Sequence record: MN047793.1
Strand: one strand, 5' to 3'
Length of the DNA: 64,000 nucleotides
A program made the position numbers and the translations under genes. Under the pieces are notes generated by a model that ran no database searches, was not told where the DNA came from, and saw only the letters and a program-made list of their open reading frames with translations. How positions within the stretch are numbered: the first letter of the stretch is position 1; each line of letters opens with the position of its first letter. Shown one piece after another: positions 1 through 64,000 of this stretch.

Positions 1-203
1 AGCCTGGGGGTACGGGCTGTTTAGTTTGTAAATAAAAAGTAACTCATTAATATCCCAAACTTGTTTTCAGTGTAGGACAGGGGGGTACCCCTAGGGTATG
101 AGTTGTGGCTACTAGTTAACTGTACGGTGGCATAGTTGGTATCTCTAGTGACTGTGTAGATACTATAGCACCAACGTACTGCGATGTCAACTACTATCTT
201 CTA

Positions 204-292
204 TTGACATTGTGTAGAGTTTATTATAAGATGGATGGGAGGACGGGGATATAGTTAGGGGCTACAATAAACCCCAGCATTGTGCTAGGGTT
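204..292 (+). repeat. Promoter/mini-RNA module copy 1 of 8
   Basis: TTGACA-17-TAAGAT, GGATGGG, AGGACGGGG, then the CCCCAGC..GCTAGGG hairpin. Confidence 0.8.
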
Positions 293-303
293 ATGTGGTA
301 TAC

Positions 304-705
304 TTACGGCAGTGAGTCGATGGCTTTGTTAAACATGTCAACAATGAGTTGAGGGGATTGACGTTTAATATCATTGAATCTGAATATGATATTAGAAGGT
401 GAGCAATAACCGTCATTCACATCACGTGGACTAATGGTATTGGCTAGGGCTTTCACAGCTTCTAACCTATTGAGTGCAGCATAGTTAGTATCAAACGCTA
501 TATAGTTGCCATATTCATCTTCTGGATTAATGACTACCTTACATCCAGCAGCCTTAGCGATATGTCCAAGGGCACAGAAGCATAGGCCACCATCAGCATC
601 AGGGTTACGTGCTACTAGCAACCCTTTCCCTAAGTTGTGAGGATTAGCGAGGATGGCATCACGGGCTTCGGTGAGGATTTGCTTAGTGGTCTTCATAGTA
701 GTCAT
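304..705 (-). CDS. Hypothetical phage protein (CFCALG motif)
   Basis: 133-aa ORF with translational coupling to the upstream gene (TAATG). Confidence 0.75.
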   Translation of the reverse strand: MTTMKTTKQILTEARDAILANPHNLGKGLLVARNPDADGGLCFCALGHIAKAAGCKVVINPEDEYGNYIAFDTNYAALNRLEAVKALANTISPRDVNDGYCSPSNIIFRFNDIKRQSPQLIVDMFNKAIDSLP

Positions 706-869
706 TAACCTAAATCAAGAGCGTTAGAAGTTTTGGTAACCACCGATTCATATACTTGATACGCTTCGGAGTTGTGTTTATTATCCCGTTGCAGCTGAAT
801 CATCCGCGAGCCGACCAGCACAGCAATGGCGTTCAGTTCTTGCTCAGTGAGTTCGATGGTCTTAATCAT
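705..869 (-). CDS. Small hypothetical protein (54 aa, MIKTIELTEQ...)
   Basis: Hand-translated; AGGA RBS; stop overlaps the next start. Confidence 0.6.
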   Translation of the reverse strand: MIKTIELTEQELNAIAVLVGSRMIQLQRDNKHNSEAYQVYESVVTKTSNALDLG

Positions 870-1083
870 AAAAGTCCTGTGCGTAGTATTCTTGTTCGCT
901 CCGCTTATCGGAAGCTGCGTAACGGAATCGGCGGGATGACTGGCGTGTCATCTTGGTGATGTTGGCGGCATCGGATGTGGAGATATTAAGACCACCGACC
1001 ATCGTATACACCTTGGCCTTACGTGACTTAGTAATCTCCTGATACATTTTACGATTGGACTTACGTCGTTCACGATTGGACAT
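862..1083 (-). CDS. Basic hypothetical protein
   Basis: Start moved to MSNRERRK, downstream of the sigma70 promoter at ~1110-1140. Confidence 0.55.
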   Translation of the reverse strand: MSNRERRKSNRKMYQEITKSRKAKVYTMVGGLNISTSDAANITKMTRQSSRRFRYAASDKRSEQEYYAQDFYD

Positions 1084-1144
1084 GATGGTCACGGTGTTTG
1101 GTATGGGTGTATGGTACTTGACTCTATAATTTAAGTCAAGTAGT

Positions 1145-1564
1145 TTAGAGTTTATACCATCCCAATGCATCGAGTGCTTTGGTATTCAGGCCATACTGTT
1201 GAGCCACGTCACGCATGGTTTCATCATATTCTTTTTTGAATGCCTTACCCTTTTCAGGGATAACATTGTCATGTGCATTCTGCAAATCCGCCATAAACTT
1301 ACGATGGGTATTAGGGACCATACCGGATTGAGCTAGTGCACCCCACACGCTATTGCCACCATTTTCCACCTGTCCCATGAGGTCAGCCGACTTACGACCT
1401 TCGTTCGTGAGGAATGGGGCAGCGTTGCAACCTGTGCCACCATACTGGCATGCTCCATTCTTATTGATGGACTGCTTACCAGTGGTTCCGATATGCTTAA
1501 CAGCGGTATCGAAAATGGTCTGTTCACTCATTTGCGAGAAGTTGCGGACAGTGATGAAAGGCAT
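1145..1564 (-). CDS. Hypothetical protein, paralog family A copy 1
   Basis: FDxAVxHIGxTG..CxYxGxGCNAAP..LQxxHD shared with 2692 and 3618 ORFs. Confidence 0.8.
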   Translation of the reverse strand: MPFITVRNFSQMSEQTIFDTAVKHIGTTGKQSINKNGACQYGGTGCNAAPFLTNEGRKSADLMGQVENGGNSVWGALAQSGMVPNTHRKFMADLQNAHDNVIPEKGKAFKKEYDETMRDVAQQYGLNTKALDALGWYKL

Positions 1565-1754
1565 GATGGTTGCTCGATTGATTTTGTGTTATTGTACTAG
1601 TCTTAACTTATAACGTCAAGCGCTTAAGATGTCCCAGTTATAGGCATCCTGCAATTCGAATGCATCCATGGTATCCAGTGCGTCATTAAACTGGTCATGG
1701 GTTGGATTGTTTGCCAACCACTTGGTAAGTTCATCTTTCGACATACGCGAGAAA

Positions 1755-1973
1755 TTAATCACGAAGCCCCCGGATTGCGTCAGGAATTTGTGTAACGGAT
1801 TCATCCAGCTTCAGGAAAAATGCGACAGGATACCTCGCCGCGACAGTGTTGGCGAAATGCTCATCATTGTCGAAACGGTACCACTTATAATCGCTACCTT
1901 GGTAGCACCAGTGGCCTTGTGCATTGGTGTGATGGACGTTGGACGTGTGCAGATGTTGGAAGCGACGAGCCAT
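1755..1973 (-). CDS. Hypothetical protein
   Basis: 72-aa ORF, GAAGGA RBS, own promoter. Confidence 0.6.
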   Translation of the reverse strand: MARRFQHLHTSNVHHTNAQGHWCYQGSDYKWYRFDNDEHFANTVAARYPVAFFLKLDESVTQIPDAIRGLRD

Positions 1974-2026
1974 GTTACCGTTCCTTCAGTGTATGTGTTG
2001 TCAGTATACCACGATTTTACTACTTG

Positions 2027-2293
2027 TCAATATTTCTTGTGGCTTTGTTTGGTATACTTGCGCCAGTTGGGATGCCGGGCTTCGAACGGAGTAAACTCAC
2101 GGGTCACCGGCCCTTCTACCAGCTTGATATGCGCATCACGGAGAATCGTACCGTTGGACTTAATCGAGGCCTTGCCCACGATGGTGACGATGTAGACACG
2201 ACCTTCATACATGCTTTCGAACGTGTCACCGGGCTTCTTTCCGGGATACGTACCGAAAAAGTCAACACTGACGGGTGTGGTATATTCGAGCAT
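2027..2293 (-). CDS. Hypothetical protein
   Basis: GGAG RBS before MLEYTT. Confidence 0.6.
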   Translation of the reverse strand: MLEYTTPVSVDFFGTYPGKKPGDTFESMYEGRVYIVTIVGKASIKSNGTILRDAHIKLVEGPVTREFTPFEARHPNWRKYTKQSHKKY

Positions 2294-2307
2294 GTCTGAG
2301 CACTCCA

Positions 2308-2526
2308 TTATTGTGGAATTCCAACCAAATCAGTGAAGATGTAACGATTGTCCTGTTTCGTCAGTCGCCACAAGACTAGTTGCGGCTGATACGTGTGTAT
2401 GAAATCACGCAATACTTTTTTGTCATATCCGCGATGGACCACCATATGCTCAGTGAGTGCATCAAGGGGTTCGCCCTGTAATGCTTGCTGGTCTTCATCT
2501 TTGTGGACTGCGCAATAGTATTCCAT
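2308..2526 (-). CDS. Hypothetical protein
   Basis: 72-aa ORF with TTGACA-16-TATAAT promoter at 2553-2580. Confidence 0.65.
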   Translation of the reverse strand: MEYYCAVHKDEDQQALQGEPLDALTEHMVVHRGYDKKVLRDFIHTYQPQLVLWRLTKQDNRYIFTDLVGIPQ

Positions 2527-2594
2527 GGGAGTAGTCTTGTTGGTATGTGTAAATTATAGCAGCATAAAAAGTATTGTCAACTATAATTTTGGGG

Positions 2595-2682
2595 TTGACA
2601 TGATCTAAATTATAATGTAAAATGGATGGCAGGACGGGAGAGTACACTGGCCCAAAAAGAAACCCCAGCTTGTGCTAGGGTT
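2595..2682 (+). repeat. Promoter/mini-RNA module copy 2
   Basis: TTGACA-17-TAAAAT GGATGGC AGGACGGGAG, then the hairpin. Confidence 0.85.
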
Positions 2683-2691
2683 TGAGGTGTA

Positions 2692-3072
2692 TTACCATCC
2701 TAGGTTGTCGAGGATGGTACTATCCAGTCCGTAGGTTTTTGCAAGTTTTAGCATTCTACTGTCATAATCACTTTTGAATGTAATGGGGTCTGAGTCATCA
2801 TGTGCAGATTGCAGTTGTTCAATGAATGCAGCATTATTTTTCGGGACATACTTATTTACAGCGAGTTGCGGCCATGAGCCATAGATGTCTGCAAGTTCGC
2901 GCACATCTTCACGCAACAGCGGTGCAGCATTGCAGCCAGACCCACTATACAGACATTTACCAAACGTATTAACCGACTTGACCCCAGTGCTGCCAATATG
3001 CGTGACCGCCATGTCGAAAAGCTTCTGTCTGGTCAGCTTGGAGAATCCGGGAATGGTGAGATAGTTGGGCAT
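2692..3072 (-). CDS. Hypothetical protein, paralog family A copy 2
   Basis: Clear similarity to 1145 and 3618 ORFs. Confidence 0.8.
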   Translation of the reverse strand: MPNYLTIPGFSKLTRQKLFDMAVTHIGSTGVKSVNTFGKCLYSGSGCNAAPLLREDVRELADIYGSWPQLAVNKYVPKNNAAFIEQLQSAHDDSDPITFKSDYDSRMLKLAKTYGLDSTILDNLGW

Positions 3073-3109
3073 AGCTAGTTGTCTTTAAAGGATGAGGGTA
3101 TTATAGCAC

Positions 3110-3553
3110 TTATTCAGGGTCACTGCCATTACATGTTTTGCGAATCAGCAATTCAATTGCCAATTGCATGACCAGTGGCATTGCCTTATATTCCGGACCA
3201 ATAACAGGACAACTGTAGACCAAATCGTATGGTTTGGTGCTATCCACATTATCGATGAAAATCTGGAGACGTGCGCTATTCGTATCCAAGCCTACCGTGT
3301 CATATTGTGCATCCCATGGGAGCATCAAACGCCACCGCAAGCGGGCAGGGTCAATATCCAACAGATAACCAGTTTCATTAATAGCTTTGATGACGGTTGT
3401 CCGCACATAACTATCAATTACCAAATGCGTGAATCCTTCACGCACTAAATCAGCAGGATACTTATGGCTCGAACAATTCGGTGATACTTTACTATGATAC
3501 TTCCATCTATTAGCGCATTTGACGGAAGCCAACAGAAGAGGATACATGGACAT
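3110..3553 (-). CDS. Hypothetical protein
   Basis: 147-aa ORF. Confidence 0.6.
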   Translation of the reverse strand: MSMYPLLLASVKCANRWKYHSKVSPNCSSHKYPADLVREGFTHLVIDSYVRTTVIKAINETGYLLDIDPARLRWRLMLPWDAQYDTVGLDTNSARLQIFIDNVDSTKPYDLVYSCPVIGPEYKAMPLVMQLAIELLIRKTCNGSDPE

Positions 3554-3617
3554 GTTACAATCCTTACGCGTAGGTATTGATGGTGAAGGGTTTGAGGTGT
3601 ATTACCATCCTAGGTGA

Positions 3618-4028
3618 TTATACTTTCCACTTGATACGGAGAGCATCTAGTTCGGTGCTATTGAGGTTGTGGGATTTTGCCAGGGCTTGCATATTAATTA
3701 GATATGCCTTACGGAATGATGCAGTCAAATTGCTTGCATATTTCCCACTATTATCATGTACCTCTTGAAGTTCTACAATAAATTTGACGTTATGTGCAGG
3801 AGCCATATCCTCTCCTACCAATTCAGACCATGAACCATACGCGTCAGCATCCTGTCGCATATCTTCACGCAACATCGGTGCAGCATTGCAGCCAGTCCCA
3901 CTATAGATACACTTACCATGTACATTAACCGACTTGACACCAGTGGTACCAATATGCTTGACTGCCATATCGAACATCTTCTGTTTGGTCAGCTTGGTGA
4001 ATCCGGGGATAGTGATATAGTTAGACAT
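3618..4028 (-). CDS. Hypothetical protein, paralog family A copy 3
   Basis: Start set at MSNYITIPG by alignment with paralogs. Confidence 0.8.
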   Translation of the reverse strand: MSNYITIPGFTKLTKQKMFDMAVKHIGTTGVKSVNVHGKCIYSGTGCNAAPMLREDMRQDADAYGSWSELVGEDMAPAHNVKFIVELQEVHDNSGKYASNLTASFRKAYLINMQALAKSHNLNSTELDALRIKWKV

Positions 4029-4038
4029 GTTGCATGCC

Positions 4039-4263
4039 TTATGCGTAGGTATTGATGGTGAAGGGCTTGATGACATTGACGGGAATGCTGTACACACAGC
4101 CATCGCCGTTCACTTTGAGCATGGGGATATGTTCAACACCAGTGCGGCGAGTATCGGAATGCGACATATCTGCCATCGGATTGTGATTCTTGGATTCAAC
4201 CATCACGGTTCCAGCAGCCAGACCCATACCATCGTGCTTATGAGTCAGAGTGAAAAGTGCCAT
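4039..4263 (-). CDS. Hypothetical protein
   Basis: 74-aa ORF with own promoter and RBS. Confidence 0.65.
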   Translation of the reverse strand: MALFTLTHKHDGMGLAAGTVMVESKNHNPMADMSHSDTRRTGVEHIPMLKVNGDGCVYSIPVNVIKPFTINTYA

Positions 4264-4321
4264 GATGTTGTTCTCTTGTGGTGTGGGTTAATTATAGCAC
4301 CACAAAATGGATTGTCAACAC

Positions 4322-4876
4322 TTATTGTACAGCAATTAGCATTTCTTGCAGTTCACGATTTTCGATGACAGCAGTCAGCTTGTATACACTGAACGTACCA
4401 TCAAAGTGTGCGATGATATCGAACGCTTCACCCTTAGCATTGATGTGGCGGGTTACCTTGGGCGCAGCAGGAGTTTCCGGCTGATTGATATCGTACTGTT
4501 CAGTTTCATCTTTAAGTGAAGTAGAAAACTGATTAATGAAGCTATCTAGCTGTTCCAGAGCATCATCGAAATCGCGTGGAGTAGTGTTAAACAGGTCATC
4601 ACTTCCCGGACCAAAGTAGAAGGGAAGTAATGCCTTAACTTCGAGCCAACGGCCAAACATTGACGCTCTGGCAATTCTATAGATTGATTGTTGCAGTTCA
4701 TCAGGAAGCACACCACCGGCATGAAATGCTCGGTGGATAAAACACCCGGAATTACTAGCATCTTCAGCATCAAACTGAACATTTCCCCCATTGAAATATT
4801 CAGGGTCGATATTATCGGCAAACTTTCGCAGTTTTACCAGATTAGCTAGTTGTTGCTCGGCAGTTAGTGTAGTCAT
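4322..4876 (-). CDS. Hypothetical protein
   Basis: 184-aa ORF. Confidence 0.7.
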   Translation of the reverse strand: MTTLTAEQQLANLVKLRKFADNIDPEYFNGGNVQFDAEDASNSGCFIHRAFHAGGVLPDELQQSIYRIARASMFGRWLEVKALLPFYFGPGSDDLFNTTPRDFDDALEQLDSFINQFSTSLKDETEQYDINQPETPAAPKVTRHINAKGEAFDIIAHFDGTFSVYKLTAVIENRELQEMLIAVQ

Positions 4877-4905
4877 TTTAGTATTCCGTTATAATAGGGA
4901 TTATA

Positions 4906-5352
4906 TCAATTGGTAGTTATATTGCGTAACATTTCCTCTCGCTTACTCAAGTCAATGAGCTTAGCGCTGTACTTTTTAATTTCATTCGCTGCTAACGCCT
5001 GGGCGGTTAGATTCAAGGTATTAATGGCAGTCTTCATATTGTTCATTGCAAGTTCAAGCGACTGCTTAGCGTCATTAATTTCTTGCTCGATACGCGTCAT
5101 ATCATAGTTTACGGATTTGACGGGTGTCGTAACATACTCGATTGTAGCAACCTTGATATCAGTCGCTTGACGATACATGTATTCGATGTCAACACCACAA
5201 ACTGCATGCTCAGCGCTATCAAACAAGTGTGCACGGGTAATGATATCCTGCCAAAACGGATACCCGCCACTACTGGCGTCAATATCAACATACACCACTT
5301 TACCCGCAAAGGGGGCAGAAACACCAATACCCATAACGATAAATTTATTCAT
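4906..5352 (-). CDS. Hypothetical protein with coiled-coil C-terminus
   Basis: GGAG RBS before MNKFIV. Confidence 0.7.
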   Translation of the reverse strand: MNKFIVMGIGVSAPFAGKVVYVDIDASSGGYPFWQDIITRAHLFDSAEHAVCGVDIEYMYRQATDIKVATIEYVTTPVKSVNYDMTRIEQEINDAKQSLELAMNNMKTAINTLNLTAQALAANEIKKYSAKLIDLSKREEMLRNITTN

Positions 5353-5382
5353 GGCGACATGACTCCAATAGTTTATTATAAT

Positions 5383-5418
5383 ATAATAAAAGGCTTGACA
5401 TGTCAAGCCTTTTATTAT
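5383..5418. repeat. 36-bp perfect palindrome (terminator overlapping a -35 box)
   Basis: ATAATAAAAGGCTTGACA|TGTCAAGCCTTTTATTAT. Confidence 0.85.
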
Positions 5419-5802
5419 GTGATGTTGGGTTTACTTGACCAGATACTTCGCGACGGTATCATTTTCAATCGTTTCGAAGATAGCCCAAAATTCTTGAATC
5501 TTGGGCGGGAATGCTCCCGCTGTCGAATGCAGTGACCCCATATCATCCCCCTGCGTTTGATTGGGGGTGTATGCCTTATCACTCAGGACCAATGACGATG
5601 GACCATGTACAGCTTCGAAGGCTTGAATAGCGACCGCATAACGCATCAAACTGGTAATGCAGAAGTTCGTAATCAGAGTGCCACCCCCATAGATATGATT
5701 ATGGTTAAGGTCGGATTCGGTAAGGTGCATGACGTAGGCCAATTGGGTTAGTGTGTGCTCATTATAACGCATCAAAATCAAATGTCAACTATAATTTTGG
5801 GG

Positions 5803-5893
5803 TTGACGTGATCTAAATTATAGTGTAAAATGGATGGCAGGACGGGAGCATAGGCTAACCCAAAATAAAACCCCAGCTGCTACGCCAGGGTTT
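5803..5893 (+). repeat. Promoter/mini-RNA module copy 3
   Basis: TTGACG-17-TAAAAT GGATGGC AGGACGGGAGCATAGGCTAA. Confidence 0.85.
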
Positions 5894-5898
5894 ACATA

Positions 5899-6090
5899 TT
5901 ACTTGGATTGCGGGAAGATGATTGCAGCAGCTTCATTGACACTATTGGCATACCCCAAGACTTGATAGACCTCTTCCCCCTTGGCGTTTTGTGTGGGGTT
6001 CTGGCTGACGTTCCGGATGAGGAAGCCAGGGCTATTCGGGGCATCGATGGACTTGATGACAACGAACCTTGCATATTTCTGCGGCAACAT
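5899..6090 (-). CDS. Hypothetical protein
   Basis: AGGAG RBS before MLPQKY. Confidence 0.65.
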   Translation of the reverse strand: MLPQKYARFVVIKSIDAPNSPGFLIRNVSQNPTQNAKGEEVYQVLGYANSVNEAAAIIFPQSK

Positions 6091-6140
6091 GGCTAACACT
6101 CCTGTGATGTGAGTTAATTATAGCATTCTATTGCTAAATG

Positions 6141-6320
6141 TCAAGAGGCTTTTAGAGATAGTTCGTGTATTTTTGTCTTAGCATCGATAACGCTATTGGC
6201 GTAATCTACCACCTCACTGCCGATAGTTCCATCTGACAACATTGTATGGTCTTCGCCATCATTGTTGGTAAAGTAATACGTCCCTGTTGACAAAACTCGG
6301 ATAATGATGTACGGCGACAT
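6141..6320 (-). CDS. Hypothetical protein
   Basis: Short ORF with upstream promoter. Confidence 0.5.
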   Translation of the reverse strand: MSPYIIIRVLSTGTYYFTNNDGEDHTMLSDGTIGSEVVDYANSVIDAKTKIHELSLKAS

Positions 6321-6534
6321 TACGATTCTCAATTATTAATTAATGTGATTGGCGTTCCTTAGTATGTGATAATCATACTCGATTATAATTTAACTGTCAA
6401 GCATTTGACGCTTGATTTTATTGAGAAAATGTGATCAGGTTCACATTGTCAGGCCCTTGGCTAGGTTAACTGATTCACATAACAGAAAGGCCAGGATTGC
6501 TCCCGGCCCTTGAGTGTGCTATAATTGATGTTAC

Positions 6535-6750
6535 CTATGCCTGAATGGAACGGAAGTATTGACGCAGTTGGGTTTCGACCTGATGCAGGGTGTAGCACAG
6601 CCGTCCCTCAATCTTAACGATGTTGGCCGGGTGCCTATCCATATGCTTTGCACACAGGTCATAACCATATCGCTCATTAATCATTTCATGCCGTTGCAAC
6701 TCTTTACTGTACCGGTTATAACGAATGATGGTGGCAGTACGCTTAGACAT
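6535..6750 (-). CDS. Hypothetical protein
   Basis: AAGGA RBS before MSKRTAT; terminator at ~6485-6512. Confidence 0.6.
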   Translation of the reverse strand: MSKRTATIIRYNRYSKELQRHEMINERYGYDLCAKHMDRHPANIVKIEGRLCYTLHQVETQLRQYFRSIQA

Positions 6751-6775
6751 GCAATTATCCTTGAATATGAACGAC

Positions 6776-7015
6776 TTAGAAGCAGCGGTGTGACTTCGAT
6801 TCAGCGCGCGAACGCTTCCAGCCTTCCAGCGTGTACAGCTTGTTGCGAATGTCGTTTTCCACCAGCACGTATTCAGGACGATATCGCATAGCGAACAAGT
6901 CCCGCAGCATCGTGTAATGCTCAATCAGAATGTCTAAATCGGCATCATTGATGGGGGTAACGGTGGTGTGAAAATCACTGTCGATTTTCTGGAAATGAGC
7001 ATTAGCGTCTTTCAT
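6776..7015 (-). CDS. Hypothetical protein
   Basis: AAGGA RBS before MKDANAH. Confidence 0.6.
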   Translation of the reverse strand: MKDANAHFQKIDSDFHTTVTPINDADLDILIEHYTMLRDLFAMRYRPEYVLVENDIRNKLYTLEGWKRSRAESKSHRCF

Positions 7016-7037
7016 GGCGGTATCCTTGGGATTCGTA

Positions 7038-7346
7038 TTACAGTGCATTTTTAATCAGTCGCATGATTTCGAGTGAATCATTGCGATAGAATTTAACGAA
7101 GTGATGAACCCCATGAACGTCCACGAAAATATAATATGCCGTGGCTTCCGTATCATCTTGCTCATCCCAATCAGCAACCCCAATATTGTCATATGGGATA
7201 ATGAAGTAATCTTCATCTTCACCATCATCAAAATTGAACATAAAACATTCATTCGATGGGACATACGCCACACCAGTAATCGTTCTCCCATTCATAATGA
7301 TGAGAAATTGATTAAACAATTTTAGCACTGCTTCAGCATTGTTCAT
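7038..7346 (-). CDS. Acidic hypothetical protein
   Basis: AGGA RBS before MNNAEAV. Confidence 0.65.
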   Translation of the reverse strand: MNNAEAVLKLFNQFLIIMNGRTITGVAYVPSNECFMFNFDDGEDEDYFIIPYDNIGVADWDEQDDTEATAYYIFVDVHGVHHFVKFYRNDSLEIMRLIKNAL

Positions 7347-7518
7347 ATTAGCTGTCCTGCTTGTTGCGATGTTTGGCATTACGCTTATAATCATTCTTAC
7401 GGTCACGATGGGTCGCGGCCTTGTTGAATTTGTGTGCGTGCTTGGCGACCGGGTTATTCATGACACTCTCCGTGGTTGATGTGTGTCATTATACTTATAA
7501 TTTACCAGTTGTCAAGCA

Positions 7519-7896
7519 CTATTTGTTAGCATTAATGATTTTTACGGCCAGACTTTCAAAGTCATCAAAGAAGCTACGAACCTCGCTGAGTCCAGCACTA
7601 TGACCACGTTCATATGCAATATCCATTACAATGGCATAGGTAACATCATTGAGGGTCATATTTTGCTTACGATGCAGCGCATTCCACCGTTCGATAATAT
7701 CATTACGACGGTTGCGAGCCTCAACACACGCAGCCTCAAATTCGGCCATTTGCGCTTCATATTTACGCATTTTTACGGCAAGGTCTTCAGCGTCTTTTGA
7801 CGTGGTGATGAGAGTAGATGGACGTTTAGGGCGAGAAACTGCGGCAGTATCGCGTTGCCGCAATTCAGCTTCCAGAGATTCCAAAGTGTCATTCAT
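7519..7896 (-). CDS. Coiled-coil hypothetical protein
   Basis: AAGGA RBS before MNDTLES. Confidence 0.65.
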   Translation of the reverse strand: MNDTLESLEAELRQRDTAAVSRPKRPSTLITTSKDAEDLAVKMRKYEAQMAEFEAACVEARNRRNDIIERWNALHRKQNMTLNDVTYAIVMDIAYERGHSAGLSEVRSFFDDFESLAVKIINANK

Positions 7897-7898
7897 TA

Positions 7899-8060
7899 TC
7901 ACTTTCCTTGATTGAGGGCAAAAAGGGTGAGGGTACCGACGAACCACAACAGCGAGATAAATGCCCAGCTGGTCACCTTGGGAAACCTGCAACCATTGTT
8001 ATTAGCTTCACGCAGGGTCAGGATGACAAGAATGAGGCTGATAAGGTTCCAGAGAAGCAT
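7899..8060 (-). CDS. Small two-TM membrane protein (53 aa)
   Basis: Hand-translated MLLWNLISLILVILTL...WAFISLLWFVGTLTLFALNQGK; own promoter. Confidence 0.6.
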   Translation of the reverse strand: MLLWNLISLILVILTLREANNNGCRFPKVTSWAFISLLWFVGTLTLFALNQGK

Positions 8061-8290
8061 GGTGGTGTGTCCGTTGTTGGTATGTGTTAATTATACTGGA
8101 TCACACTACGATGTCAAGCACTTTTTGCAAATAAAAATGCCGGCTAATATAGCCGGCATTGTGTCTATAGAGTAAGATAAGTATGTTCATGTTACATGAC
8201 TCTAACCCCCTCAATTGAAATTGCTCAGGTTTATGGGAATGTACCCGCCTCAAGAAACATTAGATTACGATGGTGAGTCTAGTTTGTCAA

Positions 8291-8557
8291 CTACTTTTTA
8301 GCGTTCTGTGCTTCGTCTGCGAGGAATGCTGCACGACGCAACTCATTGTAATTTTCCGGGATATCAATGAACGGTACGATTTTGTCAATTTTCGCCCATG
8401 CATTGATAGAATGTGCACACGGCCTGCAATAATATGCTTGGGTCTCGCGGTTATAGCAGAATGCCGTGTTAGGAGCCTGACACTGTGTGCGGTTGCAACT
8501 GCCACCTTTCTTGCCCTTGTCGTCACGAATGGTCTTGGCATGTGGATTGGTAAGCAT
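8291..8557 (-). CDS. Cys-rich zinc-finger-like hypothetical protein
   Basis: CNRTQC...YYCRPC. Confidence 0.65.
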   Translation of the reverse strand: MLTNPHAKTIRDDKGKKGGSCNRTQCQAPNTAFCYNRETQAYYCRPCAHSINAWAKIDKIVPFIDIPENYNELRRAAFLADEAQNAKK

Positions 8558-8595
8558 GGTGGCAATTCCTTGTGGTGTGTTAATTATAGCGCTTA

Positions 8596-8967
8596 TTATG
8601 CAAGCGGTCTCGAATTCATGCATTGTACAGCAGTCGCAGAAATAACCAAATCAATCACTTGAGTGATGTCGCTAGCCACTCCAATATGGGTTTCCAACGA
8701 CACCACGAACGTACCGCCATCACCCGGAGTCACCACGAAACGATTACCATTCGGCAGCGTATGATAGCTCGGAGAAAGTTTAGCTTCTTGCCGTACACTA
8801 TCGCGATAAGCCTCTACCACGTCTTTTACTTCTTTCAAGCTACGACCATGCAATTCAGCACGAAGTGACTTGATAGCCGGAACCATGTGGTTATTGCGAG
8901 CGTACAGCTTCCATTGAGCACTGCTAGTAAATGAATTGATGATATCAGTGATGTCAGTCGGATTCAT
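8596..8967 (-). CDS. Protein with a ribosomal L7/L12 C-terminal-like motif
   Basis: VPAIKSLRAELHGRSLKEVKDVVE resembles the bL12 CTD pattern AIKxxRxxTGxGLKEAKxxVE. Confidence 0.5.
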   Translation of the reverse strand: MNPTDITDIINSFTSSAQWKLYARNNHMVPAIKSLRAELHGRSLKEVKDVVEAYRDSVRQEAKLSPSYHTLPNGNRFVVTPGDGGTFVVSLETHIGVASDITQVIDLVISATAVQCMNSRPLA

Positions 8968-9029
8968 GATAATGTCCTTGTTAGTTTGTGTGTTAATTAT
9001 AACACTACAAATCGTAATGTCAACACATA

Positions 9030-9416
9030 TTATGAAAAATGTGCAGCGCGCGCCATACGCGATTCACTTGCACGATTCCAGTATGTGTCTTTACAATTCG
9101 CCCGGCCCTTGTTAGAACAGAATGCCTGCTGATACGACTTCTTAACGAATGACTTGCCACACGCAGGACATGTGCAGGTTGCACCAGTCTTTGCAGCCTT
9201 GCTCGCCTCGTACACACTCAGGGCATGGATTTTGGCGATGGTTGCAGCAGCTGGACGTTGTGACGTTGGTCGTAGGGAATCCACCGACCGCGAAGTTAAT
9301 GAGCCACATCGGCCATAGACATAAACGAATTCACCCGGACCATCGTGAGAAAATTCGTCATCATCGTCCATATTGTCAGAAAAGGCTTGGCCTTCAGTTC
9401 CGTCCCACTCACGCAT
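9030..9416 (-). CDS. Zinc-finger-containing hypothetical protein
   Basis: CPACGKSF..FCSNKGRANC; AAGGAG RBS. Confidence 0.7.
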   Translation of the reverse strand: MREWDGTEGQAFSDNMDDDDEFSHDGPGEFVYVYGRCGSLTSRSVDSLRPTSQRPAAATIAKIHALSVYEASKAAKTGATCTCPACGKSFVKKSYQQAFCSNKGRANCKDTYWNRASESRMARAAHFS

Positions 9417-9437
9417 AACATTCTCCTTACATGTGTG

Positions 9438-9857
9438 TTACATCATAGATTGTGGCATTGCTTTTGTCAACAGCCGACTAACTGAAATCTTCTTGAACGA
9501 TGTTGCGTCAGCTGGTATAAACGCCACCTGTGTGCCCGACTTGCCAAACTTCACTAAGTCAGCATCAATCGTATAGGCATAGATGTGCATATTCATGCTT
9601 TGCAGCACTTCCACCGTCTCACGACTGGGGAACCAGTGACGAAGTTGACGGATACTTTCGGTCCCGCAGCAATATTGCCTATTCTTATTACCTAATCCTC
9701 CCATTTCTAGACCAACATCACGGCCAATCAGTGGATGATACTTAAGGTCAGGAATGGAAGATGTCAGCACCATACGAACCTCATCTGGTGTTGAGCCATC
9801 ACGAAACGGACCAACATTATTATCGTTTTGAACTCGATAGATGGTGATGGTGTTCAT
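9438..9857 (-). CDS. Hypothetical phage protein
   Basis: IYRVQN..GPF..CGTES..QLRHWF. Confidence 0.65.
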   Translation of the reverse strand: MNTITIYRVQNDNNVGPFRDGSTPDEVRMVLTSSIPDLKYHPLIGRDVGLEMGGLGNKNRQYCCGTESIRQLRHWFPSRETVEVLQSMNMHIYAYTIDADLVKFGKSGTQVAFIPADATSFKKISVSRLLTKAMPQSMM

Positions 9858-9984
9858 GATACATACTCGGTGGGTATGTGTGTAACTATACACTATAATT
9901 TTATGTTGTCAACTATTATTTTCATCTTGACAAATAAAAAAGCCCCAGCGATGCTAGGGCTTCTTACGCAATACCGGTATCGGT

Positions 9985-10257
9985 TTACTTGCGGGTGATG
10001 GCGAAGTTCAGCGGGCCGACCTTGCCCGACACGTCACTGGCGGTCTTGGGCAGCTTCAGGCCAGCACCGACCTTCAGCGAGGAACGCACACGGTCTGCGT
10101 TGATGCGAGCGGTGGCCTTGGGCGAACGATACAGACCATTACGCACCGGCTTGGCGAGCGATTCAGCCAGATTGTACGCGGCGGTCTTAACCACTTCCTT
10201 GGCAGCGGCGAACGAAGTGGTGTCGGTGGACTTGTTGTTGATGGTCACGTCGTACAT
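9985..10257 (-). CDS. Basic hypothetical protein
   Basis: AAGGA RBS, own promoter, downstream terminator. Confidence 0.7.
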   Translation of the reverse strand: MYDVTINNKSTDTTSFAAAKEVVKTAAYNLAESLAKPVRNGLYRSPKATARINADRVRSSLKVGAGLKLPKTASDVSGKVGPLNFAITRK

Positions 10258-10277
10258 GGGTGTATCCTTTGTTGGTT

Positions 10278-10317
10278 GGTGTGTGGTTAGTATACAGCGT
10301 TAAATCGTATTGTCAAC
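10278..10317 (-). promoter_or_regulatory. Shared early promoter cassette type C (second copy 16699-16738)
   Basis: 40-bp near-identical repeat containing TTGACA-16-TATACT. Confidence 0.75.
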
Positions 10318-10325
10318 TACTTTTT

Positions 10326-10520
10326 TCAAAAACTTCCTGCGTTTTCTGCAACGATTGTCTGCAACCGGGTCAAATATTCTTCAGCCAAGGCTTCTGCTTC
10401 AGCCTGACTCATTGCCTGACGGTAGTAATGCACTACCATCTGACGAATTGTTGGCTCAGGACCATCTTTGATAGGAACGCTAGGGAATTGAACCGAAACA
10501 TCGGCGAACGGGATAAACAT
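10326..10520 (-). CDS. Hypothetical protein
   Basis: 64-aa ORF. Confidence 0.6.
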   Translation of the reverse strand: MFIPFADVSVQFPSVPIKDGPEPTIRQMVVHYYRQAMSQAEAEALAEEYLTRLQTIVAENAGSF

Positions 10521-10523
10521 GGT

Positions 10524-10616
10524 TTAGGCTTCCTCAATGGAGCCGAATTCTTCGTCATCACCAAAATACTGGTCAGCGAAGTCGTTGGCGTCAAAGCTGA
10601 ATTCATTCTCATCCAT
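10524..10616 (-). CDS. Highly acidic 30-aa micro-protein
   Basis: MDENEFSFDANDFADQYFGDDEEFGSIEEA; AAGGA RBS; promoter cassette upstream. Confidence 0.6.
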   Translation of the reverse strand: MDENEFSFDANDFADQYFGDDEEFGSIEEA

Positions 10617-10637
10617 GGTGCAGTTCCTTTGATTGGT

Positions 10638-10678
10638 GGTGTGAGTGCTATTCTACACGACTAAATTATAAAGTCAAC
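10638..10678 (-). promoter_or_regulatory. Shared early promoter cassette type A (copies 11107-11147, 14499-14539)
   Basis: 41-bp repeat TTGACT-16-TAGAAT followed by the CACTCACACC leader. Confidence 0.8.
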
Positions 10679-10682
10679 TGTT

Positions 10683-11087
10683 TTATTCAAAATAATTGCG
10701 CGAAAGTGAATGGGGACCAAATTCGATATCCGGGACAATCACGCGAGCCGCTGCATCTTCACCAAATGCATCATAAAGCCCCACACCGTGACCCATGGCC
10801 TGCATTGCCAGATAGTGGCCGAACATCGCAGCAGTCGGTTCACGGTCACCAGCAGCAACCTGTTGAATTTCGGTCAGCAATTCAACAGGTTGCTGCAAAT
10901 TCTTCTGAAAAATTGTATCAAGCAAATCATCGGCGGCAGCCAACGCTTCAGAATCAATTTCATCCGGAAGCTGATTCATAATCTCACCATGCATCGGCTG
11001 TTCAGCCTCATCCGCTTGATCCGCGAAAGCCGAACCAAAGAATGCCAGTGCAGCATGCTTACGAATTTCATCACGGATGGTATTCAT
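10683..11087 (-). CDS. Hypothetical protein
   Basis: 134-aa ORF behind a promoter cassette. Confidence 0.75.
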   Translation of the reverse strand: MNTIRDEIRKHAALAFFGSAFADQADEAEQPMHGEIMNQLPDEIDSEALAAADDLLDTIFQKNLQQPVELLTEIQQVAAGDREPTAAMFGHYLAMQAMGHGVGLYDAFGEDAAARVIVPDIEFGPHSLSRNYFE

Positions 11088-11142
11088 CGGTTCGGCCTTG
11101 TTAGTTGGTGTGAGTGCTATTCTACACGATTAAATTATAAAG

Positions 11143-11361
11143 TCAACCAATAATTCTAGTCGTATGTGAGAAATACGTCAGATAAATGGTGTCAAAATAG
11201 TCTTCCACTTCCTGTTCAGTTTTCAACGCAACGATTTCAGCGTACTGTTTATGGGTAGATGGTATGGTGACCATATCACCCGACACCATGCCGATACGAA
11301 CAGACCCATCATCACAATGCATGGTGAAGTAATCAGCACCACTTACAATCATTTTCGACAT
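11143..11361 (-). CDS. Hypothetical protein
   Basis: 72-aa ORF, AGGA RBS. Confidence 0.65.
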   Translation of the reverse strand: MSKMIVSGADYFTMHCDDGSVRIGMVSGDMVTIPSTHKQYAEIVALKTEQEVEDYFDTIYLTYFSHTTRIIG

Positions 11362-11375
11362 AGTGTTATCCTGTA

Positions 11376-11618
11376 CTATCTGAGCGAGCCAATGCCATAC
11401 ATCTGAATGAAATTCGTCATCACGTCACGGTCATTCAGAATCTCATAATCCGTGAACGTATCGGCAAAACAGAACGTCAATTCCTTTTCACGATTCACAT
11501 GAATGGTGGAGGTGAATGCAACACGCTTAGACTCGGTTTCAGGTTCGTGAGTGATTTTGACCGTGTGCCAATGCATCAACTGAAACTTGCCGAGGTGGGT
11601 ATAGGTGTTGGTGCTCAT
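11376..11618 (-). CDS. Hypothetical protein
   Basis: 80-aa ORF ending in TAG. Confidence 0.65.
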   Translation of the reverse strand: MSTNTYTHLGKFQLMHWHTVKITHEPETESKRVAFTSTIHVNREKELTFCFADTFTDYEILNDRDVMTNFIQMYGIGSLR

Positions 11619-11685
11619 CGCGTCATTCCCTGTTGTGTGTGCTCATTATAGCTGATCGAAACGCAATGTCAACTATAATTTAGTG

Positions 11686-11773
11686 TTGACAGGACCTAAA
11701 TTATAGTGTAAAATGGATGGCAGGACGGGAGCATAGGCTAAGCCTAAAGAAAACCCCAGCTTGCGCTAGGGTC
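11686..11773 (+). repeat. Promoter/mini-RNA module copy 4
   Basis: TTGACA-17-TAAAAT GGATGGC AGGACGGGAGCATAGGCTAAGCCTA, then the hairpin. Confidence 0.85.
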
Positions 11774-11787
11774 TTCAGTGGGATAGA

Positions 11788-11961
11788 TTACTTTGCAGCC
11801 AATACGATGTCCATTATTTCATCGGAAGCAACATTTTGTGCAGATGCCGCCCCCTTTCTATATGCGTCTGCATGTTCGTGGTCATTCATGTCGGCTTGAG
11901 TACGCTTTTTGATAACCCATGCTTCCAGCATTTCAACGATTTGTTCAGCAGACAGATTCAT
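11788..11961 (-). CDS. Small hypothetical protein (57 aa)
   Basis: Hand-translated MNLSAEQIVEMLEAW... Confidence 0.55.
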   Translation of the reverse strand: MNLSAEQIVEMLEAWVIKKRTQADMNDHEHADAYRKGAASAQNVASDEIMDIVLAAK

Positions 11962-11995
11962 ATGATATTCCGGTATATGAGGAGAAGGAAACTAC

Positions 11996-12289
11996 TTAGA
12001 CGACAGGCTTGAGCGTTTCGCCTTCAGCAATCAGGCCGGCTTCCTGCATTTTGGTGAACAGGGATTGCAGTGCCGCGTTGCGAGCCTTGACGGTCATACG
12101 GCCCGGAATGTCTTCCTTCACTGTCCGATTGGAAAACATTTCAAACGTGAAGGATTGAAACTTGGAATCAACGTTTTCCAGTTCCCCCTCACATGCGAAG
12201 GCATAGCCCGGACGGCCTTGCGGCTTATAGGTGTAAAGGTTCCAATGCTTGTTCTCGGCAGTGGACTTGACGTACTGGGAATCGCTCAT
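11996..12289 (-). CDS. Hypothetical protein
   Basis: 97-aa ORF with own promoter. Confidence 0.7.
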   Translation of the reverse strand: MSDSQYVKSTAENKHWNLYTYKPQGRPGYAFACEGELENVDSKFQSFTFEMFSNRTVKEDIPGRMTVKARNAALQSLFTKMQEAGLIAEGETLKPVV

Positions 12290-12358
12290 TGTTGTGGCCT
12301 TGTTTGTTGTGGTGTGAGTTAATTATAGCAGGTTAAATCGTACTGTCAACACTTATTT

Positions 12359-12889
12359 TCAACGTATGCCGTAATCGTATGCGACCAATTTACCCTTGCG
12401 ATTGTAGCCGACTTGTGCACAATCGACATAACCCACCCAATCCGGTAGAACCTCATAAGGCTCATCCGTGGACTTCACTTGTTCCATGAACAGAATTGGA
12501 GTCTTTTCAAAGTAGGCCAGACGGGTTCTAGCATACTGTACGTTATCAGGGTTATAATCCGGTTCGTCTTCCTTTGCGTTGGAAATACTGCCCTCCCAAT
12601 CGTTATCTGCGTGACCATCCCAGCTAATAGGGAATTTGATAACGTATGGCCCCATCAATAGAACGACACGATTGCGACCATTCGTGACGCCTGAAGCACG
12701 CTTAAAATACTGAACGAATTTGCTTGCGACTTTGGGACCACAACACCCTTTAATAAACTCAACACATTTTTTCATAGTCTCCAGCGTATTGGATTCTACG
12801 GAGTACCATTCTCCAGAATCTGCACGGCCTTGCACCATGTAATGTTGAATCGGGAATTTGTATTGGCGACGGCAACCAATCTTGTGCAT
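12359..12889 (-). CDS. Putative protein-kinase-like (APH/STK fold) protein
   Basis: GRNRVVL..YVIKFP, NxWE, ILFMEQV, DCAQVGY..GKLVAYDYG (DFG-like DYG). Confidence 0.55.
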   Translation of the reverse strand: MHKIGCRRQYKFPIQHYMVQGRADSGEWYSVESNTLETMKKCVEFIKGCCGPKVASKFVQYFKRASGVTNGRNRVVLLMGPYVIKFPISWDGHADNDWEGSISNAKEDEPDYNPDNVQYARTRLAYFEKTPILFMEQVKSTDEPYEVLPDWVGYVDCAQVGYNRKGKLVAYDYGIR

Positions 12890-13127
12890 GGTCAATTCCT
12901 TAATGAACCGACTTAATCTTGCGGGTCGAATATCCACACGACATGGCAAAGGTTTTGGCTTCGCTGTAGCTGGTGAAATACTTCGTAAGTGTGGGACCGC
13001 AGACGATTTTGTACATGGCTGGCTCCGTTGGTATGTGTGTAGTATACACCATCAAAATCACTTGTCAATAAAAAATCCCACTATTTCTAGTGGGATTTTG
13101 TGTTAGTCTATTGGAATCCTGAACAGA

Positions 13128-13880
13128 TTAACCGTTCAGGATGTCGGCCGGAATCCCTGCGACATCTTCCGGCAAATACGACTTGCGGGAGACAATCAGA
13201 CGCTCAAAATTGTCTTCCTTCAGGGAAAGCGCCTTCAGGCTGACAGACTTGGAATTCAGGACCTTGGCGATGCAGTTAGACATGAGCACCGGGGCACCAG
13301 ACTTCACCACCTTATATTCACCCGGAACGCGAACAGTCTTGTTCAGTTCCAGAATGGTGACCATGATGCTATCCACGGTCGGCAGACCATCGGTCAACAC
13401 CGGTTCCTTATGTTCGCCCACCTTTTCCGTGACGTAATGCACCCGGATACCATCGGCCATCTTGGCATAGCAGCGGTCATGTGCGGCACGGTGTGCATCG
13501 CTGCGGTCGGTGCTGGTAAGGGTCTTAGTCATGCTGGCGACTTCTTCAGCCTTGCGAGTATTGAACAAGGCCATTGCTTCGACTTCGGACAGCTTAGACA
13601 GAATGGGGTCCTTTTCCACATGCTCGCGAATGTCCGAAAACTTGATGTCGGACAATGCAGCGACCTTGCGCTGATACAGGCGTTCGGTGCTGAAGCGAGT
13701 CAGAACCTGCATATCTTGCACCGGACTCTTACCGGCAACATAGCCGCTGGTCGGACGATAGCCGTAAACCGTGGCAATACCACCAGCACGGGCTTCAGTC
13801 AGCGAGGCGATGGCTTCAGCCTGCGATTCCGTGGCGCGAAACTTGGTGCCGTTCAGGTCGGTGAGGATGACAAATGACAT
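13128..13880 (-). CDS. Hypothetical protein (250 aa)
   Basis: Long ORF, AGGA RBS, terminator at ~13072-13100. Confidence 0.8.
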   Translation of the reverse strand: MSFVILTDLNGTKFRATESQAEAIASLTEARAGGIATVYGYRPTSGYVAGKSPVQDMQVLTRFSTERLYQRKVAALSDIKFSDIREHVEKDPILSKLSEVEAMALFNTRKAEEVASMTKTLTSTDRSDAHRAAHDRCYAKMADGIRVHYVTEKVGEHKEPVLTDGLPTVDSIMVTILELNKTVRVPGEYKVVKSGAPVLMSNCIAKVLNSKSVSLKALSLKEDNFERLIVSRKSYLPEDVAGIPADILNG

Positions 13881-13945
13881 TGCGATTCCTAGTTAGTGTG
13901 TATGGGTGTCATTATACAGGATAAAACGATGTTGTCAACACCTAA

Positions 13946-14092
13946 TTAGGTGAAATGCGTCACCAATCGATAGATTCCCCAAATGATAGTACCCACGAAG
14001 GCAATACCCAACACACCCACAAACAACATCCACAACACCATCAACAATTCAACGACGGTATAGCCTTTCTGATACTTACGCATGCTTTTCAT
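13946..14092 (-). CDS. Type IV pilin-like micro-protein with prepilin cleavage motif (48 aa)
   Basis: MKSMRKYQKG|YTVVELLMVLWMLFVGVLGIAFVGTIIWGIYRLVTHFT; AGGA RBS; basic leader, G-1, E+5, hydrophobic helix. Confidence 0.75.
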   Translation of the reverse strand: MKSMRKYQKGYTVVELLMVLWMLFVGVLGIAFVGTIIWGIYRLVTHFT

Positions 14093-14133
14093 GTATAGTT
14101 CCTAGTTAGTGAAAATTATTGTGTACCGGTGTG

Positions 14134-14481
14134 TTAATCAATCATGGTCGAAACTGTGCAAGGTATGCCAGCATCCTTAAGACTCATAGCCATCGCCGTT
14201 AGGCATCGTGCGGCATAATCCATGCTTTGGCTCATGCCTTCAGCATACATGAACGACGGCATACGGTATTGATAGCACTTTTCATAATCCGACCAACGAA
14301 AATCATGTGCCAATAGGGTTTTCGCTAGGGCACCATTCTTGCGAATTTTGATATTCAGCCGTGCGAACCCACACGGATACCAATGCGGTTCAGGCGTCAC
14401 GCTTTCCCTCACAAGACATCCCTTGGCATTGGTAAGATGTTCAGACAACGCTGCGGCAGTCATCGAGGCGGGGAAAGTCAT
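14134..14481 (-). CDS. Hypothetical protein
   Basis: 115-aa ORF behind promoter cassette A. Confidence 0.7.
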   Translation of the reverse strand: MTFPASMTAAALSEHLTNAKGCLVRESVTPEPHWYPCGFARLNIKIRKNGALAKTLLAHDFRWSDYEKCYQYRMPSFMYAEGMSQSMDYAARCLTAMAMSLKDAGIPCTVSTMID

Positions 14482-14541
14482 TGGATAATCTCTGTGTTGG
14501 TGTGAGTGCTATTCTACACGACTAAATTATAAAGTCAACCC

Positions 14542-14757
14542 TTAAATGGCCCAATTGAGGGCCGTAGAAAGGCATTCATTGGGCGTACCGCATTGCAGGT
14601 TACGAATGCACTTGTTCGTTTCGATGCTATATTCATCCAAGCCAGTGTAACCATTACGGCGGGTTTCCTTCAGATAGGTCGTACCACCACGCTCCTTCGC
14701 AATCTCATTGATGCCCTTCAGGTCGTGGTCCAGCATTTTGTTAGTGTAGCGTGCCAT
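14542..14757 (-). CDS. Hypothetical protein
   Basis: 71-aa ORF with own promoter. Confidence 0.65.
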   Translation of the reverse strand: MARYTNKMLDHDLKGINEIAKERGGTTYLKETRRNGYTGLDEYSIETNKCIRNLQCGTPNECLSTALNWAI

Positions 14758-14830
14758 CTGAATGCCCCTAATTGTCTTAGTGTGTGGGCATTATAACGCA
14801 TCAAAATCAAATGTCAACTATAATTTAGTG

Positions 14831-14924
14831 TTGACAGGGCCTAAATTATAGTGTAAAATGGATGGCAGGACGGGAGCATAAGCTAAGCCCAAAAGAAAAC
14901 CCCCAGCCTTGCGACCAGGGGTTT
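14831..14924 (+). repeat. Promoter/mini-RNA module copy 5
   Basis: TTGACA-17-TAAAAT GGATGGC AGGACGGGAGCATAAGCTAAGCC. Confidence 0.85.
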
Positions 14925-15026
14925 AAAAGGATTCGCCGTATGTCCCAACTAATTTAGCTATGATTGTTGGCGGGTTCAACCTGACGCCATAATGTCACAA
15001 GCTAAACCATTTGTCAATAGACGTTG

Positions 15027-15356
15027 TTAGCGATAAAGTCCGTTACCATACATATCGCAGGGCTTACCCTTGCCAACGTCGCACCCATCATTCCAAATGG
15101 AACCACGGACTCCCTTAGTGGGTGACTTCCAGCTTGCAGCCTTACGAATTGACCCATCGGTCAGGTCCACGAAGCAATAGACCGACCTAGAACCGCCAGT
15201 TTCGACCACGATGCGTGCATACTTTTGGCCGTATTCCACCGTGAACGGCTTCACATAATTGGGGGTATTCAGGTGCGCCAGCGCAATGCTGTACATTTTG
15301 AACAGCGCTTCCAGAAACTCATTGATGCGGTTTTCTATTCCGGGCTGACGTGCCAT
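15027..15356 (-). CDS. Conserved phage hypothetical protein
   Basis: KYARIV..SVYCFVD..G.I.KAASWKSP motif. Confidence 0.75.
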   Translation of the reverse strand: MARQPGIENRINEFLEALFKMYSIALAHLNTPNYVKPFTVEYGQKYARIVVETGGSRSVYCFVDLTDGSIRKAASWKSPTKGVRGSIWNDGCDVGKGKPCDMYGNGLYR

Positions 15357-15387
15357 GATATGTGTCCTAAGCAGTTTAATGGTTGGA

Positions 15388-15693
15388 TTACGCCGCTGCG
15401 TTAATTCGGTTAGATATCGTTTGCAAGTCCGTCAAATGTTCAACAGACTTCATATTGTCAGGAGTGCCATGATATACGATGCTGTAACCGATATAGCCGC
15501 GCTTCTTACATTCGTCAGCGGCAATAGCTTTCCAAGTGAAATAACTCTGGCGTGCATCCAGAATGACCACGCTGCGGTCACCAGTGGCATGGATGGGCTT
15601 GCGTTCCCCAAACTGGGGCGGGATAGAACCTTCGACATAGCCGGTGGACAACTGCCAAAATTGAACGTAGGCTTTGACGGTACGAAGGTTCAT
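15388..15693 (-). CDS. Hypothetical protein
   Basis: 101-aa ORF behind promoter cassette B. Confidence 0.7.
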   Translation of the reverse strand: MNLRTVKAYVQFWQLSTGYVEGSIPPQFGERKPIHATGDRSVVILDARQSYFTWKAIAADECKKRGYIGYSIVYHGTPDNMKSVEHLTDLQTISNRINAAA

Positions 15694-15709
15694 GGCATGT
15701 TTCCGTTGT

Positions 15710-15750
15710 GGTGTGTGGTCAGTATACAGGACTAAATTATAAAGTCAACT
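15710..15750 (-). promoter_or_regulatory. Shared early promoter cassette type B (identical copy 15941-15981)
   Basis: 41-bp direct repeat containing TTGACT-16-TATACT. Confidence 0.8.
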
Positions 15751-15984
15751 TAAAAAGTTGTCGTGGTTACATTTACATTTTCTTCACAATCCTGACAAAA
15801 TGTGTCGTCGTATACTTCACCCGTTCGCACCCATTCCTGTTTAGTGACATCCCACATGCATGGTGCATCGCTAACCAAATTTACGCCATTACATTGCGCA
15901 CAATGAAAAATGATGTTGTTCATGGGCTTTATTCCGTGTTGGTGTGTGGTCAGTATACAGGACTAAATTATAAAGTCAACTGTT

Positions 15985-16257
15985 TTAGTGAAATTTTGCC
16001 TCACGTGCTTTAACCAATGCACGGCGGTCGGCCTTAATTTCAGCCTTGAATTTACGGTTGAATTCCCCATTGAACTCGCGTAGCTTTTTGAATGCCAAGT
16101 CAAACACATACTTAGCAAACTTGAATTCTGGCGTGGCCTTCACATGGTCAGGAGTCAACCCCATGGGACCCTTGGGGAACTTTTGCAGTTCCGCACTCAA
16201 CGTGTCCACCATCAATTCCAATGACTTTTTGTGTGCCTTGGATTCTTCGTAGTTCAT
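15985..16257 (-). CDS. Hypothetical protein
   Basis: 90-aa ORF, GPMGLTPD motif. Confidence 0.7.
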   Translation of the reverse strand: MNYEESKAHKKSLELMVDTLSAELQKFPKGPMGLTPDHVKATPEFKFAKYVFDLAFKKLREFNGEFNRKFKAEIKADRRALVKAREAKFH

Positions 16258-16260
16258 GGC

Positions 16261-16449
16261 TTATGCCCTAGCGTTAATGATATTGAGTGCGTCGGCGAAA
16301 ACTTCGCTTGCCATGTCCCGGCTAAGCCATTGCGCAGAAGTGCCCAATTCAACTGCCGCTTCTGCAATCAAGGTATCTGCATCCATTTCGTTCGTGGTGT
16401 GTGCAATGATTTCCTGCATCGTTTCACGCCATGCCCGATTGCTTGCCAT
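16261..16449 (-). CDS. Hypothetical protein
   Basis: AGGA RBS before MASNRAW. Confidence 0.6.
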   Translation of the reverse strand: MASNRAWRETMQEIIAHTTNEMDADTLIAEAAVELGTSAQWLSRDMASEVFADALNIINARA

Positions 16450-16508
16450 GATTGCGTTCCTGTGTGGTGTGTGTAAATTATAACTCACTTCTGAAGATGC
16501 TGCAACTA

Positions 16509-16682
16509 TTATTTGCGGGTCCAGTTGTGATATTGTGCGTCCGTAATCTCACCACTACGGTGCAGGCTGTCCGTCCAGTCATTGAATGCCGTATTGAGGG
16601 CGATGGTGTCGTTCCCATACTGCTTAATCACGGCCGGCTTGATATTTTCGTTGAAATTCTTACGGGCTTCGCGAAGGGTCAT
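16509..16682 (-). CDS. Small hypothetical protein (57 aa)
   Basis: Hand-translated MTLREARKNF..AFNDWTDSLHRSGEIT..QYHNW. Confidence 0.65.
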   Translation of the reverse strand: MTLREARKNFNENIKPAVIKQYGNDTIALNTAFNDWTDSLHRSGEITDAQYHNWTRK

Positions 16683-16777
16683 GATGGTATTCCGTGTTGG
16701 TGTGTGGTCAGTATACAGCGTTAAATCGTATTGTCAACACCTACAGGCATAAAAAATGGGCCTTTCGGCCCACTTTC

Positions 16778-17143
16778 TTACTTGAGAGAATCCAGCAGAT
16801 TCCGGGATTCATCAATCCGCCGATTCCAGTATTCCACGTCAGTGATGACCGACAACACTTCACCAGTCGGGCAATAATCAGCATTGAACTCCGCCGCCAA
16901 TTTCTCGGCATCTTCTTTGGTGAACAGCATTGGGGTATTGGTAATACCAACAGCCCAGCGGTTCACACCCTTGGGACGGTGCACAATCCGTGCGACATTC
17001 AGCGAGGACACCACCACAAAACTTTCGGCCTTCAGTACGTTAGCCGTACGCTGCAAGTATTCCATGCCCATACGAATGACGTTGTTGCATTCATCGGCAA
17101 CAACCTTGCGGGCTTCTTCGATTTGGCTGGCGGTGTAGGTCAT
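16778..17143 (-). CDS. Hypothetical protein
   Basis: 121-aa ORF with promoter and terminator. Confidence 0.7.
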   Translation of the reverse strand: MTYTASQIEEARKVVADECNNVIRMGMEYLQRTANVLKAESFVVVSSLNVARIVHRPKGVNRWAVGITNTPMLFTKEDAEKLAAEFNADYCPTGEVLSVITDVEYWNRRIDESRNLLDSLK

Positions 17144-17214
17144 GATGGTGTCTCGTTGGTGGTGTGAGTGCTATTCTACAGCATCCACACCACTTGTCAA
17201 CATGTTTTGAGGAA

Positions 17215-17469
17215 TTATTTTTTGGATTTACGTTCAGTCATTGCGATATACTTCGTGACAATATCCCGCAAATTCTTGTTATTCAACAGGTGGTCTAGCA
17301 ATTCGTGAATCGGAATCACGTATTCCGTTCCGTCCCTGTAGCCGTCCTCGCTCAGGACCTTTTCCAGAGTCGTGCGAGCTAGGATGTATTCTTCATACAC
17401 GACAGCTTCATCACGGGTATGGAATTCCGTACCATCGTGTGCCACCCATTTTTCAACGGCCCTAACCAT
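17215..17469 (-). CDS. Hypothetical protein
   Basis: 84-aa ORF coupled to the upstream gene. Confidence 0.65.
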   Translation of the reverse strand: MVRAVEKWVAHDGTEFHTRDEAVVYEEYILARTTLEKVLSEDGYRDGTEYVIPIHELLDHLLNNKNLRDIVTKYIAMTERKSKK

Positions 17470-17855
17470 TAGCGTAGCCCCAGTGCGAGAAATTTAGTAC
17501 CATTCTTCTTAAACCATTCCACCAGCTTGATAGCGCAGGCCATTTCAGTCGTCCCCTTAATCTTGCGGAACGTAACCCCCGCATTCTTCAGCGGACGGCC
17601 ATGCGACGTGGGCGCATCAATGTAATAACTACCATTGGAGCGGTCTTTATCGATACTGAACATCATGAACGCCGGGTCATTTTCCAGAATGCCACTCTGG
17701 CAGTCGTCTTTACTCGCCGCATTGGTGTAGTACAGATAGACATTGGTTTCACCAATGATATTACGGGTCAGCGGACGAATTCCCGAAGTCGGGAAAATCT
17801 TACGCAGTTCCGTGGCGAGGAAGTTGATAACGTCGGTTTGTGCTTGGGTTTCCAT
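17469..17855 (-). CDS. Hypothetical protein
   Basis: GAGG RBS before METQAQ. Confidence 0.65.
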   Translation of the reverse strand: METQAQTDVINFLATELRKIFPTSGIRPLTRNIIGETNVYLYYTNAASKDDCQSGILENDPAFMMFSIDKDRSNGSYYIDAPTSHGRPLKNAGVTFRKIKGTTEMACAIKLVEWFKKNGTKFLALGLR

Positions 17856-18044
17856 GTTAGCGCTTAGCCTCGAAATCCTGCTGCACCTTTTCGTCGCGAC
17901 GTGTCGGCCCATGAGCTTGACGGCTGGGGATGAATCCGAACATGATGGCGAGGTTACGGAGAAAGGTGCGCATGTGGATGTTTCCGTGTTGGTGTGTGGT
18001 CAGTATACAGCTATTTTTCGTACTGTCAACGTCTTTTTTCAAAA

Positions 18045-18383
18045 TTATGCAGGCTCAACTGTCCAGATGTAGGCCGCTGGATAGCCTGCACAGCTGTTAT
18101 ATACTTGCTCATACGACCCTTCACGGATAATATCCCATGAGCTAAAGCCATCCCACACCCTGATTTTCCAACGCTCCAGAATGAAAAAGTCTTCAGGAAG
18201 GTAATCACTGGTAACACCATCGGTCCAGTACAGGCCAACCGTGTGACCATTATGAAACGATACGTACCACATGCCGGCATTTCCATGAACGCGGTAGCCT
18301 GAATTTTTCCAACACACCACAACTCCTGCTTCCACTGCTGTCGTGACTTCTTTCAGGGTCTTGAATTCGGAAGTGGTAGACAT
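18045..18383 (-). CDS. Hypothetical protein
   Basis: Start at MSTTSEF; V.WK..GY.V motif. Confidence 0.65.
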   Translation of the reverse strand: MSTTSEFKTLKEVTTAVEAGVVVCWKNSGYRVHGNAGMWYVSFHNGHTVGLYWTDGVTSDYLPEDFFILERWKIRVWDGFSSWDIIREGSYEQVYNSCAGYPAAYIWTVEPA

Positions 18384-18489
18384 GTTTGCGTTCCGTGTGT
18401 GCTGTTGATGTGTATAGATTAGCACACTAAATTATAATGTCAACATCTTATTTCAATTATTTTCGTTCAGGTTGTTCAGTCTCACGGGC

Positions 18490-18540
18490 TTATGCTCCCG
18501 GCCTGCCATCCATTTTACACTATAATTTAGGTGAATGCAA
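18490..18540 (-). repeat. Promoter/mini-RNA module copy 6
   Basis: Reverse strand TTGCAT-17-TAAAAT GGATGGC AGGCCGGGAGCATAA. Confidence 0.8.
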
Positions 18541-18674
18541 GGGGTTGACAACAGAAAATATCATGGTAGGCTGTCAAATCGTACAGGCAAAAAGAAACCC
18601 CACGACCAGAGTCATGGGGTTCCGGTTCGGGACACCACTCCCGACCCTACCACACTGGGCACCACCCCAGCATG

Positions 18675-18929
18675 TTACTTGCGGGCCACCGCCATCGGCG
18701 CGTTCAGGTTCAGTTCCCAAATCTTGGGAGCCGGCCCGCGAATACCTTCCGGCTTATCAGCCGTACCGACTTCAGTAGCGAAGCCCAGGCGAGTCATGAC
18801 CGACAGTTCCGGCTGACCGACAGTGCGACCATTGATGGTGATGGAGCCAGCCAGTTCGGCAATCGTACCACGAACGGTGGTCTCGGTGAACTCGGCGGTG
18901 GTGGCAGTAGCGACCTTCGACATATGCAT
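18675..18929 (-). CDS. Hypothetical protein
   Basis: 84-aa ORF, AAGGA RBS, terminator at ~18595-18620. Confidence 0.7.
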   Translation of the reverse strand: MHMSKVATATTAEFTETTVRGTIAELAGSITINGRTVGQPELSVMTRLGFATEVGTADKPEGIRGPAPKIWELNLNAPMAVARK

Positions 18930-19004
18930 TTCCTTGGTTAGTTAGAATGATCTTGACTATGTGGATATGATATCTAAATTATTGTTGTTGTCAACACTTA
19001 TCTG

Positions 19005-19029
19005 CAAATAAGTCCTAACGCAAGCGTTA
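19005..19029. repeat. 25-bp intergenic hairpin repeat (copies 21742-21766, 26360-26384)
   Basis: CAAATAAGTCCTAACGC(A/T)xGCGTTA. Confidence 0.8.
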
Positions 19030-19145
19030 CTCCTTACATGCATGCTGGTGAACTAGCTATCCCAGCTACCCGGTAGTTATCAGCGGAGGTTACTGACTAT
19101 CCGGTTTTCTCACTTAAGGGTGCGCCAACACTTGTCTTAAGTGGT
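19030..19145 (-). ncRNA. Candidate promoter-driven structured ncRNA
   Basis: TTGACA-16-TATTAT at 19179-19152 (reverse); no ORF; hairpins 19111-19143 and 19044-19084. Confidence 0.45.
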
Positions 19146-19182
19146 GAATCTATAATACCATGGCAAATTGTATTGTCAAGTA

Positions 19183-19380
19183 TTATTGTTTGGGAACGAA
19201 TGCAGGAACACAGACAACATTGCGAGGAAGTGCAGATTCACAAGTCTTCTTCATGTCCCTCAGTTCATAGATTGTAACGCCAGTGTCCAAAGGAATGAAT
19301 GTGCGAATGGCAATACCAAAAACCGAGCCAATAGAAATCCCTACAAGAATACATGAGATAGCAATTTCACGAGATGTCAT
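19183..19380 (-). CDS. Small membrane protein
   Basis: N-terminal TM helix. Confidence 0.6.
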   Translation of the reverse strand: MTSREIAISCILVGISIGSVFGIAIRTFIPLDTGVTIYELRDMKKTCESALPRNVVCVPAFVPKQ

Positions 19381-19442
19381 GTTATAATTCCTTGGTTGAT
19401 GTGACTATCTTAGCACACTAAATTATAAAGTCAACAACTAAT

Positions 19443-19676
19443 TTACTTTCTTTTCTTATTCTTGCGGTGCTTGGCACGTTCAGCGCGCGCAGCAGCATGC
19501 TTGCTGGCCGGCTTGCTGTTGTACCAGTCAAGGTATTTCGCCATCAATGCTGGGTCGATGCCCGTGCTCTTGCCAACATTGGAGGGGTAATACCGGCGAC
19601 CTTCCTGTTCAGTTGCTTCAGCTTCGAGCATATCAGTCATGATTTTTGCCATGTTGGTGTCGTAGTTAAGTTCCAT
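19443..19676 (-). CDS. Hypothetical protein with basic tail
   Basis: 77-aa ORF. Confidence 0.6.
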   Translation of the reverse strand: MELNYDTNMAKIMTDMLEAEATEQEGRRYYPSNVGKSTGIDPALMAKYLDWYNSKPASKHAAARAERAKHRKNKKRK

Positions 19677-19737
19677 GATACGATTCTACAATACTTTATA
19701 GGATGTGGCAACTACTTTGCGAAAATTTCTATCGCAG

Positions 19738-19745
19738 CATAAATA
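19738..19745 (+). promoter_or_regulatory. T4-like late promoter motif CATAAATA (also reverse 58442-58449; CTAAATA before several tRNAs)
   Basis: Resembles the T4 late consensus TATAAATA; sits just upstream of start codons and tRNAs that lack sigma70 boxes. Confidence 0.5.
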
Positions 19746-19751
19746 AGGTTT

Positions 19752-20171
19752 ATGCTACTAGAAGACATCCGCCCTCAATCCATCCGACGCGATAACTCCG
19801 CAGAACGCCTGTACCATAAGGATATTGGCTTCCCGGACAACGTGAACATGCCCCGTGGTTTTACACCAGTAATCAAACTGCGTTATGGCGGTCATGCCCG
19901 TGAGGAAGCAATGTTAGACAAGTATGGCAACATCAAGTTACCAGATGTCGTAGACGTGCGTAAGGGTGATGTGGTTGAGGTCGGCGTTACTAACAACGTC
20001 GTTACAAAAATGGTGGTACGCTTCCACTATGATGATAGACGTGACATCGTTCTAGTGATCAATCCTAGCGATGGTTTCGTACGTACAGTATGGGCTAACG
20101 ACAAGAATGACAAACACAAGTCATTGAATCGGGCCAAATACGTTGACCCGAAACAAGACCGTAATCGTTAA
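19752..20171 (+). CDS. Conserved hypothetical protein, possible BECR/RelE-like RNase fold
   Basis: HA..D.YG.I.LP...K.VVR..YD..DIVLVI..G.V.TVW.N...D.H pattern; lone plus-strand gene behind a late motif. Confidence 0.55.
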   Translation: MLLEDIRPQSIRRDNSAERLYHKDIGFPDNVNMPRGFTPVIKLRYGGHAREEAMLDKYGNIKLPDVVDVRKGDVVEVGVTNNVVTKMVVRFHYDDRRDIVLVINPSDGFVRTVWANDKNDKHKSLNRAKYVDPKQDRNR

Positions 20172-20467
20172 GCTTCGCCCCGGCTGATTCGATACAATTG
20201 GCCGGAATACTTCAGCATACACTTCCGAACAATAGCAATTTGTCGCTTGCTCAAAAATGCAGTGCGCTTATACTGCTTTGCCATGTCAGATAGAATCGTG
20301 GCATCGAATGCATTGAATCCGATACCATTTGATTCCTTTGTGACATCTGCATTTTGCTCCTCGTCAGTCTGTCGAGCGTAGATAGCCAACAGACCACGAA
20401 TCAACCACTTGTCATCTGTCTTAAGCTTGGCGTGAATCTCTTCCTTAGTCCAGTATTGGCCCGCCAT
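20168..20467 (-). CDS. Conserved phage hypothetical protein
   Basis: DKWLIRGLLAIY.RQT.EEQ...NGIGFN.FDA. Confidence 0.75.
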   Translation of the reverse strand: MAGQYWTKEEIHAKLKTDDKWLIRGLLAIYARQTDEEQNADVTKESNGIGFNAFDATILSDMAKQYKRTAFLSKRQIAIVRKCMLKYSGQLYRISRGEA

Positions 20468-20501
20468 CTTATTAGTTCCGGTAGGTGTTGTGAATACTAT
20501 A

Positions 20502-20879
20502 CTAAATTATAGTTTTGGTGTCAACCCTTACGCCAATAATTTTTTCAAGTATGTCAATCAGCTTCTGAGTGTGCAAGAATTCGGACAGGTCAAAGATAGT
20601 TCCGCCATGGATTTGAGACCACAACTCATGGAAGCGAATAACTTCTTCACGAGTAGGCAGGTAATCCCCTTTTTTACGGTTACACTTCCCACACGATAAG
20701 ACGGTGTTACGTGTCAGAGTGTTACCCATGGCCTTGGGAAAGAAGTGGTCACGTGTGTATCCCTTACGCACTTCATTTGTCCAACCCATTTGAACCAATG
20801 CTGTGCCACAATAGAAGCATCTCCCCTGCTGCAAGTTGTACAATAGGGGTAATGAATAATACGGAGGTTTATTGGTCAT
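20502..20879 (-). CDS. HNH endonuclease
   Basis: CFYCG..TRDHFFPKAMG..N.VLSCGKCNRKKG. Confidence 0.85.
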   Translation of the reverse strand: MTNKPPYYSLPLLYNLQQGRCFYCGTALVQMGWTNEVRKGYTRDHFFPKAMGNTLTRNTVLSCGKCNRKKGDYLPTREEVIRFHELWSQIHGGTIFDLSEFLHTQKLIDILEKIIGVRVDTKTII

Positions 20880-21127
20880 TTGGAAAACTTATAAAGCAAT
20901 TCGGCTGCGCATTTTGTGGTGTAGAGATACCCATACACGGCCGATAGCTTCATTGGTCCTAAGTGATAGTAGATGTATGGACAACCGCCAAGATATGCCA
21001 TATCCTCGCACCACTCAATATAATTGTCAAGTTCGGCTTGAGTCACACTAGCAACATATTTCTTCAATCCCATGTAAACATGGTAAGGGATTTGAACTTC
21101 AGTCGTCAGAGGTTGGTGTGCAGACAT
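20876..21127 (-). CDS. Hypothetical protein
   Basis: GAGGA RBS before MSAHQP. Confidence 0.55.
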   Translation of the reverse strand: MSAHQPLTTEVQIPYHVYMGLKKYVASVTQAELDNYIEWCEDMAYLGGCPYIYYHLGPMKLSAVYGYLYTTKCAAELLYKFSK

Positions 21128-21217
21128 GGCGTTGTCCTCGTGTGTAATCTGACTATAAAGCCACCATATCGTATTGTCAAGTATTATTTTCATTCAGTTT
21201 CGGTCTGATCACTCGGC

Positions 21218-21268
21218 CTATGCTCCCGTCCTGCCATCCATTTTACACTATAATTTAGGTGAATGCAA
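21218..21268 (-). repeat. Promoter/mini-RNA module copy 7
   Basis: Reverse strand TTGCAT-17-TAAAAT GGATGGC AGGACGGGAGCATAG. Confidence 0.8.
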
Positions 21269-21335
21269 GGGGTTGACGAAAAATATTTTGATGTTACACT
21301 TTATGAATCGACATTGATGAACGCCACGAACCTGA

Positions 21336-21755
21336 ATGAATTCACCATTGTTAACCTATGTTTTATACCCATCGGTTCATGAAATGGAACCGAAAGTGAG
21401 AGGTGCGGTCAAAAAGATGGGGTTAAAGGATGATTGTGGACAATTAATTGACGTGGCTAAGGGAAAGATTAGCATTCAATATGGTGCTATTGTTCTGTTT
21501 GAAGATGATAGGCCAGTTGGTTGGGCAGCTTGTTATAGTAAGCCGACCAGCACTACCAGTAATCCGATTGAATATTCTGCCATGAGTGTATGGGTCAATA
21601 TCAAAGACCGATGCAAGGGGTATGGCTACCAGTTAACAACGTTGGCCTATCGATATTGGTACCAGAAATATGACCCTGATACATTTCGTAGAGTCAATGA
21701 TTGGTGGTATAAAAAGGAACAAGCTTCACTAAGACGTAGGGCAAATAAGTCCTAA
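21336..21755 (+). CDS. GNAT-family acetyltransferase-like protein
   Basis: PVGWA...SVWVNIKDRCKGYG (R/QxxGxG/A acetyl-CoA motif). Confidence 0.6.
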   Translation: MNSPLLTYVLYPSVHEMEPKVRGAVKKMGLKDDCGQLIDVAKGKISIQYGAIVLFEDDRPVGWAACYSKPTSTTSNPIEYSAMSVWVNIKDRCKGYGYQLTTLAYRYWYQKYDPDTFRRVNDWWYKKEQASLRRRANKS

Positions 21756-21779
21756 CGCAAGCGTTAGTATTAGGTACCC

Positions 21780-22052
21780 ATGCAGTATTGTAAGGTGGTC
21801 CTTATCCCACCAGATAAAAACATTATCTTAATTAAGACTAATGATGGACAACGTGGCACCATCGAACGAAGTAAAGCAATGTTCCTTCGTGTGGGTGACG
21901 TGTTTACGGTTCAAGGGAATAAGTTTAAACTATTGACAGACGATGACGATGTGGTTATCATGTCACACCCAGACCGTAGGCAGTTGGTTCCGTATGGATT
22001 TTTTGGACCCAAGCCCCGGCCACCGGAACCCATCCAAACTCCAAGGTCTTAA
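21780..22052 (+). CDS. Hypothetical protein
   Basis: 90-aa ORF. Confidence 0.55.
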   Translation: MQYCKVVLIPPDKNIILIKTNDGQRGTIERSKAMFLRVGDVFTVQGNKFKLLTDDDDVVIMSHPDRRQLVPYGFFGPKPRPPEPIQTPRS

Positions 22053-22053
22053 C

Positions 22054-22548
22054 ATGTATAAGCTTACCCTGATTCTTATCTTGAGTGCTGCCAGCTTTAG
22101 CGCTGTTGCACAGTCATACACCCAACGTGGTGGCATTACTACTAGTCGTTATCCGGTCTATGACCGTGTGTACGAAGGTAGTCGCGAAGAATGTCATGAT
22201 GTCATCGTGCAGGACAATCGTCCCAATGTTGGTGGGGTCATCGTTGGCTCCGTGATTGGTTATGCCATTGGTCGTGAGATTGACAGGGGCACTGGCTATC
22301 GTGGTGGGTATTACGGTCATCGTCGCCATGATTACTATCGCCAGCCTGAGAGCCGTGTAGGCCGTTACGGTGGTGCAGTGGCCGGTGGGTACATTGGTAG
22401 TCAGGTTGGCTCTGGCGGCTCATCTGTGCAGCGTGTATGCGATTCTAACCGTAGCTATCCGAACTATCGTGAAGTGCTGACAGGTTATCGTGTGGTCATT
22501 CGCTATCCGAATGGTCAGATGGATGAATACTTCGAACCTGCACGATAA
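22054..22548 (+). CDS. Secreted glycine-zipper 2TM (YcfJ/SlyB-like) protein
   Basis: Signal peptide MYKLTLILILSAASFSAVA; GGVIVGSVIG..GGAVAGGYIGSQV; VQRVC..GYRVVIRY. Confidence 0.75.
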   Translation: MYKLTLILILSAASFSAVAQSYTQRGGITTSRYPVYDRVYEGSREECHDVIVQDNRPNVGGVIVGSVIGYAIGREIDRGTGYRGGYYGHRRHDYYRQPESRVGRYGGAVAGGYIGSQVGSGGSSVQRVCDSNRSYPNYREVLTGYRVVIRYPNGQMDEYFEPAR

Positions 22549-22608
22549 GTGTTGACACCAACAAAATCTTATCTTATAATTTAGTCATTCCAAACGACAG
22601 AGAACGTT

Positions 22609-23631
22609 ATGCAAAAGTTTAGCTCTATTGAACAGTTCCGCCATGTCATCAAGACTGTGCGTGAGAACAGTGCCTATCACGGCCAGCCGATTCCGACCAT
22701 CGAATACGAAGGTACGGTGAAGCTGCATGGAACTAATGCTGGTGTCCGTGTGTATGAGGATAAGGTGCAGGCACAGAGCCGTGAAAACCTTATCAGCATT
22801 GAAAAGGACAATGCAGGCTTTGCCCATTATGTGGCGCGGAGTGAAATTGCATTCCATCACTTGGTTGCAAATATTGCATTGCACTTTGACCACGCAAGCC
22901 AACATCGTTACACCATCTTTGGTGAATGGTGTGGTGGCAATATTCAGAGCAAGGTTGGCCTGAATACGCTTGAAAAGCATCTTGTCATTTTCAATGTGTA
23001 TGACCACGAAATTCAGAGTTACCTGCCACGTACGTGGATGGATAGCCTGATGGAAAGTAATGCCGTTATGCAATCGCTTCACGACTATAACATCCATCTC
23101 ATCAAGGAAATTCCGACGTTTAATATCAGCATTGATTTTACGCAGCCGGAACAGTACATTGAAGAGTTGGAGCGTCTGACTTTGGAAGTGGAAGAGTCGT
23201 GCCCGTGGACCACGTATCGTGGTGGTACTGGTATCGGTGAAGGCATCGTGTGGGTTAAGAAAGATGCTCCCGGTGATAACCGTTATTGGTTCAAGACCAA
23301 AGGCGTGAAGCACCAGGGCAAGGGCGAAAGTAAGGTGAAGACCTTGAATGTGGACCCTGTGCGTACTGGTAAGATTCGTGATTTGGTGCTGGTACTCACT
23401 CCGGAATGGCGTTTGGAGCAAGGTGTAACCTATCTGCGTGAGAATGGTTATTCGCTTGACCAAAAGGCCACTGGTCAGTTCCTGCAATGGGTGATGAAGG
23501 ATGTTATTAAGGAAGAGTCTGACACCATTGCTGCGAATGAATTCACTTGGAAAGAATTGACCGGGTTGATGACTACTCGCATTCGTGACTGGTATTTTGC
23601 TCACCTTACTTCTGAAGCATTGAAGGCATAA
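22609..23631 (+). CDS. rnlB: RNA ligase, Rnl2 family
   Basis: Motif I KLHGTN, FGEWCG, EGIV, FKTK nucleotidyltransferase motifs; C-terminal helical domain. Confidence 0.85.
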   Translation: MQKFSSIEQFRHVIKTVRENSAYHGQPIPTIEYEGTVKLHGTNAGVRVYEDKVQAQSRENLISIEKDNAGFAHYVARSEIAFHHLVANIALHFDHASQHRYTIFGEWCGGNIQSKVGLNTLEKHLVIFNVYDHEIQSYLPRTWMDSLMESNAVMQSLHDYNIHLIKEIPTFNISIDFTQPEQYIEELERLTLEVEESCPWTTYRGGTGIGEGIVWVKKDAPGDNRYWFKTKGVKHQGKGESKVKTLNVDPVRTGKIRDLVLVLTPEWRLEQGVTYLRENGYSLDQKATGQFLQWVMKDVIKEESDTIAANEFTWKELTGLMTTRIRDWYFAHLTSEALKA

Positions 23632-23632
23632 T

Positions 23633-23866
23633 ATGTCGTGCGAATGCGATAGTTGTGTAAGAACCGCCGAGTTTAATCGGCGGCTCTCACTAATCCCTGA
23701 AGAACATCGGGAGTATTTCGATTCGATTTACGAAATGCTATTGAATGTTGAAATGGATAATGACTTTAACAGTTCCGTACTAGATGGTTCATGGCCCACG
23801 GCGGTTGAATATCTAAAAAATAGTGCTGAAAAATGTGGATATAAGTTGGTACCTATTGACAGTTGA
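23633..23866 (+). CDS. Hypothetical protein
   Basis: 77-aa ORF. Confidence 0.6.
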   Translation: MSCECDSCVRTAEFNRRLSLIPEEHREYFDSIYEMLLNVEMDNDFNSSVLDGSWPTAVEYLKNSAEKCGYKLVPIDS

Positions 23867-23906
23867 TTTTTAACTGTTAAAATGACGGCTCAAATACAGG
23901 TGTAAT

Positions 23907-24233
23907 ATGTCTGATCCGTCACAAGAATCTCCACAGCCAGTTAGTAATGTTATTGATATGGCTACCTATATCATTAGCCTCGCTCTTCCAATGCGTATTA
24001 AGTATCAAGAACTACGTGAGAAGGCTAAGAAGTGTCCTAATCAAAAGCTTGCCGAACGATTCAATAAGGAAGCAGATGATATTGCAGAAAAGGGCATTGC
24101 ATTATCTAAACATTTGAATTTCTTGAGAGGGATCAAGAATCCTGCCCCGCCAATCCAGCCACCAACACCGATTGGCATGTATGGTGCACCACCGCCAGTA
24201 ACATTAACGGTCAGTCAACCAACAAATTCGTAA
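23907..24233 (+). CDS. Hypothetical protein with Pro-rich tail
   Basis: 108-aa ORF, terminator downstream. Confidence 0.6.
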   Translation: MSDPSQESPQPVSNVIDMATYIISLALPMRIKYQELREKAKKCPNQKLAERFNKEADDIAEKGIALSKHLNFLRGIKNPAPPIQPPTPIGMYGAPPPVTLTVSQPTNS

Positions 24234-24343
24234 AATCAAGAGTCCGAAGATGAAAATCTTCGGATTTTTTGTTGACATTCAGTTTTGTAGTCATTATAAT
24301 CCAAAAATAGTCTCAAAACTATAAAAACCACAGGAGCATAGTA

Positions 24344-24706
24344 ATGAATCTAGACCTAGAGTCTGCAAGGCTGGATGACATCCAGTTAGATGCAGTATCA
24401 GGGGAAGTCTCGATCAGTCTCGTACCGCAGGAAGCGGCTACAACCACTGTGACAGAAGTCCAGACTGTTACCGCAGTAGAACCCGAAACAGTCTCCCCCG
24501 CTGTTTCTCCACGTAGTCGTGCCGGCCGTAAGGTTGACACTACAGGTAGTACGAATTTGGGAAAGGCTCGCATTCTATATGCTGCCAATTCCTCATTCTC
24601 CCCTAAGCAGTTGAAGCAGTTGTTTGAAGCAGAGCTAGGCATCAAGGCTAGTGTGGCTCAAGCGTATGCCAGTATTGTACGTAGTAAGGCCAAAGCTGTA
24701 GGTTGA
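24344..24706 (+). CDS. Hypothetical protein
   Basis: AGGAG RBS; own promoter and terminator. Confidence 0.7.
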   Translation: MNLDLESARLDDIQLDAVSGEVSISLVPQEAATTTVTEVQTVTAVEPETVSPAVSPRSRAGRKVDTTGSTNLGKARILYAANSSFSPKQLKQLFEAELGIKASVAQAYASIVRSKAKAVG

Positions 24707-24825
24707 TACTATAGCTTTACATGAATGAATTGTGGGTGAAAAATTTTGCCCACAAATTCAAATTTATTGTTGACATCTTGGATTCTTGAGTTATAATTTA
24801 CTCATCGAATCACGGAGCAACAACA

Positions 24826-25590
24826 ATGCAGACCACCAATACCCGTCGTCTCCTTTCCGTTGCAGCTGACGCTAAGACCATCAAAGGCAGCAAGAAAGGC
24901 TTTCTGACGGGAGTTCTGTATCTGGCACCTCACACCATTTCGGGCTATCAGGTCTGCCCGCAGGCTAGTGATGGGTGCCGTGTGGCATGTCTGTACACCG
25001 CTGGTCGTGGCGTTTACAACAATGTCCAAAGCTCCCGTATTAACAAAACTCAGTTGTTCCACGAACATCGTGACGAATTCATGGCGTTACTGGTTAAGGA
25101 CATCGAAGCCTTGATTCGTAAGGCAGCGCGCGAAAATATGATTCCGGTAGTACGTCTGAATGGTACGTCTGACTTGCCGTGGGAAAAACTCAAGGTAATT
25201 CGTAATGGCATTTCGTATGCATCCATGATGGAAGCATTCCCTGACATCCAATTCTATGACTACACCAAAGTGCTTGGCCGCACTAAAGCGCTGTCACTTC
25301 CTAATTACCATTTGACGTTTAGTCTGGCCGAAGACAATGACAAGCGTGCAGTGAAGGCGCTTGAACAAGGTTACAATGTGGCAGTGGTCATGCACACGCA
25401 TCGTCGTGCAGACCCGAAGCCGGCTATGTGGTCCGGCTATCCGGTTGTCAATGGCGATGAAACGGATTTGCGTTTCCTTGACCCCAAGTCGGGACACATT
25501 GTGGCTCTGTTTCCCAAGGGTAAGGCTCGCAAGGATTCCATTGGCTTCGTACGCCAACAAAATTCGGGATTTAATCTGCACAATTCATAA
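24826..25590 (+). CDS. GP88-like protein (radical-SAM-related phage family)
   Basis: CPxASxGCxxACL, VRLNGTSD, FYDYTK, YHLTFS, GDETDLRFLDP. Confidence 0.8.
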   Translation: MQTTNTRRLLSVAADAKTIKGSKKGFLTGVLYLAPHTISGYQVCPQASDGCRVACLYTAGRGVYNNVQSSRINKTQLFHEHRDEFMALLVKDIEALIRKAARENMIPVVRLNGTSDLPWEKLKVIRNGISYASMMEAFPDIQFYDYTKVLGRTKALSLPNYHLTFSLAEDNDKRAVKALEQGYNVAVVMHTHRRADPKPAMWSGYPVVNGDETDLRFLDPKSGHIVALFPKGKARKDSIGFVRQQNSGFNLHNS

Positions 25591-25653
25591 TTTCATCCTT
25601 GATAATTAAATCGAAGTGAGGCATCATTCATCCTAGCAACGATACATACTAGG

Positions 25654-26157
25654 ATGAATGATAAACCCCCCACTCACAATGTAATTATAAAATGCTCTCA
25701 CAACAAACGTTCTGAAGAAGTAGAAGTTTTACATGAGGCAATGATCTTTTTCCTTGACGACCTACTAAAAAGGTGTACAATAGGCTACAAGTTAAATGTA
25801 GAGGTGAAGTTACGAAGTAACAAAAGATTGGTGAGTGATGATGGAGCAGAGAATGTGGGTCTAGCGCATTCATCATTCAAAAAGGGTCAACGATGGTTTC
25901 ATATTGAACTAGCGAATGACCGACCGTTTCTGGAACTGTTGTCAACCCTTGCACATGAAAGCATTCATGTTAGTCAACTAGCCACCGGCCGGTTGCAGAT
26001 CACAGATTCTGAATGGATTTGGGAAGGAACAAGTTACGGCGAAGAACCTTACATTGGCGAAGATAGTGATCATCAACTTCCTTGGGAGTATGATGCATAT
26101 TCTAAAGAAATTGATCTTACTAAGAAGTTTGTTAAAAAATACTATTCCAGTTGGTAA
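25654..26157 (+). CDS. Putative HExxH metallopeptidase
   Basis: TLAHESIHVSQ...PWEYDAY. Confidence 0.7.
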   Translation: MNDKPPTHNVIIKCSHNKRSEEVEVLHEAMIFFLDDLLKRCTIGYKLNVEVKLRSNKRLVSDDGAENVGLAHSSFKKGQRWFHIELANDRPFLELLSTLAHESIHVSQLATGRLQITDSEWIWEGTSYGEEPYIGEDSDHQLPWEYDAYSKEIDLTKKFVKKYYSSW

Positions 26158-26167
26158 CCACACATAA

Positions 26168-26347
26168 ATGAGCAACATCGCAAACATTTCTAATCAAATT
26201 GCAAAGCTTAGCCGACAGCTGACGGATGCCCGTGCTAATGGTGACGCAGAATTGGCCGAGCAACTTGAAGATGCGTTGAATGATCTTGAAGATGCGTTGT
26301 CTGATGCTGAAGAAGATGCTCGCGGCACTGGCTACGGCTGGTCCTAA
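26168..26347 (+). CDS. Small acidic coiled-coil protein (59 aa)
   Basis: Hand-translated MSNIANIS...LEDALNDLEDALSDAEEDARGTGYGWS. Confidence 0.6.
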   Translation: MSNIANISNQIAKLSRQLTDARANGDAELAEQLEDALNDLEDALSDAEEDARGTGYGWS

Positions 26348-26401
26348 TTCTAATCCATTCAAATAAGTCCTAACGCATGCGTTAGGTAAAAGGACATTAC
26401 A

Positions 26402-26836
26402 ATGTGCCTGTGTGTTAGTTCCGAAATCCACGAAAAGGTTAAACCCTCGTATATTCCAAAGGTAGCGGAACGCCCCTACCAAGTCTGGAAAGTGCTGCGT
26501 ATGGATAATGGTAGTGGATGGAGGTCTCCTATCCGGCTTACGCGATTTGACCTGAATGTTATCCATACTGCCGAATTCTCCTTTGATGATGATGGTGACG
26601 TTGAAGCAGGCCTGCATGGTCTATTTGGTGCGGAACAAAATGCTCTCGATAATTGGGATTTGGATGCTGAGGAAAAAATGTTTCCGGCATTGATTCCTGC
26701 TGGTGCTGAATTTTATATTGGTGATGACAAGGAATTTGCATCTAACCAGTTGATTGTATTCCCCGCCATGGACGCCTTGTTGGCCTATTGTGGTGTCGAT
26801 GAGCTTGATGCTCCTGTCTTTGCCTATAGACTCTAA
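26402..26836 (+). CDS. Hypothetical protein, paralog family B copy 1
   Basis: MCL..VWK.L..SP..VEAGLH..PA.IP.GAE.YIG. Confidence 0.8.
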   Translation: MCLCVSSEIHEKVKPSYIPKVAERPYQVWKVLRMDNGSGWRSPIRLTRFDLNVIHTAEFSFDDDGDVEAGLHGLFGAEQNALDNWDLDAEEKMFPALIPAGAEFYIGDDKEFASNQLIVFPAMDALLAYCGVDELDAPVFAYRL

Positions 26837-26847
26837 GATATAATATC

Positions 26848-27294
26848 ATGTGCCTAATAATTAACGATAAGTATCATACTGACCGCACTCCCAAGGTTGC
26901 GACACAACCGATTCTTGTCTGGAAAGTATTGGAAAGCGCAACGGAAAAACAAGCAGTATCTCCATACCAGGGCGCTACGTGGCGATTTGGTGTACAGAAG
27001 AAAGTTAATTTCTCATTTACCCAAACTGGTGATATTACCTCAGTGGGGGCTGGCCTTCATGCATTTATTTCTAAGGATTGCCGTAGTATTTCACGAATGG
27101 TTATAAATTGGTACCATGTGTATGCAACGGTGTATCCAGCCGTCATTCCCGTTGGTGCTGAATATTTCATTGGTAGTAATGATGAAATTGTCTCAACTCA
27201 GTTGACAGTTTATAAGACCGTTGCAGAGTGTCTGGCCGCGTTTGGTGCTACTGAATTTGCCCCTGGTATCCCTCTCAACTCATTGATGGTGTAA
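26848..27294 (+). CDS. Hypothetical protein, paralog family B copy 2
   Basis: Same motifs as flanking paralogs. Confidence 0.8.
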   Translation: MCLIINDKYHTDRTPKVATQPILVWKVLESATEKQAVSPYQGATWRFGVQKKVNFSFTQTGDITSVGAGLHAFISKDCRSISRMVINWYHVYATVYPAVIPVGAEYFIGSNDEIVSTQLTVYKTVAECLAAFGATEFAPGIPLNSLMV

Positions 27295-27298
27295 TATT

Positions 27299-27712
27299 AT
27301 GTGCCTTACTATTGACGCTAAATTCCACACTAAACGTGTCCCCCATGTTGCTACTGCACCAATTTTGGTGTGGAAGTGGTTGGAATGTCCCACTTACGCA
27401 GCTGCTAGCTCTCCTTACATGTACACGCTGTGGCACTTCGGTGTAGCGAAGACTGCTAAGTTTTCATATAGGTGTCATAAGAAAGTGGTAGAAGCTGGCC
27501 TTCATGCATTTTTCTCAAAGAACCCTAAACGTATTACTGGACATGGAGTCAGCTTGTATCCCGCAGTAATTCCCGTTGGTGCGCAGTATTGGATTGGCGA
27601 AAATGGTGAAATTGTTAGCAGTAAGTTGACTGTGTATCGAAATGATGAAGAATGCTTAGCCGCATTCAATGCCAAAAAGTACGGCAAACCCATTCGTCGC
27701 CCTAAGAACTAA
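27299..27712 (+). CDS. Hypothetical protein, paralog family B copy 3
   Basis: Same motifs as preceding paralogs. Confidence 0.8.
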   Translation: MCLTIDAKFHTKRVPHVATAPILVWKWLECPTYAAASSPYMYTLWHFGVAKTAKFSYRCHKKVVEAGLHAFFSKNPKRITGHGVSLYPAVIPVGAQYWIGENGEIVSSKLTVYRNDEECLAAFNAKKYGKPIRRPKN

Positions 27713-27713
27713 T

Positions 27714-28286
27714 ATGAATACTCAATACGGCACTGAAGAAGCAATCGCATTCTTGAATGGTACTGGCACTGATGCCAAGGGTCGTACCGTTGCAGAATAT
27801 TTGCAATTTACTCCTGATAAGTGGGAAGAATGCCACGACCATATTCAATGGGCGTTCCCGAGTCATATCCCATCTCAATTTAATCCTAATGCACCAGTGG
27901 TGAATATGGATGAGTTTACTAAGAACCTTCCGGTGAAGGGTCTTGTAAATATGATGAATTTAGTTGTCAAGTATTTGGAGTCTCTTGGATTTACTGAAAC
28001 CATGCAATATGGCGAGGTGCATTGGAGTCCTCCACTTTCTGATGCATATTGGCTGACACCACGGAACCATAACTACCAACGTATTAGTCGCCTACTGAAT
28101 CTATTGGCATGGGTTAATCCTACATTAGGTCGTCATTTGTTAAAGCAGTTTTTGAATCTTGCAGAATTAGTAGCTAACAAGACCCACATCCACTATCGTA
28201 GTGATGCGGTAGGATATGTCACGTCCCCAATTATCACAGTTGACACTGTGGTATACTGGTCTAAAGCAGCCATCGGACATCTTTAA
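27714..28286 (+). CDS. OGFr (opioid growth factor receptor) conserved-domain protein
   Basis: WEECHDHIQWAFP..S.FNPNAP..W..NHNY.RISRLL. Confidence 0.8.
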   Translation: MNTQYGTEEAIAFLNGTGTDAKGRTVAEYLQFTPDKWEECHDHIQWAFPSHIPSQFNPNAPVVNMDEFTKNLPVKGLVNMMNLVVKYLESLGFTETMQYGEVHWSPPLSDAYWLTPRNHNYQRISRLLNLLAWVNPTLGRHLLKQFLNLAELVANKTHIHYRSDAVGYVTSPIITVDTVVYWSKAAIGHL

Positions 28287-28287
28287 T

Positions 28288-28575
28288 ATGTTTCAGGAAC
28301 TTCTACGCAAATTGAATCTGGTCCATGAGCCAGTCTCTTATAAACATGGCGACATTCTGGATGCATGGGAGAAGGTGAATGCAGTTCTGAAAACTGCTAA
28401 TACGGAACAGCATGTGGATGCAGCACAACGTATTTTCAATTCGATGTTGAATTATTTTGGTTTCACTGAAGAGCAATCTCAGGCTCCTATCATTCATGAT
28501 ATGCAGAATCGCATTGTGGCTAAGCGTGCAGAGATTCAGCTTTCACTTCAGGATTACCAAACGGTTGAAGCGTGA
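28288..28575 (+). CDS. Hypothetical protein
   Basis: Start at MFQELL next to the OGFr stop. Confidence 0.6.
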   Translation: MFQELLRKLNLVHEPVSYKHGDILDAWEKVNAVLKTANTEQHVDAAQRIFNSMLNYFGFTEEQSQAPIIHDMQNRIVAKRAEIQLSLQDYQTVEA

Positions 28576-28615
28576 GTATTCTTAATGTATACTCACGTTT
28601 TCAAATAGGAATCTT

Positions 28616-28963
28616 ATGTCAGACAACACACTAGCAGCACGAAAGGAAGGGCTGAACAACACCCTACGCACCCTCAAGAACTACGATATCGATAACGATA
28701 GTAACTATAAGTTCATGAATCTGCTGCGTTCTCGTCTATTGGAAGAACAAATTCCAGTCGCCGTTGCCACTCAAATCATTGCCAATCTTGATTACGATTT
28801 GTCCGCAGTCAATGAAGATGATGATTACATTGGAGATGTTGCACTAGCCTATGCCGAATTCGCGTCTGCTGTGTATGTCAAGCTGGAATCCACTGGCTGG
28901 CATCGCAACCTCACCGATAGCATGATTCGTAAGTATTTTGGGCACTACCGCATTCAGTTGTGA
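28616..28963 (+). CDS. Hypothetical protein
   Basis: 115-aa ORF, AGGA RBS. Confidence 0.7.
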   Translation: MSDNTLAARKEGLNNTLRTLKNYDIDNDSNYKFMNLLRSRLLEEQIPVAVATQIIANLDYDLSAVNEDDDYIGDVALAYAEFASAVYVKLESTGWHRNLTDSMIRKYFGHYRIQL

Positions 28964-29036
28964 CCCATACAGGTACGCGATTGACAGTAGTCTCAATTCG
29001 TACTATAATTTAGGCATACCAAACAGGAATGCCTAA

Positions 29037-30401
29037 ATGTCTTCTAGCATCGCACTTGGAAAAATCATCGATACCAATTATCGCATTGGGATTTTGTCCA
29101 AGCTTGCCAATCGACATGGCCTGATTGCTGGTGCTACGGGTACCGGCAAGAGTGTGACCCTGATGACCTTGGTGGAATCGTTCGCTAAGGCAGGAGTCCC
29201 GGTGTTCATCTCTGATGTTAAGGGTGACATTTCTGGTCTGGCTAGCAATCAGTCGCTCTCTACTGTCTTCTGGGACATCTATGGCAAGAAGGGTTTGCCC
29301 ATCAATGTCTCGTTGGAGAATGTGGGTAGCCTGATGCTGTCCAAGATTCTCAACCTCAACGAAACGCAGTCGGGTGTCATCACCATTGCATTCAAGTATG
29401 CAAAGGACCTCGGCACTAACATCGTTTCGTTTGAAGATTTGCGCAGCATCTTGAACCAGATGAATACCAATCGTGCAGACCTGTCGGTCAAGTATGGACT
29501 GATTAGTTCCATGACTGTGGCCGGCATCATGCGTGCAATTCTGGTCTTCACTGAAGAGAGTGGAGAAGACTTCTTTGGTCATCCGTCTTTCGACCTGATG
29601 AAGATGATTCGGCATGATGACAACGGTAATGGTGTCATCAACATCATGGATAGCACTCAGCTGGTGTTGAATCCTTCGTTGTACTCGACGTTTCTTCTGT
29701 GGATGCTGACCGAGTTGTTCCGCAAGTTGCCCGAACTGGGTGATGTGGCAAAGCCTAAGTTCGTGTTCGTGTTCGATGAAAGCCATTTGCTGTTCCGTGA
29801 TGCCACTCCGATGCTGTTGCAGAAAATTGAGCAAGTCGTTCGTTTGATTCGTTCGAAGGGTGTAGGTATCTATTTCTGTTCTCAGGTCCCGGACGATATT
29901 CCGAATGAGATTCTGGGTCAGTTGGGCAACAAGATTCAGCATGCTTTGCGTGCATTCACTCCTCGCGACCAGAAGATGATTAAGAGTTGTGCCGAGTCAT
30001 TTGCTCCCAATCCGAACATCGATACGTTGGCAATGATTCAAAGTCTGGGCACGGGTGAAGCATTGGTGTCGTTCCTGTCTGCCAAAGGTGTTCCGCAGCC
30101 AGTCCAGCACGTTAAGGTGCAGATGCCAGAGTGCAAGCTTGGGGAATTGAGTGAGGAAGCACGTCAGGCCATTATCAAGGCTACCGATTTCTTGGTGACG
30201 CGTAAGACTGAGACTCCGGCACCGACTATGGTTGCTCCAGCGCGCGTGTCTCCTGCCACTCCTTCGTTTCCTTCTGGTAGCTTTCAGACCAGTGTGATGC
30301 GTGGAATGCTTGGTGTGGTCTCGCCCAAGGAGCCGACTCAGTTGACGGAAGTCCGGTTGTCCTTTGTGCAGCGGATGCGTCGGATGTTCAAAACCGCTTG
30401 A
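29037..30401 (+). CDS. yjgR: HerA-like P-loop ATPase, YjgR/DUF853 family
   Basis: LANRHGLIAGATGTGKSVTL, DVKGDISGL, FVFDESHLLF, RLIRSKGVG, LGNKIQHALRAFTP. Confidence 0.9.
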   Translation: MSSSIALGKIIDTNYRIGILSKLANRHGLIAGATGTGKSVTLMTLVESFAKAGVPVFISDVKGDISGLASNQSLSTVFWDIYGKKGLPINVSLENVGSLMLSKILNLNETQSGVITIAFKYAKDLGTNIVSFEDLRSILNQMNTNRADLSVKYGLISSMTVAGIMRAILVFTEESGEDFFGHPSFDLMKMIRHDDNGNGVINIMDSTQLVLNPSLYSTFLLWMLTELFRKLPELGDVAKPKFVFVFDESHLLFRDATPMLLQKIEQVVRLIRSKGVGIYFCSQVPDDIPNEILGQLGNKIQHALRAFTPRDQKMIKSCAESFAPNPNIDTLAMIQSLGTGEALVSFLSAKGVPQPVQHVKVQMPECKLGELSEEARQAIIKATDFLVTRKTETPAPTMVAPARVSPATPSFPSGSFQTSVMRGMLGVVSPKEPTQLTEVRLSFVQRMRRMFKTA

Positions 30402-30431
30402 CTTTAAGAAAATAGGATGTAAACTATAATT

Positions 30432-31073
30432 ATGAAAACTACTCTTCCTACCAGCGTTGTCATCCCCGAGTTCATTCAGAACAATGATGTCTTTCTGCAT
30501 GCCGCAGAATTTGCCCATATCCATCATCATGGTGTTGGTCAGACGCGCGAAGCATCGGGTCAGCCGTACATTGTCCATCCTCTTGAGGTGGCGAGTCTGG
30601 TGTATGCCCTTGGTGTGGAGTTCCAGTATCCGCCTGAATGGCTCTCTGTGGCCGTCGTAGCTGCACTGCTACACGACACCATCGAAGACACGAAATGCAC
30701 GTACAACTTGATTGAGACCGATTTTGGGGTGGTTGTACGTGATACTGTCTTCTGGTTGACGGATGTGGTGGATAAGAAGCATGGTAATCGCCGAGTTCGT
30801 AAGGAACTTGAGCGTGTCCGTCTCACTGCTGCACCGGGTCGGGTGAAGTTTGTCAAGTGTTGCGACATCATCGCCAATGCCCGTACGGTACTGGCAGACA
30901 AGCCGGAATCGGCTCAGATGTTCCTCACGGAGAAGATGGCATTGATTGATGCATTCGTGAGTCACAACCGTCTGTATAAGGGTGTAGATGAGCCGAGCAA
31001 GCTGGATAAGCAGATGCTGGCTAAGTGCCGTAATGTACTAGTCGAAATGATGGATAGTGTTTCTAAACCTTAA
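30432..31073 (+). CDS. HD-domain phosphohydrolase, Mesh1/SpoT-hydrolase-like
   Basis: H..QTR..SG.PYIVHP.EVA, AALLHDTIEDT, VKCCD..AN. Confidence 0.85.
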   Translation: MKTTLPTSVVIPEFIQNNDVFLHAAEFAHIHHHGVGQTREASGQPYIVHPLEVASLVYALGVEFQYPPEWLSVAVVAALLHDTIEDTKCTYNLIETDFGVVVRDTVFWLTDVVDKKHGNRRVRKELERVRLTAAPGRVKFVKCCDIIANARTVLADKPESAQMFLTEKMALIDAFVSHNRLYKGVDEPSKLDKQMLAKCRNVLVEMMDSVSKP

Positions 31074-31081
31074 GGATTGTT

Positions 31082-31324
31082 ATGATAGTAGTAGCCCAAA
31101 AACAGGTTTACCCTATTATCCTAAGTAAGTGTATGTCTGATAGTACTTGGCGACATGAGGTCGTGGGGGTTGCATATTCACGTGATGTAGCGGACAACGA
31201 AGTTACTCGCCTGAATTCAGCTATTCCTAAGAACTATCCAGAATCGATTACGTATTCCGTTGGTGTAACTATTCCACTGTATACCAAATTGTTGCGTCGT
31301 AAGGTAGATTTAAATAATGAATAA
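31082..31324 (+). CDS. Hypothetical protein
   Basis: 80-aa ORF in an operon. Confidence 0.55.
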   Translation: MIVVAQKQVYPIILSKCMSDSTWRHEVVGVAYSRDVADNEVTRLNSAIPKNYPESITYSVGVTIPLYTKLLRRKVDLNNE

Positions 31325-31676
31325 ATTTGACCAAAAAATTCAACGGTTGACGCGAATGGAAGAACTGACGGGACATGTCAGGAGTGAACTTCAAGACCTG
31401 TTGGAACCATTATTGAGCAAATTTAGTAGTAGAGTTGGCTTTATTGAAAAGGTGTCCCGTGGGAATGGATGTGTTACCATTCATACGGTAGAATATTTCC
31501 GTGGCGAGAGCTATTGGGAAGACATTAATATTCCATATAATGTCTGGAACGCTGAAGACCCTGTGGCCGAAGCTACTAAGTACCTTGCCGATAAGAAAGC
31601 TACTGAAGAAGCTGCCAAACAGTTATCCATTCAAAAAGAAATTGACCGTTTACAAAAACAGTTAACTTCAAAATGA
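31317..31676 (+). CDS. Hypothetical protein
   Basis: 119-aa ORF overlapping its neighbour. Confidence 0.65.
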   Translation: MNKFDQKIQRLTRMEELTGHVRSELQDLLEPLLSKFSSRVGFIEKVSRGNGCVTIHTVEYFRGESYWEDINIPYNVWNAEDPVAEATKYLADKKATEEAAKQLSIQKEIDRLQKQLTSK

Positions 31677-31686
31677 AAAATGAAAA

Positions 31687-32022
31687 ATGAAACGTAACGA
31701 CATTGTTTTCTCAAAAGAAGAGCAACAGAATGGATGGATTCTGTATGGTCGCGTCTGGAAAGTTCTTAAGGATGGCCGTCTAGTTGTAGTATGTGGTGGG
31801 TCGCATGTATCCATCTATAATCCTGATGAATTAGTGCTGTCGGATTACAAAGGATACTTCCGACGTGGCCGATGGGTTCCTATGGATTCCCTGAAACGTC
31901 TTAAATTATATGCATCTATGTTTAATCCCTATTTTGCAAAAGGTAAGAGATGGTCTAAAGACAAGCGAAAGAAAGCGCTTGCTGCTTTGGAAGATGGAAT
32001 CCACTGGATTGATATGAAATGA
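31687..32022 (+). CDS. Hypothetical protein
   Basis: 111-aa ORF. Confidence 0.65.
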   Translation: MKRNDIVFSKEEQQNGWILYGRVWKVLKDGRLVVVCGGSHVSIYNPDELVLSDYKGYFRRGRWVPMDSLKRLKLYASMFNPYFAKGKRWSKDKRKKALAALEDGIHWIDMK

Positions 32023-32222
32023 GCGCGATTGTACAGCCACCAATGGTAACTCTTAAATTTGGGTATCACTCTCAGTATTTGGGAAGAATGAGTACACTTC
32101 CACGTATTGGTGAAAGTTTCTGTTGTGATGCACAGAATTATAAAGTAATTGATGTGGAATGGTCCTACAATGACGGAGCACGTGAGTGGGAAGTGACAGT
32201 TTCTCTTGACAGTTTCTATTGA
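32019..32222 (+). CDS. Hypothetical protein
   Basis: ATGA overlap. Confidence 0.6.
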   Translation: MSAIVQPPMVTLKFGYHSQYLGRMSTLPRIGESFCCDAQNYKVIDVEWSYNDGAREWEVTVSLDSFY

Positions 32223-32229
32223 GTAATAC

Positions 32230-32634
32230 ATGACCACTAAAGCAAAATTCTATGTTTACCGCAACCTTAATGCTGGCGGCTTTTCTATCAAACATCGTGG
32301 TAAAGTAATATACCGGTTTGGTAGTGATGGATTGGGATGGGTGTGCAAACCCCAGTTTCAAGTGTCAGAAGTAGTTAGTGCCAAGGTTAAGGCTACTAAG
32401 ACACGCTCAGTTCATGCATATGTGGTGTCAAATAATTATGGCTATATGAGTTTTGAAGGCAGTGAACCTCTTGACAAATTCCCAACACTTCGCTATAATC
32501 CTCACCATGATACAGAGTTTAGTGCAAGTGATGGTAGTGATTTGTCACTAGTCGAATATGCTGCATTCTTTAATGATAAAGTATATTTGATGTCATCTAA
32601 AGATTTTAGCGACTTGCCAAAATGGTGGTCATAA
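32230..32634 (+). CDS. Conserved phage hypothetical protein
   Basis: YVYRNL..GFSI..FQVSE..VHAYV. Confidence 0.7.
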   Translation: MTTKAKFYVYRNLNAGGFSIKHRGKVIYRFGSDGLGWVCKPQFQVSEVVSAKVKATKTRSVHAYVVSNNYGYMSFEGSEPLDKFPTLRYNPHHDTEFSASDGSDLSLVEYAAFFNDKVYLMSSKDFSDLPKWWS

Positions 32635-32647
32635 ATAAGTTCATATT

Positions 32648-32737
32648 GGAAGTGTGGCCGAGTGGTTTAAGGCACCGGTCTTGAAAACCGACGACCCCGG
32701 AAGGGGTCCGTGAGTTCGAATCTCACCGCTTCCGCCA
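32648..32737 (+). tRNA. tRNA-Ser(TGA)
   Basis: Type II cloverleaf, loop CTTGAAA, CCA. Confidence 0.95.
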
Positions 32738-32759
32738 AATTCAACATACCGTGAGCATC

Positions 32760-33056
32760 ATGGAAATCAACTTCCCCGAAGCGTTTAATGAACTGATAAC
32801 TTCTGAACGCATTAAAATGCAGAAGTTGTTTTTAAAGCAAGTTGCTCAGAACGTTATAGCACATGACCGCGCTGTCATTGCTCGCGAAAATCCTACCAAT
32901 AGAAATCTGGACCGTGCATTCACTGCAATCTCTCGTGCGTCTATGGGGATTGGCTTCATGAATCGGCATGCCAAAAATCTATGGGGTCTCAGCCGGCCAA
33001 AATACTGGAGTGAATTTATCATTCAAGAAACCAATCGAATCCGAGAAGTATCATGA
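32760..33056 (+). CDS. Hypothetical protein
   Basis: ORF after the tRNA. Confidence 0.55.
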   Translation: MEINFPEAFNELITSERIKMQKLFLKQVAQNVIAHDRAVIARENPTNRNLDRAFTAISRASMGIGFMNRHAKNLWGLSRPKYWSEFIIQETNRIREVS

Positions 33057-33262
33057 ATCGTAATGTAGATGGTATTCTACCATGCCCATTCTGTGGGTTT
33101 GATGTTGGTAAAGCCTTTAATTTCGAATCACAAGATATTTCTTATCCAGTCAGTGGTAACGTGTGGCAGTTTGGTTGCAATGCTACCATTGGTGGATGTG
33201 ATGCAACCATGCTTGGTGTCAGTGAAAAAGATGCCATTAAAAATTGGAATAAACGTGCCTAA
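33053..33262 (+). CDS. Lar-like restriction-alleviation zinc-ribbon protein
   Basis: LPCPFCG...C..GGC.A...EKDAIKNWNKR. Confidence 0.65.
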   Translation: MNRNVDGILPCPFCGFDVGKAFNFESQDISYPVSGNVWQFGCNATIGGCDATMLGVSEKDAIKNWNKRA

Positions 33263-33373
33263 ACTTACTAAAAATGTGTGGGATTCATTTCTTGATACCA
33301 CCTACAAATTGCGTTGGGTGTACATTATTGGTGTTCCTGTGGCATTTGTAGTGGGTCTATACCTGCGATAATT

Positions 33374-33562
33374 ATGGTCACTGACTACTATGAGATGTGG
33401 AAATGGGCGGATGCTGATCGGCATCGGCTCATTGGTGCTGAATGGGTTGCCACAAAGCGTGCAATCCGTGCTGAAGCTGAAGTCAAAGAATTGAAGAAGA
33501 AAATCCTTGACATGCAGCGGCAACCTGAATTATTATTCCCATCTATTAAACATAAAGGTTAA
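33374..33562 (+). CDS. Hypothetical protein
   Basis: Coiled-coil ORF. Confidence 0.5.
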   Translation: MVTDYYEMWKWADADRHRLIGAEWVATKRAIRAEAEVKELKKKILDMQRQPELLFPSIKHKG

Positions 33563-33567
33563 TTCAC

Positions 33568-33777
33568 ATGTCTGATGATGCTATAAAGCGCCAACGAAAT
33601 GAATTTGATGCGGTACTTGATCTAGTCAATGCCTATAATAGTCTGGCACCTATTGTAGATGATGATTATCCGGAAACCCGCTATCGTTATGAAATGGCTC
33701 TCGGTGGACTAGTAGAGGCAATGAAGGCCAATGAACGATTCGTAGCAGGTAATCGTTTTCACCTAGCAGTTAAATAA
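33568..33777 (+). CDS. Hypothetical protein
   Basis: 69-aa ORF. Confidence 0.6.
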   Translation: MSDDAIKRQRNEFDAVLDLVNAYNSLAPIVDDDYPETRYRYEMALGGLVEAMKANERFVAGNRFHLAVK

Positions 33778-33819
33778 AAGTTGACACCGGCAACTGATTC
33801 AAGTAGTATAGCAGTCATT

Positions 33820-33915
33820 GGGGAGTTAGCTCAGTTGGTAGAGCATCGGGCAATAAACCGGCCGGTTTGCTAGAAGTCCCGAGGGTCGATGGTTCGAGAC
33901 CATCACTCCCCACCA
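33820..33915 (+). ncRNA. tRNA-like RNA with a 27-nt anticodon loop
   Basis: GGGGAGT/ACTCCCC-A-CCA, canonical D and T arms, TCGGG/CCCGA stem enclosing 27 nt. Confidence 0.8.
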
Positions 33916-33933
33916 ATATTATCGAGATTAATA

Positions 33934-34146
33934 ATGACTTACCTTGTAAATCAACCCCTTCGCAAAGGTGATATTGTCAAGGTTGTAGGTAATAAAACTG
34001 GGGTAGACAATGCAATTGGAGTAGTTCATTATATGAACAACCTTACTGCTATTGCAACTATTGACTTTAGACGTACTCGTAAAGAATTACACATTAGTAA
34101 ATTGGAATTAATTGATAGGAAAAATAATCAATTAAATTTATTTTGA
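33934..34146 (+). CDS. Small SH3/KOW-like hypothetical protein
   Basis: LRKGDIVKV..G.V. Confidence 0.55.
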   Translation: MTYLVNQPLRKGDIVKVVGNKTGVDNAIGVVHYMNNLTAIATIDFRRTRKELHISKLELIDRKNNQLNLF

Positions 34147-34254
34147 CAATTTAATACAGAAACACTAAATAAGAATTATGAACAAACTTTATTACAAACG
34201 ATATTATAAAAAGCTTCCGTAAGGATTGCGTACGTTTGTATGCGGTCCTGCAAC

Positions 34255-34330
34255 GGGACCGTAGCTCAATGGTTAGAGCATTCGCCTCTTAAGCGACAGG
34301 TTGTGAGTTCGAGTCTCACCGGTCCCACCA
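34255..34330 (+). tRNA. tRNA-Lys(CTT)
   Basis: Loop CTCTTAA, CCA. Confidence 0.9.
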
Positions 34331-34352
34331 AATTCCACCCAAAGATACCACC

Positions 34353-34592
34353 ATGTATACACTAGAACAGTTAGCGCTTTTTGATAGATGCTTGTTCCCT
34401 GGAGATTTTCAGACTCAGTTGATGAATGTTGGTATGTCTGGGTTCCAAGCAGCTGTGATTAGTGGATTCATAGAATCGAATCGACGTAAGGGTAACATGG
34501 TAGGAATTATTCAAGTGTATCAAGAATTTATCGATAGTGAAGAAATAACCAAGGCAATCGATGCCGTTGTAAGTGAGTTCGTAAACAAGTAA
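34353..34592 (+). CDS. Hypothetical protein
   Basis: 79-aa ORF between tRNAs. Confidence 0.55.
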   Translation: MYTLEQLALFDRCLFPGDFQTQLMNVGMSGFQAAVISGFIESNRRKGNMVGIIQVYQEFIDSEEITKAIDAVVSEFVNK

Positions 34593-34599
34593 AGAATAA

Positions 34600-34675
<76 letters not shown>

Positions 34676-34764
34676 GTTTCTTGCAAGAAGAAAGCTCGTG
34701 ACCCTGCGTAAGACTGGGGCACCGTATCAAGAGGGGTACAAGTCCTCAAGTCTTACTCAAATTC

Positions 34765-34851
34765 GGATGAGTATGCAAGCGGTCAAAGCTCGGGGACTGT
34801 AAATCCTCTCCCTTAACGGGTTCGTAGGTTCAAATCCTACTTCATCCACCA
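34765..34851 (+). tRNA. tRNA-Tyr(GTA)
   Basis: Type II, loop CTGTAAA, CCA. Confidence 0.92.
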
Positions 34852-34936
34852 AATCAGAAGTCAAGTATCGAAAGGTGCTTGACTTTTTTATTTTCTATCG
34901 TTATAATTTAAATATCACTCAACTAGGAAATTTTAC

Positions 34937-35332
34937 ATGGGCACTCGGTCTACCACTCTCATCACTCTTGATGGCGAACCTCTGGTCAAGTTGTACCGTC
35001 AATACGATGGGTACCCCTCCAGACATGGTTCGGAACTCGCTGAATTCATGGATGGTTTCACCTATGTAAATGGTATTAGCCGTGATATTACCGGTAAGAT
35101 TGCCAATGGCGTTGGCTGCTTTGCGGCTCAGTTGATTAAGCACTTCAAGAAGGATGCTGGTGGGGTGTATATCATCCCGATGACATCAGGCGGTCAAGAT
35201 TTCGACTATGTGATCAAATTTGTCACTGTCGATGAAGGGTTTGAATATCTGGAAGCACTGGATACGATTGAAATTGTGGACCACTTCTCCGGTAATCTCG
35301 TTGAATTCACGGAGTTTTGTAGCAAAGATTGA
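34937..35332 (+). CDS. Conserved phage hypothetical protein
   Basis: MGTRS..LYRQYDGYP..G. Confidence 0.75.
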   Translation: MGTRSTTLITLDGEPLVKLYRQYDGYPSRHGSELAEFMDGFTYVNGISRDITGKIANGVGCFAAQLIKHFKKDAGGVYIIPMTSGGQDFDYVIKFVTVDEGFEYLEALDTIEIVDHFSGNLVEFTEFCSKD

Positions 35333-35580
35333 CTTGACTTCTTTCGTTTTCGTGTTATAATTTACTAATAGTTAATAAGGGAGTAGTCATGAGCAATGAA
35401 TTTATTCTTTCCCAGATGGAATACTACAAGAACAACTTGAACTGTGGTCCGTCACGTGACTGGAACCTGATTTCTGGCCTGTATCAGCATTATCGTAGCG
35501 TAGCAGTGGCCCGTGGTTTGATTGCTTGACTTCTTTCGTTTTAGTGTTATAATTTATGCATACCAACCGGAGATACTGAC

Positions 35581-35829
35581 ATGGGTTACTACAAAGATAA
35601 TCAAGGCATTGACTGTTTCAGCCCGGATAACACCGAAAATACATTGTATATCGAGATAGGCAACGGTGAAAAAAGTGCAGATGCACTTACGGAAAGTATT
35701 CACGAACATTTCGGCGATATCGGTAATGCGTACAGCATTTCTGCCGAAAAGATTCATACCCGTTGCCTTGGGTATGACCTGTATGATTCCAGTGATTACG
35801 ATATGTTCCTTATTATTACGAAGGATTGA
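35581..35829 (+). CDS. Hypothetical protein
   Basis: GGAG RBS, own promoter. Confidence 0.65.
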   Translation: MGYYKDNQGIDCFSPDNTENTLYIEIGNGEKSADALTESIHEHFGDIGNAYSISAEKIHTRCLGYDLYDSSDYDMFLIITKD

Positions 35830-35864
35830 GTTGACACTACAACTTAATATGATAAGATGAGGGT

Positions 35865-36227
35865 ATGAAATATATCCTCATTCTATTACTATTAATGTTG
35901 ACCGGCTGCAACAGACCACATTGGAGCCGTCAGATGTCTGATCTTGAAGTGAAAATTGCGACTGACAAATGCACTAAAAATCATCATGGAACAACTGAAT
36001 TAGCTGTTCGACAGATACGCCGTGGTTCTGATGAAACGTATGCCGTCAGATGCTATACTGAAGATGGATTAGTCAGTGTGACGTATTCTTATGTAGTTGA
36101 ATATGATCGGTGGGAACTTATATGCAAAGAACAACATTCAACGGTCGAAATGACCCCTAATGGATTGGCATGTAAGAATGATATTAGTAAGACTTCACTA
36201 GAAACTATCGCAGAAGATCATCTATAA
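35865..36227 (+). CDS. Putative lipoprotein
   Basis: MKYILILLLLMLTG|C lipobox. Confidence 0.65.
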   Translation: MKYILILLLLMLTGCNRPHWSRQMSDLEVKIATDKCTKNHHGTTELAVRQIRRGSDETYAVRCYTEDGLVSVTYSYVVEYDRWELICKEQHSTVEMTPNGLACKNDISKTSLETIAEDHL

Positions 36228-36264
36228 TTGTTGACATCTCAATTCGTTGTGTTATAATTTATCC

Positions 36265-36555
36265 ATGCCTACGATAACATACGACCAAACGTACATTAAT
36301 CTTCAGCGCGCATATGAAGTGTTGAAGTTACTGGCTGATCATAGTGATGAACCAGTAGTAGTGAATCGGTCATACATTCGTGACGATACGATTGGTTTGA
36401 ATTTCAAGTTCAAACGGTTGAATTATCTATTGGTCATGTCTAATGATAAAGAACGTAACTTTGCAGTGTGGTATACTTCCCGTCAAGGGCATGTAATTAA
36501 GAAGCCATATACAACAATTGAAATCTACACTCAAAAATTTATTGACAAGTCATAA
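36265..36555 (+). CDS. Hypothetical protein
   Basis: Start at MPTITY after the promoter. Confidence 0.55.
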   Translation: MPTITYDQTYINLQRAYEVLKLLADHSDEPVVVNRSYIRDDTIGLNFKFKRLNYLLVMSNDKERNFAVWYTSRQGHVIKKPYTTIEIYTQKFIDKS

Positions 36556-36593
36556 TTTGTGTAGTTAAATACTATCGTATCGGCATTATAACC

Positions 36594-36779
36594 ATGAAAA
36601 ATATTAAATTTCGCGAAAATTGGTCTAATGGTAAGGTTGATGTTTATCTTGATGACAGAGTAGTATATTCTTCGCGGGAATATAAATTTGCCGCAGAATA
36701 TGTAATGAGAAATCATGGTGTAACCGAGTCACAAATGCACGAGATTTACACCGATTATAAAGAAGATTACGACTCGTAA
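36594..36779 (+). CDS. Hypothetical protein
   Basis: 61-aa ORF. Confidence 0.5.
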   Translation: MKNIKFRENWSNGKVDVYLDDRVVYSSREYKFAAEYVMRNHGVTESQMHEIYTDYKEDYDS

Positions 36780-36790
36780 ATACAATATTT

Positions 36791-36866
36791 GGCCTTGTAG
36801 CTCAGCGGTCAGAGCAGGAGCCTCTAAAACTCTAGGTCGTGGGTTCGATCCCCACCAAGGCCACCA
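36791..36866 (+). tRNA. tRNA with CTA anticodon (amber suppressor-type), Lys-like body
   Basis: GGCCTTG/CAAGGCC-A-CCA; arm GGAGC-CTCTAAA-ACTCT; T arm like the neighbouring Lys(TTT). Confidence 0.85.
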
Positions 36867-36884
36867 AATTACAGGTACCCCAAC

Positions 36885-37508
36885 ATGCCTATAGGTAATA
36901 GCAAAGTAATGGTTACCAAGCATGTTATGGAACGGATTCAACAACGCTTCCCTAATTTGTTTGGAAAGTATTTCGGCAACGAAACCATGTTGCGAAATCT
37001 GATCATTGCTCAGGTTTCGACTGGTGAACGCTTAGAAGACTGGAAGCGGGTTCCATTTTATAAAAACAAAATGGATACCGAATATGGTCCAGGCACTGAG
37101 ATTGTTCGTAAGTCTGGTGTCTACTATCTGTGTCAGCTAACCGATAACAGTAAGTACCTTCGGGTGTTGACAGCAGTTCCAGGGACGCTCTATTACCCTA
37201 GAGCTGACTCCATTGCGGTCGGTACGAAGGGTGGAGCTAGATACTTCAATGTGAATGAGTACATTAACCGGTTGCATGGTGAGGCTCTAAAAGAGTATCG
37301 AATCCGTAGCAATGGGGTTAATCCCGCTCAGAAGCATGCTGGACACTCTTCATCGGCGGAATTTGCTCAAGTAAATGCACTAAAGCAGTCACTTAGACAA
37401 AATATCTACAACTCGCGGAAGAAAATGCTAAAGAATCCGCGTGATGTAGTAGGGCGATTGAAGCACGAAGAAAAATCGCCAAATTGCAAAAACAGCTTGA
37501 CGAATTAG
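36885..37508 (+). CDS. Hypothetical protein
   Basis: 207-aa ORF; N-terminal TKHVMERI.QRF resembles RelE-like folds (weak). Confidence 0.6.
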   Translation: MPIGNSKVMVTKHVMERIQQRFPNLFGKYFGNETMLRNLIIAQVSTGERLEDWKRVPFYKNKMDTEYGPGTEIVRKSGVYYLCQLTDNSKYLRVLTAVPGTLYYPRADSIAVGTKGGARYFNVNEYINRLHGEALKEYRIRSNGVNPAQKHAGHSSSAEFAQVNALKQSLRQNIYNSRKKMLKNPRDVVGRLKHEEKSPNCKNSLTN

Positions 37509-37534
37509 AAAAAAGTGGTAAATTATAGATGTAC

Positions 37535-37631
37535 GGGGAGTAAGCACATTGGTTATGGGCATCGACTGAGGAGGGAGTGAAACCTAACTCCGGCGAAGGT
37601 AGTGAGGTTCGATTCCTCATACTCTCCACCA
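37535..37631 (+). ncRNA. tRNA-like RNA with expanded anticodon domain
   Basis: GGGGAGT/ACTCTCC-A-CCA, T arm TGAGG-TTCGATT-CCTCA, internal GGAG/CTCC hairpin; own sigma70 promoter. Confidence 0.7.
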
Positions 37632-37666
37632 ATTAACGATCTTATTTAACACATTAGAGCGTACTA

Positions 37667-37978
37667 ATGAACGAAGTCCTCCAGAAAATGTTCCCCACCG
37701 GTGTCCTTAATGGACATGGTACCGAAGTGAATGGACTGAACGCTGGTGTGATTCCGCAAGGGGTCATCCTGAAACAGGCCCAGAGTAGTTTTGACAAATA
37801 TAACCGCAGGGAATGGTTTCTTGTGGAATCTGATGGATACACAGCATTACTGCGGGTATGCACTGCTAGTAAGGGTGCAGGTTATGATGAATTCGCGGTC
37901 ATTCGCGGTATTGTGCCTAGCAGTGATGCAACGCAAGTGGCTGAATTTCACAGGTTCTTTGAACAACAGACTAGCTAA
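37667..37978 (+). CDS. Hypothetical protein
   Basis: 103-aa ORF. Confidence 0.65.
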   Translation: MNEVLQKMFPTGVLNGHGTEVNGLNAGVIPQGVILKQAQSSFDKYNRREWFLVESDGYTALLRVCTASKGAGYDEFAVIRGIVPSSDATQVAEFHRFFEQQTS

Positions 37979-38081
37979 AAAGTAGTTGACAATTTGAAGA
38001 AACGTGGTAAAGTAGTTACATGAGGTGACGGCATCGAGGCCACTCACCAGTTCTTTTACAATTTGAGCGGTAATGAACGAA

Positions 38082-38296
38082 AGTTCATATATGGGAGCGG
38101 CTTCGGTAGGTTCGAATGCCAATCCATCGGATGTTGTCATGGTGAACGGCGTAAGCCCTATCCACTAGCTAGGAAAAAATGGCAGCAAGTTGAGATAACG
38201 CCACTAGCCCGGTATCTCTCTATTCACTATCAGGACTGTGTGCACGCTAATGTCCGGCGAATCCGAAAGCCAGAGGCCAATCCCATATATGATCTT
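38082..38296 (+). ncRNA. Multi-branched structured RNA cassette
   Basis: Perfect 12-bp closing helix TCATATATGGGA(38085-96)/TCCCATATATGA(38281-92); GNRA and T-loop-like hairpins inside. Confidence 0.65.
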
Positions 38297-38348
38297 AACA
38301 ACCACAAGAGGGCAATGAGTAATCATCCTGGCGGGGTTGTTGTGTTTA

Positions 38349-38472
38349 CGGCAGGTAAGCAAGGGGCCAAAGCTGGGCGCTTAAGGTGTAGATACTTGAA
38401 AAGGTATCAGAGATGGTAGAGTCTCCCACAAGCACCTCTAATTCGTAGGTTCGAATCCTACCCTGACGACCA
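38349..38472 (+). ncRNA. 124-nt tRNA-like RNA with a two-hairpin insert in the anticodon arm
   Basis: CGGCAGG/CCTGACG-A-CCA; Tyr-like D arm; T arm GTAGG-TTCGAAT-CCTAC. Confidence 0.7.
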
Positions 38473-38479
38473 AGTTAGT

Positions 38480-38563
38480 ATACACATTTGCTAGAAGGTG
38501 AGCCTTCGAAGTAAGCTAAGTAAGAAATACCGGAGAAAGCCCGAGCTTACAGCAGATGTGTAT
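38480..38563 (+). ncRNA. Stem-closed structured RNA cassette
   Basis: 13-bp helix ATACACATTTGCT/AGCAGATGTGTAT with inner GAAGG/CCTTC and GTAAGCT/AGCTTAC stems. Confidence 0.55.
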
Positions 38564-38669
38564 CTAAAAACGTAGGAATACTGCCCAAAGCCGGTTCCTA
38601 TTGTCTGGAATGCGATAAAAAATTGCCGAGCTAGCGTTTCTAGCCCATGTCCAGACACCCTTTTTAAAT

Positions 38670-38819
38670 ATTTTGGTGGCGAAAGTGGTATACGCGGGGG
38701 CCAAGGCCAATATGATGTGGGGAGCTAAACATTCTCCATGCTGCTCATGGCCGAAAACTGCTGTCTTAGACGTTGCAGCTATACGTGACGACATGTGGGT
38801 TCGACTCCCACCCAAAATA
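38670..38819 (+). ncRNA. 150-nt tRNA-like RNA (Leu-type D arm, ~100-nt insert, no encoded CCA)
   Basis: ATTTTGG/CCAAAAT; TGGCGAAAGTGGTATACGC; GTGGG-TTCGACT-CCCAC. Confidence 0.65.
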
Positions 38820-38894
38820 CTATATAAGTTATACTGTGACTTTCTACGGTAGAGTACTTGGAAACAAGCTCCGAATGTAGACACAGTTGCAATA

Positions 38895-38998
38895 TCAAAA
38901 ATACTCACGTATTTGGCACAGGAAAACCAGACGGAGTAATCGGTCGCTTATTTTCTCGGGTGCGTCCCCAGGATTTAGAGTGGTTAGAGTATTTTTGA
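38895..38998 (+). ncRNA. Stem-closed structured RNA cassette
   Basis: Perfect 12-bp IR TCAAAAATACTC/GAGTATTTTTGA. Confidence 0.5.
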
Positions 38999-39002
38999 AC
39001 AA

Positions 39003-39083
39003 TATGACTGTAGAGGGATTCGTCCCTCAGATGTTGAAATGAAGGACAGGAACACGGGAGTTCGATTCTCCCCAGGTCCACCA
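39003..39083 (+). ncRNA. ssrA: tmRNA acceptor piece (3' part of a permuted ssrA; 5' boundary approximate)
   Basis: GGGAG-TTCGATT-CTCCC T arm, CAGGTCC-A-CCA; pairs with GGGCCTG at 39231 giving G3:U70. Confidence 0.85.
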
Positions 39084-39230
39084 AAAATATATTACCCTAC
39101 CCAAGGGGTTGTCAGCAGGGTTGGAAGGACTGACACATGCAAAAACTATTCAGCCGTTGTAATGGCGTGTTGTTGGGAAGGTTCAAAATCCCGGTATAAA
39201 TGAATAGCGAATCCGTAATGTATTTTTGAT

Positions 39231-39410
39231 GGGCCTGCACTGGTTTCGACTCTTGGAGATAATGGAGATTGACAGTTGGTCACACAAGACTTTAAAATGA
39301 AGACAGAGAAGTCTCTAATCACAAAGAATTAAACGACAACGTTGATTCATTCGATTTCGCCATGGCGGCCTAATCCCAAGCACATCTAGCACTTGGTCAC
39401 CCGACGCTAG
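39231..39410 (+). ncRNA. ssrA: tmRNA coding piece (5' acceptor strand plus tag ORF; 3' boundary approximate)
   Basis: GGGCCTGcaCTGGTTTCGAC start; tag reading frame ...NDNVDSFDFAMAA* at 39332-39373. Confidence 0.88.
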
Positions 39411-39432
39411 AGCAATATGTAGTCTCGACTGC

Positions 39433-39534
39433 ATATTGTCCTACAATCTTGTGATATGTGTGGCTTCGTCTCCATACTCATAATCATGAATGTTATTCGG
39501 CCATGTCGATGTGGCTTAGATTGTAGGACAATAT
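39433..39534 (+). ncRNA. Stem-closed RNA cassette
   Basis: Perfect 17-bp IR ATATTGTCCTACAATCT/AGATTGTAGGACAATAT. Confidence 0.55.
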
Positions 39535-39542
39535 ACAGTTTT

Positions 39543-39686
39543 AGAGTGTATATTAAAGCCAAAGTTGCTATTAAATCTCGATAACTGGTTTAGGTCTTGC
39601 TCACCTTCCAGATAAACGAGAGCCTTGAGCGAGAAGGAATGAGGGGACGGCAGTCGCCCTCCAATGGAGGCTTTAATATACATTTT
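39543..39686 (+). ncRNA. Stem-closed RNA cassette
   Basis: 15-bp helix GTGTATATTAAAGCC(39546-60)/GGCTTTAATATACAT(39669-83). Confidence 0.55.
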
Positions 39687-39688
39687 AT

Positions 39689-39768
39689 GCGATAGTAGAT
39701 GTAAGCCAAGAATGGTAATGGTGGGGCTGTAGGGCTACGCATGCATGGTTCGAATCCATGCCATCGTC
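39689..39768 (+). pseudogene. Degenerate tRNA-like element
   Basis: GCGATAG/CCATCGT acceptor, CATGG-TTCGAAT-CCATG T arm, no clear anticodon arm or CCA. Confidence 0.4.
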
Positions 39769-39890
39769 AATCTATCGAAGTCAGAGCGGTCATTATGGCA
39801 CTCATATTTGATTTGAGTAAACGGCGTAAATGGTCTAACGGGACCTAGCTCTGGCGGTACTATTCTAGGAGAAGTGATATGGGTTGTGGA

Positions 39891-40160
39891 ATGAGTGCAG
39901 TACGTGATGATCAAGACGAATTAGCCGATATTTTAAAGCAATTTCGTCTCAATAATCATCCTGAATTTGGTAACATTGACGTTTATTCACATGAAGCACG
40001 ACTATTAAAGTCGTTAAGTCGTGATGTAACAGTAACGACAGAACAAGCAATTGAAAAGCTAGTGTGGGATAAGCATGAACGTGCAGCTAAGGCCGCGTTC
40101 GCCAAGGAAATGGAAGAGCGTAAGACTCTTGCCGAACTCCGTACTAAATACGGTAGTTAA
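39891..40160 (+). CDS. Hypothetical protein
   Basis: 89-aa ORF. Confidence 0.55.
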   Translation: MSAVRDDQDELADILKQFRLNNHPEFGNIDVYSHEARLLKSLSRDVTVTTEQAIEKLVWDKHERAAKAAFAKEMEERKTLAELRTKYGS

Positions 40161-40168
40161 AAGTTTAT

Positions 40169-40243
40169 GCGAGCTTAACTCAGTGGTAGAGTGTCAGCCT
40201 TCCAAGCTGTTCGTCATCGGTTCGAATCCGATAGTTCGCTCCA
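40169..40243 (+). tRNA. tRNA-Gly(TCC)
   Basis: Loop CTTCCAA, U73, CCA. Confidence 0.93.
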
Positions 40244-40247
40244 CATT

Positions 40248-40884
40248 TTGATGGGTGGTCGGTAGCTCTACAAGGCCCTATTATTACTCCATATCTTTAG
40301 CGAAAGTGCACGCCCGGAATTAACTGGGTCTGCGGTATGCAGAGGGAGATTGATTATTATCTACACATGACCCATCAATTTTTAATTGGATAGAGTGCAG
40401 TTAGCCGGTATCATTGGAAATATCCAAGCATCGCAAAGTGACAATGCCGATGATATCCTGATGCACATAATCCATACTAATACTGATGCGATAAAGTGTA
40501 AGTGGCTACATACAAGGCTCATAACCTTGAGTGCCGGTTCGACTCCGGAATTCGCTACCAAATTGTAAACATCATGCAAAATGTGTAAAAATAGTGATCA
40601 CTGATCGGCTAGTGAAACAGATTAGGATGTTGTTTACAACCAAATACCATCAGGTCAAAAGTTAACGACTAGTATTAACGAGTATGTGTAAGAACATATA
40701 CCTATGGTACCCAAATCAAAGCATGTGATTCATGCCCCGCCACATGGGAAGCGTGGCTCTGCTCTATCATTGCAAACTGTATATGATATGCGTTTTGATG
40801 GTTTCAAGTAAACCATTGGTGCTAAGCCGGTTTTGGGAGTCATTTTCTGCACCCGATAAAGAAAACTCCACATGGTCTGGTATT
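40248..40884 (+). ncRNA. Second block of stem-closed structured RNA cassettes
   Basis: Closing helices 40248-56/40370-78, 40563-70/40632-39, 40643-49/40878-84; T-loop+ACCA end at 40533-40560; no credible ORF. Confidence 0.5.
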
Positions 40885-40940
40885 GACAAATGCTTATACT
40901 GATGATAAAGTATTGGCTACTAAATTTCTAGGACATCTTT

Positions 40941-41204
40941 ATGAATATTCAAGCACGTGTTGTAAGTACGCACCAAGGCCATAAAGGTGATGGACAGCAA
41001 ATCCTCGACGCAGGACTCAATATCAATGACATCGTGGATGTTGATAAAATTGATATGGGTGGCTCCTATACCACAATCACTCTGAAAGGCCATAAGGGCT
41101 ATTTCAATAGTGTGAACTTCGAATTTTTGGAAAATGGTAAGATGCTGGATATCTACCAAGATAAGCGCTTCTTTTCTAACGATTATTTTATTAGTTCACA
41201 ATAA
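40941..41204 (+). CDS. Hypothetical protein
   Basis: AGGA RBS, promoter upstream. Confidence 0.65.
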   Translation: MNIQARVVSTHQGHKGDGQQILDAGLNINDIVDVDKIDMGGSYTTITLKGHKGYFNSVNFEFLENGKMLDIYQDKRFFSNDYFISSQ

Positions 41205-41839
41205 TTATATGTGAGGTAGTTGTTGGCTTTCATGAGGCCAGCCAAACCTTAAATGGTTGCTTCACCCCCAATTCGTAATAACATAGGAATTCAACATGAT
41301 GTATGAAGGCGGTCCCGTCTATCCTGAGATGACCAGCATCCCTAAAGACCACTTGGACCAACTCAAAAAGGTATTGAAGTGGGTCAAGGACAATCCAGGG
41401 ATTCATCCGGAAAATATCAAAACCGAATTGCGTAATTTGGAAAAACTTTTCGGAGTGTAATAAATAGAAATTCATAGAGGAGTACATTATGAAAAATCTA
41501 AGCGATAAAGATACAATGGTAGATACTGCGGTAGGTGAAGGCATTGCTTGCGAAGAGATTCGTAAGGTAGAACCAGATTGGACAATTAGCCAAGATAAGC
41601 AAGGCTAGTAAGTAAACTGCGACTATTTGTCGAACTGCTCCGGTGGAGTGGGCTTATGTAGGGCCAAAGTGTGCAGGGAGTTCCCCTAGTATCTCATTGC
41701 AACGACGTTACATAAGTTATGGACTAGGAATACCTCACGTTCTCAATTAGTAGTCTGACGAACGGTTGATTAATGACTATTCAAAGTGCCTTGTGGTAAA
41801 AAACTTTCGGTGATGAAAAGGCTATAACCGAACATATTT

Positions 41840-41924
41840 GGGCTGGTGGCGGAATTGGTAGACGCGCCAGATTTAGGTTCTGGTACCGAAAGGTGTGAGG
41901 GTTCGATTCCCTCCTAGCCCACCA
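41840..41924 (+). tRNA. tRNA-Leu(TAG)
   Basis: Type II, loop TTTAGGT. Confidence 0.95.
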
Positions 41925-42117
41925 ATAGATGATGGCGAACGATGTAAGGGCATCAAGTAGTCTAGCGAAGTGTATTCTAGTTGGAGCACAATAGCGAAGT
42001 GGCCTCGGAACACATGGGGAGAGACTAGATAGGCCGCATCCTAACTGCGTATGGTAATTCATATGAGAGTATTGAACACTGAAATAGCCGTTCGCGGTCC
42101 CCACTCTCACTAATTTT

Positions 42118-42192
42118 GGACCCTTCGTCTACTGGCTAGGATAGGAGCCTTTCAAGCTCTTGAAAGGGGATCGAAACCCCTAGGGTCTACCA
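42118..42192 (+). tRNA. tRNA-Glu(TTC)
   Basis: Loop CTTTCAA, CCA. Confidence 0.9.
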
Positions 42193-42254
42193 ACAATACT
42201 TGACAGATACGATTTGTTCGTATAAGATATCTATCAAGTAATCAAACATGTACC

Positions 42255-42301
42255 AGTGAGCAAGATTTCGCGGGTTATAGCTCACTCGGATGTAAACCCG
42301 C
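42255..42301 (+). ncRNA. H-type pseudoknot RNA element
   Basis: P1 AGTGAGC/GCTCACT, P2 GCGGGTT/AACCCGC interleaved. Confidence 0.6.
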
Positions 42302-42588
42302 CAATTTTTAAGTCTAGAGACCTTTGTGCAGACGGCCATTAAAGTGGGCTATGCATAGAATCGACAAAATTGCAATGATGCTACTCATTGTGGACAAAGC
42401 GATTGCTCTCGTAGCAGAGAGAACGGGTAGAAAAGTGAAGTTGGCCTGAATGCGGTTTGCTAGTATGGTTCGGAAACGCCGAAAGGGTTTGCCCAAGAAG
42501 ACAACACTGACTAACCAAGGTACTGTAGATTTTATTTGACAACTCCTGTGTTCTGATCTATAATTTAGAAAATCAAACGAGAACACCC

Positions 42589-43299
42589 ATGCTTATCAAG
42601 AATATTTCCCCAACTACTCTCATCACCAGTGGTGTTGGTGTTGCAGTGTCTTGGGTTATTGGTCTTATGACCGTTTCTGTTCTCTTCGTAGTGTTCAGCT
42701 ATCTCAACGATGCTCGGAACAATTACAACGCTGTCAAGCAACTGGATATTGTGTCTGTTGGCCGAATCCATACCTTCAGTGGTATTACGTCTAAGAATGG
42801 CTCCAACATTGTCCACCATGATTGTGTAGCTGTTGAAGTAAACAACGACGTTATGATGCGCGATAAGAGCGCTCCGTCCGGGTCAAGTGCTTATTGTAAT
42901 AATCTATTCATTGAATATCTTCCTAACTGGAAGTTGCTGGCTAGTCCGGATTCGATGAAGATTATTGAACGGTCGTTCTGGTCGGTGGCTATCTGTGTGG
43001 TCGTCATTGCTGGCTTCTATCTTGCTTTGCGTATTCCTGCAATCCTCATCTGCTGTGTCGTTAAGCCGTTGATGCCTTATTACAATTTGGTTACGTTTGT
43101 CTTCCTGCTTCCTGTGTTCTATGTCCTGGCTTTGTTCCTCAGTAGTGCATGGGAGTATCATCCTAAGCTCTGGGTGACGCCTGACGGCCGTGGCGTGAGT
43201 ACTGAAGCCATCTACGTCACTAAGGACGGAAGCCTCTACAATCGCCCGGAATCGTCCTTTGAGTGGACTCAGGCAAAAGCAGGTAAGCCGATTCGATGA
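42589..43299 (+). CDS. Multi-pass membrane protein
   Basis: One N-terminal and two C-terminal TM segments. Confidence 0.75.
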   Translation: MLIKNISPTTLITSGVGVAVSWVIGLMTVSVLFVVFSYLNDARNNYNAVKQLDIVSVGRIHTFSGITSKNGSNIVHHDCVAVEVNNDVMMRDKSAPSGSSAYCNNLFIEYLPNWKLLASPDSMKIIERSFWSVAICVVVIAGFYLALRIPAILICCVVKPLMPYYNLVTFVFLLPVFYVLALFLSSAWEYHPKLWVTPDGRGVSTEAIYVTKDGSLYNRPESSFEWTQAKAGKPIR

Positions 43300-43715
43300 G
43301 TACTGAGTTCCTTTCCGTACCGAGTCGTCGTGAAGAACGGTTTTTCAAGCGAGCACGTGAAATTAGTCTCAAGTCTGACCATACCAAATGTAAGATTGGT
43401 GCTGTCATTGTTTTGGGCAATTATGTGGTGTCATCTGGCGTAAATCGGATGAAAAGCCACACAATTCAGGCAAGATATGACAAGAAAATGAACTATTATG
43501 GCCTTTTTCAGCGTTTGCACTCTGAAATTGATGCCCTGATTAGTAGTTCTAGGGTTGATTTGGGTGATGCAGAGATTTATGTGTACCGCGAATCTAGCCT
43601 TGGACAGATTGGCAACTGTAGGCCTTGTGTCAGCTGTACACAGGCCATTAGGGATGCTGGTATCCGTCATGTGTTCTATACCTTGCCCGAAGGGTTTGCA
43701 TACGAACATTGGTGA
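43296..43715 (+). CDS. Cytidine/deoxycytidylate deaminase-family protein
   Basis: IGAVIV..SGVN, HSEIDAL, PCVSC zinc motifs. Confidence 0.85.
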   Translation: MSTEFLSVPSRREERFFKRAREISLKSDHTKCKIGAVIVLGNYVVSSGVNRMKSHTIQARYDKKMNYYGLFQRLHSEIDALISSSRVDLGDAEIYVYRESSLGQIGNCRPCVSCTQAIRDAGIRHVFYTLPEGFAYEHW

Positions 43716-43812
43716 TTGACATTGTGGCAACTAGTTGCTATTATAGATTCATAGTCACTGACTAGATACATGAATAAACAGCAATACTAAATAGATTCAC
43801 AATTAAACTCAT

Positions 43813-43889
43813 CCGGGTTTAGCGCAGTCTGGTAGCGCGTCTGCTTTGGGAGCAGAGGGTCGCAGGTTCGAATCCTGCAATCCGGACCA
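43813..43889 (+). tRNA. tRNA-Pro(TGG)
   Basis: Loop TTTGGGA. Confidence 0.95.
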
Positions 43890-43932
43890 AATTCAAAAGT
43901 GAGCCACTACTTAATGTGGCCCTAAAATATAC

Positions 43933-44009
43933 GCCGGTATAGCTCAGCCCGGTAGAGCAACCGCCTTGTAAGCGGTAGGTCCACAGTTCGAATCTGTGTG
44001 CCGGCACCA
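43933..44009 (+). tRNA. tRNA-Thr(TGT)
   Basis: Loop CTTGTAA. Confidence 0.95.
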
Positions 44010-44037
44010 AATAACACACCTTAATAAGGTATAACTC

Positions 44038-44706
44038 ATGTCTACGCTCGGTCTTGACTTCGCGCCCTCTCATAAATCCACACGTACTGTCACTATTGCT
44101 CGTCAAGCATACTTGGAGCTATTGCATACTGAGTTAGAGCCTCTTAAGCTATTGCGTGATGCCCGTGAATTGGAAATTGAAACATGGATATCTTCTCCCG
44201 AACGTAAGGAAGAAGCCAAGAAATTATTGGTTCAGAGTGTGTTGAAAACATGCTATAGTGAACTGGTTAGCTTTACTTTGAAAAAATATCTGTACCCAAA
44301 GCTTAACCTTTTTCAAAAGGTAAAGTGGAATTGGGGATTTGCGTATACCCAAAAAGTTGACTATGCTGAATCTGTAGGGTTTAATTATCCAGTTGAAGGG
44401 TTCTATAAACATTACTCTTATTGGATGGATAACGGACTTCAGCAAGTATATGGTGTGTATCAAGAGTACGCTGACACCAATCTAACGTATGATGAATTTG
44501 CACAACAACTGTTAGATGAATACATGGCTAAGCACGAAATTGAAGCATGGCAAGTAGTTTGCCGACTGAACCATGTATGGCATCATGCTAGAAATGTATA
44601 CAGCGACAAAGTTAAAACCATCGAGACTTTGGCAGCATCAATTGATAAAGTGACAGATGCAACATTTACTATCTCTGAAAACGAATTTATCAATCTAACT
44701 AAATAA
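44038..44706 (+). CDS. Hypothetical protein
   Basis: 222-aa ORF. Confidence 0.75.
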   Translation: MSTLGLDFAPSHKSTRTVTIARQAYLELLHTELEPLKLLRDARELEIETWISSPERKEEAKKLLVQSVLKTCYSELVSFTLKKYLYPKLNLFQKVKWNWGFAYTQKVDYAESVGFNYPVEGFYKHYSYWMDNGLQQVYGVYQEYADTNLTYDEFAQQLLDEYMAKHEIEAWQVVCRLNHVWHHARNVYSDKVKTIETLAASIDKVTDATFTISENEFINLTK

Positions 44707-44716
44707 GCAGTATTAT

Positions 44717-44971
44717 ATGCAATTGGATTCAATCGTAAAACTAAAAGCTAAAGACCGTGACAAATTTGTTGATGAAGTATATGGTGGTTGGAGTCTTGCA
44801 GACCAACTCCCTGAAATCTTCACTACGGGAGTAGAAGTTGTCAAATATAAAAATGGCAACTATTACCTAATCAATGAGCACGGTAAGCCGCTTGATAAGG
44901 TTCATTCGTTTGAGGCAAGTACGTGCTTCTTCACGCAAGAAGAAGTTGACAGCTGCATGCAATTCGTTTAA
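44717..44971 (+). CDS. Hypothetical protein
   Basis: 84-aa ORF. Confidence 0.6.
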   Translation: MQLDSIVKLKAKDRDKFVDEVYGGWSLADQLPEIFTTGVEVVKYKNGNYYLINEHGKPLDKVHSFEASTCFFTQEEVDSCMQFV

Positions 44972-45048
44972 GGGTACCTAGCTCAATCCGGCAGAGCATT
45001 CGCCTCCAAAGCGAACGGTTGGGGGTTCGATTCCCTCGGTGCCCGCCA
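44972..45048 (+). tRNA. tRNA-Trp(CCA)
   Basis: Loop CTCCAAA, G73. Confidence 0.92.
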
Positions 45049-45253
45049 AATTCCGGCTCCTTTATTCAACTAAGTGAATAAACTGAGACTTCCGGATACA
45101 AATATGAGTGAATGCGTAGGCTGATACGTGGCTGAACATACATAAAGCAGGGTCAGGTTGTATGGAATCAGGGATAGTCCTGAAAATGGAATCTCCTGAT
45201 AAAGAATCCTGAATGTTAGGGATATTGCAGTACCTAACCACTCATTAAAACAT

Positions 45254-45328
45254 AGGGGTATAGCCAAGCGGTTACGGCAATGGGTTTTGATCCCATCATC
45301 CTAGGTTCGAATCCTAGTACCCCTACCA
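45254..45328 (+). tRNA. tRNA-Gln(TTG)
   Basis: Loop TTTTGAT. Confidence 0.92.
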
Positions 45329-45411
45329 AATATGACTTCTGCACACAGTTGATGGACGCATCAACGGGTTGATGACATACCGGAAAAGAGTCATCCAGAA
45401 GTCCCCTTCAC

Positions 45412-45454
45412 GCCTCAGTCACATCGATTAACCGTCGATTACTGAGGCTTTTTT
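45412..45454 (+). terminator. Intrinsic terminator
   Basis: GCCTCAGT..ACTGAGGC followed by T6. Confidence 0.75.
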
Positions 45455-45503
45455 ATGCCCGTAGATATCAATCTAAATAAATTTACAATATAGGAGCTAC
45501 ACA

Positions 45504-45653
45504 ATGTTTACTACCGTTTGTCTATTCGTCGCTTTCATCATCTTCGTAATCGCTGCTGCCATCACTGGTCCTACATGGAACCGTCTACTCGCTGGTGGTC
45601 TCGCGTTCCTGGCTGCTGGCCTAGGTGCACTAAAACTTCTCGGTCTTGGCTAA
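45504..45653 (+). CDS. Small hydrophobic two-TM protein (49 aa)
   Basis: MFTTVCLFVAFIIFVIAAAITGPTWNRLLAGGLAFLAAGLGALKLLGLG; AGGAG RBS; late motif CTAAATA. Confidence 0.65.
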   Translation: MFTTVCLFVAFIIFVIAAAITGPTWNRLLAGGLAFLAAGLGALKLLGLG

Positions 45654-45719
45654 ATTATAGTTGACAAGTCGGAAAATGCTGGTATAGTTGTCACATCACC
45701 TAACAACTGGTACCAGCAA

Positions 45720-46091
45720 ATGAATCTTGCCGCACAAGTCCAAGCCATTGTAAAGCCGGATATTACTTCCATCCTTGAAAGCCTGAAGGATAAGTCTATC
45801 TGGATTGAAGAACGCTGGTATGCATTCACCTTGCTCGTTACTAGTAATCTTCTGGTATCGAACGAAAGTTATGGTGATGGATTTGTTAATTTGCTAGTGT
45901 CTGAAAATAATGCTGGCTATGAATATGAATTGTATGATGATTTTCATATTGACCGTGGCGAAACAATTTCATATGTAGATTTGTATCGTAAAATTTGTAA
46001 CATCAGTAATCACGTCACAACTGAAAGTATTGTTAAGTGGCAGGAAAAGGTTCTTGAGTCTGGTCGGTCTGGGTTTCGGCACGACTGGTAA
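45720..46091 (+). CDS. Hypothetical protein
   Basis: 123-aa ORF with promoter. Confidence 0.7.
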   Translation: MNLAAQVQAIVKPDITSILESLKDKSIWIEERWYAFTLLVTSNLLVSNESYGDGFVNLLVSENNAGYEYELYDDFHIDRGETISYVDLYRKICNISNHVTTESIVKWQEKVLESGRSGFRHDW

Positions 46092-46406
46092 TATAAGTTG
46101 ACAAGTGAAGTTAGTCTGCTATAATGACTGACATCGGGTAAGCCTTCTAACCGACCAGTGAGTCTGAGAGAAGGAGAGGCATAGGCCGGGTAAGCTGGGG
46201 GCGCTATGAACCAATCAGGAATTCAAAATGGCTAAGATGAAACAACTACAGATTGACGAATTCGAAAGTCAGGTTCAAGATGAATGGTCGTATGACTTTC
46301 CTGACCATCCCATCTTCATCACTAAACCCCTCACATTCTGCAACGGAAAATCCGTAGAACGTGACGTTCAGTCCTCAGATGATTCTGAGTAACATTTAAC
46401 ACATTC

Positions 46407-46493
46407 GGCTCGTTGGCGGAACTGGTATACGCAACAGACTTAAAATCTGTCGCCCGAAAGGGCATGAGGGTTCGAATCCCTCACGGGCCACCA
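46407..46493 (+). tRNA. tRNA-Leu(TAA)
   Basis: Type II, loop CTTAAAA. Confidence 0.95.
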
Positions 46494-46509
46494 TTTAAGG
46501 ATTTAACTC

Positions 46510-46692
46510 ATGCCATTGGAATTTGCTGACGAAGTGCCCAACTATACAGAAGGCCGTAAGCTTAATCAGGCCTTTGACCTGGGATGGGCTATGGCATGCC
46601 GATGGGCAGAGCGACGCGATTTGATTGATGATATCGGCTCTCCTGCATATATGAAAGCTCGTGGTGAGTTACTAGATTCAGAAATACCATAA
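46510..46692 (+). CDS. Hypothetical protein
   Basis: AAGGA RBS. Confidence 0.55.
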   Translation: MPLEFADEVPNYTEGRKLNQAFDLGWAMACRWAERRDLIDDIGSPAYMKARGELLDSEIP

Positions 46693-46697
46693 TTTAT

Positions 46698-46774
46698 GGG
46701 CCTATAGCTCAATTGGTTAGAGCGCGCGACTCATAATCGTTAGGTTCCCGGTTCAAGTCCGGGTTGGCCCACCA
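46698..46774 (+). tRNA. tRNA-Ile2/Met(CAT), Ile2-like body
   Basis: Loop CTCATAA; GCGACTCATAATCG arm typical of the lysidine tRNA-Ile2. Confidence 0.85.
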
Positions 46775-46953
46775 CTTTTGGACACCCATATGACCCGACC
46801 ATATTACCTTGAATGGGAAAATGCTCCACCATGGGCAGGCTGGTTAGGCTGGAACGATGATGGGGTATATGAATTCACCTTGTTTGACCCCCGACCATGG
46901 CATGCATTGAAATGGCAACATGTAGAGAAGCGACCCAAACATAAAAAATTGCT

Positions 46954-47334
46954 ATGACAACTGAATATACTCCACCTGAAACCATTTCGGTTGACGACCT
47001 TCCGTTCCCACGTCTAGAATTACGTTGGCGTGAGCAAGATGAGACCGAACATTATTACAATTGGGTATGTGACTATTTTCTAGTGTTGGCTCCACGTACT
47101 GTGTCGGATATTCGGTCCAGTACATACGTTGATGACAATGAAAAATTTCATACCACGGATGTAGAATATCTACTAGCTAGTAGTCAGCGTAAAAGTGTGC
47201 GAGAACCATATCCTGGCGACACTCCATATCGTGATGGCTCTCATGCAGGATGGGATAGCTGTGCATTGAATATTCCTGCATATGTGACATACAAAGGAGT
47301 TTCAGTATTAGTTCCTAATAAGGAAAGGGTATGA
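46954..47334 (+). CDS. Hypothetical protein
   Basis: 126-aa ORF. Confidence 0.7.
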   Translation: MTTEYTPPETISVDDLPFPRLELRWREQDETEHYYNWVCDYFLVLAPRTVSDIRSSTYVDDNEKFHTTDVEYLLASSQRKSVREPYPGDTPYRDGSHAGWDSCALNIPAYVTYKGVSVLVPNKERV

Positions 47335-47480
47335 AACCTTTCCATGAGTGGAAAGAAGAACAAATTGCTAGTCACACTCGTGAAAATAATGGGGTTAAAA
47401 CATTTAAAGAGCGCGAGTGGTACTGGAAAGAATATGGGAAGTACTGCACTAAAATGCGAAAGCAATCTAAATAGAAAAAT

Positions 47481-47556
47481 GGTACAGTAGCTCAGTTGGT
47501 AGAGCGACGCTTTCATACGGCGTTGGTCGAGTGTTCGATTCACTCCTGTACCACCA
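47481..47556 (+). tRNA. tRNA-Met(CAT), elongator-type
   Basis: Loop TTCATAC; paired 1-72. Confidence 0.88.
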
Positions 47557-47562
47557 AAATTC

Positions 47563-47664
47563 AGTCCTGTTGCTAATGTTGGCCGTAGGGGCACCCTTAT
47601 ACAGTGCTAGAGCAATCTCCAGATAAGAGATGTAACGTGGGTTCGATTCCCACCGGGACTACCA
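47563..47664 (+). tRNA. Atypical tRNA-Ile(TAT)-like RNA with a 29-nt variable region
   Basis: AGTCCTG/CGGGACT-A-CCA; GCACC-CTTATAC-AGTGC; ATCTC/GAGAT extra hairpin. Confidence 0.65.
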
Positions 47665-47729
47665 AATTCGCTTGACAGCCTCATAAGAGGCTGTTATAAT
47701 TTTGTTTATATCAAAATTGAGTACGACTC

Positions 47730-48434
47730 ATGACACCGCACACCTTCATCGACGCTGATAATAACAAGACAATCAAGGCTAACCAGCCTGAACCATATAT
47801 CAATGTGAAGTGGCCGGCTATGTTGGTGACTGGTGATAAAGTTACGCCGGAACAGGCTCGGGATATCATTTTTAGAACCAATGGCTCGTATATCAGCACC
47901 AATGACCGTGATTTTGAAGCTAAAGTCATGGAATATCTTGGTATCCCTAAAGGTGAATATGGATATTACAACGGATATGATAAACTCAGGGAAAAATTCC
48001 AATCCCTTTCTCTACATTATCTTAATAATGACCGTATTTCATCTTGCTGGGTTGGTGGGTTTCATGGTTGGATGAATTGGGATGGTACGGTATTCAGTAA
48101 TAATTACAACATTGGTAAATGGCCGAGTGTTGAGGAAGTGTTAGAAGACTGGGCCGCGATTGCTCAGGCATTCCCTTACCTCAATCTGCGATGCCAGTTG
48201 CTTAACCATGAATCTTCTGAAGATATTGAAGAACCTAAAGTAACGGTTGAGTATGTTGTTAAGGATGGCACCGTTGCTATGTTTCTTCCTGAAGATGTTT
48301 CAAAGCTTGTGGTTTCTATTAAGCCGTTGAGCGATGATGACATCCTGCCAATGTTTGACCTCAATTACAAAGATAATATTGGTTTCACTCGCTTCAAAAG
48401 TGAATTTGAAAAATTCAAGAAACAAAATCCTTGA
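47730..48434 (+). CDS. Hypothetical protein
   Basis: 234-aa ORF. Confidence 0.75.
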   Translation: MTPHTFIDADNNKTIKANQPEPYINVKWPAMLVTGDKVTPEQARDIIFRTNGSYISTNDRDFEAKVMEYLGIPKGEYGYYNGYDKLREKFQSLSLHYLNNDRISSCWVGGFHGWMNWDGTVFSNNYNIGKWPSVEEVLEDWAAIAQAFPYLNLRCQLLNHESSEDIEEPKVTVEYVVKDGTVAMFLPEDVSKLVVSIKPLSDDDILPMFDLNYKDNIGFTRFKSEFEKFKKQNP

Positions 48435-48471
48435 CACGTACAAATAGTAGAGTTAAAGTAACAACTTAAAT

Positions 48472-48560
48472 GGCTAGGTGGCGGAGAAGTCGAACGCAGG
48501 GGACTGCAAATCCTCATGGAGAAATCCTCATCACAGGTGCAAATCCTGTTCTGGCCTCCA
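48472..48560 (+). tRNA. tRNA-Cys(GCA) with long variable arm
   Basis: Loop CTGCAAA, U73, 17-nt variable region. Confidence 0.85.
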
Positions 48561-48764
48561 AATTTCAGAGAAATAGATGAAAACCTTCATTCAATCATTA
48601 TTTTGCTTGCCACTCACTGCATTTGTTGGTATCATCTTTCACCAAGAGCCAGCAGTTATCTGGCAAGCTGCATTAACATTCTGGCCGGTCTGGTGGTTGT
48701 TATTGCATCTGGATAATCGAACGGTTACACCTGTTGTACAAGAAAGCTAAATAGATTCATAATT

Positions 48765-48851
48765 GGGTCAGTCGCTCAGCGGCCGAGAGCACGAGACTGT
48801 TAATCTCGCGACGAAAGTCCATCGCTGGTTCGAATCCAGCCTGTCCCTCCA
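48765..48851 (+). tRNA. tRNA-Asn(GTT) with long variable arm
   Basis: Loop CTGTTAA; GAC-GAAA-GTC extra arm; U73. Confidence 0.82.
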
Positions 48852-49078
48852 AATTCGCAACATCGTTACACAAACACTATATAAGACTATGACACTCTCT
48901 GAATTCCAAAATATTAAGGCAGACTTTACCGCCATTCTTGCAGACGCTTTTGAGCGGAAACTGCGAGATATGGGCGACGATGCCAAAGGTATTACTTGGT
49001 TTTCGTCAGTAGCAAAGAGTCATAGTAAGAACAAGCAAGAGTAAAGCATCGAAAACATTCCGGTGCTTTAAGTAACAC

Positions 49079-49154
49079 GGGAATGTAGCTCAGTTGGTAG
49101 AGCAGTCGCTTGAAAAGCTTCGTGTCATAGGTTCAATTCCTATCATTCCCACCA
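49079..49154 (+). tRNA. tRNA-Phe(GAA), weak anticodon stem
   Basis: GTCGC-TTGAAAA-GCTTC (two mismatches). Confidence 0.75.
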
Positions 49155-49174
49155 ATTTTGTTGTATGATATAAC

Positions 49175-49249
49175 GGAGCCGTAGTTTAACGGTCAGAATA
49201 GAGGCTTGTCACGCCTTTGGAAGGGGTTCGATTCCCCTCGGTTCCGCCA
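49175..49249 (+). tRNA. tRNA-Asp(GTC)
   Basis: Loop TTGTCAC, G73. Confidence 0.93.
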
Positions 49250-49263
49250 CATTTAGGATAATT

Positions 49264-49506
49264 ATGTTATTCAGGTCTAAAAACACAGGCAAGGTTGTAG
49301 GAGAGATTCAAGACCCGCAGCTGTTGCGGATTGGACCATGTACTGCAATTGATGTTACATGCATCACTGCCGTGTACAAAAAGAATGGTAATCTGATTAT
49401 CCGTTTCGGTGGAATTGGAACTATTGAAGTTCCACCGGCAGAGTTGTACAGCACAATTCAGCTTACTGTGGAAAAGTTGCTGAAGTATGTGAAAGTTATT
49501 GTATGA
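49264..49506 (+). CDS. Hypothetical protein
   Basis: AGGA RBS. Confidence 0.55.
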   Translation: MLFRSKNTGKVVGEIQDPQLLRIGPCTAIDVTCITAVYKKNGNLIIRFGGIGTIEVPPAELYSTIQLTVEKLLKYVKVIV

Positions 49507-49691
49507 TTATTCAATGTGATAGCAAATTGACACGTACACTTGATTCTCTTGGTAAGAATCGGTTTACTCGGGCTGAAATCATTCGCCAATCAATTGCTTT
49601 ACTGAAAATGGTCGTAGAAGCCAATAATCTGGGTAACAAGGTAGTTCTAATTGCCAAGGATGGCAGGGAAAGAGAGATTATTGTAAATTAA
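49503..49691 (+). CDS. Ribbon-helix-helix (CopG-like) DNA-binding protein
   Basis: LDSL..TRAEIIRQSIALL..G.KVVL..G..REI. Confidence 0.6.
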   Translation: MIIQCDSKLTRTLDSLGKNRFTRAEIIRQSIALLKMVVEANNLGNKVVLIAKDGREREIIVN

Positions 49692-49694
49692 TAT

Positions 49695-49770
49695 TGGACT
49701 GTAGCTCAGGGGTTAGAGCGTCCGGCTGATAACCGGGAGGTCGATGGTTCGAAACCATCTAGTCCAACCA
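49695..49770 (+). tRNA. tRNA-Ile(GAT)
   Basis: Loop CTGATAA. Confidence 0.95.
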
Positions 49771-49926
49771 AATTCGCTTGACAAATCGTAAAATTAGTCT
49801 ATAATTGGCTAATCACTTAAAAAGTTCTCGGACTTATAACCGAGTGGTGGAGGCGACTGCTAGGAAACTAGTGTACCGCCCTGGTCCGGTAGGGGACTTG
49901 AAAGTTCCTACCAAAATTTGAGGTTT

Positions 49927-50003
49927 ACGGGTGTAACCGCCAACGCTACGAACGTTGAGTCAGGTAATGGATGAAAATGCAGGTTCGACCCCTGCCACCC
50001 GTG
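49927..50003 (+). ncRNA. D-armless/rearranged tRNA-Arg(ACG)-like RNA
   Basis: ACGGGTG/CACCCGT; CAACG-CTACGAA-CGTTG directly after a 7-nt linker; GCAGG-TTCGACC-CCTGC. Confidence 0.65.
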
Positions 50004-50153
50004 CATTAGAGCACTATGGTAATGACTAGACCGGCCACCAGAATTGCGCAAGAAGAGTCGAACTAGTGACAGCGGGAGAGTGCCGCACAATATTAACAGG
50101 AGAACATCATGTCTAACCTTATGCTGTAACGTAACACCCAACTAAAGGAAAAC

Positions 50154-50576
50154 ATGATGGAAACAGTAACCCCGCTACAAAATGAATGGCTACGTAAGCT
50201 CGTACCAGATGAATTCTCCGATGTAGACTACCTCTTCGAAACAGTACTCTTCGAAGGACTAATCTTCTTCTGGGAAAAGGATAGAGGCCTAGAGACCTTA
50301 GAGTTCAACGCCGACCCCCAATCCTGGGAAGATTCGAACTGCGATGGCTGGTCACAGGAAAGAGTAGATTGTTTCGAAGCAATGAAAGCTGCGTATGAAT
50401 GGGCTAAAGCGCGAGACTCAACCGAGCCGCAACCCCCACCATACGAATTGGTACGCGATAAAGAGCAATACATGAAGTTGGCAGATGTATACCAACAAGA
50501 CCTCCAGAAATGGGATGCAGAGAAAGATTTACACGTACTAAATATCGTAAAATACCGTAAGTACCTGTGGTCATAA
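50154..50576 (+). CDS. Hypothetical protein
   Basis: AAGGA RBS, 140 aa. Confidence 0.7.
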   Translation: MMETVTPLQNEWLRKLVPDEFSDVDYLFETVLFEGLIFFWEKDRGLETLEFNADPQSWEDSNCDGWSQERVDCFEAMKAAYEWAKARDSTEPQPPPYELVRDKEQYMKLADVYQQDLQKWDAEKDLHVLNIVKYRKYLWS

Positions 50577-50650
50577 TCTAAAGGATATAACATGAACGTA
50601 TATGAGGGCTATTTCAAGGGTTAAGTTACTTCAAAAAGGAGACTTAACAA

Positions 50651-51334
50651 ATGAAATACAAAACAGTAGAAACCGTTCCGTTTAAGACCACCTACATGCT
50701 TGTGAGTCGTTATCACAAGAAACAATATGGTCCGTTCGATAGCATCACTGAAGTAAAGGTTTTCCACCGAACATTAAATTGGTGGTACAATCCCTTCATT
50801 GATAAAGTCGAACTTACGGAAAAGGAACAACGTCATTTTAATTTTCTGAAAAGCATCCTCCGTGTAGAGGAAGTTTATCGCCTTGAACACCAGTATTGCA
50901 TTACCGATTTATACGGAAATGTAATACCGATTGCCGAGGTAAATGCTGCCGCTGGTGGTCGAACTTACCGAAATCATAACTGGGAAGTTCGAGAACTCAA
51001 ATGGGACCAAACCGTCCAACGCTTGGTGAAAGTCAAGGGTGATGGTAAGAAGATTAAAAAGGATTGGGCGTACACAAATAACGGTGGTTATGGGTTTGGC
51101 CGTTATTGTGAATATGCAAACCGTGCAGTAGGTTCCATCCGTTACGTCCGTACACAGGCAGAGCGTCGTGCAAGCGCTGCTCATGATGCTGATTACGGGC
51201 AGGGTCTGGTTCGTGCTGCACGTCGAGGACGCCACCTTCCACATTCTTGGGATGACCCACGTTGTGGAATGTACGACCTGCAAATCTGCTGGAAGCACAG
51301 CACGAAGCGTCGTAAGCAGTGGATTCCTAAATAA
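50651..51334 (+). CDS. Conserved phage hypothetical protein
   Basis: C-terminal R.TQAERR..R..R.LP.SWDD..CWK..TKRRKQW. Confidence 0.75.
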   Translation: MKYKTVETVPFKTTYMLVSRYHKKQYGPFDSITEVKVFHRTLNWWYNPFIDKVELTEKEQRHFNFLKSILRVEEVYRLEHQYCITDLYGNVIPIAEVNAAAGGRTYRNHNWEVRELKWDQTVQRLVKVKGDGKKIKKDWAYTNNGGYGFGRYCEYANRAVGSIRYVRTQAERRASAAHDADYGQGLVRAARRGRHLPHSWDDPRCGMYDLQICWKHSTKRRKQWIPK

Positions 51335-51340
51335 GAATGA

Positions 51341-51416
51341 GGGGCCTTAGCTCAGCTGGGAGAGCGTCGCACTTGCACTGCGAAGGTCATCGGTTCGAAC
51401 CCGATAGGCTCCACCA
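51341..51416 (+). tRNA. tRNA-Ala(TGC)
   Basis: G3:U70, loop CTTGCAC. Confidence 0.95.
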
Positions 51417-51466
51417 AAAAGTGCTTGACAGATTTAAAGTAATCTGTCATTCTATATCTACAGTTT

Positions 51467-51541
51467 GGCCGGTTAGCTCAGTGGTAGAGCGTCTCCTTTA
51501 CACGGAGAGGGTCGGGGGTTCGAAACCCTCACCGGCTACCA
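51467..51541 (+). tRNA. tRNA-Val(TAC)
   Basis: Loop TTTACAC. Confidence 0.95.
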
Positions 51542-51550
51542 ATTTTCTAT

Positions 51551-51601
51551 GTCGATGTTGGGAAACGCCAGGGGCGCGTACCCCTGCCCACATCGGCTCC
51601 A
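51551..51601 (+). ncRNA. CCA-ended minihelix-like RNA
   Basis: GTCGATGT/ACATCGGC-T-CCA with inner CAGGGG/CCCCTG hairpin, between two tRNAs. Confidence 0.5.
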
Positions 51602-51606
51602 ATTAT

Positions 51607-51696
51607 GGAAGTGTGGCCGAGTGGCTTAAGGCGGCTCCTTGCTAAGGAGTTGACCCCGTAAGGGGTCCGGGAGTTCGAATCTCTCCACTTCCGCCA
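51607..51696 (+). tRNA. tRNA-Ser(GCT)
   Basis: Type II, loop TTGCTAA. Confidence 0.95.
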
Positions 51697-51720
51697 ATTT
51701 GATCCCTTTATCTATTTGGA

Positions 51721-52062
51721 ATGTATAACATGTATCGATTCTTTCTCGCGGTTGTCATTCTTGCTATTGGCATTCCTGTTGGGTTGTACAACGCATGGCT
51801 ATTCATCGATTTGTGGAAGTGGTTTGTTGTCCCCCTCAGTCCTGAAAATATTCCGGTACTGACGGTATGGTGGGCATACGGTCTTTTGTATGTGATTGGA
51901 TGGTCACATATGACGACACTGGTGTCTTTGCCGGGTAATGTATCTGACGAAGATATTGGTGAATGTTTTGCTAATAAGATTGCGACAATTCTAGCTATTG
52001 CTGTGGTATACACTCTTATGTGGGTGGTTGCCAAATTCATCGTTTACCCTGCTGCTTTCTAA
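51721..52062 (+). CDS. Membrane protein (three hydrophobic segments)
   Basis: Hydrophobic ORF. Confidence 0.65.
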   Translation: MYNMYRFFLAVVILAIGIPVGLYNAWLFIDLWKWFVVPLSPENIPVLTVWWAYGLLYVIGWSHMTTLVSLPGNVSDEDIGECFANKIATILAIAVVYTLMWVVAKFIVYPAAF

Positions 52063-52069
52063 GAACAAT

Positions 52070-52145
52070 GGGTGGTGTATCTCAACGGCTAGAGTCGCGC
52101 ACTGTGACTGCGTGTATGAGGGTTCGATTCCCTCCACCACCCCCA
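52070..52145 (+). tRNA. tRNA-His(GTG)
   Basis: G-1:C73, loop CTGTGAC. Confidence 0.93.
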
Positions 52146-52210
52146 AAATAAATGTTGACGATATAAGATGGTGATGCTATAATAGCGTCACCATTTTACT
52201 TTTAGGGATT

Positions 52211-52807
52211 ATGAAAATGCCACGCGCCAATAGCCGCATTAATTTCTCTAGTGAGACCAAGGAACGTGCACAGAAAGCGGAATGGTTAGACCTTGATGCA
52301 CTCCTGCGTCAGGACTTCCCTGAATTGGTTGAGAATGATGAAGTTGACTTCGTTCACCTTCAGATGCTGAATGCGACATCGTTCGTCCCACTCAAGTCTG
52401 AGTTCTCTATCTGGATGCTGCACGACGACGATGCTGACATGAACGACTTCCTCTACTGGAAGCGCTTTGAGGCCATCACCTTCAACGTGTTTGGTACCGG
52501 GACGGTCCATGAGCAGTTGATGTGCCAGATTTACACCTTAGAGATGCTTCGCAAGCATGACCAACCCAGCTTTCGCTCTAGCCGGCGCAATCTGAAGTCG
52601 TTCATGGATGCACAGGACAAGGTGTCTTCGGATTGGGGGCTGCGGTCAACCGAGGAAGCTGCCGAACGTTTCATCACTGAGGGGTATGGAATGTTCATGT
52701 CGTCCCAACGTGGATATGGGGCACCAAAGATTGTTGCCGGTGAGGACTATAGCCTGTCCTTCACCGAGAAGATGGCCTTTAAACGGTTCAGTTTGCGCAG
52801 AATCTGA
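52211..52807 (+). CDS. Hypothetical protein
   Basis: 198-aa ORF with promoter. Confidence 0.7.
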   Translation: MKMPRANSRINFSSETKERAQKAEWLDLDALLRQDFPELVENDEVDFVHLQMLNATSFVPLKSEFSIWMLHDDDADMNDFLYWKRFEAITFNVFGTGTVHEQLMCQIYTLEMLRKHDQPSFRSSRRNLKSFMDAQDKVSSDWGLRSTEEAAERFITEGYGMFMSSQRGYGAPKIVAGEDYSLSFTEKMAFKRFSLRRI

Positions 52808-52840
52808 GCCTGCATCTAAGTTTCATAAGTAAGCGTATAT

Positions 52841-52917
52841 GCGTCTGTAGCTCAACTGGACAGAGCAGCGAGCTTCTACCTCGCGGGTTGGGGGTTCGAA
52901 TCCCTCCAGGCGCACCA
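52841..52917 (+). tRNA. tRNA-Arg(TCT)
   Basis: Loop CTTCTAC. Confidence 0.95.
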
Positions 52918-53057
52918 TCTCAAGATGAACACGTTCAGATAATTGTTGGTCCTATACCCCTGAAAGCGTGAAAGATTTGTGGACAAGGCGTTATGACTAT
53001 GGCAACATAGCTTCACGGTCACCGCACTAACGACCGGAACTAACTTGAGACCATTTT

Positions 53058-53327
53058 GTGAACGACACTTCCTCTTCTCTTTTAAACGCACAGCACGTCG
53101 AACAACTGATCGAGCAATACGAAGCCATGTGTAATGTAGACAGTGGCAATGAAGAAGCCGATGAGAGCTTCCGCCACGCTGTCCAGATGATGGTTTCTGA
53201 TCTTAAATCGTTGATGAACAACATCAACCCGCTAGACGAATACACCGCCGAATTCGCCAACGAAGTGGACAACTCGCGCCCCTTCATCCCGGTCGGCTTC
53301 AAAATGCACTCTGTCGCAATTCATTGA
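53058..53327 (+). CDS. Hypothetical protein
   Basis: 89-aa ORF followed by a terminator at ~53333-53365. Confidence 0.55.
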   Translation: MNDTSSSLLNAQHVEQLIEQYEAMCNVDSGNEEADESFRHAVQMMVSDLKSLMNNINPLDEYTAEFANEVDNSRPFIPVGFKMHSVAIH

Positions 53328-53543
53328 TTTACAAGGGGTTCTCTCTCAAAATGAGAACCCCTTTTCACTGAAAGACATTTTTTCTCCAAAAAGTTCGAAA
53401 AAGTGTTGACAAGACAAAACTAAAGACTTATAGTTTCTCCACCGTAAGGTTTCGGGGAAACACAATAGTTTCCTCCGGATTGTAAATCGGAGTTTTAGGT
53501 CCATTCTTGTAACACTTTCTAACTAGCCCTTTGGAGTATCAAA

Positions 53544-53954
53544 ATGAACAAGCAGTACAACATTAAGTCCATCCCCCAGACCCTAACCCACATCCCGGCG
53601 AAGACTCGTACTGTTACGACCCCTCCGCTGGAAGCCAAGATGAAGTCGATGAAGGTCAACGAATCCTTCATGCTTGAAGGCGCTGAAATGAAGTCCGCCG
53701 CACCGAATTGCTATGCAACTGCACGTCGATTGGGGATCAAGGTCACTCTGCGTCAACTTGATGATGGTGTTGGTGTGTGGCGCGTCCGTAACGCAACCCC
53801 ACGTACCGAACTGGAAGAACGTAAGGAAGAAACTGCAACTCCTTCCCGTCGTGGTCGCCCTCTGGGCAGCAAGAACAAGCCGAAAGAGGCTGTTCAAGCT
53901 ACTACCGGTCGCCGTACCCGCCAGACCCAGCATCAGCAAGTGGCAAACGCCTAA
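53544..53954 (+). CDS. Putative DNA-binding protein with AT-hook
   Basis: ESF..A.R.G.K..LR...GVGVWR domain plus RRGRPLGSKNKPK; GGAG RBS; terminator at ~53983-54013. Confidence 0.7.
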   Translation: MNKQYNIKSIPQTLTHIPAKTRTVTTPPLEAKMKSMKVNESFMLEGAEMKSAAPNCYATARRLGIKVTLRQLDDGVGVWRVRNATPRTELEERKEETATPSRRGRPLGSKNKPKEAVQATTGRRTRQTQHQQVANA

Positions 53955-54128
53955 TCCAATCGTAAAACCTATCTCCGACTTAGAAAGCCCCGGTCTAGCC
54001 CACCGGGGCTTTCGTTTGTGTGCCTTTGGTGAAGCAAATATTAGGGTAGTGTGAGGGACTTGTCAAGAACTTTTTTCTATTGACATGTACGATTTGTTGG
54101 ATTATAATTATTCAAATACAAGATTAGG

Positions 54129-54509
54129 ATGAACCCCATGCCTCGCAAGAATTCCAAGACTAAGCAACCCAAGCCGTTTATCGAGAACTGGAGCGTCGCC
54201 ATTCAACACCTCCATGGGCCGCACGACGCTGAAGAATTGATTCCCACCGTGGACGACTCTCCCGTAGACCCCATGCCTCCTGAACCTCAAGCAGAAGAAC
54301 TGCCAGCAGTATTCACCGAAGCACAGGAAGAGCGGATTCGTGCAATTATCCGCGAAGAGATTACGGAAAAACTGTCGATTTCTGATAGCTCTTTCTCTGG
54401 CTACTACGGGGAGAATGGTGTCAACCTTTCGTTGAATTATGGGGAAAGCTATCGCTATGGTGAATATCAAACTCTCTCTTCCATTTCCATTAACATCCCC
54501 AAGGGCTAA
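54129..54509 (+). CDS. Hypothetical protein
   Basis: 126-aa ORF. Confidence 0.65.
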   Translation: MNPMPRKNSKTKQPKPFIENWSVAIQHLHGPHDAEELIPTVDDSPVDPMPPEPQAEELPAVFTEAQEERIRAIIREEITEKLSISDSSFSGYYGENGVNLSLNYGESYRYGEYQTLSSISINIPKG

Positions 54510-54515
54510 TCCTCC

Positions 54516-55103
54516 ATGATTCCATACATCAATACCCATCTGAGTCTGCCTGACCAGCCCGAACTGCTCCAGCAGCCACATCGCTACCTTGTTGCTCTAA
54601 CCGAGAATGCCACGAACAAGTCAGCGTCCCGTGTCATCATCTATGGTCAACACGCACAACAGGGGGTACATGCCCTGGTGAAGGAGATGGTGGCCGAGAT
54701 TAACCCAGAATATAAGAGTGCTGAACTCTCTCGTGGGACCTTGGATTGGTTCTTGGATGATGCCTTCCTTTACCCTGAGCGCTATGAGTGGCGTGATAAC
54801 GATGATAGACCCGAGAATCGAAGGGACAATTTCGATGGCTTTGACTCCTTCAGTCTAAATGAGTCAGTGCTGGTGCTGACAGATAAATCATTGATTCGTT
54901 TCAAGATGCGAGGCTTCTGTAAGTGGTCCTATGCAGAATTCACTCTCATTATCACGGATATGGGAGAATTCCTGGTGGACTGGTTAGAACAGAAAAATAT
55001 CCAGAATACACGTGAGTGGACCGAGGCAGCTATTGCTAAGGTGGAAGCACACTCAACCAAGGTGATTGCCGAACTGAAGAAGTTTCATGCCACGCTAAAA
55101 TAA
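54516..55103 (+). CDS. Hypothetical protein
   Basis: 195-aa ORF. Confidence 0.7.
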   Translation: MIPYINTHLSLPDQPELLQQPHRYLVALTENATNKSASRVIIYGQHAQQGVHALVKEMVAEINPEYKSAELSRGTLDWFLDDAFLYPERYEWRDNDDRPENRRDNFDGFDSFSLNESVLVLTDKSLIRFKMRGFCKWSYAEFTLIITDMGEFLVDWLEQKNIQNTREWTEAAIAKVEAHSTKVIAELKKFHATLK

Positions 55104-55129
55104 ATAAGCTTCACAGACAGGAATTATCT

Positions 55130-55492
55130 ATGAAGCTTGACCTATTTAACAAATGGCGTGACATCACTAAGTGGGACGGATTGACCTTGCAGTCTCAGTC
55201 AGTACGAAAGGGTGACGTATATGCCACCTACATCCGTGACAAAGACAGCAAGGCCAATATCACCTTTGCAATCAGTCGTGAGTCAAAGGAACAATCACTA
55301 GAACGTGCTATCGCTAAGCTACGTCAAATCGGCACCGATGGCGTTCGTAAGGCTATCCAGACTGGTCAGATGGTTCTACCTCGTGACGAACTGGCTCCAG
55401 CAAACGAGAAGGATGTTCAATGGCGTGATGGTGCAAACCACAGCCATCGTGCCCAGCGTGACATTGTAGACCGTGAACGCGGTTACAATTAA
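55130..55492 (+). CDS. Hypothetical protein
   Basis: AGGA RBS, 120 aa. Confidence 0.7.
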   Translation: MKLDLFNKWRDITKWDGLTLQSQSVRKGDVYATYIRDKDSKANITFAISRESKEQSLERAIAKLRQIGTDGVRKAIQTGQMVLPRDELAPANEKDVQWRDGANHSHRAQRDIVDRERGYN

Positions 55493-55575
55493 AAGATAAA
55501 AATACGTTTTAACAGTTGACTCCGGGTGAAGTTGTCCCTATAATTTAGGCACACCAACCAACCCGGAGCATCAAC

Positions 55576-56175
55576 ATGACCACTTCTGGTCGTATTGCCG
55601 TCCTGATTGCAGCCTTGGCCGCAGCTTCTTGTTCTTTCTTACACAAGAAATCACAGGATGAAGTTATCGATATCTCTCACATCAAGCCCATCACGGAAGT
55701 CATTTTGGTCGATGCCAGTGACTTTCTCGTCAAGATCGACCCGGTTGAGTACGATTGCATGCGTACCAACATGTACTACGAAGCCCGTAACCAACGTACT
55801 GACACTGCTTACATCGCAGTTGGCTATACCGTGTTGAATCGCACTGCATCCAAGCGGTATCCCAACACCGTATGTGGTGTGGTGACCCAAGCACGTCGTG
55901 ACATCAAGGGCAACCCGATTCGTCATAAGTGCCAATTCTCGTGGTATTGCGATGGCAAGTCGAACAAGCCCAGGCTGGACAATGTGATTGAACAGCGCGC
56001 GTGGGACCGAGCTAGCCTACTTGCCCTCAAAGTAATGAGGAAAGAAGTTGACAATCCGATTGGGTCAGCTACAATGTATCACGCTAATTATGTAAAACCA
56101 TTTTGGAAGGATTCGTACCGGCAAGTTGCAGTGATTGAATCCCACATCTTCTATACCAAACCTACAAAGGCATAA
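55576..56175 (+). CDS. Cell wall hydrolase, SleB/Hydrolase_2 family
   Basis: C...NMYYEARNQ, AVGYTVLNR, YPNTVCGVV.Q, CQFSWYCDGK, ATMYHANYV.P.W. Confidence 0.9.
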   Translation: MTTSGRIAVLIAALAAASCSFLHKKSQDEVIDISHIKPITEVILVDASDFLVKIDPVEYDCMRTNMYYEARNQRTDTAYIAVGYTVLNRTASKRYPNTVCGVVTQARRDIKGNPIRHKCQFSWYCDGKSNKPRLDNVIEQRAWDRASLLALKVMRKEVDNPIGSATMYHANYVKPFWKDSYRQVAVIESHIFYTKPTKA

Positions 56176-56179
56176 GGCC

Positions 56180-56647
56180 ATGCAATTCAATTCTAATTCG
56201 TGGTTCTTTCGTACGTATCTGCGCAATTACATGCTTCCATGTACCGTATGCGAATTGCTGACTACCACCTTTCGCGCTACTGCTAGGTATGCAGCCGTAA
56301 TTTGGTTCATAACCCTGCTGGTGCTATCACCAATCATGGTAGGTTTAATAATTTTTGAAGTCCCTATGGCAGTGGGCTTTCCCCCAATACTGAAAACAGT
56401 ATTCACCGGGATTGGTTTTCTTGAAGCATTATTTGGTATAGCTTTCGTAGTAGGTTACTTATTTCTGAAAATTGAAGCTTATATTGTGGAAAAGACTTGC
56501 GATAGTTGGACCGACTGGGGATACGTGCCTAAAGCTAGGACTCCTGGCAAAGTATATAACTTCTTTCTTACCCTGAAGAACCTGACCAAAGCGGTATATG
56601 CCCGTGTCAAGGACAAGACTTGCGTCATGATTGAGTACAAGGATTAA
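56180..56647 (+). CDS. Two-TM membrane protein
   Basis: Two hydrophobic helices. Confidence 0.65.
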   Translation: MQFNSNSWFFRTYLRNYMLPCTVCELLTTTFRATARYAAVIWFITLLVLSPIMVGLIIFEVPMAVGFPPILKTVFTGIGFLEALFGIAFVVGYLFLKIEAYIVEKTCDSWTDWGYVPKARTPGKVYNFFLTLKNLTKAVYARVKDKTCVMIEYKD

Positions 56648-56737
56648 AAAAGTTTTGACAAATCCTTGACAGAATCGAATTCAAGTAGTAATCTACAACC
56701 TCTCCCAACAACATCAACAACAAACGGTAATCACAAT

Positions 56738-57067
56738 ATGAATCTTGTCCGTTATGCACATGTCCAGAAGCCTCGTCTTCGCTATACCGTCGCCTACAAC
56801 TTCAAGCGTGAAGGTGACAAACTCGAAATCAACTATGGTATCGCCCAGTGTAGTAAGGAAGATACTTTCACTCGCGCTGAGGGTCGTAATGTCGCCGAGG
56901 AGCGCCTACGCATCGCTAGTTCGGCTAGCCAGAGTACCAGTGCTAGTACCCCCGCGCTTCGCCTCGGAACGCTTGTGGTGAAGGATACGGACGGTCTGAA
57001 CGTCTCTAAGACCATCCGTGAGCACTTCGAAGCACAGCGTAAGGCTGTTCTTAACAACTCCAAGTAA
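56738..57067 (+). CDS. Conserved phage hypothetical protein
   Basis: YTVAY..YGIAQCS.ED.F.R.EGR.VA..R. Confidence 0.7.
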   Translation: MNLVRYAHVQKPRLRYTVAYNFKREGDKLEINYGIAQCSKEDTFTRAEGRNVAEERLRIASSASQSTSASTPALRLGTLVVKDTDGLNVSKTIREHFEAQRKAVLNNSK

Positions 57068-57158
57068 TACTAACAACCCGGTGTCGTGATATGGCTTCCT
57101 GCACGACACCGGGCCTCCTGTTAGGAAGCCACTATTTTATTACTTGGATTTACTTTAA

Positions 57159-57353
57159 ATGATTAAGAAAGAACTGATCTTTACATACCACAGTGATGGT
57201 ACTTACTTCTCATTCGCTCCCTTCAAGAGCGTTTATGATCGTCAAGCTAGGAAGCAGCGTTATCAGCTTGATATGTACCGTGATCTTGTAGCCGAACGTG
57301 ATTCTGCGTCGGTTTTCATTCTGGATAACACCGGGCACGAACTAGCTAAATAA
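57159..57353 (+). CDS. Hypothetical protein
   Basis: 64-aa ORF. Confidence 0.55.
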   Translation: MIKKELIFTYHSDGTYFSFAPFKSVYDRQARKQRYQLDMYRDLVAERDSASVFILDNTGHELAK

Positions 57354-57378
57354 GATTCCCATCCCCAAGAGAGGAATC

Positions 57379-57576
57379 ATGAATACTTTTCGTACGACGC
57401 TACTAGAAACCTTCGGAATCGAACACGACTTCACTGCAATTGGTCATACGGACATTAAGCTCCAACACTTAAATGCCGAGGAACCTTTTGGTGAAATTGT
57501 AACAAATGACAAAGGCAAGACTACATTGCGAGTAGGGCACGTTCTGTCAAACGGCCCCACACTTACTATCAAGTAA
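57379..57576 (+). CDS. Hypothetical protein
   Basis: GAGGA RBS. Confidence 0.6.
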   Translation: MNTFRTTLLETFGIEHDFTAIGHTDIKLQHLNAEEPFGEIVTNDKGKTTLRVGHVLSNGPTLTIK

Positions 57577-57581
57577 ATCGG

Positions 57582-58436
57582 TTAATTTGATGTGGCAAGG
57601 CGGTGAAAATCCTTCACCGCCTTTTTCCATTTTAGTGGATTATTACGGTATAAGGATTTGAAGAACCGACTATGAAAGTTCGGCTTATACTTCAAAAATC
57701 CTTCAGGCATTGGTGCTACTGGATTCAAGAATGCTCGCATCAGTGCAGTAGCCTGTTCAGGCGATACTTCTTGACGTTTACGCACAGCAGCCAATGTTCG
57801 CTTGAAATCTCCAACCGCTGTGGTAATCTGGGGCTGGAATTCAATCTGTGAATTTAGATACGTATCTTCATCGTCATCAGCCTTTGGCATTGCCATCTGA
57901 CTCGGATGAAACTTGCGGAGTACGACATCTTGTGTTGCGTGTTGCATTTCGTGGGAAATCATGTTCTCTAATTCTTTTAAATCATGGGCGATAGATTGTG
58001 CATCTCCAGGGTTATCAGTGATACCGGGAACTGCATTAAGATTGACGAATATACTGGCTGAACTGCCTCGACTCATCTGGTAATATTCTGCCCCATTCTT
58101 TGTGTTCGTTGCGTGAGCATCTACCACAATCTTGATAGGATAACTTTTCTGAAGTCTTACTGTCTTCTTGCGATAGTTATCTGGTAATTCAGATGGATTG
58201 TATGATACAGTGCCTTGAATGGTATCACTATCATACACCTTGAACGTCCCATACTTCTGTCTAGCAGCCTTCAGAGCTTGTGTGAATTCCTTGCTCGGTT
58301 GCTCACCACTCTCTCGCATCAATCTCGAAATGTAACTAAAGTATCCACATGCCACAATGTTCATGGCCTGTTGAACTGCTGAAGTAGGTACAGCAATGCG
58401 AAATTCTAAAAGATATTGGGAGAAGGTCTGTTTCAT
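57582..58436 (-). CDS. HExxH protein, possible late/internal head protein
   Basis: SHEMQH motif; N-terminus MKQTFSQYLLE; CATAAATA upstream. Confidence 0.7.
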   Translation of the reverse strand: MKQTFSQYLLEFRIAVPTSAVQQAMNIVACGYFSYISRLMRESGEQPSKEFTQALKAARQKYGTFKVYDSDTIQGTVSYNPSELPDNYRKKTVRLQKSYPIKIVVDAHATNTKNGAEYYQMSRGSSASIFVNLNAVPGITDNPGDAQSIAHDLKELENMISHEMQHATQDVVLRKFHPSQMAMPKADDDEDTYLNSQIEFQPQITTAVGDFKRTLAAVRKRQEVSPEQATALMRAFLNPVAPMPEGFLKYKPNFHSRFFKSLYRNNPLKWKKAVKDFHRLATSN

Positions 58437-58451
58437 CCCAATATTTATGGG

Positions 58452-58502
58452 ATACATCCCCGTCCTGCCATCCATTTTACACTATAATTTATACAAATGC
58501 AA
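58452..58502 (-). repeat. Promoter/mini-RNA module copy 8
   Basis: Reverse strand TTGCAT-17-TAAAAT GGATGGC AGGACGGGGATG. Confidence 0.8.
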
Positions 58503-58634
58503 TAGACAGAAGCTAACCAGGGCAGGTTGCAATAGGAACCGTTGAGTGTATAGTGGGTAGTAAGTAGTTTATGACGCCCATAAAAAAGTCCCCCAGACCA
58601 CAAGGGACTAGGGGGACAACGCACTGCTACTGTC

Positions 58635-59357
58635 TTACTGTGTCAGGAACGCTGTGGGGTTCACCAGCGACCCATTGCGCCGTACCTCTACGTGTACGTG
58701 CACACCTGTTGCTACACCGGTCCTACCGGCTTTAGCAATTACCGTTCCTGTGTCCACCACGTCTCCCACCTTCACAAGGATGGCAGAATGGTGTGCAAGA
58801 AGAGAAGTGTAACCGTTCTCATGATCGATTTCAACAACCATTCCGTAACCGTTACGGAATCCTGCGAACACGACAACTCCAGCGGCTGGAGCCATCACTG
58901 GGGTTCCAAGCTTCGCTGCTAGATCAATTCCATCATGGTGACGGACTCTGCCACGTACAGGGTGCTTCCTGTATCCAAATGCAGAAGTAATCATGCCGGT
59001 GATTAAAGGGATGCGGGAAGAGGCTTGTGATGGATCATCACCCAGAATATTCTCTGGCTTCCTAATGAATGTGGCTAGAGAGTTTTCTTCTAGCTTTGGC
59101 AAATTACAATTGAATTCCCTTGGGGGAAGTTTCTTCGGGAGTTTAAATAAATCACTCACTGTAAAATGCGGACTACCCGTAAATACATATGGTGATGATG
59201 TTGCTGTTGCTGTTGCGGCAATCGCATTAACGTTATCTTGTGCTTTCGCTTCGTTAAATGCGCTTCCAATAAACGTCATGGTTATTGAAAGGAATATCGC
59301 TGCTGCCTTCTTACTTACGGAACGATGTTGCTGTTCCTTGGTTAATATTTCATGCAT
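58635..59357 (-). CDS. M23-family peptidoglycan endopeptidase with N-terminal TM/signal
   Basis: HDGIDLA, GYGMVVEIDH, HHS, TGVHVHVEV (HxxxD, HxH). Confidence 0.9.
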   Translation of the reverse strand: MHEILTKEQQHRSVSKKAAAIFLSITMTFIGSAFNEAKAQDNVNAIAATATATSSPYVFTGSPHFTVSDLFKLPKKLPPREFNCNLPKLEENSLATFIRKPENILGDDPSQASSRIPLITGMITSAFGYRKHPVRGRVRHHDGIDLAAKLGTPVMAPAAGVVVFAGFRNGYGMVVEIDHENGYTSLLAHHSAILVKVGDVVDTGTVIAKAGRTGVATGVHVHVEVRRNGSLVNPTAFLTQ

Positions 59358-59654
59358 AGAGTTTCCTTAATAATCTAAGCCTTGCGGGGCTTATAATTTT
59401 TCCTCATAAAGTAGATATTTAGTAACAAAGAAAGAAGGCCTAGTGTATCATCACTAAGCCTTCATTACAACTTCATGTCATATTTTAAGTGTATTAGCTA
59501 AGCCAGCCCTTCAAATGCTGACGCTCACTATTACTGAGTTCCCGTTGCAGAAACCCTTCAAGCTCAAACAGGGTGGTCATTTGCGCCACTTCTTGAGTCT
59601 CAGATTGACTCAATTCTTTCCCCAACATGCCTTCAACGATAAAAGGTAAATCAT

Positions 59655-60080
59655 TCATAAAACCATGTCCTCAGTCTTATACGAATATGCGCTTTCGTTA
59701 CCATCAAACTCTTCAAACGCGACCAAATATCCAGGCCGTCCCCACTGTACACACAATTCATGCGCAGACCAATAAGCATCCGGCCACTTAGTATTGGCGT
59801 AGTTAATGATTTCAATATAACGACGCTTCAATTCCGGGTGCTTAGCAGAATCCCAATTACGCTTTTCCGCATGTGCCAATACATCTTCATTGGCTTTAAT
59901 CCAATCCCATACGTTTAACACCATCCTAATCAAGGTGGGGTCTGTTCCGCAATCTGGATACGTATCACCATTTTGACTAAACCAGCCAACTCCATAGCCA
60001 GGGGATACAATGTATCCCACTTCACCCTTGTCATTATAATATCGATTAGTCTGCCGTGGAAGATTCATCAGTGATTCCAT
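59655..60080 (-). CDS. Conserved phage hypothetical protein
   Basis: SPGYG.GWFS..EFDGNES. Confidence 0.7.
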   Translation of the reverse strand: MESLMNLPRQTNRYYNDKGEVGYIVSPGYGVGWFSQNGDTYPDCGTDPTLIRMVLNVWDWIKANEDVLAHAEKRNWDSAKHPELKRRYIEIINYANTKWPDAYWSAHELCVQWGRPGYLVAFEEFDGNESAYSYKTEDMVL

Positions 60081-61215
60081 AAAGCTTATAGTTCTTAATC
60101 AAATGTTCCTTCAGGCCCATATCACGACCAATATACAGGTTCATCGCCAGAGAGAATACACCATCTGCCTTAAGCACTTCCTGTCCCTTGATTGCATAAT
60201 CCTTACGAGACAGCCCAGCATTTTCATTGTAGAATTCTTCCACCACACGATGCAGTCGGTTATACAGGGTCCGCCCCTTTTCTTCCATCTGTTCGATACG
60301 CAGAATTGCCAGCGGGTCCGCCACAAACAGCGCCTTGAGGTCATCCGACTGTTCCATGATGACAGACTCAAACAGACGACGCGGGTTGTTAATCTGGTCC
60401 TTTTGCAGATGCAGATTGGAATACCAGTTAGTCTTAAGCTTTACCTTGAGACCATTCTGGAAAGTGAACACATATCCTTCGATACCCGTCATCTCCCGCA
60501 CTTCCTCCACAAACGCTTCCATGTCGGCCGGCAGCGGATGTTCCTTACGCGTGAACCATTCCGGGAAGCCAGACGTTGCAAGGTCCACATATTCGCCAGT
60601 ACCATTGTGACGAATGTTCAGAACGCGAAGCGTCGGCTTGGAATATCCGATAACAATCTGGTTATCCGGAGCCATGTATTCCATGTTGACAGTGCAGCCA
60701 AGGTCCACATAGCCAGCAACCAACTTCTGAAATTCCCAATACTCTTCAGTCTCGATAAGAGCCTGTGCCGCAACTGCCTGAGCAGACGACAGAGAAGTCT
60801 TAGACTTCAGAATGAAACTGCGACCAGCATTGACAGCCTGACGCGGCAATGCCACCGTTGAGATAAGCGAACCGTCCAGCTTGTCTTCAATGGAAACCAC
60901 CTTGGTCCAATCAAGGTCCATGGTGAACGGGTTCTCACCCACATTGAAAAACTTCTGCATCGGCAGCGAAACCAGAATCGGCTCTACCTGTGCATAGCCA
61001 CCATTCTCAGAAACTGCCACGGTGTCCGTATCATTATACGGAAGCAGGAAGGTATGACCACGGCATTCCAATGCACCCGGCTTCAGGAATTCGGTGTAAG
61101 ACGCAAGACGATACGTGAACACGCGAAACGTCCGGCCATAGCGAACATGGTCCACAAAATAGAACGCATCAGTGTCTGCACACAAGGCCATCAGTTGGGA
61201 GTAAAGGTTACGCAT
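60046..61215 (-). CDS. rnlA: RNA ligase, T4 RnlA (Rnl1) family
   Basis: Y.LAS..F..GALECRG, MQKFFNVGE, KLDGSLIS, EGYV, KLKT.WY.H. Confidence 0.9.
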   Translation of the reverse strand: MRNLYSQLMALCADTDAFYFVDHVRYGRTFRVFTYRLASYTEFLKPGALECRGHTFLLPYNDTDTVAVSENGGYAQVEPILVSLPMQKFFNVGENPFTMDLDWTKVVSIEDKLDGSLISTVALPRQAVNAGRSFILKSKTSLSSAQAVAAQALIETEEYWEFQKLVAGYVDLGCTVNMEYMAPDNQIVIGYSKPTLRVLNIRHNGTGEYVDLATSGFPEWFTRKEHPLPADMEAFVEEVREMTGIEGYVFTFQNGLKVKLKTNWYSNLHLQKDQINNPRRLFESVIMEQSDDLKALFVADPLAILRIEQMEEKGRTLYNRLHRVVEEFYNENAGLSRKDYAIKGQEVLKADGVFSLAMNLYIGRDMGLKEHLIKNYKLYGITDESSTAD

Positions 61216-61314
61216 ATAAGTTCTTCCTGTCATTTGATGGATAAATTATAGAACAAAAAATGGGCCGTGTCAATAAGACACAGCCCATGAAGTACAACAA
61301 ATTGGGATTTTGTA

Positions 61315-62394
61315 TTACTTGACGTGGGTGTACGTCTCACCATCACGAATACGTGCTACGGTGCGAGCACTTGTGCCAATTGCACGAGCAATCGATGCAA
61401 GCGGCCACTCTTCAGCCAACATGCCGCGAATATCACGCACTTGCTGGTCGGTCAGTGACAAGCCGGCAACATATGAAGTCTTCAGCGTCGGAGCAGAAAC
61501 GGGAGGTGCTGACGTAGCCAACGGGGCCGGGGCAACAATACCGAACGTATTCGAAAGAATCTGAACTACTTCTTCTTCACTTAGCTCGATGTCGTCGTTA
61601 TCATCATCTTCATCTAATTCGTCATCATCCTGAGCAACGGATTGACCATATGAAGAGGTATAGCCAGACTTGATATCTTCCAGTGGCTGTAGGGTATCGG
61701 TCAGACTGAGTTCGTCAACTACCTCATAGCGCCAGCAGCGGCCCTTGGCATCATTGTAGTCGGCAGGAATCGACACGACATCAGCCGGGTTAATCTTGAC
61801 TACGACGATACGTTCACCACCAAAGTGAGCCAGATACGACTTCGAACAGAAGTGCAGACCCGCAGAACAGGTGCGGTTACGGTCATCGTCAACAGCATTT
61901 CGCGGCATTTCGCAAATCTTGCCAACGCTGTTATCGAACGTACCGCTATGCACGTCGGTGTAGTCACTACGAACACGCTTGTACGCCAGGAAGTGACCAT
62001 CATCCGTAATCGGAAGGTCGCACTTGCTCAGGAAGCTATACAGTTCGTCCACTGCACGCTTGGACGGATTCTGCATCAGGTTCTCTAGGAACGTCAGCAG
62101 CGGAGCCACGTTGCCAGCTTCTTCCAATACTGCCAGAATGCGGTCGGTTAGAGCGCCATGAATCGGACGACCGTTGTACATGAGGCGTGAGCCTTCAAGG
62201 GTAACCAGACCCTGAGACACCTTGACGATTTCCTTACGGATTTCTACAGCACTACGGACGGCTTCAATGTCGCCAGCAGTGATTGCAGTAATCACTAGGT
62301 CGTACTGCGGAGTATTTGATGGAATAATATAATCGGTACCGTCAATAAAGACGGTCACGTTCTGTGACGATTTAATATGTGGGATATGCGGCAT
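61315..62394 (-). CDS. rIIB: rIIB-like protein with C-terminal HTH
   Basis: DGHFLAYKRV, FDNSVG..MPR..VDDD..TCS.GLH, NPADVVSIP.DY..KGRC..YEV. Confidence 0.9.
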   Translation of the reverse strand: MPHIPHIKSSQNVTVFIDGTDYIIPSNTPQYDLVITAITAGDIEAVRSAVEIRKEIVKVSQGLVTLEGSRLMYNGRPIHGALTDRILAVLEEAGNVAPLLTFLENLMQNPSKRAVDELYSFLSKCDLPITDDGHFLAYKRVRSDYTDVHSGTFDNSVGKICEMPRNAVDDDRNRTCSAGLHFCSKSYLAHFGGERIVVVKINPADVVSIPADYNDAKGRCWRYEVVDELSLTDTLQPLEDIKSGYTSSYGQSVAQDDDELDEDDDNDDIELSEEEVVQILSNTFGIVAPAPLATSAPPVSAPTLKTSYVAGLSLTDQQVRDIRGMLAEEWPLASIARAIGTSARTVARIRDGETYTHVK

Positions 62395-62452
62395 TGAAAC
62401 TTCCTTTATAAGTTGAAAGAATTATACAGAGTTATTTGTGTTACGTCAACAA

Positions 62453-64000
62453 TTACTTGTCAAAATGATTTACATATGCTGCCATGTGTACTGCTTCCGC
62501 TTCTTCAAACGCGCCCCAGCTACCACGTGTCGCCGTAACCAGTAGTGGAACCTTTTCATACAGATTTTCTGAATACGTCTGAATAATCTTCAGCGCAGGA
62601 TGTCCACCAACGTCATGTGACGCAATATTCATCTGATAGCTATTGACTTGAGCACGTTCCACATAATCCTTCACACGACGGTGCAGCATGCCCATACGGC
62701 GAATCTTACTACGGGTTTCCAACTTATCCACCAGACTATTCAAGCGGTCCGTCACAACTCCACGCAATACAGTGTGCATCTTGAGAGCAAGAGCATACCG
62801 CTTAACCTTCGGGTCTTCCAGAATTTCCTGACGCTTCTGTTGAACAAAGTCGCTCAGTTCAATCCATTTGATATTGGTCTTTGCCAACTTATCCAAATCA
62901 GAAGTACGAATTGCATACAACGGAATATCATTCACCATGCCAGCCATTGTCAACTGGTAGAAGATTCCGGCGGCACCAGCATATGGCGTAGACGTGCGCT
63001 GACGTTCTACCGTCATATAAATGGCTTCGGTTACCGGGTCACCATTCTCATCTTCAAGGGCATCCAGCTTATCATATACACGTTCCCAATTTGCCACCGA
63101 ATCCAAATCATTTGAATTAGTATTGAGATATGCAGTTGGACGGGTGTAATCACGTGGGGTCGTACTCGATGCATAGACAGCCTTTGGTGCATCCGGAAGT
63201 TCACTGTCCAGAATGACTGTAATACTATTCGAACCCAAATAATTCTTAAGGCTCTTAACCAGTTGCTTATCTACCAGCACTTCCTTTGACACCGCTACTG
63301 AATACAGACGGTCCAAAGAATTGTCCAAGAAATAATGGCGCATCTTTGCAATAGGTGCTCGCACGTCATCACTACGCAATACAATTGCATACTTCGTTGT
63401 GTTGTCAGGAGTAATCAGACCCCTGGATTCCGATGAACGAGAACCAGAGAATCCAGAATTTCCATTCGGAGTATATTCAGTAATAGACGCGGCATTACGC
63501 GTACGTGTCACCGTTTGGCCGTTAACATCGGTTGAGTCATAAGATACCGTGAATTCGGGCAGAGCAACAATACTAAAGTAATATTCACCCGCAGTACTAC
63601 GCTTAGCCGGCTTCAAATCCATTTCGTTATCAATGAATTTGGAAAACATGGTGTTGGTATTGATAAAGCGAGCCTTATCATACACATTGGTGAATCGTGC
63701 TAGTTCACCCTTCAGCCACGCAATAACTTCCAAGCGAGCCGTGTCAATCTTATTCTTAATATTGAGGATGGTAAAATCGTTGTATTCCACACCCTCACGG
63801 CTAGCAGTAACACCAATATCACCAATATTAAACTTCAGATGAATACCATAAGGATTCACCACGTCCATGAATGCACGTAGCTCAGCATTCAAATGTGGCT
63901 TCACCAAATCGTAATCCATGGCATAACCTACAGGTCCCTGCACAATGTAATTACGATTACCATAGCGATTCGGTGACACATTCATAACACGAATGTTTTC
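62453..64000 (-). CDS. rIIA: rIIA-like protein (5' part outside the window)
   Basis: Open frame to the window edge directly upstream of rIIB; F.IGDI..TASRE...Y motif. Confidence 0.8.
   Translation of the reverse strand, partial: ENIRVMNVSPNRYGNRNYIVQGPVGYAMDYDLVKPHLNAELRAFMDVVNPYGIHLKFNIGDIGVTASREGVEYNDFTILNIKNKIDTARLEVIAWLKGELARFTNVYDKARFINTNTMFSKFIDNEMDLKPAKRSTAGEYYFSIVALPEFTVSYDSTDVNGQTVTRTRNAASITEYTPNGNSGFSGSRSSESRGLITPDNTTKYAIVLRSDDVRAPIAKMRHYFLDNSLDRLYSVAVSKEVLVDKQLVKSLKNYLGSNSITVILDSELPDAPKAVYASSTTPRDYTRPTAYLNTNSNDLDSVANWERVYDKLDALEDENGDPVTEAIYMTVERQRTSTPYAGAAGIFYQLTMAGMVNDIPLYAIRTSDLDKLAKTNIKWIELSDFVQQKRQEILEDPKVKRYALALKMHTVLRGVVTDRLNSLVDKLETRSKIRRMGMLHRRVKDYVERAQVNSYQMNIASHDVGGHPALKIIQTYSENLYEKVPLLVTATRGSWGAFEEAEAVHMAAYVNHFDK

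What the first reader, a model, noticed from the sequence alone, without database searches (positions are those of the whole stretch)
49820..50140. D-armless, arm-swapped tRNA-Arg(ACG)-like RNA inside a promoter-driven ncRNA block
After a sigma70 promoter (~49778-49806) come several hairpins and then 49927-50003. The order is acceptor, 7-nt linker, perfect anticodon arm with ACG, 21 nt containing a D-loop-like TCA-GGTAATGGA-TGA hairpin, then the T arm. The D-like and anticodon arms appear in swapped order. ACG is the one Arg anticodon missing from the normal set here and normally needs A34-to-I editing by TadA.
Basis: partly seen in the sequence, partly recalled or inferred. Interest (0 to 1): 0.65.

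Follow-up and report, generated by a model that had tools for sequence, protein, structure and literature searches.

The report
Rewired phage arginine tRNA, D-loop moved
The flagged 77-nt stretch is a real member of a large, unannotated family of phage arginine tRNAs that have no normal D arm and carry a D-loop-like motif after the anticodon arm, a tRNA layout I found described in no paper.

Summary
The window is Xanthomonas jumbo phage Xoo-sp13, and window coordinates equal record coordinates. In detail: 49927-50003(+) reads acceptor, 7-nt linker, ACG anticodon arm, 21 nt, T arm, acceptor.

It is not a one-off. I found at least 124 distinct sequences with this layout. They come from IMG/VR contigs, 10 cultured phages, 12 bacterial genomes and one megaplasmid, nearly all inside tRNA arrays. 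None of the cultured-phage copies is annotated, and ARAGORN overlaps only 3 of 123, all miscalled.

The acceptor, anticodon and T stems pair in about 100% of sequences, with many compensatory changes. All 124 anticodons code for arginine (ACG, UCU, UCG, CCU, GCG). CCA is encoded in 110 of 124.

Instead, 2-3 nt after U8-A9-N10 pair with the 2-3 nt just before a D-loop-like TAAYUGGA motif. This forms a long-range "D stem" that encloses the anticodon arm.

My best reading is a working tRNA-Arg with a permuted D domain. The Xoo-sp13 copy alone among the window's 27 tRNAs lacks an encoded CCA. There is no expression or charging evidence. Eight literature searches found no description.

The parts
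49778..49805 (+). Sigma-70-type promoter-like site, TTGACA-16 nt-TATAAT. It starts 8 nt after tRNA-Ile.
   Evidence: 12/12 consensus match, the only perfect one in 3.6 kb. This is a consensus match only; there is no transcript evidence.
49820..49880 (+). Conserved two-hairpin module. It consists of a hairpin at 49827-49844 (8-nt loop), then TGGTGGAGG, then a GAAA-capped hairpin closed by GGCG (49852-49855) and CGCC (49877-49880). It would be part of the 5' leader if the promoter fires.
   Evidence: It is 89-94% identical over about 35 nt in XacN1, BUDD and X1. The second hairpin shows compensatory changes. In IMG/VR contigs L250 and L256 the same module lies directly 5' of a permuted tmRNA. 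It has no Rfam family.
49927..50003 (+). Non-canonical tRNA-Arg(ACG), 77 nt, whole gene up to the discriminator.
   Evidence: R1 scores 82.6 bits, E 1.6e-21. Rfam tRNA scores 29.9 bits with the D arm missing. ARAGORN makes no call. It is unannotated in GenBank.
49927..49933 (+). Acceptor stem, 5' strand. It pairs with 49996-50002.
   Evidence: Seven pairs. In the family all 7 pairs are 100% paired and each shows compensatory changes.
49934..49940 (+). U8-A9, then the 5' strand of the long-range 'D stem' (A10 C11 C12 G13 C14).
   Evidence: T8, A9, C11 and C12 are invariant in A1. Positions 49937/49938 pair with 49964/49963, and 49939/49940 pair with 49960/49959 in the minimum-energy fold. Family covariation at these pairs includes CG, GC, UA and AU.
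49941..49957 (+). Anticodon arm: 5-bp stem and 7-nt loop CTACGAA, anticodon ACG at 49948-49950.
   Evidence: All 5 pairs are 100% paired across 58 sequences with compensatory changes, and this pairing was not imposed by the search.
49958..49964 (+). 3' strand of the long-range 'D stem': bulged A 49958, G-T 49959-49960, then C-A, then G-G 49963-49964.
   Evidence: The pair 49940-49959 is CG 33, GC 12, other 13 in the family.
49965..49971 (+). D-loop-like motif TAATGGA. I propose these nucleotides stand in for A14, R15, G18, G19 and A20.
   Evidence: TAA(Y)(T)GGA is present in every member, including those found by searches that did not specify GGA. The assignment to canonical positions is inferred.
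49972..49978 (+). Linker to the T arm, ending in A-T. The final T is the proposed equivalent of Y48.
   Evidence: The terminal AT is kept in all members. The third letter of TAR and this last base co-vary: A with T in 122 sequences, G with C in 2-3, none mixed. Some relatives carry an extra GNRA-capped hairpin in this linker.
49979..49995 (+). T arm: 5-bp stem and loop TTCGACC.
   Evidence: 100% paired in the family, with compensatory changes at 3-4 pairs.
49996..50003 (+). Acceptor 3' strand plus discriminator G. It is followed by CAT, not CCA.
   Evidence: All 26 canonical tRNAs of the window encode CCA. 110 of 124 family members do too.
50010..50080 (+). Conserved block with no significant RNA fold. 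It holds the 8-nt palindrome TTGCGCAA.
   Evidence: It is 78% identical to XacN1 record 47450-47520, where it directly follows the two-hairpin module with no tRNA between them. Fold z-score is +0.6.
50109..50129 (+). Six-codon mini-ORF behind an AGGAG. It is probably the stump of a gene that is longer in XacN1.
   Evidence: Read directly from the sequence. Not followed further.

Best explanation
Window 49927-50003 encodes a genuine arginine tRNA (anticodon ACG) of a non-canonical structural class that is widespread in phage tRNA arrays.

The molecule keeps the parts that EF-Tu, RNase P, the CCA-adding enzyme and the ribosome read: the 7-bp acceptor stem, the T arm and a standard anticodon arm. 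Its D domain, however, is rewired. There is no D hairpin. Instead, the 2-5 nt after U8-A9-N10 pair with the nucleotides that follow the anticodon arm. This gives a short helix that stacks on the anticodon stem in the place of the D stem. The strand then runs into an open D-loop-like motif, TAAYUGGA. I read that motif as the stand-ins for A14, R15, G18, G19 and A20, which would make the usual contacts with U8, the T loop and the base before the T stem. In effect the D arm is circularly permuted around the anticodon arm.

Inferred life cycle in Xoo-sp13:
1. Transcription starts from the consensus promoter at 49778-49805.
2. RNase P cuts at 49926/49927.
3. The 3' end is trimmed and CCA is added by the phage or host enzyme, because CCA is not encoded here.
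4. Host ArgRS charges the tRNA through C35, G36 and the A of GGA.
5. Host TadA converts A34 to I34.
6. The tRNA decodes CGU, CGC and CGA, which make up about 73% of Arg codons in the window's long ORFs.

Shown here: family membership, covariation, Arg-only anticodons, tRNA-array context and encoded CCA in relatives. Inferred: the 3D fold, processing, charging, editing and decoding.
For: - Family size.
- Covariation in the three stems. They are 95.6-97.9% paired, against 61-69% in shuffles and 32-44% in slid controls, with 17-19 pairs showing double changes.
- Long-range helix. Pair 1 is CG in 123 and GC in 1. Pair 2 is CG 91, GC 29, UA 2, AU 1, mismatch 1. These come from an anchor-based count that does not depend on the model. 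Examples include CC/GG, GC/GC, CG/CG, CTC/GAG and CAC/GTG.
- Anticodons. ACG 87, TCT 26, TCG 7, CCT 3, GCG 1, so 124 of 124 are Arg. This includes hits from a scan and a model search that did not specify the anticodon.
- Context and CCA. The median locus holds 10 ARAGORN tRNAs. CCA is encoded after the discriminator in 110 of 124.
- The ACG slot. Only 5 of 87 loci with the non-canonical ACG also hold a canonical ACG in the fetched stretch. Bacterial arrays hold canonical CCG, TCT and CCT but use this form for ACG.
- The window copy. All stems are perfect and the minimum-energy fold equals the model. The promoter is a 12/12 match. Xoo-sp13 carries a PF01743 CCA-adding-type gene, and its relative XacN1 is reported to encode a CCA nucleotidyltransferase (PMC5852040).
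- Codon demand. CGT, CGC and CGA make up 73% of Arg codons in the window's ORFs of 150 aa or more.
- Variant. A near-identical environmental phage keeps the tRNA body unchanged while the flanks differ.
Against: - There is no RNA evidence at all. The only runs holding this DNA are contigs that look like DNA.
- The Xoo-sp13 copy is the only one of the window's 27 tRNAs without an encoded CCA. The close homologues in XacN1, CM1 and RAS14 have it. This copy could therefore be on the way out.
- The long-range helix is only 2-3 bp. Its first pair is almost invariant, and the G:C class sits mostly in the TCT subgroup, so the number of independent compensatory events is small.
- Several 'invariant' positions were fixed by my search patterns (CTACGAA, A...AGGTAA, or GTAACTGGA...AT...GGTTCGA). 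My parser also required good acceptor and T stems.
- The discriminator is U in 51% of members. A or G is usual for bacterial tRNA-Arg (my own knowledge).
- The equivalence of GGA to G18-G19-A20, and the L shape itself, are inferred from sequence only.
Confidence: 0.72

Rival explanations
1. It is a tRNA-like decoy or regulator rather than a decoder. The RNA would keep the acceptor and T arms and an Arg-type anticodon loop so as to bind some protein: a host or phage tRNA-Arg-specific nuclease or defence protein, ArgRS, TadA, or an Arg-tRNA-dependent transferase. It might be charged, but it would not serve the ribosome.
For: - The rewired D region would change the surfaces that many tRNA-binding proteins read.
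- One phage (Zooman) carries a canonical Arg(ACG) right next to the non-canonical one, so the two forms are not always redundant.
- U73 is frequent.
- These phages and arrays carry tRNA-repair genes: PNKP/Hen1 in XacN1 (PMC5852040) and RtcB beside the Bradyrhizobium array. This suggests that tRNA-targeting attack is part of their biology.
Against: - All four kinds of Arg anticodon occur in this fold, with standard 7-nt loops, U33 and A37. A decoy for a single enzyme would not need that.
- In 82 of 87 loci it is the only ACG tRNA in the fetched stretch of an otherwise near-complete array.
- CCA is encoded as in working tRNAs.
- ICG-read codons dominate the phage's Arg usage.
Confidence: 0.12
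2. The family is functional, but the Xoo-sp13 copy is a decaying or silent gene. It would be a tRNA gene that was moved into a former tmRNA-leader region and lost its CCA.
For: - It is the only one of 27 tRNAs in the window without an encoded CCA, a one-base difference from the GCCA of XacN1.
- It sits between two blocks that are contiguous in XacN1.
- The 3' trailer varies, with an 8-nt deletion in an environmental variant.
Against: - Every stem is perfect and every family-conserved base is kept, giving 82.6 bits, the same score as the XacN1 copy.
- The tRNA body is unchanged in the environmental variant while the neighbouring genes carry substitutions.
- A perfect consensus promoter lies upstream.
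- The phage has a CCA-adding-type gene.
- 14 of 124 family members also lack an encoded CCA.
Confidence: 0.12
3. It is a chance tRNA-like fold, or a fragment of a broken canonical tRNA, with no function of its own.
For: Standard tools do not call it, and Rfam tRNA only just reaches its threshold.
Against: More than 120 homologues exist in phages of Gammaproteobacteria, Alphaproteobacteria and Actinobacteria. They have fully compensated stems and Arg-only anticodons.
Confidence: 0.02

Closest known systems
Canonical bacterial tRNA-Arg(ACG/ICG), such as the E. coli argQ/V/Y/Z product
   Same: It shares the 7-bp acceptor stem, the 5-bp T stem with a TTCGA-type loop, and a 5-bp anticodon stem. The loop CUACGAA is, from my own knowledge, the same loop as in E. 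coli tRNA-Arg2. It also has a GGA motif like G18-G19-A20, U8, and CCA encoded in most members. Some members even share the E. coli-type acceptor GCATCCG.
   Different: There is no D hairpin. Only 5-6 nt lie between A9 and the anticodon stem. The D-loop-like motif lies 3' of the anticodon arm, inside a 21-37-nt region that replaces the 5-nt variable loop. The discriminator is often U.
D-armless mitochondrial tRNAs (metazoan mt tRNA-Ser(AGY), nematode mt tRNAs)
   Same: The D hairpin is missing, and a helix that extends the anticodon stem takes the place of the D stem (review PMC7609411, covers the mitochondrial cases).
   Different: The mitochondrial forms are organellar and reduced. They generally lack the conserved G18-G19 to T-loop elbow contacts and need adapted partner proteins. 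The phage family has full size, a standard T loop, a conserved GG-containing motif and bacterial-type encoded CCA. It is restricted to arginine.
Class II tRNAs (bacterial Leu, Ser, Tyr) with a long variable arm
   Same: There is a long insert between the anticodon arm and the T arm. In some members this insert carries an extra GNRA-capped hairpin.
   Different: Class II tRNAs keep a normal D arm. Here the insert carries the D-loop-like motif itself.
Circularly permuted tRNA genes of Cyanidioschyzon merolae
   Same: Both involve a permutation of tRNA parts.
   Different: In Cyanidioschyzon the gene is permuted but the mature tRNA is a normal cloverleaf, formed after circularisation. Here the acceptor strands are in normal order, and only the D-stem strands and the D loop are permuted around the anticodon arm in the mature RNA.
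Other non-canonical bacterial and phage tRNAs (allo-tRNAs with 8/4 or 9/3 acceptor/T branches, tRNA-Sec)
   Same: They are natural non-cloverleaf tRNAs, found mostly by metagenome mining and partly in phages (my own knowledge; reviewed in PMC7609411).
   Different: Those change the lengths of the acceptor and T stems and keep a D arm. None has the D loop after the anticodon arm.
tRNA-like domain of tmRNA
   Same: The D region is reduced and the acceptor and T arms are standard. The flanking module at 49820-49880 is related to sequence 5' of phage tmRNAs.
   Different: tmRNA has no anticodon arm and has alanine identity. This RNA has a full anticodon arm with Arg anticodons.

Membership tests
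tRNA (canonical cloverleaf, Rfam RF00005) | 7-bp acceptor stem closing the molecule, followed by a discriminator base | tested here: met
   49927-49933 pairs with 49996-50002. All 7 pairs are 100% paired in 58 sequences, each with compensatory changes.
tRNA (canonical cloverleaf, Rfam RF00005) | T arm with a 5-bp stem and a 7-nt T-psi-C-type loop directly 5' of the acceptor 3' strand | tested here: met
   49979-49995, loop TTCGACC. The family loop is TTCGAnn in nearly all members.
tRNA (canonical cloverleaf, Rfam RF00005) | Anticodon arm with a 5-bp stem and a 7-nt loop with U33 and a purine at 37 | tested here: met
   49941-49957, loop CTACGAA. The stem is 100% paired in the family, and this pairing was not imposed by the search.
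tRNA (canonical cloverleaf, Rfam RF00005) | D arm: a hairpin at positions 10-25, between A9 and the anticodon stem | tested here: not met
   Only 5 nt lie there. Rfam aligns 15 model positions to 4 nt. ARAGORN makes no call and overlaps only 3 of 123 family members, all miscalled.
tRNA (canonical cloverleaf, Rfam RF00005) | Score at or above Rfam's gathering threshold (29 bits) | tested here: inconclusive
   It scores 29.9 bits when 421 nt are searched. It is not reported in the whole-window gathering search or in the whole-record search at E up to 0.01.
tRNA (canonical cloverleaf, Rfam RF00005) | 3' CCA, either encoded or added | tested here: inconclusive
   CCA is not encoded in the window (GCAT). 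It is encoded in 110 of 124 relatives. The phage has a PF01743 gene. Whether CCA is added was not tested.
Bacterial tRNA-Arg (ArgRS identity set) | C35 plus G36 or U36 | tested here: met
   The window anticodon is ACG. All 124 family anticodons are NCG or NCU.
Bacterial tRNA-Arg (ArgRS identity set) | A20 in the D loop, next to G18-G19 | tested here: inconclusive
   A GGA motif is present in every member, including those retrieved without specifying it. That it occupies the spatial place of G18-G19-A20 is inferred.
Bacterial tRNA-Arg (ArgRS identity set) | A73 or G73 discriminator (a minor identity element) | tested here: inconclusive
   The window has G73. The family has U 63, G 44, A 15, C 2.
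Bacterial tRNA-Arg (ArgRS identity set) | Aminoacylation with arginine | not testable with these tools
   This needs an in vitro charging assay or acid-gel/periodate tRNA-seq. No ArgRS gene (PF00750) was found in 4 of these phages, so the host enzyme would have to do it.
TadA substrate (A34-to-I34 editing) | Anticodon stem-loop of the tRNA-Arg(ACG) type (loop CUACGAA on a 5-bp stem) | tested here: met
   The loop sequence is present. That this stem-loop is sufficient for TadA is established knowledge and was not tested here. The array's small deaminase ORF (43296-43715) is dCMP-deaminase-like, not TadA.
D-armless mitochondrial-type tRNA | An organellar, reduced tRNA without the conserved D-loop/T-loop elbow elements | tested here: not met
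   This RNA is of phage or bacterial origin, has a standard T loop and a conserved GG motif, and encodes CCA in relatives.
Permuted tRNA gene (Cyanidioschyzon type) | The 3' half is encoded upstream of the 5' half, and the acceptor strands are joined through a circular intermediate | tested here: not met
   The acceptor 5' and 3' strands are in normal order at the two ends of the gene.

The most novel reading that the evidence does not exclude
This is a previously unrecognised structural class of tRNA: a natural tRNA with its D domain circularly permuted around the anticodon arm. It is specific to arginine. Phages and mobile tRNA arrays would maintain it because the altered D/elbow surface lets it escape host enzymes or defences that target tRNA-Arg, while ArgRS, TadA, EF-Tu and the ribosome still accept it. 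On this reading the fold itself is a counter-defence, or an orthogonality device.
Probability: 0.25. Interest if true: 0.92.

Novelty: new variant of a known kind. Interest (0 to 1): 0.8.

Why it matters
Outside mitochondria, the cloverleaf with a D hairpin is treated as almost universal for elongator tRNAs. This family would change that picture in several ways.

- A full-size bacterial-type tRNA can apparently be built with a different strand topology. That gives a natural test of which tRNA-protein contacts need the D arm itself and which only need its shape.
- Phage and tRNA-array annotations systematically miss an Arg(ACG) gene. All 10 cultured-phage records examined leave it unannotated. 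This distorts analyses of phage tRNA repertoires against codon usage.
- It raises a testable question: why is arginine, and mainly the inosine-dependent ACG isoacceptor, the only identity that adopts this fold?
- It offers a naturally divergent tRNA scaffold for engineering.

Tried and rejected
All 3 pairs are present in only 6 of 87 ACG homologues. Rejected in favour of the long-range helix.
- **A canonical D arm in another register.** None is possible, because only 5 nt lie between A9 and the anticodon stem.
- **Other Rfam families in 49760-50180.** The only other hit is a chance minus-strand match to Plastid-ycf2 at E 0.77.
- **More copies in the phage.** R1 finds only this one in the window and in the whole Xoo-sp13 record.
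- **Phage-encoded ArgRS.** There are no PF00750 hits in Xoo-sp13, XacN1, BUDD or Zooman.
- **Phage-encoded TadA.** The small deaminase ORF in the array (43296-43715) is closest to dCMP deaminases. Its TadA match is E 0.008, far below the cut-off.
- **Expression evidence.** The two 'RNA-Seq' wastewater runs look like DNA, with low even depth over genes and spacers. Run X4, of unknown kind, has a 264-nt contig covering exactly 49818-50081, which I do not interpret.
- **Downstream block as structured RNA.** The fold z-score is +0.6.
- **XacN1 module plus block as a tmRNA remnant.** There is no Rfam match. Only the module's position 5' of tmRNAs in other contigs supports the link.
- **Neighbouring proteins.** Pfam and PHROGs give no informative hits.
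- **Whole-genome tools.** No genome is held for this window.
- **Literature.** Eight searches, including motif strings, found no description of such a tRNA. The XacN1 paper lists 26 canonical tRNAs, 2 suppressors and 1 pseudogene per repeat and does not describe it.
- **Earlier scan notes.** Notes on this genome list other RNA oddities in the array but nothing on this element.
Full report
**Where we are.** The window is identical to positions 1-64000 of Xanthomonas phage Xoo-sp13 (MN047793.1), a 309-kb jumbo phage of X. oryzae. The finding lies in a tRNA array. ARAGORN tRNAs between 32.6 and 52.9 kb, and Rfam adds a permuted tmRNA at 39030-39373. GenBank annotates nothing between 49692 and 50156.

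**The observation.**
- Acceptor 5' strand: 49927-49933.
- Linker TAACCGC: 49934-49940.
- Perfect anticodon arm: 49941-49957, loop CTACGAA, anticodon ACG at 49948-49950.
- 21 nt with GGTAATGGA: 49958-49978.
- T arm: 49979-49995.
- Acceptor 3' strand: 49996-50002, then discriminator G at 50003.

ARAGORN does not call it. Rfam's tRNA model reaches 29.9 bits (threshold 29) only when a short stretch is searched. It aligns 15 D-arm positions to 4 nt and inserts 18 nt in the variable region. The promoter-like site at 49778-49805 is a 12/12 consensus match, the only perfect one in 3.6 kb.

**It belongs to a large family.**
- *Cultured phages.* Sensitive blastn found the same 77-nt element, unannotated, in tRNA arrays of XacN1, Stenotrophomonas phages CM1, RAS14 and DLP_6, Mesorhizobium phage Cp1R7A-A1 and Rhizobium phage RHph_I1_18. 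Other family members used as queries added Xanthomonas phages BUDD and X1 and Microbacterium phages Zooman and Pumpernickel.
One was anchored on the anticodon loop and the other was blind to the anticodon.
- *Bacterial species genomes.* A 19-base pattern hit 12 genomes, mostly Alphaproteobacteria. Nearly all lie inside arrays: 10 of the 12 stretches hold 6-23 ARAGORN tRNAs in up to 8 kb.
- *Plasmids.* One Sinorhizobium megaplasmid carries a somewhat degenerate copy next to a canonical Arg(TCT).
- *Total.* A structural parser found 124 distinct sequences with the layout, after discarding one dubious parse whose anticodon read AAA.

**Is it a structured RNA?** In the 58-sequence alignment A1, all pairs of the acceptor, anticodon and T stems are 100% paired, and 17 pairs show double changes. 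Overall 95.6% of cells pair, against 68.7% in shuffles and 32-41% when partners are slid. A broader model-fitted alignment gives 97.9%. The model R1 built from A1 scores the window element at 82.6 bits (E 1.6e-21). It finds no second copy in the window or in the whole phage record.

Some caveats apply. Bases named in my search patterns are invariant by construction. My parsers required at least 6 of 7 acceptor pairs and at least 4 of 5 T-stem pairs. The anticodon-stem pairing, the GGA motif and the terminal AT were not imposed in the first scan.

**What replaces the D arm.** The family shows something else. Relatives found by the model in the flanks of the fetched loci carry other anticodons and other linker sequences. 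In these, the 2-3 nt after U8-A9-N10 are always complementary to the 2-3 nt just before the TAAYTGGA motif. Examples are CC/GG, GC/GC, CG/CG, CT/AG, CTC/GAG, CAC/GTG, CGG/CCG and CCC/GGG.

An anchor-based count that does not use the model gives:
- pair 1: CG 123, GC 1
- pair 2: CG 91, GC 29, UA 2, AU 1, mismatch 1

The model-fitted alignment agrees. In the ACG group a further pair next to the anticodon stem, across a bulged A, is CG 33, GC 12, other 13. RNAfold alone predicts this arrangement for the window sequence: 49936-49938 with 49963-49965, 49939-49940 with 49959-49960, and A49958 bulged. This structure makes up 35% of the ensemble.

So the anticodon arm sits inside a short long-range helix that continues it, in the position where the D stem normally stacks. 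After the 3' strand of that helix comes TAA(Y)(T)GGA. This reads like A14-R15-Y16-Y17-G18-G19-A20 of a normal D loop. A short linker follows that always ends in A-T before the T stem.

The third base of TAR and that last base co-vary. They are A with T in 122 sequences and G with C in the few TAG variants, with no mixed case. That is what a 15-48 Levitt pair would do, though the number of events is small. U8 and the standard T loop are kept.

I therefore read the fold as an L-shaped tRNA whose D stem-loop is circularly permuted around the anticodon arm. The order is D 3'-like strand, anticodon arm, D 5'-like strand, open D loop, linker, T arm. The secondary structure has direct support. The tertiary equivalences are inferred.

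**Is it an arginine tRNA?** Four lines of evidence point that way.
- *Anticodons.* They are ACG 87, TCT 26, TCG 7, CCT 3 and GCG 1. All 124 code for arginine, including those retrieved by the anticodon-blind scan and by the model. A fold tied to one amino-acid identity across five anticodons argues for recognition by ArgRS. ArgRS reads C35, position 36 and A20 (established knowledge). The A of GGA is always present.
- *CCA.* It follows the discriminator in 110 of 124.
- *Context.* The loci hold a median of 10 ordinary tRNAs. Only 5 of 87 loci with the non-canonical ACG also have a canonical ACG in the fetched stretch. The bacterial arrays hold canonical CCG, TCT and CCT and use this form for ACG.
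- *Codon demand.* In Xoo-sp13 the only canonical Arg tRNA is TCT. CGT, CGC and CGA, the codons an ICG anticodon reads, make up 73% of Arg codons in the window's long ORFs.

None of four phages tested encodes an ArgRS. The small deaminase ORF in the array is dCMP-deaminase-like, not TadA. Charging and A34 editing would therefore fall to the host enzymes.

**The Xoo-sp13 copy specifically.** Its body is flawless, and it scores the same as the XacN1 copy. However, it is followed by CAT, not CCA. All 26 other tRNAs in the window encode CCA, and so do the XacN1, CM1 and RAS14 homologues.

The phage has a PF01743 (CCA-adding type) gene at record 298546-298902. XacN1 is reported to encode a CCA nucleotidyltransferase and a PNKP/Hen1 tRNA-repair pair (PMC5852040). 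The missing CCA is therefore not disabling in principle, but it does lower my confidence for this particular copy.

Two wastewater runs hold a near-identical phage. Its tRNA body is unchanged, 8 nt just 3' of it are deleted, and the neighbouring genes carry substitutions. Those runs look like DNA, so there is no expression evidence.

**The rest of the flagged block.** It has three parts.
1. *49820-49880.* This is a conserved module: a hairpin, then TGGTGGAGG, then a GNRA-capped hairpin with compensatory changes. It recurs in XacN1. In BUDD and X1 it lies just 3' of the non-canonical tRNA. It also occurs in about a dozen IMG/VR contigs, where in several cases it sits directly 5' of a phage tmRNA. 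It has no Rfam family.
2. *50010-50080.* This is 78% identical to a XacN1 stretch that directly follows the module there. In Xoo-sp13 the tRNA therefore sits between two blocks that are contiguous in the relative. The block does not fold better than shuffles.
3. *50109-50129.* This is a six-codon ORF stump.

The 'ncRNA block' is thus a mosaic, not one designed RNA.

**Comparison with what is known.** It works like a bacterial tRNA-Arg(ICG), and I file it as a tRNA. It fails one defining feature of the canonical family, the D hairpin.
- It differs from mitochondrial D-armless tRNAs, which are organellar, reduced and without conserved elbow elements (PMC7609411).
- It differs from class II tRNAs, which keep the D arm.
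- It differs from permuted tRNA genes, whose mature tRNA is canonical.
- It differs from allo-tRNAs, whose acceptor/T stem lengths are altered.

Eight full-text searches, including searches for the motif strings, found no paper describing it. None of the 10 cultured-phage records annotates it. The library is incomplete, so prior description elsewhere cannot be excluded.

**Verdict.** My best explanation is a functional non-canonical tRNA-Arg(ACG) of a widespread, Arg-specific family of phages and tRNA arrays, with a permuted D domain (confidence 0.72). The rivals are a non-decoding tRNA-like decoy (0.12) and a decaying copy in this phage (0.12). I class it as a new variant of a known kind, with interest 0.8.

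Noticed in passing
window 49820-49880: A conserved two-hairpin module: hairpin, TGGTGGAGG, then a GNRA-capped hairpin. It is shared with XacN1, BUDD, X1 and about a dozen IMG/VR contigs. In L250, L256, L272 and L260 it lies directly 5' of a phage tmRNA gene (permuted in L250 and L256). It has no Rfam family and its function is unknown.
   Followed up: partly
window 50010-50080: This block is 78% identical to XacN1 record 47450-47520. In XacN1 it follows the module above directly, whereas in Xoo-sp13 the tRNA sits between the two. It holds an 8-nt palindrome (TTGCGCAA; TATGCATA in XacN1) that stays palindromic, which looks more like a protein-binding site than an RNA helix.
   Followed up: partly
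window 43296-43715 (+): A 139-aa zinc deaminase ORF (HxE ... PCxxC) inside the tRNA array, conserved in XacN1's terminal repeat. It is closest to dCMP deaminases, and its TadA match is only E 0.008. The phage has a second, longer deaminase at record 116425-116757.
   Followed up: partly
window 39030-39373 (+): Rfam calls a permuted (two-piece) tmRNA here at 65.7 bits. ARAGORN did not report it.
   Followed up: no
window 36791-36866 and 33820-33915 (+): A tRNA with the amber anticodon CTA (ARAGORN labels it 'Pyl') and a 96-nt tRNA with anticodon ATA. The XacN1 paper also reports CUA suppressor tRNAs with no identified target genes.
   Followed up: no
window 47563-47661, 40487-40557, 37573-37627, 38349-38469, 39695-39769 (+): Weak tRNA-like hits that ARAGORN does not call. 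RF00005 gives 35.3 bits over 99 nt at 47563-47661 and 27.4 bits at 40487-40557. R1 gives 12-15 bits at the other three. These could be more unusual or broken tRNAs.
   Followed up: no
window 50004-50011: Wastewater runs X2 and X3 hold a near-identical phage with an 8-nt deletion right after the tRNA's discriminator. The tRNA body itself is unchanged.
   Followed up: partly
L152 6606-7943 (Bradyrhizobium sp. BR13661): The bacterial tRNA array that carries the non-canonical Arg(ACG) is flanked on one side by an RtcB tRNA ligase gene and on the other by ordinary metabolic genes (PdxA, Fe-ADH). It looks like an island rather than an obvious prophage.
   Followed up: partly
L135 550-847 (Microbacterium phage Zooman): Four genes stand in a row: a canonical tRNA-Arg(ACG), the non-canonical Arg(ACG), then canonical Arg(CCG) and Arg(CCT). 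Zooman also has a non-canonical Arg(TCT) at record 95033-95111. Canonical and rewired forms therefore coexist in one phage.
   Followed up: partly
L134 about 840-960 (Xanthomonas phage BUDD): Between the conserved module and tRNA-Ala there is a tRNA-like sequence with a TGC anticodon loop and a degenerate D region. It is unannotated.
   Followed up: no
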